Positions 1 to 16,182 of a stretch of 16,182 nucleotides of DNA are shown here, one piece after another. The stretch is from a virus. Lineage: Duplodnaviria; Heunggongvirae; Uroviricota; Caudoviricetes. The notes under the pieces are model-generated. The model was not told the origin of the DNA, ran no database searches, and was given only the letters and a program-made list of their open reading frames with translations. Within the stretch, counting starts at the first letter, position 1, and each line of letters opens with the position of its first letter. The stretch lies in the IMG/VR virus record IMGVR_UViG_2526164689_000027, positions 1 through 16,182 of that record. The stretch is one strand, 5' to 3'. A program made the translations under genes and the position numbers.

Positions 1-399
1 ATTCAGCGTACTCATATCCTGCACATCATGCAGGCAGTGGTCAGCCGGGATGATGTCGTTATACGTACAACTCTCTCCACCCGGAGTTACCGTGCTGCGG
101 CGCGCCAGCTGTTTAATGCGCGGATCCGGAGCATCGTAAGAATCCGGTAACGGAAGCCCTTCACCGTAGGCCATGCCGTTGGACTGTCCGGCAAGCACAA
201 CCACGTAGAACCAGTCCGGCTCAGATGAAGGGCCGACCTGTGGATCTCCTTCAATAGCCACCGCCTGCATCAGTGTGTACGGCGTAATGGCAACCGGTCC
301 GCCATATGGCTGCCAGCCCTCTTTCAGTTTGTGTGTCAGCTTTTCCGCAAGGTCTGACGGCGACGCCGCCCTGACAACATCATAATGTTTAATCGACAT
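1..399 (-). CDS. N-terminal 133 codons of a prophage NanS-p-like sialate O-acetylesterase (DUF1737-like N-terminus plus SGNH/SASA esterase domain); 3' end beyond window
   Basis: ATG at 399-397 with GGGAG SD 7 nt upstream; frame stays open to position 1. Translation begins MSIKHYDVVRAASPSDLAEKL and contains DWFYVVVLAGQSNGMAYGEG, which matches the GQSN catalytic-serine block of SGNH esterases. Not in the supplied ORF track because it is truncated. Confidence 0.6.
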   Translation of the reverse strand, partial: MSIKHYDVVRAASPSDLAEKLTHKLKEGWQPYGGPVAITPYTLMQAVAIEGDPQVGPSSEPDWFYVVVLAGQSNGMAYGEGLPLPDSYDAPDPRIKQLARRSTVTPGGESCTYNDIIPADHCLHDVQDMSTLN

Positions 400-782
400 C
401 GAATTTCTCCCGTGTACAGGAACAGAGTTAAAAAGCCGGAACCGGAATCAAATTACAGGATGGCCATCTGCCAGTGGCTGGTCGTAAAAAAAGGCCACGC
501 CATGCGCAGCCGGAAATAAAGGGATAACGATGATAGTTTGAGAAAAACAGAAACGACACTTTTGTGGCAAAGCATGGTGCCGGGTGCCTCCCGGTGAGTT
601 CAGCCCGGTGCCACTAAACCCTCGTCATTCTCGTTTTGATAATCAGAGATTATACCGTCACCAGTCGCCCCTCCGCTCAGGGGGATTCACCATGCAGTTT
701 TTTTCTAACAAATTCTCATCCGGGCAGACAACATTCAACTGACTTAATTGTGAGGTATGTAACATTCCTGTTGAACGGATAC

Positions 783-812
783 AAAAAAAGCCAGCCACTG
801 GGGGAGGCTGGC
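783..812 (-). terminator. Rho-independent terminator (minus-strand transcripts)
   Basis: Perfect 7-bp stem GCCAGCC (790-796) / GGCTGGC (806-812) with a 9-nt loop, followed on the minus strand by a run of 7 U (complement of A783-A789). Confidence 0.5.
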
Positions 813-995
813 GAAACTCGTAGAGCAAAAGTGTTGTTACACTAACTTCGTCACAGGGTTATCCTGCAATACTCAAAATACACAATATTTACAAAACTAA
901 TAGTATACAAGGCGATCTTTAAGATTTTGTTATAAATTATTGCCTTTCTCCTCTTTCCATGAGCTTTCTGGATAGCCACAGAATTCCGGGTACAG

Positions 996-1020
996 AAAAA
1001 CCCGCTCAGCGGCGGGTTTT
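996..1020 (-). terminator. Rho-independent terminator, tR'-like, closing the short transcript from the Q-adjacent promoter; symmetric so possibly bidirectional
   Basis: Stem CCCGC (1001-1005) / GCGGG (1012-1016) with a 6-nt loop, flanked by A5 on one side and T4 on the other, so a U-run follows the hairpin on either strand. Confidence 0.5.
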
Positions 1021-1069
1021 GCTACTTTGCCATCACGTACAAAATCGGCAAAATATCAGATTTGCATGA

Positions 1070-1098
1070 AATATATGCCTTTTAATCTACTTTTGCAA
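1070..1098 (-). promoter_or_regulatory. Sigma-70 late promoter, pR'-like, immediately downstream of the Q-like gene
   Basis: On the minus strand: -35 TTGCAA (1098-1093), 17-nt spacer, -10 TATATT (1075-1070). Predicted start near 1062 gives a ~65-nt transcript ending at the 996-1020 terminator, the arrangement used by Q antiterminators in lambda and phage 82. Confidence 0.35.
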
Positions 1099-1102
1099 TA
1101 CT

Positions 1103-1771
1103 TTACTGTGAAAATGCCGCCTTTTGTTTTAAACGTGTTATCGTCACGAACAATAAAGCCTCATTATCCAGCCGGTGAAAAATGTGTTTCATTGCAACCC
1201 AGTGGCCAGTAAATGTTTTGGACCAGTTTTTGGTTGTCACTCCCGCCAGTAATGCCAGCTCCTGGTATTCATAACCTTCCCCACCAAAAAGTTCTGCTTT
1301 TACTGCCTGCGCCGCCAGCCAGATTAATTTTTTCAGGCGTTCCTGCGTTTTCCCTGCAATTTTTCTGGTACCAGATTGAGTATTAAATTCATTCCACGCC
1401 CACTGTGTTATCGCGATCTGATATTCCCAACAAATGCTCTCGCTGTAACACCACAACAACCAGGCTTTATGATGTTCTTCAAGAGACAGAACAGCCCGCC
1501 GCCACGATGATGTCGAAAACTCAACCGGACTGACCAGAGGAATTGATGTCCCCTTCGCCAGCGATTGCTTTCCCGGGATTGGTGGATTATCCCGCGTTAT
1601 CATTTTTCCGGTCACCTCATCTCTGTACCGGATTTTTTTTCTCCTGTAACGCCCTGTATCGAACATGGCATTCTCCTGCCAGGCTTCAAGCTGACCTTTT
1701 GTTGCCTCACTCAAATCAGCGGTGGCGATAATGAGCTGCTCACGCACAAACTGTAAATACTGGTTATTCAT
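1103..1771 (-). CDS. Late-gene antitermination protein Q-like (222 aa)
   Basis: ATG at 1771 overlaps the rusA stop (ATGA) with GGAG SD; the track start at 1777 is a GTG. Position directly after RusA/DUF968 and directly before a promoter-terminator pair is the canonical Q position. Family assignment is from recollection of prophage Q proteins of this size, not from a computed alignment. Confidence 0.5.
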   Translation of the reverse strand: MNNQYLQFVREQLIIATADLSEATKGQLEAWQENAMFDTGRYRRKKIRYRDEVTGKMITRDNPPIPGKQSLAKGTSIPLVSPVEFSTSSWRRAVLSLEEHHKAWLLWCYSESICWEYQIAITQWAWNEFNTQSGTRKIAGKTQERLKKLIWLAAQAVKAELFGGEGYEYQELALLAGVTTKNWSKTFTGHWVAMKHIFHRLDNEALLFVTITRLKQKAAFSQ

Positions 1772-2127
1772 GCGCACTCCAGTTCTGTGATTTTTATCCC
1801 CAGCCGCCCACCAGAAACGAGCTGACCGCGCACAATATTGATTTCATCAAACTGCTCGTCGTCTATGAGAAGTCCGGCATGCGTCAGCGCATCCAGTGGT
1901 GCTTTCAGGATATTGTCCAGGTCACGACGGCGCTTATCCGGTGGCTCTGCAATAATTTTTATTGCCAGCCGTCCGGACAGGCTTAATTTCAGTCGCTGCT
2001 GGCGAACAATTAGTGCCACATCACGGCGATAACGCTCACCGACTTTTGATACAAAATATGTGTTGCCACGACGTCGCCAGTAAGTATTCACCGTCGGCGG
2101 GTAAGGTAAAACCAAATCTATGAGCAT
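1768..2127 (-). CDS. rusA: Crossover junction endodeoxyribonuclease RusA (Holliday junction resolvase)
   Basis: 119 aa with ATG at 2127 and GAGGTG SD. Contains LPYPPTVNTYWRRRG and PDKRRRDLDNILKAPLDALTHAGLLIDDEQ, matching the conserved RusA core including the catalytic DRRRRDLDN-type block. Confidence 0.85.
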   Translation of the reverse strand: MLIDLVLPYPPTVNTYWRRRGNTYFVSKVGERYRRDVALIVRQQRLKLSLSGRLAIKIIAEPPDKRRRDLDNILKAPLDALTHAGLLIDDEQFDEINIVRGQLVSGGRLGIKITELECA

Positions 2128-2139
2128 CAGTCACCTCTT

Positions 2140-3189
2140 TTACCCGAGCACGCCAGTCGCAAAGGCGTGATCAAGAAAACGAAAAATTAACTCAATCTGA
2201 GAGCCGTACTTTTTCTCAAACTTCAGCGGGTCTGCATGAAGTTCGTTGTGGTGCTCCCGGCACAACGGTAGCGTGAAAATATCGTGGGCCTTTGTTCCCA
2301 CTCCCCCCTGACCATGACCAATCAGGTGATGCGGATCGTCAGCTGGCTTACCACAACACGCACACGGCTGTGTCTTTACCCAGCGCGTGTATTTCTCATT
2401 AACCCAACGGCGACGTTTAGGCCGCCTCATGAACGATTCAGGAGACTCCGGATCAACGGCGATACTGACAACCGTTTTTTTCTGTGGTGGATTTTGTTGC
2501 TGGTGGACGTGAAGTGGCAGCGCAATATTTTTTGTGCGCTGCTTCAGTATGCTGATGGCTGTCTGTTCTCCCGGTACGATGTCACTCTCACGGTATACGG
2601 AGCGGATTTTTTCCGCTGGTAATCCCAGCGAACGACGCGCTACTGCCTCAGGTAGTGCATCCACCACCTGATTGCAGGCCGCCCACCAGGATAATTCGGC
2701 CAGCGATAACTCCCTCTCCTGCGTACCGCTTATTGCGTGACGGATGACATCAATCATCCAGGCAACCAGATTCTGCTGAGCAAGTTGATCGAGTGATTCT
2801 GATGTCTGGTCGCGCAGCTGGTTGTCACAGTGCCAGCACAACACCATCGCGCCGGTACCATAACGGTGAATGACTGTTTCGCTGTGATGATAATCGCCGT
2901 GTGGCCACTGGCAGGATTTCACGTGACGTAATAACCAGTCAGACAGTGCACCTGCACCACCTGCTGCACGAATAACCCGCTCATCGCTGAAAAATGGCAG
3001 TAATGTTTTATCCTCTGCCAGCGGCTGGCGAACGGCAGGAACGACTCCGGACGGCAGACCACGCATGTTTTTCGGTTCCGGCTCCACCAATATTCTGCCG
3101 TTATGGAATACTGACATTGATTCACGGCCTGGCTTAACGATAACCAGACCGAGTTCCGGTACCAGAACAGGTCGAAGTAATACCCGCAC
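2140..3189 (-). CDS. ydfU: DUF968-family prophage protein (YdfU-like) with C-terminal HNH-like motif
   Basis: 349 aa from a GTG start at 3189 with GGAGGT SD, 1 nt after the upstream stop. Synteny with rusA and the Q-like gene matches Qin ydfU. C-terminus CACCGKPADDPHHLIGHGQGGVGTKAHDIFTLPLCREHHNELH resembles an HNH/zinc-finger nuclease motif. Confidence 0.65.
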   Translation of the reverse strand: MRVLLRPVLVPELGLVIVKPGRESMSVFHNGRILVEPEPKNMRGLPSGVVPAVRQPLAEDKTLLPFFSDERVIRAAGGAGALSDWLLRHVKSCQWPHGDYHHSETVIHRYGTGAMVLCWHCDNQLRDQTSESLDQLAQQNLVAWMIDVIRHAISGTQERELSLAELSWWAACNQVVDALPEAVARRSLGLPAEKIRSVYRESDIVPGEQTAISILKQRTKNIALPLHVHQQQNPPQKKTVVSIAVDPESPESFMRRPKRRRWVNEKYTRWVKTQPCACCGKPADDPHHLIGHGQGGVGTKAHDIFTLPLCREHHNELHADPLKFEKKYGSQIELIFRFLDHAFATGVLG

Positions 3190-3190
3190 G

Positions 3191-3460
3191 TTACCTCCAG
3201 ATGCGCTGCAGGAATGTGCGGGACGGACGCGGTGGGCGTTCGGAATAAGGGAGCCTGACGGAGATTATCCAGTGACGACGATCGAAGCTGAGGGCTTTCT
3301 CAAACTCATATCCGCGCCTGCGGTAACACTGGATCAGCCATTCGGCCTGTTCTTCAGTGCATAGGGGATGCTGGAACCAGTCGGTTTTAAATACGTGCGA
3401 ACACCGCCCTTGCCTACTGGCAAGGGCGGCAGAATTGTGCAATCTGCTATCGTGCGCCAT
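3191..3460 (-). CDS. Hypothetical nin-region protein (89 aa)
   Basis: ATG at 3460 with GGAG SD about 9 nt upstream; the stop abuts the DUF968 start. No recognisable motif. Confidence 0.4.
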   Translation of the reverse strand: MAHDSRLHNSAALASRQGRCSHVFKTDWFQHPLCTEEQAEWLIQCYRRRGYEFEKALSFDRRHWIISVRLPYSERPPRPSRTFLQRIWR

Positions 3461-3513
3461 CGGGATCTCCGGTGGCACGGTGTTTCTCAGCGACGGTTCA
3501 AGTCAGCCTGATT

Positions 3514-3741
3514 TTATAGCTGCTTCTGAATATCATCAACAGGTAATCCTGCCAACTCTCTTACCTCAGAAAGAAGAGAAAGGCTTACAACAACCTCATT
3601 ACTTCGCATAACAAAACCACATTGAAAAGAACCATCACTGTTTCTGTAAACAACAACCGGGCGCGTGCTCTCATAAAACCCCGGGATCAAACTGGCTGGG
3701 ATTTTCACAACACCTCCTGACGTAAAGGAAATGAAATGCAT
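3514..3741 (-). CDS. Hypothetical small protein (75 aa; alternative start at 3786)
   Basis: Open frame on the operon strand; ATG at 3741 has only a weak purine-rich SD. No recognisable motif. Confidence 0.3.
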   Translation of the reverse strand: MHFISFTSGGVVKIPASLIPGFYESTRPVVVYRNSDGSFQCGFVMRSNEVVVSLSLLSEVRELAGLPVDDIQKQL

Positions 3742-3929
3742 TATCGCTTCTCTCGGACTATAACCATGAAAAGAGACGCATTTCACTCAGTAAATCTGAG
3801 GATTTTATGCGCAAGAACAATGACTTTTTCTGTCTGCCGTTTATACAATCTGAATTACGTCTATTTTTTGAACACCGATAAATCAGCAAGCATTCTCAAA
3901 TAAAGATTGCCTCCATAGTCCACATGGTG

Positions 3930-3944
3930 TAACACTATGTGTTA
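3930..3944 (+). promoter_or_regulatory. Palindromic putative operator in the promoter of the toxin-antitoxin pair
   Basis: TAACAC-TAT-GTGTTA perfect inverted repeat, overlapping an AT-rich -10-like TATATAAAAT about 20 nt upstream of the toxin ATG (3965). Type II TA operons are usually autoregulated through such palindromes. Confidence 0.3.
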
Positions 3945-3964
3945 TATAAAATGCAGAGGCAGGT

Positions 3965-4336
3965 ATGCGAATTTTCAAAAACGCCTGGTTTGAACGTTTC
4001 GCCCGAAAACATCGGATTTCCGATAAATCGCTGCGCAAAATCGTGGAGCAGGCCGATAAGGGGATCATATCCGCAAATTTGGGTAGTGGTGTCATTAAAC
4101 AAAGATTAGCCCGAAGTGGTGGCGGAAAATCAGGCGGTTACCGGACAATAATTTTTTACCGCGTTGCAGAAAAAGCCTTTTTCATCTACGCATACGCAAA
4201 GAATGAACGAGAGAATATCACTGCTATAGAGGAAAATGCTTTTCGAAAAGCCGCTCCCCATGTCCTCAATCTTACTGATGAACAGCTGGCACAATTGATT
4301 CAACAAGGCCAGTTCACGGAGGTACCCAATGAGTAA
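3965..4336 (+). CDS. RelE/ParE-superfamily toxin, HigB-2 / Gp49-like (123 aa)
   Basis: Block GSGVIKQRLARSGGGKSGGYRTIIFYRVAEKAFFIYAYAKNERENITAIEENAFRK parallels the V. cholerae HigB-2 core (GTGGLRKIRV...GKRGGSRIIYYF...YLLTIYGKNE). Its stop overlaps the start of the next gene by 8 nt, with toxin first as in HigBA-type operons. Confidence 0.7.
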   Translation: MRIFKNAWFERFARKHRISDKSLRKIVEQADKGIISANLGSGVIKQRLARSGGGKSGGYRTIIFYRVAEKAFFIYAYAKNERENITAIEENAFRKAAPHVLNLTDEQLAQLIQQGQFTEVPNE

Positions 4337-4646
4337 AAATTACCGCAGTGATGCACTTGCATCTGTACATGAAATGATGGAGTCACTCCATGATATCGGT
4401 GCAATCACAAAACAAACTATGCGCGAATTCGATGAAACTTGTCTTCAGCCTGCGCCGGTAATGTCTCCGGAAAGGATCCGTGCACTGCGAGAACGAGAGC
4501 ATCTGTCTCAACCTGTTTTTGCCAGATACCTCAACGTCAGTAAAAACCTGATATCAGACTGGGAACGAGGAGTGAAACGCCCGGGAGGTGCAGCTCTTCG
4601 GCTTCTTTCAGTTGTCGAGAAAAACGGGATCCAGGTAATATCCTGA
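4329..4646 (+). CDS. HTH (XRE-type) antitoxin, HigA-2-like (105 aa)
   Basis: Translationally coupled to the toxin. C-terminal region RIRALREREHLSQPVFARYLNVSKNLISDWERGVKRPGGAALRLL is a typical XRE helix-turn-helix. Confidence 0.7.
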   Translation: MSKNYRSDALASVHEMMESLHDIGAITKQTMREFDETCLQPAPVMSPERIRALREREHLSQPVFARYLNVSKNLISDWERGVKRPGGAALRLLSVVEKNGIQVIS

Positions 4647-4748
4647 TATTCTAATACAACAAAACCCGCCGAAGCAGGTTAAGTGCGGGTGCGTTGAGGA
4701 TGCCTGACACATCAGAGGTGGCGAGGGATTTCTCCCTCGCCAGGTCTC

Positions 4749-4904
4749 TTACTCCTCAGGTTCGTAAGCTGTGAAGACAGCGACCTCCGTCTGGCCGGTT
4801 CGGATTCGTACCTCGCAGAGGTCTTTCCTCGTTACCAGTGCCGTCACTATGACGGTTAAACAGATGACAATCAGGGCGATTAACATCGCCTTTTGCTGCT
4901 TCAT
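4749..4904 (-). CDS. hokD: Hok/Gef-family type I membrane toxin (HokD/RelF-like, 51 aa)
   Basis: MKQQKAMLIALIVICLTVIVTALVTRKDLCEVRIRTGQTEVAVFTAYEPEE matches the Hok/Gef family across its full length (transmembrane helix then conserved CEVR..GQTEVAVFTAYE). ATG at 4904; the track ORF extends in frame to an upstream ATG at 4961. Confidence 0.85.
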   Translation of the reverse strand: MKQQKAMLIALIVICLTVIVTALVTRKDLCEVRIRTGQTEVAVFTAYEPEE

Positions 4905-5175
4905 AGCCTGCTTCTCCTTGCCTTTCGGCACGTAAGAGGCTAACCTACATGTGCAAAGCATGAAATTGGCCTCAGATTAATGTTAAGCGTCCTGCAAGAC
5001 GCGTAATGTTAACTGGGGCTTTTCTCTGTCTGCCTTACGGCGGCATGCCCGAGGCAGACAGCCTCAAGCACCCGCAGCAATTCTACTTAACTCTTCTTTC
5101 CCCGCAAATCATTTTATCCCCGATGGTAATGTTCTCCCGATATGGGAATTCCCATATCAAGGTTAACTCAATCGG

Positions 5176-5727
5176 TTAAAGCTCCATTAATTTTCCGGCC
5201 AGTTCATCTCGTGGCATTACCAGCCATCCGCGCGATTTAAGCAAAGCCAGGGCTTCTTCAACCGTCACCAGCTGGCCAGGCGCATAACTTCGGATGAAGG
5301 CGGTTTTATCGTCACGGATCGCCAGGTGAAAATCGATATTCATTTTTCCCATAGCCCGCTCTTTCTCGTACTGGTTGAAGTAACTGTCTTCGAGTTTTTC
5401 GAATACTTCCCACGCCTGATCGGTTTCGAGCATTTTTGCATGACGGGCTGCTCCGCGTTCTGTCCAGAGGATGAGAGTGCGGGTTTTGGGAGAAATTTTC
5501 ACCTCATTTTGCGACTCGTTTAAAACTAGTCGCAAATTTTTGAGCTCATCACCAACAGCTTTAAAGAAGTGTTTTCCCTCAATAAATCGAGATTTATTTT
5601 CATGGTGATTCTGCTGTATACGGATTGCTTCTGTTCCGTAAAGGCGGGCGAGTAACTCAGTTGTGATTACAGGAATCTGGTTATAAGTGACAGGGGAAAG
5701 GTTTTTGACAGTAACTTGAGTCGTCAT
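5176..5727 (-). CDS. ORF6N-domain protein (phage antirepressor-like, 183 aa)
   Basis: ATG at 5727 with GAGGG SD. N-terminus ITTELLARLYGTEAIRIQQNHHENKSRFIEGKHFFKAVGDEL fits the ORF6N/KilA-N-like consensus (from recollection). Confidence 0.5.
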   Translation of the reverse strand: MTTQVTVKNLSPVTYNQIPVITTELLARLYGTEAIRIQQNHHENKSRFIEGKHFFKAVGDELKNLRLVLNESQNEVKISPKTRTLILWTERGAARHAKMLETDQAWEVFEKLEDSYFNQYEKERAMGKMNIDFHLAIRDDKTAFIRSYAPGQLVTVEEALALLKSRGWLVMPRDELAGKLMEL

Positions 5728-5891
5728 GATAACGCCCTCTGGTTGATGAATTTAACTATCACCACCTTCAGGTCTCAATCATCAGGTGGCGAGACGTACA
5801 GGGTTGAGACTACCGGATCAACCAACCGGCCAGCCTTTCGGCTGCCCCATACGCCTCACCATAATTCAGATGTGCGTGCGCATACGACAAT

Positions 5892-5913
5892 AAAAAACAC
5901 GCTCGCGGCGTGT
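5892..5913 (-). terminator. Rho-independent terminator in the nin-type region (tR2-like position)
   Basis: On the minus strand: stem ACACGC / GCGTGT with 5-nt loop CGCGA, followed by 6 U (complement of A5892-A5897). Confidence 0.45.
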
Positions 5914-5998
5914 GTCTGTCGCGGTTGAATATCCGGGGTCTCAATCCCGACGGTCAACTCGACCGTGCGGTGAATATAGCCCCGGATTAGTAATTACG

Positions 5999-6082
5999 TC
6001 AACCCCAGCGGCAAATCGAATAAACCACCAGCGCTACCGCCATTGCAACTCCTGCCGTTACGAATGCCTCAGGCCAGGTCAT
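5999..6082 (-). CDS. Possible 27-aa hydrophobic peptide (MTWPEAFVTAGVAMAVALVVYSICRWG)
   Basis: ATG overlaps the stop of the upstream small gene (ATGA, 6082-6079). The peptide is one predicted transmembrane helix. Below the size cutoff of the ORF track; no dedicated SD. Confidence 0.2.
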   Translation of the reverse strand: MTWPEAFVTAGVAMAVALVVYSICRWG

Positions 6083-6264
6083 CGTAAACTATCCTCAGCG
6101 CCAATCAGTCCGTTTCGCTTCAGGCAGTCCATCGCTTTATACGGTAATTTGGCTGACAGGCGAAAATCACCCTGCAGCATCAGGCTTATTCCCTTATCCC
6201 GGGCTTTCGCTCTGACCGCTGCCTCGCTACGACCAATCAGACTGCCGATACTTTCGACAGTCAT
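6079..6264 (-). CDS. Small putative DNA-binding protein (61 aa, NinH-like position)
   Basis: ATG at 6264; start is uncertain because the track ORF begins upstream at a non-ATG codon. MTVESIGSLIGRSEAAVRAKARDKGISL looks like a helix-turn-helix. Confidence 0.35.
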   Translation of the reverse strand: MTVESIGSLIGRSEAAVRAKARDKGISLMLQGDFRLSAKLPYKAMDCLKRNGLIGAEDSLR

Positions 6265-6323
6265 CGTTCCCGCGCACTGCCGGAGTATCAGAATTTCAGC
6301 CCGGCACCACGTCTTCCACCCAC

Positions 6324-7085
6324 TCACCGCTGCTGTTCTCTGGTGGCGGTAATATCCCGGAGAATATCCCGGCACTTGTTCAGCTCCCGCAGCGCGGCGC
6401 AGACTCGCTCCCACTTCTGAACCTGACCTTTTGCCCGGCGCAGCTCGCGGTTAGCCACATGCAGCGATGGTAAAATCAGCCCATCCGGATGCTTTCTGGT
6501 GAACGACGGCTGTGACTGCACTGTGACCGCCACACTTTCCGTTTTTATTTCTTCCTGTGTTTCCGCTTCCCGGACTGGTAACGCAACACATGCTGGCTGA
6601 GGAAAGGCTTTACCATCGGTTTCCGCTACGGATGCAGCTTCCGGCTCTGCCGGTAAATCAGCGCCCGGTATGCAGTAACGAAATTTACCGTTCTGATTTA
6701 CGCGTGCCAGGCGCCCCGTTGCTGTTACGACCGCCAACGTGGAAGCAACCTTGCGAATGCTAACACCGAACTTATCCGCCAGTTCCTCACACGTTTTAGC
6801 CCCATCCTGACAGATAAACTCAATCATCATGTCCGCGGTAACTTTTTGTTCGACCTCCCCGGTCAGCACATCCGGTACTTCAGACTGTGCTGGCTGTTCT
6901 TCGGTTACCCCGGATTCACCTTCGACAGCCAGAAACCAGGTGTGACCCGTTTTATCAACAACGCCATTTTTTTTGAGTTCCCACAGTTCGTTGAGAACTT
7001 CTTCACGGCTGATATCAAGCCGCGCCGCCAGTTCAACAGAATTGGCTTTACCCATCGCTTTCAGTGCATGCAATACGGTTCCCAT
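6324..7085 (-). CDS. Tandem winged-helix protein (254 aa), function unknown
   Basis: ATG at 7085 with GGAGG SD 9 nt upstream. Two repeated wHTH-like segments, [44 protein letters not shown] and [43 protein letters not shown], plus a charged C-terminal helix. Confidence 0.5.
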
Positions 7086-7119
7086 TAAAATTTCCTCCGG
7101 ATAAAAATTACTTCTCAAA

Positions 7120-7785
7120 TCAGACAAAACCAGCCGCTTTCCGGCGTTCATACTCCTGTTTCAGCAACTCAATTGGCGTTGGTCCCAACGGGCGTTTTGG
7201 TGCCGCCAGTTGTCGCCGTACTGGCGGAACGCTCAGGCCGTTACTAACATGCTTTGCCCATTTCGTCAGCTGCCGTTCTGCAAGCCGTTTTAATTCCCCT
7301 TCGGTCATCTGGCGTTCAATCCCCTTTGAACGCATCTCGAGGCAAATGTGATACAGCACAGGCTGAGGCCACGGATATTTGTCGCTTCCGTTATATCGCC
7401 AGGACTCATTACGCCAGCGGCGATACTCCTCCATCACAGCATCCACCGTCAGGCCAAATGGATTGGCCCCGCTTTCCGAAATCAGCGCCACAAACTCAGC
7501 CAGGTCCGGAGGCCATGTTTCACCCGCCCGGCAGCGGTCCATGCACTGGCGGCAGACCTGCCGGATTTGCTGCTCAGTCATCGCGCCAATCTGTGCAATC
7601 CAGAGCTTCGAAGGTGCGGCCCCGTTCTTCTGGGTCCAGCGGTTCGAATAAACCTCCCCCATGAGTTCCCACAGCTTCCAGGCCGTTTCCGTCGCTGATA
7701 AATCCGTTTTCACGTTCCCACTGCTCACGTGCTGCCCGAATTTCCTGAACTGCCCGTGATGCGGTGCCACCTGGTGCTGCTGCAT
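7120..7785 (-). CDS. Replication protein P-like (lambda P family helicase loader, 221 aa)
   Basis: ATG at 7785 with AGGGGG SD, 4 nt after the O-like stop. Recalled blockwise similarity to lambda P: [13 protein letters not shown] vs [28 protein letters not shown] vs [33 protein letters not shown] vs TDAELRRKAADEL. Confidence 0.6.
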
Positions 7786-7788
7786 GGT

Positions 7789-8613
7789 TTACCCCCTTGC
7801 TGACTGGTTAACCTGCGCCCTGACGTGATTTACGTGACGGGCGAATTTCTGCTCCCACTGAATCTGCGTAAACACTTTCCCCTCCGCTGCCCAGTAGTCC
7901 CGGAATGCGGTAAGTTCAGCAGGTGTAAATTCTGTCTCCGGCAAAGCCATCCCCCACAACGCAGCCCGTCGTCGAAAATCCCGTGACGGATACCAGCTAT
8001 CGGTCATCGGAAATTTTCCGATGGGTTCGCTCAGGCCATCCAGGAATACATGGGGGGCTGCCTGTAACGACAAAACTTCCTGCTCACTGATCGGAGCACT
8101 CTCGCGTGCGTTATGTGTGGGGTTTAGATCTTTGGGTTCCTTTGGGTTCCGTGATCCGTTTTTGGGTGTCTTTGATGGAAAATTTGGGTGTCTTTGGTTA
8201 TTTTCCATGCAACAAAGAGTTCCGTTTTTGGGGCTCTTTTGTGCTGAAACATAACCGTTTTCGGTACTGTTTTTATTAACAGCACCAATTTTACCCACCT
8301 TTAAAGACACCCGTTTTTGGGTGTATTCAGGCTCGGCAACACTTTCTTCTACACCGATAAGTCGGTACACCACAATTTGCTTTGTTCTGCCTTTTCTCTC
8401 ACCGGTATCAACAATTAACCCAATCTCCATCAGGTGTCGTAAGCTGTCCTGCACAGTCTTTTTGTTCAGTTCCGTTACTTCTGCCAGTGCAGATACAGAC
8501 GGGTATGCACACAAATCGGCACCGCACATATCAGCAAGCCAGGTCAATACAGACTTACTGGATGAACTGCCGGTTTTCACCTTTTTAGCCCATCGTAGTG
8601 CATCGATACTCAT
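7789..8613 (-). CDS. Replication initiator, lambda O-like (274 aa), with ori iterons embedded in the coding sequence
   Basis: ATG at 8613 with AGGGG SD; the track's longer start at 8688 would overlap the upstream gene by about 100 nt. N-terminal wHTH (MSIDALRWAKK...LRHLMEIGLIVD), a repeat-encoded linker (KSPKNGT...SKTPKNGSRNPKEPK), and a C-terminal domain, directly upstream of the P-like gene. Confidence 0.6.
   Translation of the reverse strand: MSIDALRWAKKVKTGSSSSKSVLTWLADMCGADLCAYPSVSALAEVTELNKKTVQDSLRHLMEIGLIVDTGERKGRTKQIVVYRLIGVEESVAEPEYTQKRVSLKVGKIGAVNKNSTENGYVSAQKSPKNGTLCCMENNQRHPNFPSKTPKNGSRNPKEPKDLNPTHNARESAPISEQEVLSLQAAPHVFLDGLSEPIGKFPMTDSWYPSRDFRRRAALWGMALPETEFTPAELTAFRDYWAAEGKVFTQIQWEQKFARHVNHVRAQVNQSARG
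8131..8324. repeat. Iteron cluster, putative prophage origin of replication
   Basis: TTTGGGTTCC twice in tandem (8131-8150); TTTGGGTGTCTTTG at 8161-8174 and 8184-8197; degenerate copies at 8225-8240 and 8311-8324; an inverted copy AAAGACACCC at 8303-8312; AT-rich stretch 8253-8300. Lies in the linker region of the O-like gene, as the lambda ori does. Confidence 0.5.
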
Positions 8614-9136
8614 ACGAACCCCTGGCAGATATTTGTTTATCTGCAAAGTAATATTGATACTGCTGACGATACGCATGCTTGAAAGCAATAGCTTTTTCTA
8701 TAAGCTCGTCAGTCTCACGTTCCACAACAGATGGATCCGCAAAAAGCAGTCCGGACTCCACCACATCGCCATATTCTTTGTTTAACCCGGCGATCATGTA
8801 CGTGATGCTTTTTCCGTCACTAATTTCACGATACAACCTGAAATCATTAATCCGGATAGCCTCCATAATTGCAGGCACTAGCGCCGTGAACTTTTCACGC
8901 TTATCCCTGGTGTCGATAGCCTTCCAGCGTTCGAATATCTTCACTCGATTAACGCCAAGCGCTCGCTGATCAACCGCGCCACCTTCATCTGTGACACGCT
9001 GAACATCGATGTTCGGGCGCTCTTTCAAAACCCAGAATGCTTCAGTGATTAATATCGTCGCCTGCTCCTGTGTCATTCCTGGTCGACATATCCAGGCATC
9101 CAGAGCCTCACGAGCCTGTTCAGGAGTGATTTTCAT
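8585..9136 (-). CDS. Protein in the cII position (183 aa), possibly YdaT-like
   Basis: ATG at 9136 overlaps the end of the cro-like gene by 17 nt. Sits between cro-like and O-like genes. Family assignment is by position only and is weak. Confidence 0.4.
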   Translation of the reverse strand: MKITPEQAREALDAWICRPGMTQEQATILITEAFWVLKERPNIDVQRVTDEGGAVDQRALGVNRVKIFERWKAIDTRDKREKFTALVPAIMEAIRINDFRLYREISDGKSITYMIAGLNKEYGDVVESGLLFADPSVVERETDELIEKAIAFKHAYRQQYQYYFADKQISARGSYEYRCTTMG

Positions 9137-9347
9137 TGTTCAACCGCCCCGCCCGCTTCGTCTTACGATATTCGTCATAAACCTTGGGATCATACAGAAG
9201 CTCGCCGCCAGATGCCTCCTGTAGACGCATCGCGCGACCTTCAGGAACTAGCTCTTGCCATTGAGAAACAGCAGATGGGTCAACGCCAGCAGCTTTCGCT
9301 ACTTTGGCTTTCGTACCGTAAAAATTAATTACGTCTGATTTAAACAT
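9120..9347 (-). CDS. dicC: Cro-like HTH regulator (DicC / YdaS family, 75 aa)
   Basis: ATG at 9347 with GGAGGT SD; the track start at 9374 is upstream of the SD. Divergent from the repressor gene. AKVAKAAGVDPSAVSQWQ is a Cro/CI-type HTH, and the C-terminus RAMRLQEASGGELLYDPKVYDEY is typical of this family. Confidence 0.65.
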   Translation of the reverse strand: MFKSDVINFYGTKAKVAKAAGVDPSAVSQWQELVPEGRAMRLQEASGGELLYDPKVYDEYRKTKRAGRLNNENHS

Positions 9348-9354
9348 CGCACCT

Positions 9355-9424
9355 CCAATATTGAGTTTTCTCAATACTAATCACTCAAGGAATCTCAAGT
9401 CAAGGGTTATTAAGATATCTAAAT
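9355..9424. promoter_or_regulatory. Divergent immunity promoter/operator region (oR-like)
   Basis: 14-bp palindrome TTGAGTTTTCTCAA at 9361-9374. On the minus strand, -35 TTGACT (9403-9398) and a -10-like TAGTAT follow with the palindrome over the start site. The repressor gene starts at 9425 with no strong SD. Confidence 0.45.
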
Positions 9425-9832
9425 ATGAACGAGAAAACTTTAGGTCAACGCATTAGAGAAAGACGTAAGCAGGTAGGCTTAAGTCAAAACGGTTTAAGCA
9501 AAGCTGCTGGCGTATCTGGCTCATCAATTTCATTATGGGAAAGTGACCATACAGCCCCGCGCGGGCAAAATTTGCATCGCCTCGCCGAGGTATTGCAATG
9601 TTCACCAACCTGGATACTGTTTGGCGACGAGGACAAAACACCAGCTCCCCCTGTTTCACTCGATAGTACCCTAGACTTATCGGAAGATGAGTTAGAGATG
9701 CTGCGTTTGTATCGCGCACTTCCTAAATCAGAGCAACAAGCACAACTCAGCGAACTCCGCGCCCGCGTTGAGAATTTTAATCGCCTGTTCACCGAGCTAT
9801 TAGAGGCTCGCAAACGCAACAAGCATCAATAA
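9425..9832 (+). CDS. dicA: DicA-like prophage repressor (XRE HTH, 135 aa)
   Basis: N-terminal HTH QRIRERRKQVGLSQNGLSKAAGVSGSSISLWESDH, then LQCSPTWILFGDEDK and C-terminus ELRARVENFNRLFTELLEARKRN, closely matching my recollection of E. coli DicA, which is also 135 aa. Confidence 0.8.
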   Translation: MNEKTLGQRIRERRKQVGLSQNGLSKAAGVSGSSISLWESDHTAPRGQNLHRLAEVLQCSPTWILFGDEDKTPAPPVSLDSTLDLSEDELEMLRLYRALPKSEQQAQLSELRARVENFNRLFTELLEARKRNKHQ

Positions 9833-9890
9833 TCATCCCTTCACAAAATTTTAAAGCCTTACATTTCAATGTATTGGCTTTATCTTGCGC

Positions 9891-9948
9891 CAATACTTGA
9901 GTTTTCTCATCAAAAAACCTTGACGAAAAATAATGAGAAAACTAAATT
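9891..9948 (+). promoter_or_regulatory. oL/pL-like operator-promoter for the leftward early operon
   Basis: CAATACTTGAGTTTTCTCA (9891-9909) repeats the oR motif CAATATTGAGTTTTCTCA (9356-9373) with one extra base; an inverted copy ATGAGAAAACTA is at 9932-9943. -35 TTGACG (9920-9925), 17-nt spacer, -10 TAAATT (9943-9948), with operator copies covering the spacer. Confidence 0.4.
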
Positions 9949-10024
9949 ATCTCCATCAACACACCGCACGGTGTTCTCCGCAAACAGTTCCGCTACCCCG
10001 GCGTTAAGGGGAAATGAGGTCAGC

Positions 10025-10177
10025 ATGGATACTATCGATCTTGGCAACAACGAATCTCTGGTATGTGGCGTGTTTCCCAATCAGGACGGCACGTTTACCG
10101 CGATGACGTATACCAGAAGCAAAACGTTTAAAACGGAAGCTGGCGCGCGTCGCTGGTTAGCAAGAAACTCTGACTGA
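10025..10177 (+). CDS. ydfA: YdfA-like small protein (50 aa), first gene of the dicB-type operon
   Basis: ATG at 10025 with GAGG SD 7 nt upstream; the longer track ORF from 9869 has no SD and crosses the promoter. Size and position after dicA match Qin ydfA. Confidence 0.5.
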   Translation: MDTIDLGNNESLVCGVFPNQDGTFTAMTYTRSKTFKTEAGARRWLARNSD

Positions 10178-10827
10178 TGAGGTTGACGATGGAATTTAAA
10201 GATTTACCTCCTTCAATCCAGGAGATTGCAGCACACACACTTCGTCATCGTCTGAACGAACTTGAATTGGAATCGGTAACGAAAAAAGACACTGATAATA
10301 TGGCTCGTAATGTGCGCGATGCGTTTACCGGATTGTATTTCTGTGCGTCTATAAATAAACACGACTCAGAGAGTGTGGCAAATAAAATTGCAGAAACGAC
10401 AGCGCAAAACATCAATACGAAACCAACGGAAGAAGAAATTGATCAGTTTGCTCATGATGCTGGTTTAAAAAACAAGAAAGAAAAATCGCCATATGCGGGG
10501 AACATGTTTGTTTATGACAATCTCATCAGAATTCGTGGCGAAATTCCGGCGGAATACCTGGCAAGAGTCCATCAGGCATTGCTTAAAAATTTGGAAACAG
10601 AATTATTTGATGGCAACACTAACGGTTTCTTCATGGTATCAGGCCTTGAGAAAGACTGGGATGCAGAAAAACGCTGGAATGTTGCTACATGGTTATTCAG
10701 TAACAGAGCCGCTGCACTGGAAGCTTCGGCATGTATTTGCGGCCTGTTCTTAACAGACCACAAATATAATCTGGATGTGTACAGTTATATTTACGCTGAA
10801 CACGGTCCACTCTGGATTGACTGGTAA
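10177..10827 (+). CDS. Hypothetical 216-aa protein, no recognisable domain (alternative start 10189)
   Basis: ATG at 10177 overlaps the upstream stop (TGATG); the internal ATG at 10189 has a GAGG SD. Soluble, acidic, no transmembrane segment or nucleotide-binding motif seen. Occupies the slot where I recall Qin carrying only the small ydfB/ydfC genes. Confidence 0.5.
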   Translation: MRLTMEFKDLPPSIQEIAAHTLRHRLNELELESVTKKDTDNMARNVRDAFTGLYFCASINKHDSESVANKIAETTAQNINTKPTEEEIDQFAHDAGLKNKKEKSPYAGNMFVYDNLIRIRGEIPAEYLARVHQALLKNLETELFDGNTNGFFMVSGLEKDWDAEKRWNVATWLFSNRAAALEASACICGLFLTDHKYNLDVYSYIYAEHGPLWIDW

Positions 10828-11037
10828 TTATAAGGAAACACCAGCAGGGCCGCGGCGACCAACAGAACGATTAAAATCAATAATGCCATTATAAAGGACA
10901 TTATTTAATTTATCGTCGAATGCTGATTCTGTGAGCCTCAACTCTGAATGAGTTTTTAATAACCCTGATTGCCTGAGTTGATTTACCAGGCATTCAATCT
11001 GTTTTTCAATAAGCGGATTTCTTTTTTTGTTTGGCAT
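10828..11037 (-). CDS. Hypothetical 69-aa protein, convergent with and abutting the 216-aa gene
   Basis: ATG at 11037 with GGAGGA SD 5 nt upstream. Its stop codon (10830-10828) directly abuts the stop of the plus-strand gene (10825-10827). Opposite orientation to the surrounding operon. Confidence 0.35.
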   Translation of the reverse strand: MPNKKRNPLIEKQIECLVNQLRQSGLLKTHSELRLTESAFDDKLNNVLYNGIIDFNRSVGRRGPAGVSL

Positions 11038-11376
11038 TTTATCCTCCATTGAGGTTCTGGGTTAAAAATGGAGACCAACACGCTGTCACGTGTGGTCGTG
11101 CGCCGGACACGGATAAGAATCCGGTACTGACAGTTTACTGAAAGGATATTTCCCTGAAAAGTCAGTGCATAACGCGAAAGCGTACGGCGAAGCTCTTTCC
11201 CTTAGAAGGCTTGTCGTTAGATTTCTTCGAACGTGCGCTTCCGGTTGTGGCACTCCGCGAAATGGCGCGGCGGTAAGTATGGCGGGGTTATTCCTTCCCC
11301 AGTTGAGGACACCGGGTTGTCAGGTTGACCATACGCTTAAGTGACAACCCCGCTACAACGCCCTCTGTTATCAATA

Positions 11377-11434
11377 TTCTGGTGACATTTGGCGGTATCA
11401 GTTTTACTCCGTGACTGCTCTGCCGCCCTTTTTT
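11377..11434 (+). ncRNA. dicF: DicF small regulatory RNA (Hfq-dependent sRNA targeting ftsZ and other mRNAs)
   Basis: TTCTGGTGACATTTGGCGGTATCAGTTTTACTCCGTGACTGCTCTGCCGCCCTTTTTT matches my recollection of E. coli DicF almost base for base, including the terminator hairpin GGCGG (11391-11395) / CCGCC (11423-11427) and U-tract. Lies just upstream of dicB as in Qin. The 5' end is approximate (RNase-processed in K-12). Confidence 0.7.
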
Positions 11435-11604
11435 AAAAGTGAATTTTGTGATGCGGTGAATGCGGCTCAGCGCACGCGGAACAGTTAAAACCAAAAACAG
11501 TGTTATGGGTGGATTCTCTGTATCCGGCGTTAATTGTTAACTGGTTAACGTCACCTGGAGGCACCAGGCACCGCATCACAAAATTCATTGTTGAGGACGC
11601 GATA

Positions 11605-11793
11605 ATGGAAAAGTTATCATGTAATGCCAGCACGTCTGAACTTCGTTTCGAAATTGGCGTTATCACTGGAGACAAAACATTTATTGAAGACGCCATTAAG
11701 CAGAGAAAACTCGAGCAGGACCTGTTAAATGAAGTATGCATTCCTTCAATGCTGGCTCGTCTGGACCTGCTGCAAAAAGGATATAAACAATGA
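11605..11793 (+). CDS. dicB: Cell-division inhibitor DicB (62 aa)
   Basis: ATG at 11605 with GAGGA SD; the track ORF from 11500 would run through DicF. MEKLSCNASTSELRFEIGVITGDKTFIEDAIKQRKLEQDLLNEVCIPSMLARLDLLQKGYKQ aligns with recalled DicB (FEIGV, EDAI, SMLARL blocks) at the same 62-aa length. Confidence 0.8.
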   Translation: MEKLSCNASTSELRFEIGVITGDKTFIEDAIKQRKLEQDLLNEVCIPSMLARLDLLQKGYKQ

Positions 11794-11981
11794 ATACAAC
11801 ATTTGCACTCGTTCTGACAGTTTATCTTGTTTCCGGCGAATCTCTTGAGCTGGTGACTGGCTTATACGGTTCAATGAAAGAATGCATGGCTGCAGCAGCA
11901 GAACAAAAAATTCCCGGTAACTGTTATCCGGTAGATAAAACTACTCACACTAATAATAACGAAATACCGGCAGGACTTTAA
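11790..11981 (+). CDS. ydfD: YdfD-like small lysis/membrane protein (63 aa)
   Basis: ATG overlaps the dicB stop (ATGA). Hydrophobic N-terminus MNTTFALVLTVYLVSG, 63 aa, immediately after dicB as in Qin. Confidence 0.65.
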   Translation: MNTTFALVLTVYLVSGESLELVTGLYGSMKECMAAAAEQKIPGNCYPVDKTTHTNNNEIPAGL

Positions 11982-12074
11982 AACAGCACCGTAATTAATA
12001 TCCGGTTTCATTTTTATATGCCAGCAATGGCAGGGATTTGTTCACCCTTAAATCTGTAATGAGGTTAAAACAAA

Positions 12075-14546
12075 ATGAGTAAAGTCTTTATTTGCGCCGC
12101 CATTCCGGACGAACAGGCAATAAAAGAAGAGGGCGCAGTTGCTGTAGCCACTGCCATTGAAGCCGGTGATGAACGCCGCGCCCGTGCCAAATTTACCTGG
12201 CAATTCCTGGAGCAATATCCTGCTGCTCAGGACTGCGCTTATAAATTTCTTGTCTGCGAAGATAAACCTGGCATGCCCCGCCCTGCTATCGACTCCTGGG
12301 ATACCGAATATATGCAGGAAAACCGCTGGGATGAGGAATCCGCTTCCTTTATTCCGGTCGAACCAGAATCCGATCCTATTAACGTCAATTTTGACAAGCT
12401 GTCCCTTGAAGTACAGAACGCGGTCCTGGTTAAGTTCGGTACATGTGAAAACATCACCGTTGATATGGCGATTGACGCGCAGGAATTACTGCAAGAAGAC
12501 GTGGCTACCTTTGACGGACATATCGTTGAAGCACTGATGAAAACGCCTGAAATTAACGCTATGTATCCGGAACGCAAACTGTTCGCTATCGGATGGGTTA
12601 AACACAAATGTAAGCCGGGTACCAAATGGCCCGAAATTCAGGCTGAATTACGTAACTGGAAAAAACGGCAGGACGCAGAGCGCAAAGAGACTGGAAAATA
12701 CACGTCTGTTGTTGATCTTGCCCGCGCCAAAGCCAACCGACAGCACACTGAAAACCCAGCAGAAAAAATCCCTCCTGTAACTGCCGCCATTCATCGCGAA
12801 TACAAGCAGACATGGAAAACCCTGGACAGGGAGCTGGCCTACTATCTCTGGCCTGGTGATGCGGATGCCGGAAACATTGACGGCAGCATCCTTCGCTGGG
12901 CTAAAAATGAAGTTATCGCCAGAGATCGCGAAGACTGGAAGCGCATCTCCGCATCAATGCGCAAACAACCTGATGCGCTTCGCTACAGCCGCCAGACTAT
13001 TTTTGGCCTTGTCCGTGAACGTCCGATCGACATTCACAAAGACCCTGTGGCACTGAACAAATACATTACTGAATACCTGACTACAAAGGGCGTGTTTGAA
13101 GATGAAGGAAGAAATCAGAGCGCAACTGATACTCTCTCGTCGCCAGTACCAGAAACTGATGCAGTGGAAACGGCAATTCAGGACAACGAAAAAACCGAAT
13201 GCAAAGTGGAAGTCGAATCATCTGTAGAGCGTGAGGGGCCGTTCTACTTCCTCTTCAGCGACAAGGATGGCGAAAAATACGGTCGTGCAAACAAACTTTC
13301 TGGTCTGAATAAGGCGCTGGCTGCAGGGGCTACTGAAATCACGAAAGAAGAATATTTTGCCCGCAAAAACGGTACATACTCAGGTTCACAACAAAATACT
13401 GGTGCATCTGACACGATCGCACAACCGGAGCCGGTAAAAGTTACCGCTGACGAAGTAAACAAAATTATGCAGGCAGCCAATATCAGCCAGCCTGACGCCG
13501 ATAAGTTGCTTGCTGTATCACGTGGTGAATTTGTTGCAGGGATTAGCGACCCGAATGATCCGAAATGGGTGAAGGAGATTGAAACCCGCGATTCAGTGAA
13601 TCAGAACCAGCAAGAAACGGAACAGAACGACCAGAAAGCGGAACAAAACAGCCCAAATGCGTTACAAAACGAGCCAGAAACGAAACAATCCGAACCAGTA
13701 GTGCAACAGGAACCGGAAAAAGTCTGCACCGCCTGCGGTCAGAGCGGTGGCGGCAACTGCCCCGATTGTGGCGCTGTCATGGGCAACGCAACATACCAGG
13801 AAACATTCGATGAAGAGAATCAGGTTGAAGCTCAGGAGAATGATCCGGAGGAAATGGAAGGCGCTGAACATCCACACAAGGAGAACACTGGCGGCAATCA
13901 GCATCACGCCAGCGATAGTGAAACTGGCGAGGCGGCAGATCCCTTAATTAAGGTGAATGGTCATCACAATCTCACATCCACCAGCAGAGCGGGGATTCAT
14001 CTGATGATCGACATTGAAACCATGGGAAAAAATCCCAATGCCGCGATTATCTCAATAGGCGCAATATTTTTCGATCCACAAACCGGAGATATGGGACCGG
14101 AATTTAGCAAGACCATCGATCTGGATACTGCTGGCGGAGTTATTGATCGTGACGTCATTAAATGGTGGCTGAAGCAATCACGTGAAGCGCAGTCTGCCAT
14201 TCTGACCGATGAAATCCCGTTAGATGATGCACTACTGCAATTGCGGGAATTTATCGCCGAAAACTCCGGTGAATTTTTTGTTCAGGTCTGGGGAAATGGA
14301 GCCAACTTCGACAACGTGATTTTACGCCGTTCATACGAACGGCAGGGGATCCCCTGCCCCTGGCACTACCACAACGATCGCGATGTACGCACAATCGTTG
14401 AGCTAGGGAAAGCCATAGACTTCGATGCCAGAACAGCTATCCCATTCGAAGGTGAGCGCCACAATGCACTTGATGACGCCCGTTACCAGGCAAAATACGT
14501 TTCAGCTATCTGGCAAAAACTGATCCCGAGTCAGGCTGATTTTTAA
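12075..14546 (+). CDS. Large prophage exonuclease (823 aa): unassigned N-terminal region, Cys4 zinc ribbon, C-terminal DEDDh 3'-5' exonuclease domain
   Basis: ATG at 12075 with GAGG SD. C-terminal motifs MIDIETMG (Exo I), WGNGANFDNVIL (Exo II) and HNALDDARYQ (Exo III) define a DnaQ-like DEDDh exonuclease. CTACGQSGGGNCPDCG (about 13721-13775) is a CxxC...CxxC zinc ribbon. Position corresponds to Qin ydfE, which I recall as a 306-aa IS-truncated remnant in K-12. Confidence 0.75.
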   Translation: MSKVFICAAIPDEQAIKEEGAVAVATAIEAGDERRARAKFTWQFLEQYPAAQDCAYKFLVCEDKPGMPRPAIDSWDTEYMQENRWDEESASFIPVEPESDPINVNFDKLSLEVQNAVLVKFGTCENITVDMAIDAQELLQEDVATFDGHIVEALMKTPEINAMYPERKLFAIGWVKHKCKPGTKWPEIQAELRNWKKRQDAERKETGKYTSVVDLARAKANRQHTENPAEKIPPVTAAIHREYKQTWKTLDRELAYYLWPGDADAGNIDGSILRWAKNEVIARDREDWKRISASMRKQPDALRYSRQTIFGLVRERPIDIHKDPVALNKYITEYLTTKGVFEDEGRNQSATDTLSSPVPETDAVETAIQDNEKTECKVEVESSVEREGPFYFLFSDKDGEKYGRANKLSGLNKALAAGATEITKEEYFARKNGTYSGSQQNTGASDTIAQPEPVKVTADEVNKIMQAANISQPDADKLLAVSRGEFVAGISDPNDPKWVKEIETRDSVNQNQQETEQNDQKAEQNSPNALQNEPETKQSEPVVQQEPEKVCTACGQSGGGNCPDCGAVMGNATYQETFDEENQVEAQENDPEEMEGAEHPHKENTGGNQHHASDSETGEAADPLIKVNGHHNLTSTSRAGIHLMIDIETMGKNPNAAIISIGAIFFDPQTGDMGPEFSKTIDLDTAGGVIDRDVIKWWLKQSREAQSAILTDEIPLDDALLQLREFIAENSGEFFVQVWGNGANFDNVILRRSYERQGIPCPWHYHNDRDVRTIVELGKAIDFDARTAIPFEGERHNALDDARYQAKYVSAIWQKLIPSQADF

Positions 14547-14615
14547 TGTTCAACCATCGCCGGTTGTGACTGGTATTCTGCAACCGGCCCTCATCTGATG
14601 TAAGAGATAAAAGCG

Positions 14616-14867
14616 ATGAGCGAAGTAATCATGATTGTCTCTCCCGGTAAATGGGTATCCGAAGAGCAGTTAATTGCGCTGAAAGGAATAAAAAAAGGTA
14701 CGTTAAAAAAGGCCCGGGAAAAATCGTTTATGGAAGGAAGGGAATATAAGCATGTCGCTCATGACGGTATGCCATGGGATAACAGTCCATGCTTTTACAA
14801 CCTGGAAGAAATTGATCGCTGGATTGAGCGCCAGGCATCTGCAAGACCAAGACGTCATCTTGCTTGA
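14616..14867 (+). CDS. Excisionase-like protein (83 aa)
   Basis: Small basic protein directly upstream of the integrase; WVSEEQLIALKGIKKGTLKKAREKSFMEGREYKH is consistent with a winged-helix Xis fold. Start is uncertain (14616 or 14631). Confidence 0.5.
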   Translation: MSEVIMIVSPGKWVSEEQLIALKGIKKGTLKKAREKSFMEGREYKHVAHDGMPWDNSPCFYNLEEIDRWIERQASARPRRHLA

Positions 14868-14901
14868 CTAAAAGCAACACGAACCAATGAGAGAAGCTGA
14901 A

Positions 14902-16182
14902 ATGAAATATCCGACAGGCGTGGAAAACCATGGAGGGAAATTACGTATCTGGTTTGTTTATAAAGGTGTAAGAGTCCGGGAAAATCTTGGGGTTCCTGAC
15001 ACAGCAAAAAACAGGCGCATTGCAGGTGAGCTACGCGCCTCTGTTTGTTACGCAATAAAAACTGGCGCTTTCGACTATGCAAAACAGTTTCCCGCCTCAC
15101 ACAATCTGGAAAAATTTGGTGAGGCCCGACAAGATTTAACCATAAAAGAACTGGCTGAAAAATTTCTGGCACTGAAAGAAACTGAAGTCGCAAAAACGTC
15201 ACTCAACACGTACCGTGCCGTCATCAAAAATATTCTGAGCATAATCGGTGAAAAAAATCTTGCATCATCGATTAATAAAGAAAAATTGCTGGCGGTACGT
15301 AAAGAGTTACTGACTGGATACCAGATCCCCAAAAGTAACTATATTGTTACACAACCAGGGAGATCGGCTGTTACCGTAAATAATTACATGACAAATCTTT
15401 ACGCCGTGTTCCAGTTTGGTGTTGATAACGGTTATCTGGCAGACAATCCATTTAAGGGGATCTCACCATTAAAGGAGTCGAGAACCATCCCGGATCCACT
15501 TTCGCGGGAGGAGTTTATCCGCCTTATTGACGCGTGCAGAAATCAGCAAGCCAAAAATTTATGGTGTGTTTCCGTTTATACTGGGATTCGCCCTGGTGAA
15601 CTCTGTGCGCTTGGATGGGAAGATATAGATCTGAAAAATGGAACAATGATAATCAGAAGAAATCTGGCAAAAGACCGTTTTACAGTACCAAAAACACAGG
15701 CGGGAACCAATCGTGTGATTCACCTTATTAAGCCCGCAATCGACGCTCTCCGGAGTCAGATGGCACTAACGAGACTGAGCAAAGAGCATATCATCGATGT
15801 TCACCTCAGAGAATTCGGCAGAACAGAGAAACAAAAATGTACCTTTGTTTTTCAACCTGAAGTGTCAGCGAAAGTAAAAAATTATGGTGACCATTTTACC
15901 GTTGACTCAATAAGGCAGATGTGGGACGCAGCGGTAAAGCGTGCCGGAATCCGCCATCGCAAATCGTATCAGTCGAGACACACTTATGCCTGCTGGTCGT
16001 TAACAGCAGGAGCTAACCCGGCATTCATTGCAAACCAGATGGGCCATGCAGATGCGCAAATGGTGTTTCAGGTGTACGGGAAATGGATGTCAGAAAATAA
16101 TAATGCGCAGGTAACGCTGTTAAATACACAGTTAAGCGAGTTTGCCCCAACCATGCCCCATAACGAAGCGATGAAAAGTTAA
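14902..16182 (+). CDS. Tyrosine-type phage integrase (426 aa from ATG 14902; alternative ATG 14887)
   Basis: Catalytic-domain signature RPGELCALGWEDID ... SRHTYACWSLTAGANPAFIANQMGHADAQMVFQVYGKWM (R, H-x-x-R, G-H, Y). N-terminus MKYPTGVENHGGKLRIWF is typical of lambdoid prophage integrases. The stop TAA is at 16180-16182, the window end. Confidence 0.85.
   Translation: MKYPTGVENHGGKLRIWFVYKGVRVRENLGVPDTAKNRRIAGELRASVCYAIKTGAFDYAKQFPASHNLEKFGEARQDLTIKELAEKFLALKETEVAKTSLNTYRAVIKNILSIIGEKNLASSINKEKLLAVRKELLTGYQIPKSNYIVTQPGRSAVTVNNYMTNLYAVFQFGVDNGYLADNPFKGISPLKESRTIPDPLSREEFIRLIDACRNQQAKNLWCVSVYTGIRPGELCALGWEDIDLKNGTMIIRRNLAKDRFTVPKTQAGTNRVIHLIKPAIDALRSQMALTRLSKEHIIDVHLREFGRTEKQKCTFVFQPEVSAKVKNYGDHFTVDSIRQMWDAAVKRAGIRHRKSYQSRHTYACWSLTAGANPAFIANQMGHADAQMVFQVYGKWMSENNNAQVTLLNTQLSEFAPTMPHNEAMKS

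Follow-up and report, generated by a model that had tools for sequence, protein, structure and literature searches.

The 339 nucleotides just upstream of the small RNA DicF in the window (our name for the whole 16,182-nucleotide stretch of viral DNA that we analyzed) are very probably a structured, non-coding leader that is processed and that supplies the 5' domain of the long form of DicF (11038-11376). Predicted folds and comparative data indicate that this region is made up of plus-strand RNA hairpins in series. It includes a four-way junction of 116 nucleotides (11244-11359, plus strand), which we call the core. We tentatively prefer to read the core as a module for the maturation and stability of long DicF. 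For the whole statement (the region is the leader of long DicF, and its core is such a module), we think that the chances are about even.

DicF is a textbook prophage small RNA that affects cell division, metabolism, and EHEC virulence. Its 190-nt isoform has been visible on gels since 1990, when Faubladier et al. reportedly described it as a long form of DicF from the Qin prophage of E. coli K-12.

Genomic context and homology to E. coli K-12

The region lies inside an operon, as a preliminary description of this DNA had proposed. Its surroundings are those of a dicBF-type operon, with dicA and dicC upstream and DicF (11377-11428) and dicB (11606-11793) downstream. The region is homologous to the ydfC-dicF spacer of E. 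coli K-12, which is also 340 bp long and has been described as a long untranslated region (PMC5069750). The identity to J53 (K-12) is 90% over positions 60-338 of the query, and the 339-bp query was matched in 4,317 of 5,426 complete E. coli genomes. The loci differ upstream of the leader: an antisense ORF of 69 amino acids is found here, and ydfC is found in K-12. Scanning for promoters and terminators gave no plus-strand promoter in the region and no terminator, and a sensitive Rfam scan of 10700-11700 found nothing overlapping 11097-11376 at E ≤ 10.

As others have established in K-12, the dicBF transcript gives rise to DicF species of 190 and 53 nt via RNase III and RNase E (PMC10448788). 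The 190-nt species builds up in stationary phase and upon inactivation of RNase E, and it is lost if RNase III is absent; also, Ragunathan et al. (2023) found no internal promoter in K-12 (PMC10448788). The 5' end of the 53-nt species depends on RNase E (PMC5069750, PMC10448788). These processing data are from K-12, while the leader in the window is known from its sequence. Taken with the homology of the spacers, they bear out the earlier suggestion of a long structured leader for dicF/dicB processing.

DicF and its intrinsic terminator hairpin and U-run occupy 11377-11434 (plus strand) and form the 3' half of the same 190-nt RNA. The Rfam model for DicF (RF00039) matches at 11377-11428 with 77 bits (E = 7e-16), and it has no match in 11038-11376 even at E ≤ 10. 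Therefore, the leader is a 5' extension of DicF and not DicF itself. Between the core and the 5' end of DicF is an A/U-rich linker of 17 nt, GCCCTCTGTTATCAATA (11360-11376, plus strand), which is predicted to be single-stranded. Together, the core, the linker, and DicF come to about 190 nt. A count of 190 nt back from the 3' end of DicF stops about 5 nt or less from where the core's closing helix begins (the published cut, "813/814", is shown by color only). Fig. S1 of PMC10448788 prints the K-12 copy of the core, and our covariance model of the core scores 159 bits on K-12 and 156 bits on the window. The core matches the 5' domain of 190-nt DicF.

Reading frames and upstream hairpins

The preliminary description saw no credible ORF in this region, and we agree. 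It is very improbable that the region chiefly serves the minus-strand 69-aa ORF as promoter and 5' UTR, or that it is an unannotated gene for a small protein. Mechanical ORFs of 55-68 aa are indeed present (59 aa at 11165-11344 on the plus strand, and 55 aa at 11086-11253 and 68 aa at 11288-11494 on the minus strand). But no frame is conserved among the homologues: the frames are disrupted by insertions and deletions whose lengths are not divisible by three, and the peptides diverge. For instance, the stretch from ATGG to CACCG varies from 25 to 31 nt among relatives, owing to a variable hairpin (P2b, described below), and the length of the upstream block ranges between 146 and 157 nt. We also considered a small ORF from the ATG in GTATGGC, but the peptides that start at this shared ATG run into different frames. 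RefSeq has no annotation under the match in most of the genomes listed.

As for a promoter of the 69-aa ORF, which the preliminary description had put forward, the idea does not hold for the region as a whole, as only 11038-11097 travels with such antisense ORFs. This segment does hold the ORF's Shine-Dalgarno sequence and a hairpin that covers it. The sole promoter-like match on the minus strand lies at 11065-11036. However, the -10 element of this match overlaps the start codon of the 69-aa ORF, so it cannot serve that ORF. From 11097 on, the sequence is kept in thousands of genomes that have the plus-strand gene ydfC upstream, rather than the antisense ORF.

The segment that travels with the antisense ORFs forms two hairpins, H1 and H2 (11044-11097, no strand assigned), which are present only in loci whose antisense ORF starts with MEDKM. 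In H1, CTCCAT (11044-11049) pairs with ATGGAG (11068-11073) and covers the Shine-Dalgarno sequence and the start of the 69-aa ORF (GGAGGATAAAATG on the minus strand). In H2, GACCAACACG (11073-11082) pairs with CGTGTGGTC (11089-11097). A second sequence type keeps both hairpins with other letters (CTCCT/AGGAG and CTCCAC/GTGGAG). Two further hairpins follow on the plus strand. SL-0 (CCGGA...TCCGG; 11103-11124, with 11103-11107 pairing with 11120-11124) has a conserved stem with a predicted pairing: in 16 non-redundant Qin-type sequences, its pairs either stay the same or become G-U, and none shows a compensatory change. SL-A (11126-11166), in which ACTGAC pairs with GTCAGT around an inner stem, appears both in the single-sequence fold and in the RNAalifold consensus of the 16 sequences, which show no compensatory changes there.

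The sequence features that had been pointed out beforehand are all real and lie within 1-3 nt of where they were placed. These are the CACGTG palindrome (11087-11092; reported near 11085), which is within the H2 hairpin; SL-0 (reported at about 11101-11123); and CCGCG-AAATGG-CGCGG (11255-11259 and 11266-11270; reported at about 11254-11269), which is a helix of the core.

A conserved four-way junction

The fold of the core holds up in a comparison of 78 distinct sequences. It is closed by P0 (11244-11250 with 11353-11359; 2 of 7 pairs covary). Inside the closing helix are P1 (11255-11259 with 11266-11270), P2a (11271-11274 with 11311-11314), the variable hairpin P2b (11284-11287 with 11297-11300; 3 of 4 pairs covary), and P3 (11315-11322 with 11342-11349, extended by 11323-11325 with 11335-11337; 6 of 8 pairs covary). 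All of these are on the plus strand. Among the 78 sequences, 97.1% of cells pair. Changes on both sides are seen in 12 of 37 pairs, as compared to 1-4 in slid controls, and the observed values were reached by none of 500 shuffles. Conservation and covariation across related prophages are clearly present, with hairpins kept via compensatory changes.

The variable hairpin needed separate treatment. MAFFT and covariance-model alignments misalign the P2b stems, so we analyzed P2b by folding the excised segment. It has at least 9 different stem sequences, and its loop always has a UCCU-like motif.

Minimum-energy folds of single sequences from three distant members reproduce the junction. Nevertheless, thermodynamics alone is unconvincing: the isolated core has z-scores of -0.5 to -1.9, and single-sequence folding of the leader gives z = -2.8 for the plus strand and -1.75 for the minus strand. 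The case for the fold therefore rests on the comparative data.

The core may also contain a pseudoknot between GTATGG (11277-11282) and CCATAC (11329-11334, both plus strand), which the sequences weakly suggest. One of its 6 pairs covaries. All the variants that a search at its two G positions turned up were G-to-A changes without compensation (2 of the 78 sequences at position 5, and 4 at position 6).

From Escherichia to Erwinia, and in phage P1 as well, two loop sequences (CGGTAAGTATGGC and CAGGTTGACCATACGC) stay the same, while the flanks and P2b diverge freely. This exceeds what a passive stability or insulator domain would seem to need, which hints at a specific partner.

The core has no match in Rfam at E ≤ 10, and we found no published description of its fold or function. 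With a 7-bp closing stem and a four-way junction, it might be a tRNA-like element or a substrate of RNase P, and we rejected this idea: ARAGORN finds no tRNA or tmRNA, Rfam is negative, and the 5' end is RNase III-dependent. In K-12, both of the relevant 5' ends depend on RNase III or RNase E, which also argues against self-cleavage.

A duplex that competes with the core's closing helix

Adjoining the core on its upstream side is SL-B (11168-11249, plus strand), a predicted duplex of about 23 bp; the RNAalifold consensus yields the same stem. Its 5' strand is CATAACGCGAAAGCGTACGGCGAAG (11168-11192) and its 3' strand is CTTCGAACGTGCGCTTCCGGTTGTG (11225-11249), with a variable insert between them. 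The RNAduplex energy is -27.4 kcal/mol in the window and -27 to -34 kcal/mol in 12 of 13 other loci; the other one is from Serratia (-16.6 kcal/mol). SL-B is conserved in all 14 of the lambdoid loci that we tested and is weakest in Serratia. The inner sequence is specific to each class and yet remains complementary (GCGAAAGCGCAC/GTGCGCTTCCG, GATGAGAGCA/TGCTCTCTTC, and AGGTAAGAGCATTCC/GGAATGCTCTTTCC).

The last 6 bp of SL-B include GTTGTG, which is also the 5' strand of P0, so the two pairings compete. Predicted folds of the whole leader prefer SL-B to P0 before cleavage. SL-B is probably the RNase III substrate that makes the 5' end of 190-nt DicF. The last base of the 23-bp duplex is 11249; judged by the size of the 190-nt RNA, the 5' end of that species would be at 11240-11245. 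Some loci have lost both SL-B and the 5' strand of P0 while keeping P1-P3 (a sub-lineage with L012, L055, and L141 from Shigella), which suggests that P0 and SL-B may be dispensable.

A model for the maturation of long DicF

We propose the following model. Transcription from a dicB-type promoter downstream of dicA would proceed through the region on the plus strand. SL-B (11168-11192 with 11225-11249) would fold first and be cut by RNase III, which would detach the upstream mRNA and leave a 5' end at about 11240-11245. Cleavage would release GTTGTGG (11244-11250) from its upstream partner, CATAAC, and allow it to pair with CTACAAC (11353-11359). This would close P0 and complete the junction of P0, P1, P2a/P2b, and P3, which might be locked by the loop-loop pseudoknot. 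The core, the linker, and the DicF terminator hairpin would then make up the stable 190-nt DicF, from which a cut by RNase E in the linker would free the 53-nt form. By burying the monophosphorylated 5' end in a helix and insulating the DicF hairpin from upstream sequence, the core would set the accumulation of long versus short DicF.

The refolding after cleavage and the roles in stability and gating are what we infer; the homology, the fold and its covariation, the competing pairings, and the distribution are results of our analysis. As a conserved, covarying multi-helix domain with invariant loops, the extra 137 nt of long DicF, which so far have been given no role, become a defined RNA element. 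GTTGTGG can pair either in the RNase III duplex or in P0 but not in both, and this offers a way for cleavage to set off folding.

Distribution of the core and control of termination

The core occurs beyond DicF, in many prophages and in phage P1. About 80% of complete E. coli genomes have it, frequently more than once, and it also occurs in the pL-type leaders of Stx2c, cdtI, Citrobacter, Erwinia, Serratia, and Izhakiella prophages. A covariance-model search of the window and 102 fetched loci found one copy per locus. We grouped what follows the core into 17 downstream classes, and all 17 have a hairpin and a T-run 30-70 nt past the core (their presence was read by eye, as the script scored only some of the classes). 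Only 2 of the 17 classes reach the threshold for DicF (at least 48 bits with the 52-nt RF00039 model), so the core is not tied to DicF. In phage P1, the core starts about 25 nt downstream of the point where the C1-controlled Pban transcript is predicted to begin, and SL-B is absent. Its absence there is to be expected if freeing the 5' end of the core is all that SL-B does.

These arrangements raise an alternative that we consider unlikely, namely that the core controls termination in cis, either with put-like logic but no sequence kinship to put, or as a nut-like site for some factor. The nascent core would act on RNA polymerase or recruit a factor, and polymerase would read through the following terminator (here, DicF's) to dicB, ydfD, exo, and other early-left genes. 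The core always heads early operons, where a repressor gene of the cI or dicA type lies upstream in the same orientation. It is followed by a terminator in each downstream class and placed close to the predicted transcript start in phage P1. Viable phages with the core (cdtI and Stx2c phages, vB_EcoM-606R7, and P1) must pass the terminator to express early genes such as xis-int (in Citrobacter locus L146) or ban (in P1), and no N-like protein was detected between promoter and terminator. Also, loops that are invariant across genera would fit an invariant partner such as RNA polymerase.

An analogy is with put. Put RNAs are antiterminators that act in cis: they bind the zinc-binding domain of the beta-prime subunit of RNA polymerase, which leads to read-through of downstream terminators. 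Like the core, the put RNA of HK022 is structured, lies near the start of an early phage operon with no N gene nearby, and has terminators downstream. But the two are otherwise dissimilar. HK022 put RNAs are about 70 nt long, have two stem-loops, and come in two copies, putL and putR (PMC9378689), whereas the core is a single-copy, 116-nt four-way junction that is excised by RNase III. The covariance model of the core has no match in the immunity region of HK022 (L125) at E ≤ 5, and paired sites at both early promoters are absent, so we rejected an HK022-type put RNA.

We also dropped the idea of a lambda-type nut site (a single-stranded boxA, CGCTCTTA or TGCTCTTT, a boxB hairpin, and an N gene downstream). 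The boxA-like TGCTCT upstream of P0 is just the 3' strand of SL-B, where it is base-paired and covaries with the opposite strand. It is absent from phage P1. No N-like ORF or Pfam match was found near the core.

The core does have the layout of an attenuator, in which a conserved sensor fold precedes a terminator. However, inspection turned up no alternative pairing of the core with the terminator that is conserved and covaries. In particular, a riboswitch-type antiterminator, with CCGCCA or GGCGG pairing with the terminator arms, is neither conserved nor covarying: CCGCCA/TGGCGG can form in some copies, but it has an uncompensated break (CCACCA) in the cdtI, Erwinia, and Serratia classes and is absent from L048 and phage P1. 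Conserved competition is confined to the 5' side, where SL-B and P0 are the rivals. In lambdoid contexts, SL-B captures GTTGTGG first and RNase III then excises the core, which points to a post-transcriptional role. Finally, K-12 has both a terminated transcript of 1146 nt and a read-through transcript of 1608 nt (PMC10448788), so read-through is partial.

If the core does control the terminator, this would explain early-left expression in phages where no N-like protein was found, as well as the coupling of dicB expression to DicF production. The core would then be a new class of cis-acting leader RNA that governs the adjacent intrinsic terminator at the head of early operons, in phage P1 and in lambdoid phages where no N-like gene was found near it. 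It would act as a functional analogue of put, to which it is unrelated in sequence and fold, or as a sensor of a host signal, and DicF and its relatives would have evolved from its terminator hairpin. We put this scenario, too, at well below even chances.

Could the core act on its own?

Quite unlikely, in our view, is that the core is an autonomous functional RNA (a protein-binding or sponge ncRNA, or a sensor) that acts in trans or senses a signal once it is released, with DicF and the other hairpins as mere 3' ends. It does look like a discrete module: its boundaries are sharp at P0, the flanks are unrelated between phage P1, Qin-type, and cdtI-type contexts, and it is joined to many different 3' hairpins. 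The invariance extends to junctions as well as loops, and the motif in the P2b loop never varies in kind. In K-12, the 190-nt species is stable and regulated by growth phase (PMC10448788). On the other hand, no partner, ligand, or target of the core is known or predicted, it has no Rfam family, and we found no report in the literature of the released 5' fragment (about 135 nt) as a stable species.

The preliminary description had raised the possibility of a second sRNA, which stands in part. There is no separate gene or promoter for one, but 11244-11359 is a discrete, conserved, structured RNA domain within the stable 190-nt DicF. Either way, the core is a candidate RNA family that is missing from Rfam.

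Comparison with known systems

The nearest relative of the leader is the 190-nt DicF of K-12, which comes from the same type of locus (about 90% identity). There, RNase III was shown to be responsible for the long form's 5' end, and RNase E for that of the 53-nt form. In the literature on 190-nt DicF, the extra 137 nt appear only as precursor, and we found no description of a fold, covariation, competition between SL-B and P0, or occurrence without dicF. Neither Shinhara 2011 nor two transcriptome studies of RNase III had anything specific on this spacer.

Other small RNAs arise in related ways. Small RNAs in 3' UTRs or within operons are processed from longer transcripts (PMC9438474), and StxS comes from the pR' leader of Stx phages (PMC7547250). 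As with such sRNAs (PMC9438474, PMC7547250), the sRNA here is a by-product of termination and processing in a phage operon, and RNase E trims it to an active short form. To our knowledge, no conserved, covarying multi-helix 5' domain that is common to unrelated operons has been reported for the precursors of StxS or of other 3'-UTR or intra-operonic sRNAs.

In phage P1, whose ban operon is under C1 control, the leader of that operon has an annotated "dicF-like region" (AF234173, 68472-68573). It has the same core (95 bits), then a hairpin and a T-run, and it differs from the copy in the window by compensatory changes in P3 and in the pseudoknot. As the core is at the 5' end of the predicted primary transcript, there is no SL-B/RNase III stem. 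P0 is poorly formed. The terminator hairpin of phage P1 is not DicF according to Rfam, and dicB is replaced as the downstream neighbor by tRNAs, tciABC, and ban.

A conserved four-way junction upstream of DicF

The plus-strand leader 5' of DicF (11038-11376) contains a conserved 116-nt four-way junction (11244-11359), which we call the core. We derived its fold from an alignment of non-redundant copies. Helix P0 (11244-50 with 11353-59) shows changes on both sides in 2 of its 7 pairs. P3 (11315-22 with 11342-49, extended by 11323-25 with 11335-37) has both-sided changes in 6 of 8 pairs, and the hypervariable hairpin P2b (11284-87 with 11297-300) in 3 of 4, with at least nine different stems. 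The P1 helix (11255-59 with 11266-70) and P2a (11271-74 with 11311-14) have no both-sided changes, only one-sided G-U changes. A loop-loop pseudoknot may join GTATGG (11277-82) to CCATAC (11329-34), where one of six pairs changes on both sides (U-A to C-G, in phage P1). We consider it only possible because 6 of 78 sequences have uncompensated G-to-A changes.

Across the 78 distinct sequences, 97.1% of cells hold standard pairs. Compensatory changes across related prophages, which the preliminary description had proposed as a check, are present: 12 of 37 core pairs change on both sides, versus 1-4 if the partners are slid by 1-3 columns. None of 500 shuffles reached the observed values, and we rejected chance as an explanation of the region. 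The same junction appears in the minimum-energy folds of three distant members (with unremarkable z-scores). A covariance model made from the alignment finds exactly one copy of the core per locus, at 95-160 bits. The unpaired CGGTAAG and CAGGTTGA are invariant, as is a UCCU-like motif in the P2b loop; the core's flanks and P2b vary freely.

Helix P1 is one of two hairpins that had been noticed from the sequence alone (CCGCG, loop AAATGG, CGCGG). On recounting, the positions reported for it, for the other hairpin (CCGGA at 11103-07 with TCCGG at 11120-24), and for a CACGTG palindrome (11087-92) were correct to within 1-3 nt. The region had also been said to lack a useful open reading frame. 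Mechanical ORFs of 55-68 aa do overlap it, but no frame is conserved. Among relatives, the segment bearing P2b ranges from 25 to 31 nt and the upstream block from 146 to 157 nt, with indels that are not multiples of three, and peptides from a shared ATG enter different frames. RefSeq has no annotation at the region in most of the genomes listed. We rejected a coding explanation, as reading frames are not kept in relatives, and also a promoter-only explanation.

The first 60 nt (11038-11097) belong with the antisense 69-aa ORF. One hairpin (11044-49 with 11068-73) holds this ORF's Shine-Dalgarno sequence and start, and a second carries the palindrome; another type of locus retains both hairpins with different letters. 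The idea that a promoter for the minus-strand ORF lies here did not hold up, as a scan gave no usable minus-strand promoter. Small, differing antisense ORFs with the same start (MEDKM...) are found in the window (10828-11073, minus strand) and at six comparison loci (L086, L016, L022, L105, L106, and L112), where they sit as insertions between the DicF leader and the operon genes 5' of it. They share an upstream hairpin that sequesters the Shine-Dalgarno sequence, and look like a moron-type cassette with a common translation-initiation region. Pfam has no match for the window's 69-aa and 216-aa proteins.

The region is the leader of the long DicF RNA

The region does sit inside an operon, as had been proposed. 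We assign it to a dicBF-type operon because DicF (11377-11428, 77 bits with Rfam), dicB, and a ydfD-like gene lie 3' of it, and dicC, dicA, and a DUF1391 gene lie 5'. Of 5426 complete E. coli genomes, 4317 match the 339-bp region, and the median copy number per genome is two. The 340-bp ydfC-dicF spacer of a K-12 derivative, which carries no annotation, aligns with query positions 60-338 at 90% identity. The gene 5' of the leader is ydfC (plus strand) in K-12 versus the antisense 69-aa ORF in the window, so there is a mosaic joint near 11097. Everything from about 11097 to DicF moves as one with DicF.

The ydfC-dicF spacer has been described as a long untranslated region (PMC5069750). DicF from K-12 exists as two species, of 53 nt and 190 nt (Ragunathan et al. 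2023, PMC10448788). The 190-nt species builds up in stationary phase and upon RNase E inactivation, and is lost if RNase III is absent; no internal promoter was found in K-12 (PMC10448788). The sequence in Fig. S1 of that study is the K-12 copy of the core (the cleaved base is indicated by colour only). The core (116 nt), a 17-nt linker (11360-76), and DicF with its U-run come to about 190 nt. Counting by size from the 3' end of DicF gives an estimated 5' end for long DicF at 11240-11245, the base of P0. [quoted passage not shown] That the region is a structured, processed leader of the long DicF RNA is well supported.

An upstream duplex competes with P0

Directly 5' of the core, CATAACGCGAAAGCGTACGGCGAAG (11168-92) pairs with CTTCGAACGTGCGCTTCCGGTTGTG (11225-49) to form a duplex of about 23 bp, SL-B. 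Its energy is -27 kcal/mol in the window and -27 to -34 kcal/mol at 12 of 13 other loci (Serratia has -16.6). The inner sequence varies by prophage class, with complementarity retained. For RNase III, SL-B is the obvious candidate substrate. The final six pairs of SL-B take GTTGTG, the 5' strand of P0, so the upstream CA(T/C)AAC and the downstream C(T/C)(A/G)CAAC are in competition for a single strand. When the leader is folded uncut, the upstream pairing is favored over P0. In phage P1, the core starts about 25 nt past the predicted Pban transcription start and there is no such duplex, which fits with the duplex serving to free the 5' end of the core inside longer transcripts.

In a sub-lineage (L012 1625-1761, L055 5214-5350, and L141 1447-1583, the last from Shigella flexneri), a deletion between two CGCGAAA repeats (equivalent to 11174-80 and 11256-62) has removed SL-B along with the P0 5' strand; helices P1-P3 remain, as does a variant terminator hairpin. 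In Erwinia, Izhakiella, and one viral contig (L151 about 4440-4520, L152, and L048), the variable insert of SL-B contains a tRNA T-arm-like sequence, GGCGGGTTCAATTCCTGCCACCGC, perhaps a piece of a tRNA or what is left of an att site.

We favor a processing and stability role for the core. RNase III would cleave SL-B, and P0 would then close, hiding the newly made 5' end. The compact core and the terminator hairpin would bracket the A/U-rich linker, where RNase E would later free the 53-nt DicF. Such a pathway would explain why the 190-nt species is stable and why it builds up when RNase E is lacking. Less readily explained are the invariant loops across genera, the cores with non-DicF hairpins, or the lineage that lacks P0 and the duplex.

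Other RNA elements

The dicF-dicB spacer (11436-11590, plus strand) is bounded by a long inverted repeat, GTGAATTTTGTGATGCGGTG...CACCGCATCACAAAATTCAT, where RNase III probably cuts to generate the 3' end of the 72-nt DicF. This spacer has a sub-threshold match to STnc100 (11442-11582, 37 bits; the cut-off is 47), and phage P1 has a similar weak match 5' of tciA (L003 3842-3961). At this position, cdtI-type loci have a different long-stem element.

A full-length STnc100 (724-536, 134 bits) lies on the minus strand, within 493-1777, after the Q antiterminator gene (PF06323, 1103-1777) and before a strong terminator (511-493). Given this order, STnc100 holds the position of the pR' leader/tR' short transcript in this prophage, much like lambda 6S RNA or StxS. 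Within the rightward early operon are RNAs at 4899-5073 and 5782-5966 (minus strand): the sok antitoxin RNA (117 bits) and C4 antisense RNA (69 bits), which adjoins isrK (51 bits).

Another conserved block, non-coding and about 190 nt long, is element X (TTTGGTTGTAACACGGCGTATGGCACATGCGTCGTTAGCGG...), common to the pL leaders of cdtI, Stx2c, and Citrobacter prophages and the trnI-ban interval of P1 (L004 2244-2430, L146 3904-4092, L155 3243-3430, and L003 4766-4958). The copies are about 79% identical, with a predicted fold of several hairpins. Element X has no match in Rfam and is absent from the window.

The core heads diverse early operons

As phage and plasmid searches reveal, the region comprises separately distributed blocks, of which the one around 11255-11352, about 100 nt long, is the most widespread. 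This block lies 3' of cI, and is co-oriented with it, in cdtI, Stx2c, and Salmonella phages. P1, P7, and P1-like plasmids carry it in the leader of the ban operon, which C1 controls (the P1 record labels part of the block "dicF-like region"). Scanning one genome per species, we saw the block in Escherichia, Shigella, Citrobacter, Trabulsiella, Serratia symbiotica, Erwinia tracheiphila, and Izhakiella; we rejected the remaining matches as chance, inside a protein gene. E. coli- or P1-type copies in metagenome-assembled genomes labelled Bacillota, Veillonella, Proteobacteria, and Collinsella (L142, L143, L145, and L147) are most likely from contaminating Escherichia contigs in the bins.

Judged by eye, a GC-rich hairpin and T-run lie 30-70 nt 3' of the core in all 17 downstream classes, often with a conserved 5' arm, TTGGCGGTA(T/C)C. 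Only 2 of the 17 classes reach Rfam's threshold for DicF, so DicF is one variant of the terminator hairpin on a more widespread element. The genes 3' of the core are dicB, ydfD, and exo in the window; xis-int in Citrobacter; rdgC in one viral contig; genes for DUF2303 and HD-domain proteins in cdtI and Stx2c phages; and tRNAs, tciABC, and ban in P1. In two viral contigs (L086 and L055), isrK and C4 replace dicB, a few hundred nt on. In cdtI, the order is the cI terminator, a strong promoter (TTGACA-16-CATAAT), a leader of about 280 nt, the duplex, the core, and the terminator.

This arrangement raises the main rival to a processing role: the core might control the downstream terminator, either via a factor or in the manner of put, the cis-acting antiterminator RNA of HK022. 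The core's place in early operons, always with a terminator 3' of it, would suit such control, as would the absence of an N-like protein from the core-bearing loci checked. But the core is present in single copy, it is probably excised by RNase III, and it has no conserved alternative pairing with the terminator. Nor does it resemble put, and our covariance model finds nothing in the HK022 immunity region. We think it unlikely that the core represents a new class of leader RNA that controls terminators. The core may also act in trans or bind a partner.

For K-12, the transcript and its processing were already known. Relative to the searchable literature and Rfam 15, what appears to be new is the definition of the conserved 116-nt fold, the competition between the duplex and P0, and an element that is broader than DicF and heads other early phage operons.

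Follow-up and report, generated by a model that had tools for sequence, protein, structure and literature searches.

Two-component recombinases are taken here to comprise a 5'-3' exonuclease of the lambda Exo, RecE or YqaJ type and a neighbouring annealase. Full-length RecE makes linear-linear recombination efficient, and it is in cloning of this kind that the N-terminal two-thirds of the protein matter in practice. DnaQ-type nucleases have been reported independently in the Rec modules of lambdoid phages (Genome Res 2025, PMC12315714). According to PMC12153337, EcD, a stand-alone E. coli homologue of the T4 exonuclease DexA, digests 5hmC DNA only and protects against T4. The product of the gene analysed here is very probably a modular RecE-family protein in which the RecE nuclease has been replaced by a DEDDh exonuclease of the DexA type.

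The gene occupies positions 12075..14546 (+) of the window, i.e. the whole stretch of 16,182 nucleotides that was analysed, as an open reading frame (ORF) of 823 aa with an ATG start and a GAGG sequence 10 nt 5' of the start codon. It matches phrog_2082 over its full length and joins a DEDDh exonuclease head to a scaffold of the RecE family. The product is 100% identical to WP_000048585.1 ('exonuclease'), which is found in E. coli O103 RM8385 and many EHEC genomes, and the full-length gene is an already catalogued variant of the RecE family; a wide protein search with the 823-aa protein included 120 near-identical E. coli copies among the matches listed. The database names 'exodeoxyribonuclease VIII' and '3'-5' exoribonuclease' carried by the protein are probably misleading. 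The first-pass annotation had described the full-length form as poorly characterised and this description holds, since the literature searched yielded neither biochemical or genetic work on the 823-aa protein nor any functional study of the full-length form, and the part of RecE that matches its scaffold is itself of no known function according to a review (PMC11611040).

Residues 1-640 form a non-catalytic scaffold in which two N-terminal modules (N1 and N2) and a small beta domain precede a conserved segment, a zinc ribbon and an acidic linker. The N1 module (aa 1-222; 12075..12740, +), a small alpha/beta domain and a helical domain of the YdfE_N/YdfE_C type that survive in K-12 as YdfE, and the N2 module (aa 245-348; 12807..13118, +), a helical domain common to RecE from which the NCBIfam RecE match starts (aa 246), were modelled by AF2 with pLDDT >95 and >92, respectively. 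They are followed by a small beta-beta-alpha-beta-alpha domain (aa 388-435; 13236..13379, +; AF2 pLDDT 90-97), which corresponds to a gap in the BLASTP alignment with K-12 RecE and is hence absent there, and by the conserved segment L (aa 455-500; 13437..13574, +), which contains ..DADKLLAVSRGEFVAGISDPNDPKWVK.. and is near-identical in RecE on sequence comparison. The remainder consists of a low-complexity linker rich in Q, N and E by composition (aa 501-548; 13575..13718, +), a Cys4 zinc-ribbon motif of the form CxxC-x7-CxxC (13725..13769, +) and an acidic linker (aa 566-640; 13770..13994, +), recognised from its composition and the RecE alignment, of which residues 566-600 are acidic in composition. 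The Cys4 zinc ribbon and the Glu/Gln-rich low-complexity linker proposed in the first pass were both recovered, the former as the motif C551-x2-C554-x7-C562-x2-C565, for which zinc binding is putative, and the latter as the stretches 501-548 and 566-600. The ribbon (aa 551-565) is also present in RecE; 13 of 150 family representatives carry the motif, which hardly varies among them, and its Pfam DZR match is weak (E 0.14).

The relationship of the scaffold with RecE was evident in several searches. The NCBIfam model NF007259 (RecE, exodeoxyribonuclease VIII equivalog) matched aa 246-625 to its positions 271-602 with an E-value of 6e-85, the score of 285.9 bits lying below the curated cut-off of 1269 that marks a full-length RecE equivalog. 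BLASTP aligned aa 279-625 with residues 294-591 of K-12 RecE (E 2e-64), the two being near-identical over aa 470-625, zinc ribbon and acidic linker included, and the DNA at 13499-13948 is 76% identical to K-12 recE. The homology stops at ADPLI (aa 621-625; ADPVI in RecE, at about 587-591), where the nuclease core of RecE starts. Pfam gave no match in the 823-aa protein to either the PF12684-type PD-(D/E)XK nuclease or the N-terminal Exonuc_VIII domain (PF06630), its C-terminus being PF16473 instead. Residues 1-240 probably correspond to the newer Pfam families YdfE_N (PF27430) and YdfE_C (PF27432), which a precomputed table lists for proteins that are 100% identical over aa 1-640, mostly full-length 823-aa copies. 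A Foldseek search with the AF2 model of aa 1-460 (pLDDT 85) recovered no structural relatives from BFVD at E <= 1e-3, and no PDB structural relative of the N1 module (aa 1-222) was found. The view that some 600 N-terminal residues are unassigned is therefore superseded, as aa 246-625 match the RecE model and aa 1-240 probably belong to the YdfE families. A match of the N-terminus to a known recombination domain, which the first-pass annotation had named as an outcome that would speak against its reading, was obtained as far as the RecE match goes, but not as far as a domain of known function.

The predicted DEDDh 3'-5' exonuclease head (aa 642-813; 13998..14513, +), of the DexA/Rv2179c type, matched the Pfam family PF16473 (Rv2179c-like) with an E-value of 1.8e-66 and 223.6 bits against a gathering cut-off of 27. 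Residues D646, E648, D746, H796 and D801 align with D7, E9, the third motif Asp, H186 and D191 of T4 DexA, and all five catalytic residues are also conserved in the alignment with EcD and c341 gp29; the earlier claim of a 3'-5' DnaQ-like domain in place of a 5'-3' nuclease is borne out by the family match and these intact residues. The DNase T4 DexA (E 6e-6) provides the only PDB chains matched by the protein at E <= 1, which argues for DNA rather than RNA as the substrate of the head. EcD, identified in IMG/VR loci from its published primers, is 37% identical to the window head (E 9e-37). EcD is not simply the isolated head of the window protein, since the primers lead to a separate gene of 189 aa, ahead of which no more than 21 codons are open, and identity to the window head is limited to this 37%. 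DexA residues W152 and D169, for which PMC12153337 proposes a part in 5hmC recognition, are replaced by H766 and K779 in the 823-aa protein (W132 and E145 in EcD), the D169/K779 alignment being less certain because the column falls in a loop. The tetramer-contact Asp of DexA (D90) is retained as D718, the corresponding residue of EcD being A78. The head is under purifying selection, with dN/dS of about 0.15 (0.15-0.16; 0.22-0.27 for the linker-zinc-ribbon segment).

Combinations of heads and scaffolds were analysed by segment phmmer on 56 long family representatives, and four head types were found on one scaffold among the relatives: PD-(D/E)XK, DEDDh, a Rad52-fold annealase and one of no assigned kind. 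The scaffold is shared with genuine recombination proteins. A RecE-type N1 occurs with a DEDDh head (representative P0129) and a YdfE-type N1 with a PD-(D/E)XK head (P0131; Pfam DUF3799). A YdfE-type N1 also occurs with the head termed 'class A', for which the top seven Foldseek PDB matches of the AF2 model (pLDDT 84) are all human RAD52 (E 3e-7 to 4e-6). At the sequence level, its Rad52 Pfam match is weak (E about 0.003 in 8 of 11 members), the PHROG label reads 'exonuclease' and a PDB profile search gave no match; it was the fold comparison that decided where the sequence support was weak, and by its modelled structure this sister head is a Rad52-fold annealase.

The neighbours differ with the head. 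Of four loci with a PD-(D/E)XK head, three (K-12, L033 and L046) have RecT next to it, and DEDDh heads lie directly before xis/int, with neither an annealase nor a Gam-like gene, in all six loci examined, the window included, so that the lack of an annealase is not peculiar to the contig of the window. At the recT position of locus L045 (P0246), a 271-aa gene matches PHROG 3657, a family of no assigned function. All ORFs of appreciable size in the window, from the Q antiterminator to int, were scanned with PHROG, NCBIfam and Pfam without a match to RecT, Red-beta, Erf, Sak or Rad52, in keeping with the first-pass observation that the nuclease has no annealase partner, and the locus does not qualify as a two-component recombinase.

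The DicA-repressed early-left operon (dicBF, PL-like) of a Qin-like lambdoid prophage ends with the exonuclease gene. The DicA-type repressor gene that controls the operon (9425..9832, +; NCBIfam NF007257, E 1e-71) is followed by DUF1391, a 216-aa gene of no assignment, the DicF sRNA that marks the dicBF operon (11377..11428, +; Rfam RF00039, 77 bits), dicB and a ydfD-like gene (DUF1482) immediately 5' of the exonuclease gene (11500..11981, +; annotation, PHROG and NCBIfam), the exonuclease gene itself and, directly 3' of it after a gap of 69 nt and with no gene between, xis (14616-14867) and int (14887 to the window end; 14616..16182 with xis, +). The promoter dicBp is repressed by DicA (J Bacteriol 2023, PMC10448788). 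The locus confirms the earlier placement of the gene where lambdoid phages keep their recombination genes. Sites predicted by promoter and terminator scans over 9300-15000 were no more frequent than in shuffled sequence, which leaves a separate promoter for the exonuclease gene unsupported, and a hairpin without a T-run is present at 14559-14588, 3' of the stop codon. A Chi site (GCTGGTGG) lies at the scaffold/head junction on the minus strand (13978..13985, -); the window contains three Chi sites vs 0.43 expected, and a related whole prophage six vs about 2.1 expected, five of the six being on the late-gene strand. Lambdoid phages with Chi and without a Rec module form a class in PMC12315714, into which the window phage fits, but the enrichment is modest (6 in 48 kb vs 23 in phage LLS; PMC12315714), which counts against a link with host recombination.

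The gene is widespread in E. coli. DNA of the DEDDh head was detected in 4069 of 5426 complete genomes (75%), at 8101 places and often in multiple copies, with up to 7-9 gene copies per genome, compared with 1750 genomes (32%) for recE-nuclease plus recT, and at least 3511 genomes carry the full-length ORF intact. Within the RecE family, no other form is as common in E. coli as the one with the DEDDh head.

The DexA-type DEDDh domain has taken the place of the RecE PD-(D/E)XK nuclease exactly at the linker/nuclease junction, with recT absent along with the RecE nuclease. In the mechanism that is considered the likeliest, the protein would be made with the other early-left products upon prophage induction or infection, the scaffold would bring the head to DNA ends or to recombination or replication intermediates, and the head would remove nucleotides at DNA 3' ends during lytic growth, for example in the blunting of 3'-tailed ends for RecBCD loading or in the removal of 3' flaps. 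Because an annealase and a RecBCD inhibitor are absent and Chi is present, such trimming would serve host RecBCD/RecA recombination and not phage annealing. We infer here that the substrate is DNA, that the scaffold targets the head and that the activity is linked with host recombination. The architecture and the mechanism, taken together as one explanation, are given a probability of roughly 0.55; scaffold-delivered 3'-end trimming in the service of host recombination, as a mechanism in itself, is put forward tentatively, the odds being somewhat against it. DnaQ-type 3'-5' exonucleases usually inhibit and do not promote homologous recombination, and DnaQ genes adjoining int are not counted as Rec-module genes (PMC12315714), both of which count against the mechanism, as does the naming of PF16473 after an exoribonuclease against DNA trimming.

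The homology of the head with T4 DexA and EcD, at the E-values given above, and the presence of a prophage-borne gene in up to 7-9 copies per genome would be in line with a nuclease for anti-phage defence or superinfection exclusion, of the HREX/EcD kind, whose head would selectively digest the modified (5hmC) DNA of incoming T-even phages and thereby protect the lysogen. The residues proposed for 5hmC recognition are, however, not conserved, and the Asp by whose absence the EcD state is defined is kept (D718). Moreover, the gene is no moron with its own promoter but lies at the distal end of a lytic operon under DicA repression, where it should be silent in the lysogen; PADLOC gave a generic DEDDh match and no defence system, and the scaffold elsewhere accompanies recombination proteins, all of which makes a role in defence unlikely. 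Slightly less likely still is an exoribonuclease with phage or host RNA as its substrate, which would act through the decay or processing of the 3' ends of early-left transcripts (e.g. DicF), the retroregulation of int/xis or the turnover of host RNA. The namesake of PF16473 is the M. tuberculosis exoribonuclease Rv2179c and many NCBI copies are named '3'-5' exoribonuclease'; the RNA of the operon is heavily processed (DicF), the gene adjoins xis/int and the hairpin follows its stop codon. On the other hand, the sequence is closest to a DNase among the solved structures, its nearest stand-alone relative sits in an erf-ssb-abc2 DNA recombination module and the scaffold is common to a DNA exonuclease and a Rad52-type annealase.

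A nuclease of counter-defence or host takeover would destroy a nucleic-acid component of host immunity, such as retron msDNA or a different signal in the form of 3'-ended ssDNA or oligonucleotides, or it would degrade host DNA to scavenge nucleotides, as DexA does. Early expression in the lytic programme accords with this, and Rac RecE reportedly interacts with a retron system. Host DNA scavenging is among the accepted roles of DexA (PMC12153337). However, none of the loci examined showed a retron, CBASS or similar context and temperate lambdoid phages normally do not degrade the host chromosome, so that this role is improbable. That the gene is a functionless relic, a module remnant left after loss of the true nuclease and recT and spread by prophage mosaicism, is highly improbable: defective prophages are common in E. 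coli, the K-12 copy is a pseudogene and a capsid gene is disrupted in the RM8385 prophage, but the many intact full-length ORFs, the dN/dS of 0.15-0.27, the conservation of all five catalytic residues and the retention of the architecture in diverged representatives from other contigs argue against decay.

Beyond the proposed trimming of 3' ends, we would regard it as a doubtful extension that the RecE/YdfE scaffold (roughly 450-640 residues) is a general platform that brings swappable DNA-end effectors to one cellular target. Nucleases of either polarity (5'-3' or 3'-5'), a Rad52-type annealase and the fourth head would be such effectors, and their target may lie at a DNA end, in the replisome or among the host recombination factors. 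If this were true, the DEDDh version would represent a previously unrecognised phage recombination function, the conditioning of 3' ends in conjunction with host RecBCD/RecA, and the role of the N-terminal 600 residues of RecE would be explained, including the need for the full-length protein in linear-linear recombination. In any case, one scaffold carrying either exonuclease polarity or a Rad52-type annealase offers an experimental handle on the role of the scaffold, and the gene bears on how lambdoid phages lacking their own recombinase cope with host RecBCD.

Among the described counterparts, YdfE, a pseudogene of the Qin prophage in E. coli K-12, is the orthologue; it corresponds to aa 1-256 at 84% identity and lies in the same locus order (dicB-ydfD-ydfE-intQ-rspB). 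The K-12 copy differs in being cut by IS2E (IS2) after codon 256, and lacks the rest of the scaffold and the nuclease; the statement in the first-pass annotation that the K-12 Qin equivalent is a truncated remnant was correct. RecE of the K-12 Rac prophage resembles the window protein in the helical N2, the DKLLA.SRGEFV.GISDPNDPKWVK segment, the CxxC-x7-CxxC ribbon and the acidic linker, and in its distal early-left operon position after kil-type genes and before xis-int. It differs in its N1 (PF06630 vs the YdfE type) and in its head, a 5'-3' PD-(D/E)XK nuclease in RecE as against a 3'-5' DEDDh nuclease (PF16473), and recT adjoins recE whereas none follows the window gene. T4 DexA and E. coli EcD (the HREX pair, PMC12153337) share the fold family and the DEDDh residues with the window head, which is 26% identical to DexA and 37% to EcD, but they are single-domain proteins of 189-227 aa, whereas the window head is fused behind a 640-aa scaffold, has H766/K779 at the positions of DexA W152/D169 and keeps the Asp equivalent to DexA D90. 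The closest stand-alone relative found is gene 29 of Salmonella phage c341/g341c (epsilon34 type; PMC12315714), which is 56% identical to the window head and also belongs to an early-left operon. This gene encodes 182 aa and is packed between erf-ssb and abc2, whereas the window head is fused to the RecE-type scaffold and its gene has no annealase, SSB or anti-RecBCD neighbour. Lambda Exo/Bet (Red) and other two-component recombinases share with the window gene the equivalent early-left map position and a presumed role in DNA-end processing; lambda Exo/Bet is not homologous to it and digests with the opposite polarity, and the window has neither an annealase nor Gam.

The exonuclease gene under study (12075-14546, + strand) comprises 823 codons, starts with ATG and carries a GAGG 10 nt 5' of the start. 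It shows 100% DNA identity to the 'exonuclease' gene (WP_000048585.1) found in many EHEC genomes, among them E. coli O103 RM8385, and the RM8385 copy, flanked by a DUF1482 (ydfD-like) gene on one side and xis-int-rspB on the other, occupies the Qin attachment site. Since the ends of the window lie ~880 bp further apart in the RM8385 prophage, the window represents a related prophage and not the RM8385 prophage itself. The first-pass annotation had described a large DEDDh exonuclease with a zinc ribbon and a Glu/Gln-rich linker, truncated in the Qin prophage of K-12 and devoid of an annealase partner. The DEDDh domain is found at residues 642-813 (PF16473, Rv2179c-like; Pfam E 1.8e-66) with the catalytic residues D646, E648, D746, H796 and D801 all present, and is preceded by a CxxC-x7-CxxC motif (C551, C554, C562, C565) lying between a segment rich in Q, N and E (501-548) and an acidic one (566-600). 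K-12 ydfE corresponds to residues 1-256 (84% identity), after which it is interrupted by IS2E, and no annealase of any family was detected when every sizeable ORF of the interval from the Q antiterminator to int was compared with PHROGs, and the early-left genes with NCBIfam as well. Therefore, every element of that observation is real. A GC-rich inverted repeat of 8 bp (GCCGGTTG..14 nt..CAACCGGC; 14559-14588, +) lies between the stop codon and xis; it has no T-run 3' of it and might serve in RNA processing or bind a protein.

The N-terminus, on the other hand, had been regarded as unassigned, which does not hold. The NCBIfam RecE (exodeoxyribonuclease VIII) model matches residues 246-625 (E 6e-85, far short of the full-length cut-off), BLASTP aligns residues 279-625 with residues 294-591 of K-12 RecE, and the recent Pfam families PF27430 (YdfE_N) and PF27432 (YdfE_C) are assigned to proteins identical to the window protein. 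The likeness to RecE is near-identical from about residue 470 across the zinc ribbon and the acidic linker and stops abruptly at ADPLI/ADPVI; in RecE, residues 564-866 form a nuclease fragment which, according to a review, can genetically replace the whole protein. The DEDDh-headed protein is a variant of the RecE family. The scaffold family (residues 1-640) is narrow, as a search of 1.84 billion representative proteins yielded only 245 relatives at E <= 0.001.

Mapping of the segments onto 56 long representatives, with the heads confirmed using Pfam, revealed all combinations of N-terminal module and head. A YdfE-type N-terminal module is joined to the DEDDh head in the window protein, to a PD-(D/E)XK head in P0131 and P0198 and to heads without a Pfam match in two further classes, while the RecE-type module (PF06630) carries the DEDDh head in P0129, P0142 and P0262 and the PD-(D/E)XK head in RecE itself and P0246. 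No description of this head-swapping pattern was found in the literature. Comparison of the DNA shows the mosaicism typical of lambdoid phages in the window, with 13499-13948 showing 76% identity to K-12 recE, 13521-14555 showing 90% identity to a Rac-like DEDDh gene (L032) and 13434-14588 showing 92% identity to phage vB_EcoS-640R1 (L030). Three Chi sites are present in the window against 0.43 expected, at 2499 (+), 6025 (-) and 13978-13985 (-, GCTGGTGG), the last of which covers codons 635-637, exactly at the scaffold/head junction where the RecE homology stops and the DEDDh head starts. The RM8385 prophage has six Chi sites against about 2.1 expected, five of them on the late-gene strand.

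The tails without a Pfam match form a single BLAST cluster (n=26), which the alignment separates into a larger class A and a smaller class B. The class A head is predicted to be a Rad52-fold annealase: eight of 11 members give weak Rad52_Rad22 matches, and human RAD52 accounts for each of the best seven Foldseek matches of the AF2 model (pLDDT 84) in the PDB (E 3e-7 to 4e-6). The class A fusion genes (L036, 5001-7337; L037/L038, 5001-7370; proteins P0130, P0135 and about 20 other representatives) are flanked by a Gam-like inhibitor and a Mu-Gam-like (Sipho_Gp157) gene, with which they constitute a complete recombination module. These fusions possibly correspond to the 'RecE-2' proteins, which PMC12315714 mentions as having no nuclease domain and an unknown role, and the name 'exonuclease' given to them in PHROG 2489 looks wrong. 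Class B, whose head spans about 250 residues, represents the fourth type (L034, 4001-6109, P0126; also P0230, P0236, P0257 and P0261) with no Pfam match, its sole match being phrog_26058, a family without known function; xis-int lies directly 3' of the gene at L034.

The type of head correlates with the partner gene. A RecT gene follows the PD-(D/E)XK head in K-12, L033 (PF03837, E 2e-36) and L046, and at L045 the recT position is taken by a 271-residue protein that matches PHROG 3657, a family without known function. [quoted passage not shown]

DicF is located at 11377-11428, 5' of dicB (Rfam), which makes the exonuclease gene the distal member of the dicBF operon. This PL-like operon is repressed by DicA and switched on by an antirepressor or when the bistable DicA/DicC switch flips (PMC10448788). 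The gene has no promoter of its own that stands out, and this, together with the repression by DicA, favours a lytic role over constitutive activity in the lysogen. C4 antisense RNA and isrK sRNA (Rfam; 5782-5866 and 5892-5966, -) lie immediately upstream of an antirepressor ORF (5176-5727, -; phrog_2379), forming a P1/P7-style C4-controlled antirepressor cassette within a lambdoid prophage. This cassette is probably equivalent to Rem, the antirepressor by which DicA repression is relieved. A sok antitoxin RNA (4899-5073, -) and sRNA STnc100 (536-724, -) also scored above the Rfam gathering threshold; a 70-residue ORF (4749-4961, -) occupies the place expected for a hok-type toxin gene, where hokD is annotated in the related RM8385 prophage. 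A 216-residue early-left ORF (10177-10827, +; phrog_2151), without Pfam-independent annotation, takes the position of ydfB and ydfC in K-12 Qin.

On the reading judged most likely, the protein would work together with host recombination in the lytic cycle, trimming the 3' ends of DNA in intermediates of recombination or replication. Such trimming could blunt 3' tails for RecBCD loading or remove flaps, while targeting or assembly would fall to the scaffold. Architecture, conservation, genomic context and the correlation of head with partner are demonstrated here; the substrate, the part played by the scaffold and the tie to RecBCD are inferred. The main argument against this reading is the general tendency of DnaQ-type 3' exonucleases to antagonise recombination (PMC12315714). 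DEDDh head DNA occurs in 4069 of 5426 complete E. coli genomes (75%; 8101 places, with a maximum of 7 in one genome), and recE nuclease with recT in 1750 (32%; 1841 places). A relic is less likely: the full-length gene is covered to 80% or more in 3511 genomes, and dN/dS values against two diverged copies (0.15-0.16 for the head, 0.22-0.27 for the linker-zinc-ribbon segment) indicate that selection maintains the gene. An exoribonuclease is also less likely, the only PDB chains matched by the head at E <= 1 being those of the T4 3'-5' DNase DexA (8KEL/8KEN), as is a counter-defence or scavenging nuclease.

A defence nuclease directed at 5hmC DNA is suggested by EcD, a stand-alone E. coli homologue of DexA reported in 2025 to digest only 5hmC DNA and to protect against T4 (PMC12153337), but is likewise less likely for the window protein. 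EcD, located via its published primers, is a separate 189-residue gene with 37% identity to the window head; the DexA residues W152 and D169, which PMC12153337 links to recognition of 5hmC, correspond to H766 and K779 in the window protein, the second pair falling in a loop where the alignment is less certain. The window protein also keeps, as D718, the Asp whose loss is characteristic of EcD. The closest stand-alone relative (56% identity) is gene 29 of Salmonella phage c341 (L031, 3995-4543), which retains the Trp equivalent to W152, absent from the window protein, and lies inside a recombination module between erf-ssb and abc2, at the position of P22 abc1. DnaQ-type nucleases within lambdoid recombination modules are reported in a 2025 survey, which noted in passing sporadic ones 'very near int' and excluded them as module members (PMC12315714). 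The gene is already catalogued (a RefSeq protein, PHROG 2082 and the new Pfam families), and no experimental study of it was found in the literature. The most fitting description of the protein is a scaffold of the RecE family that bears a DexA-type 3'-5' exonuclease.
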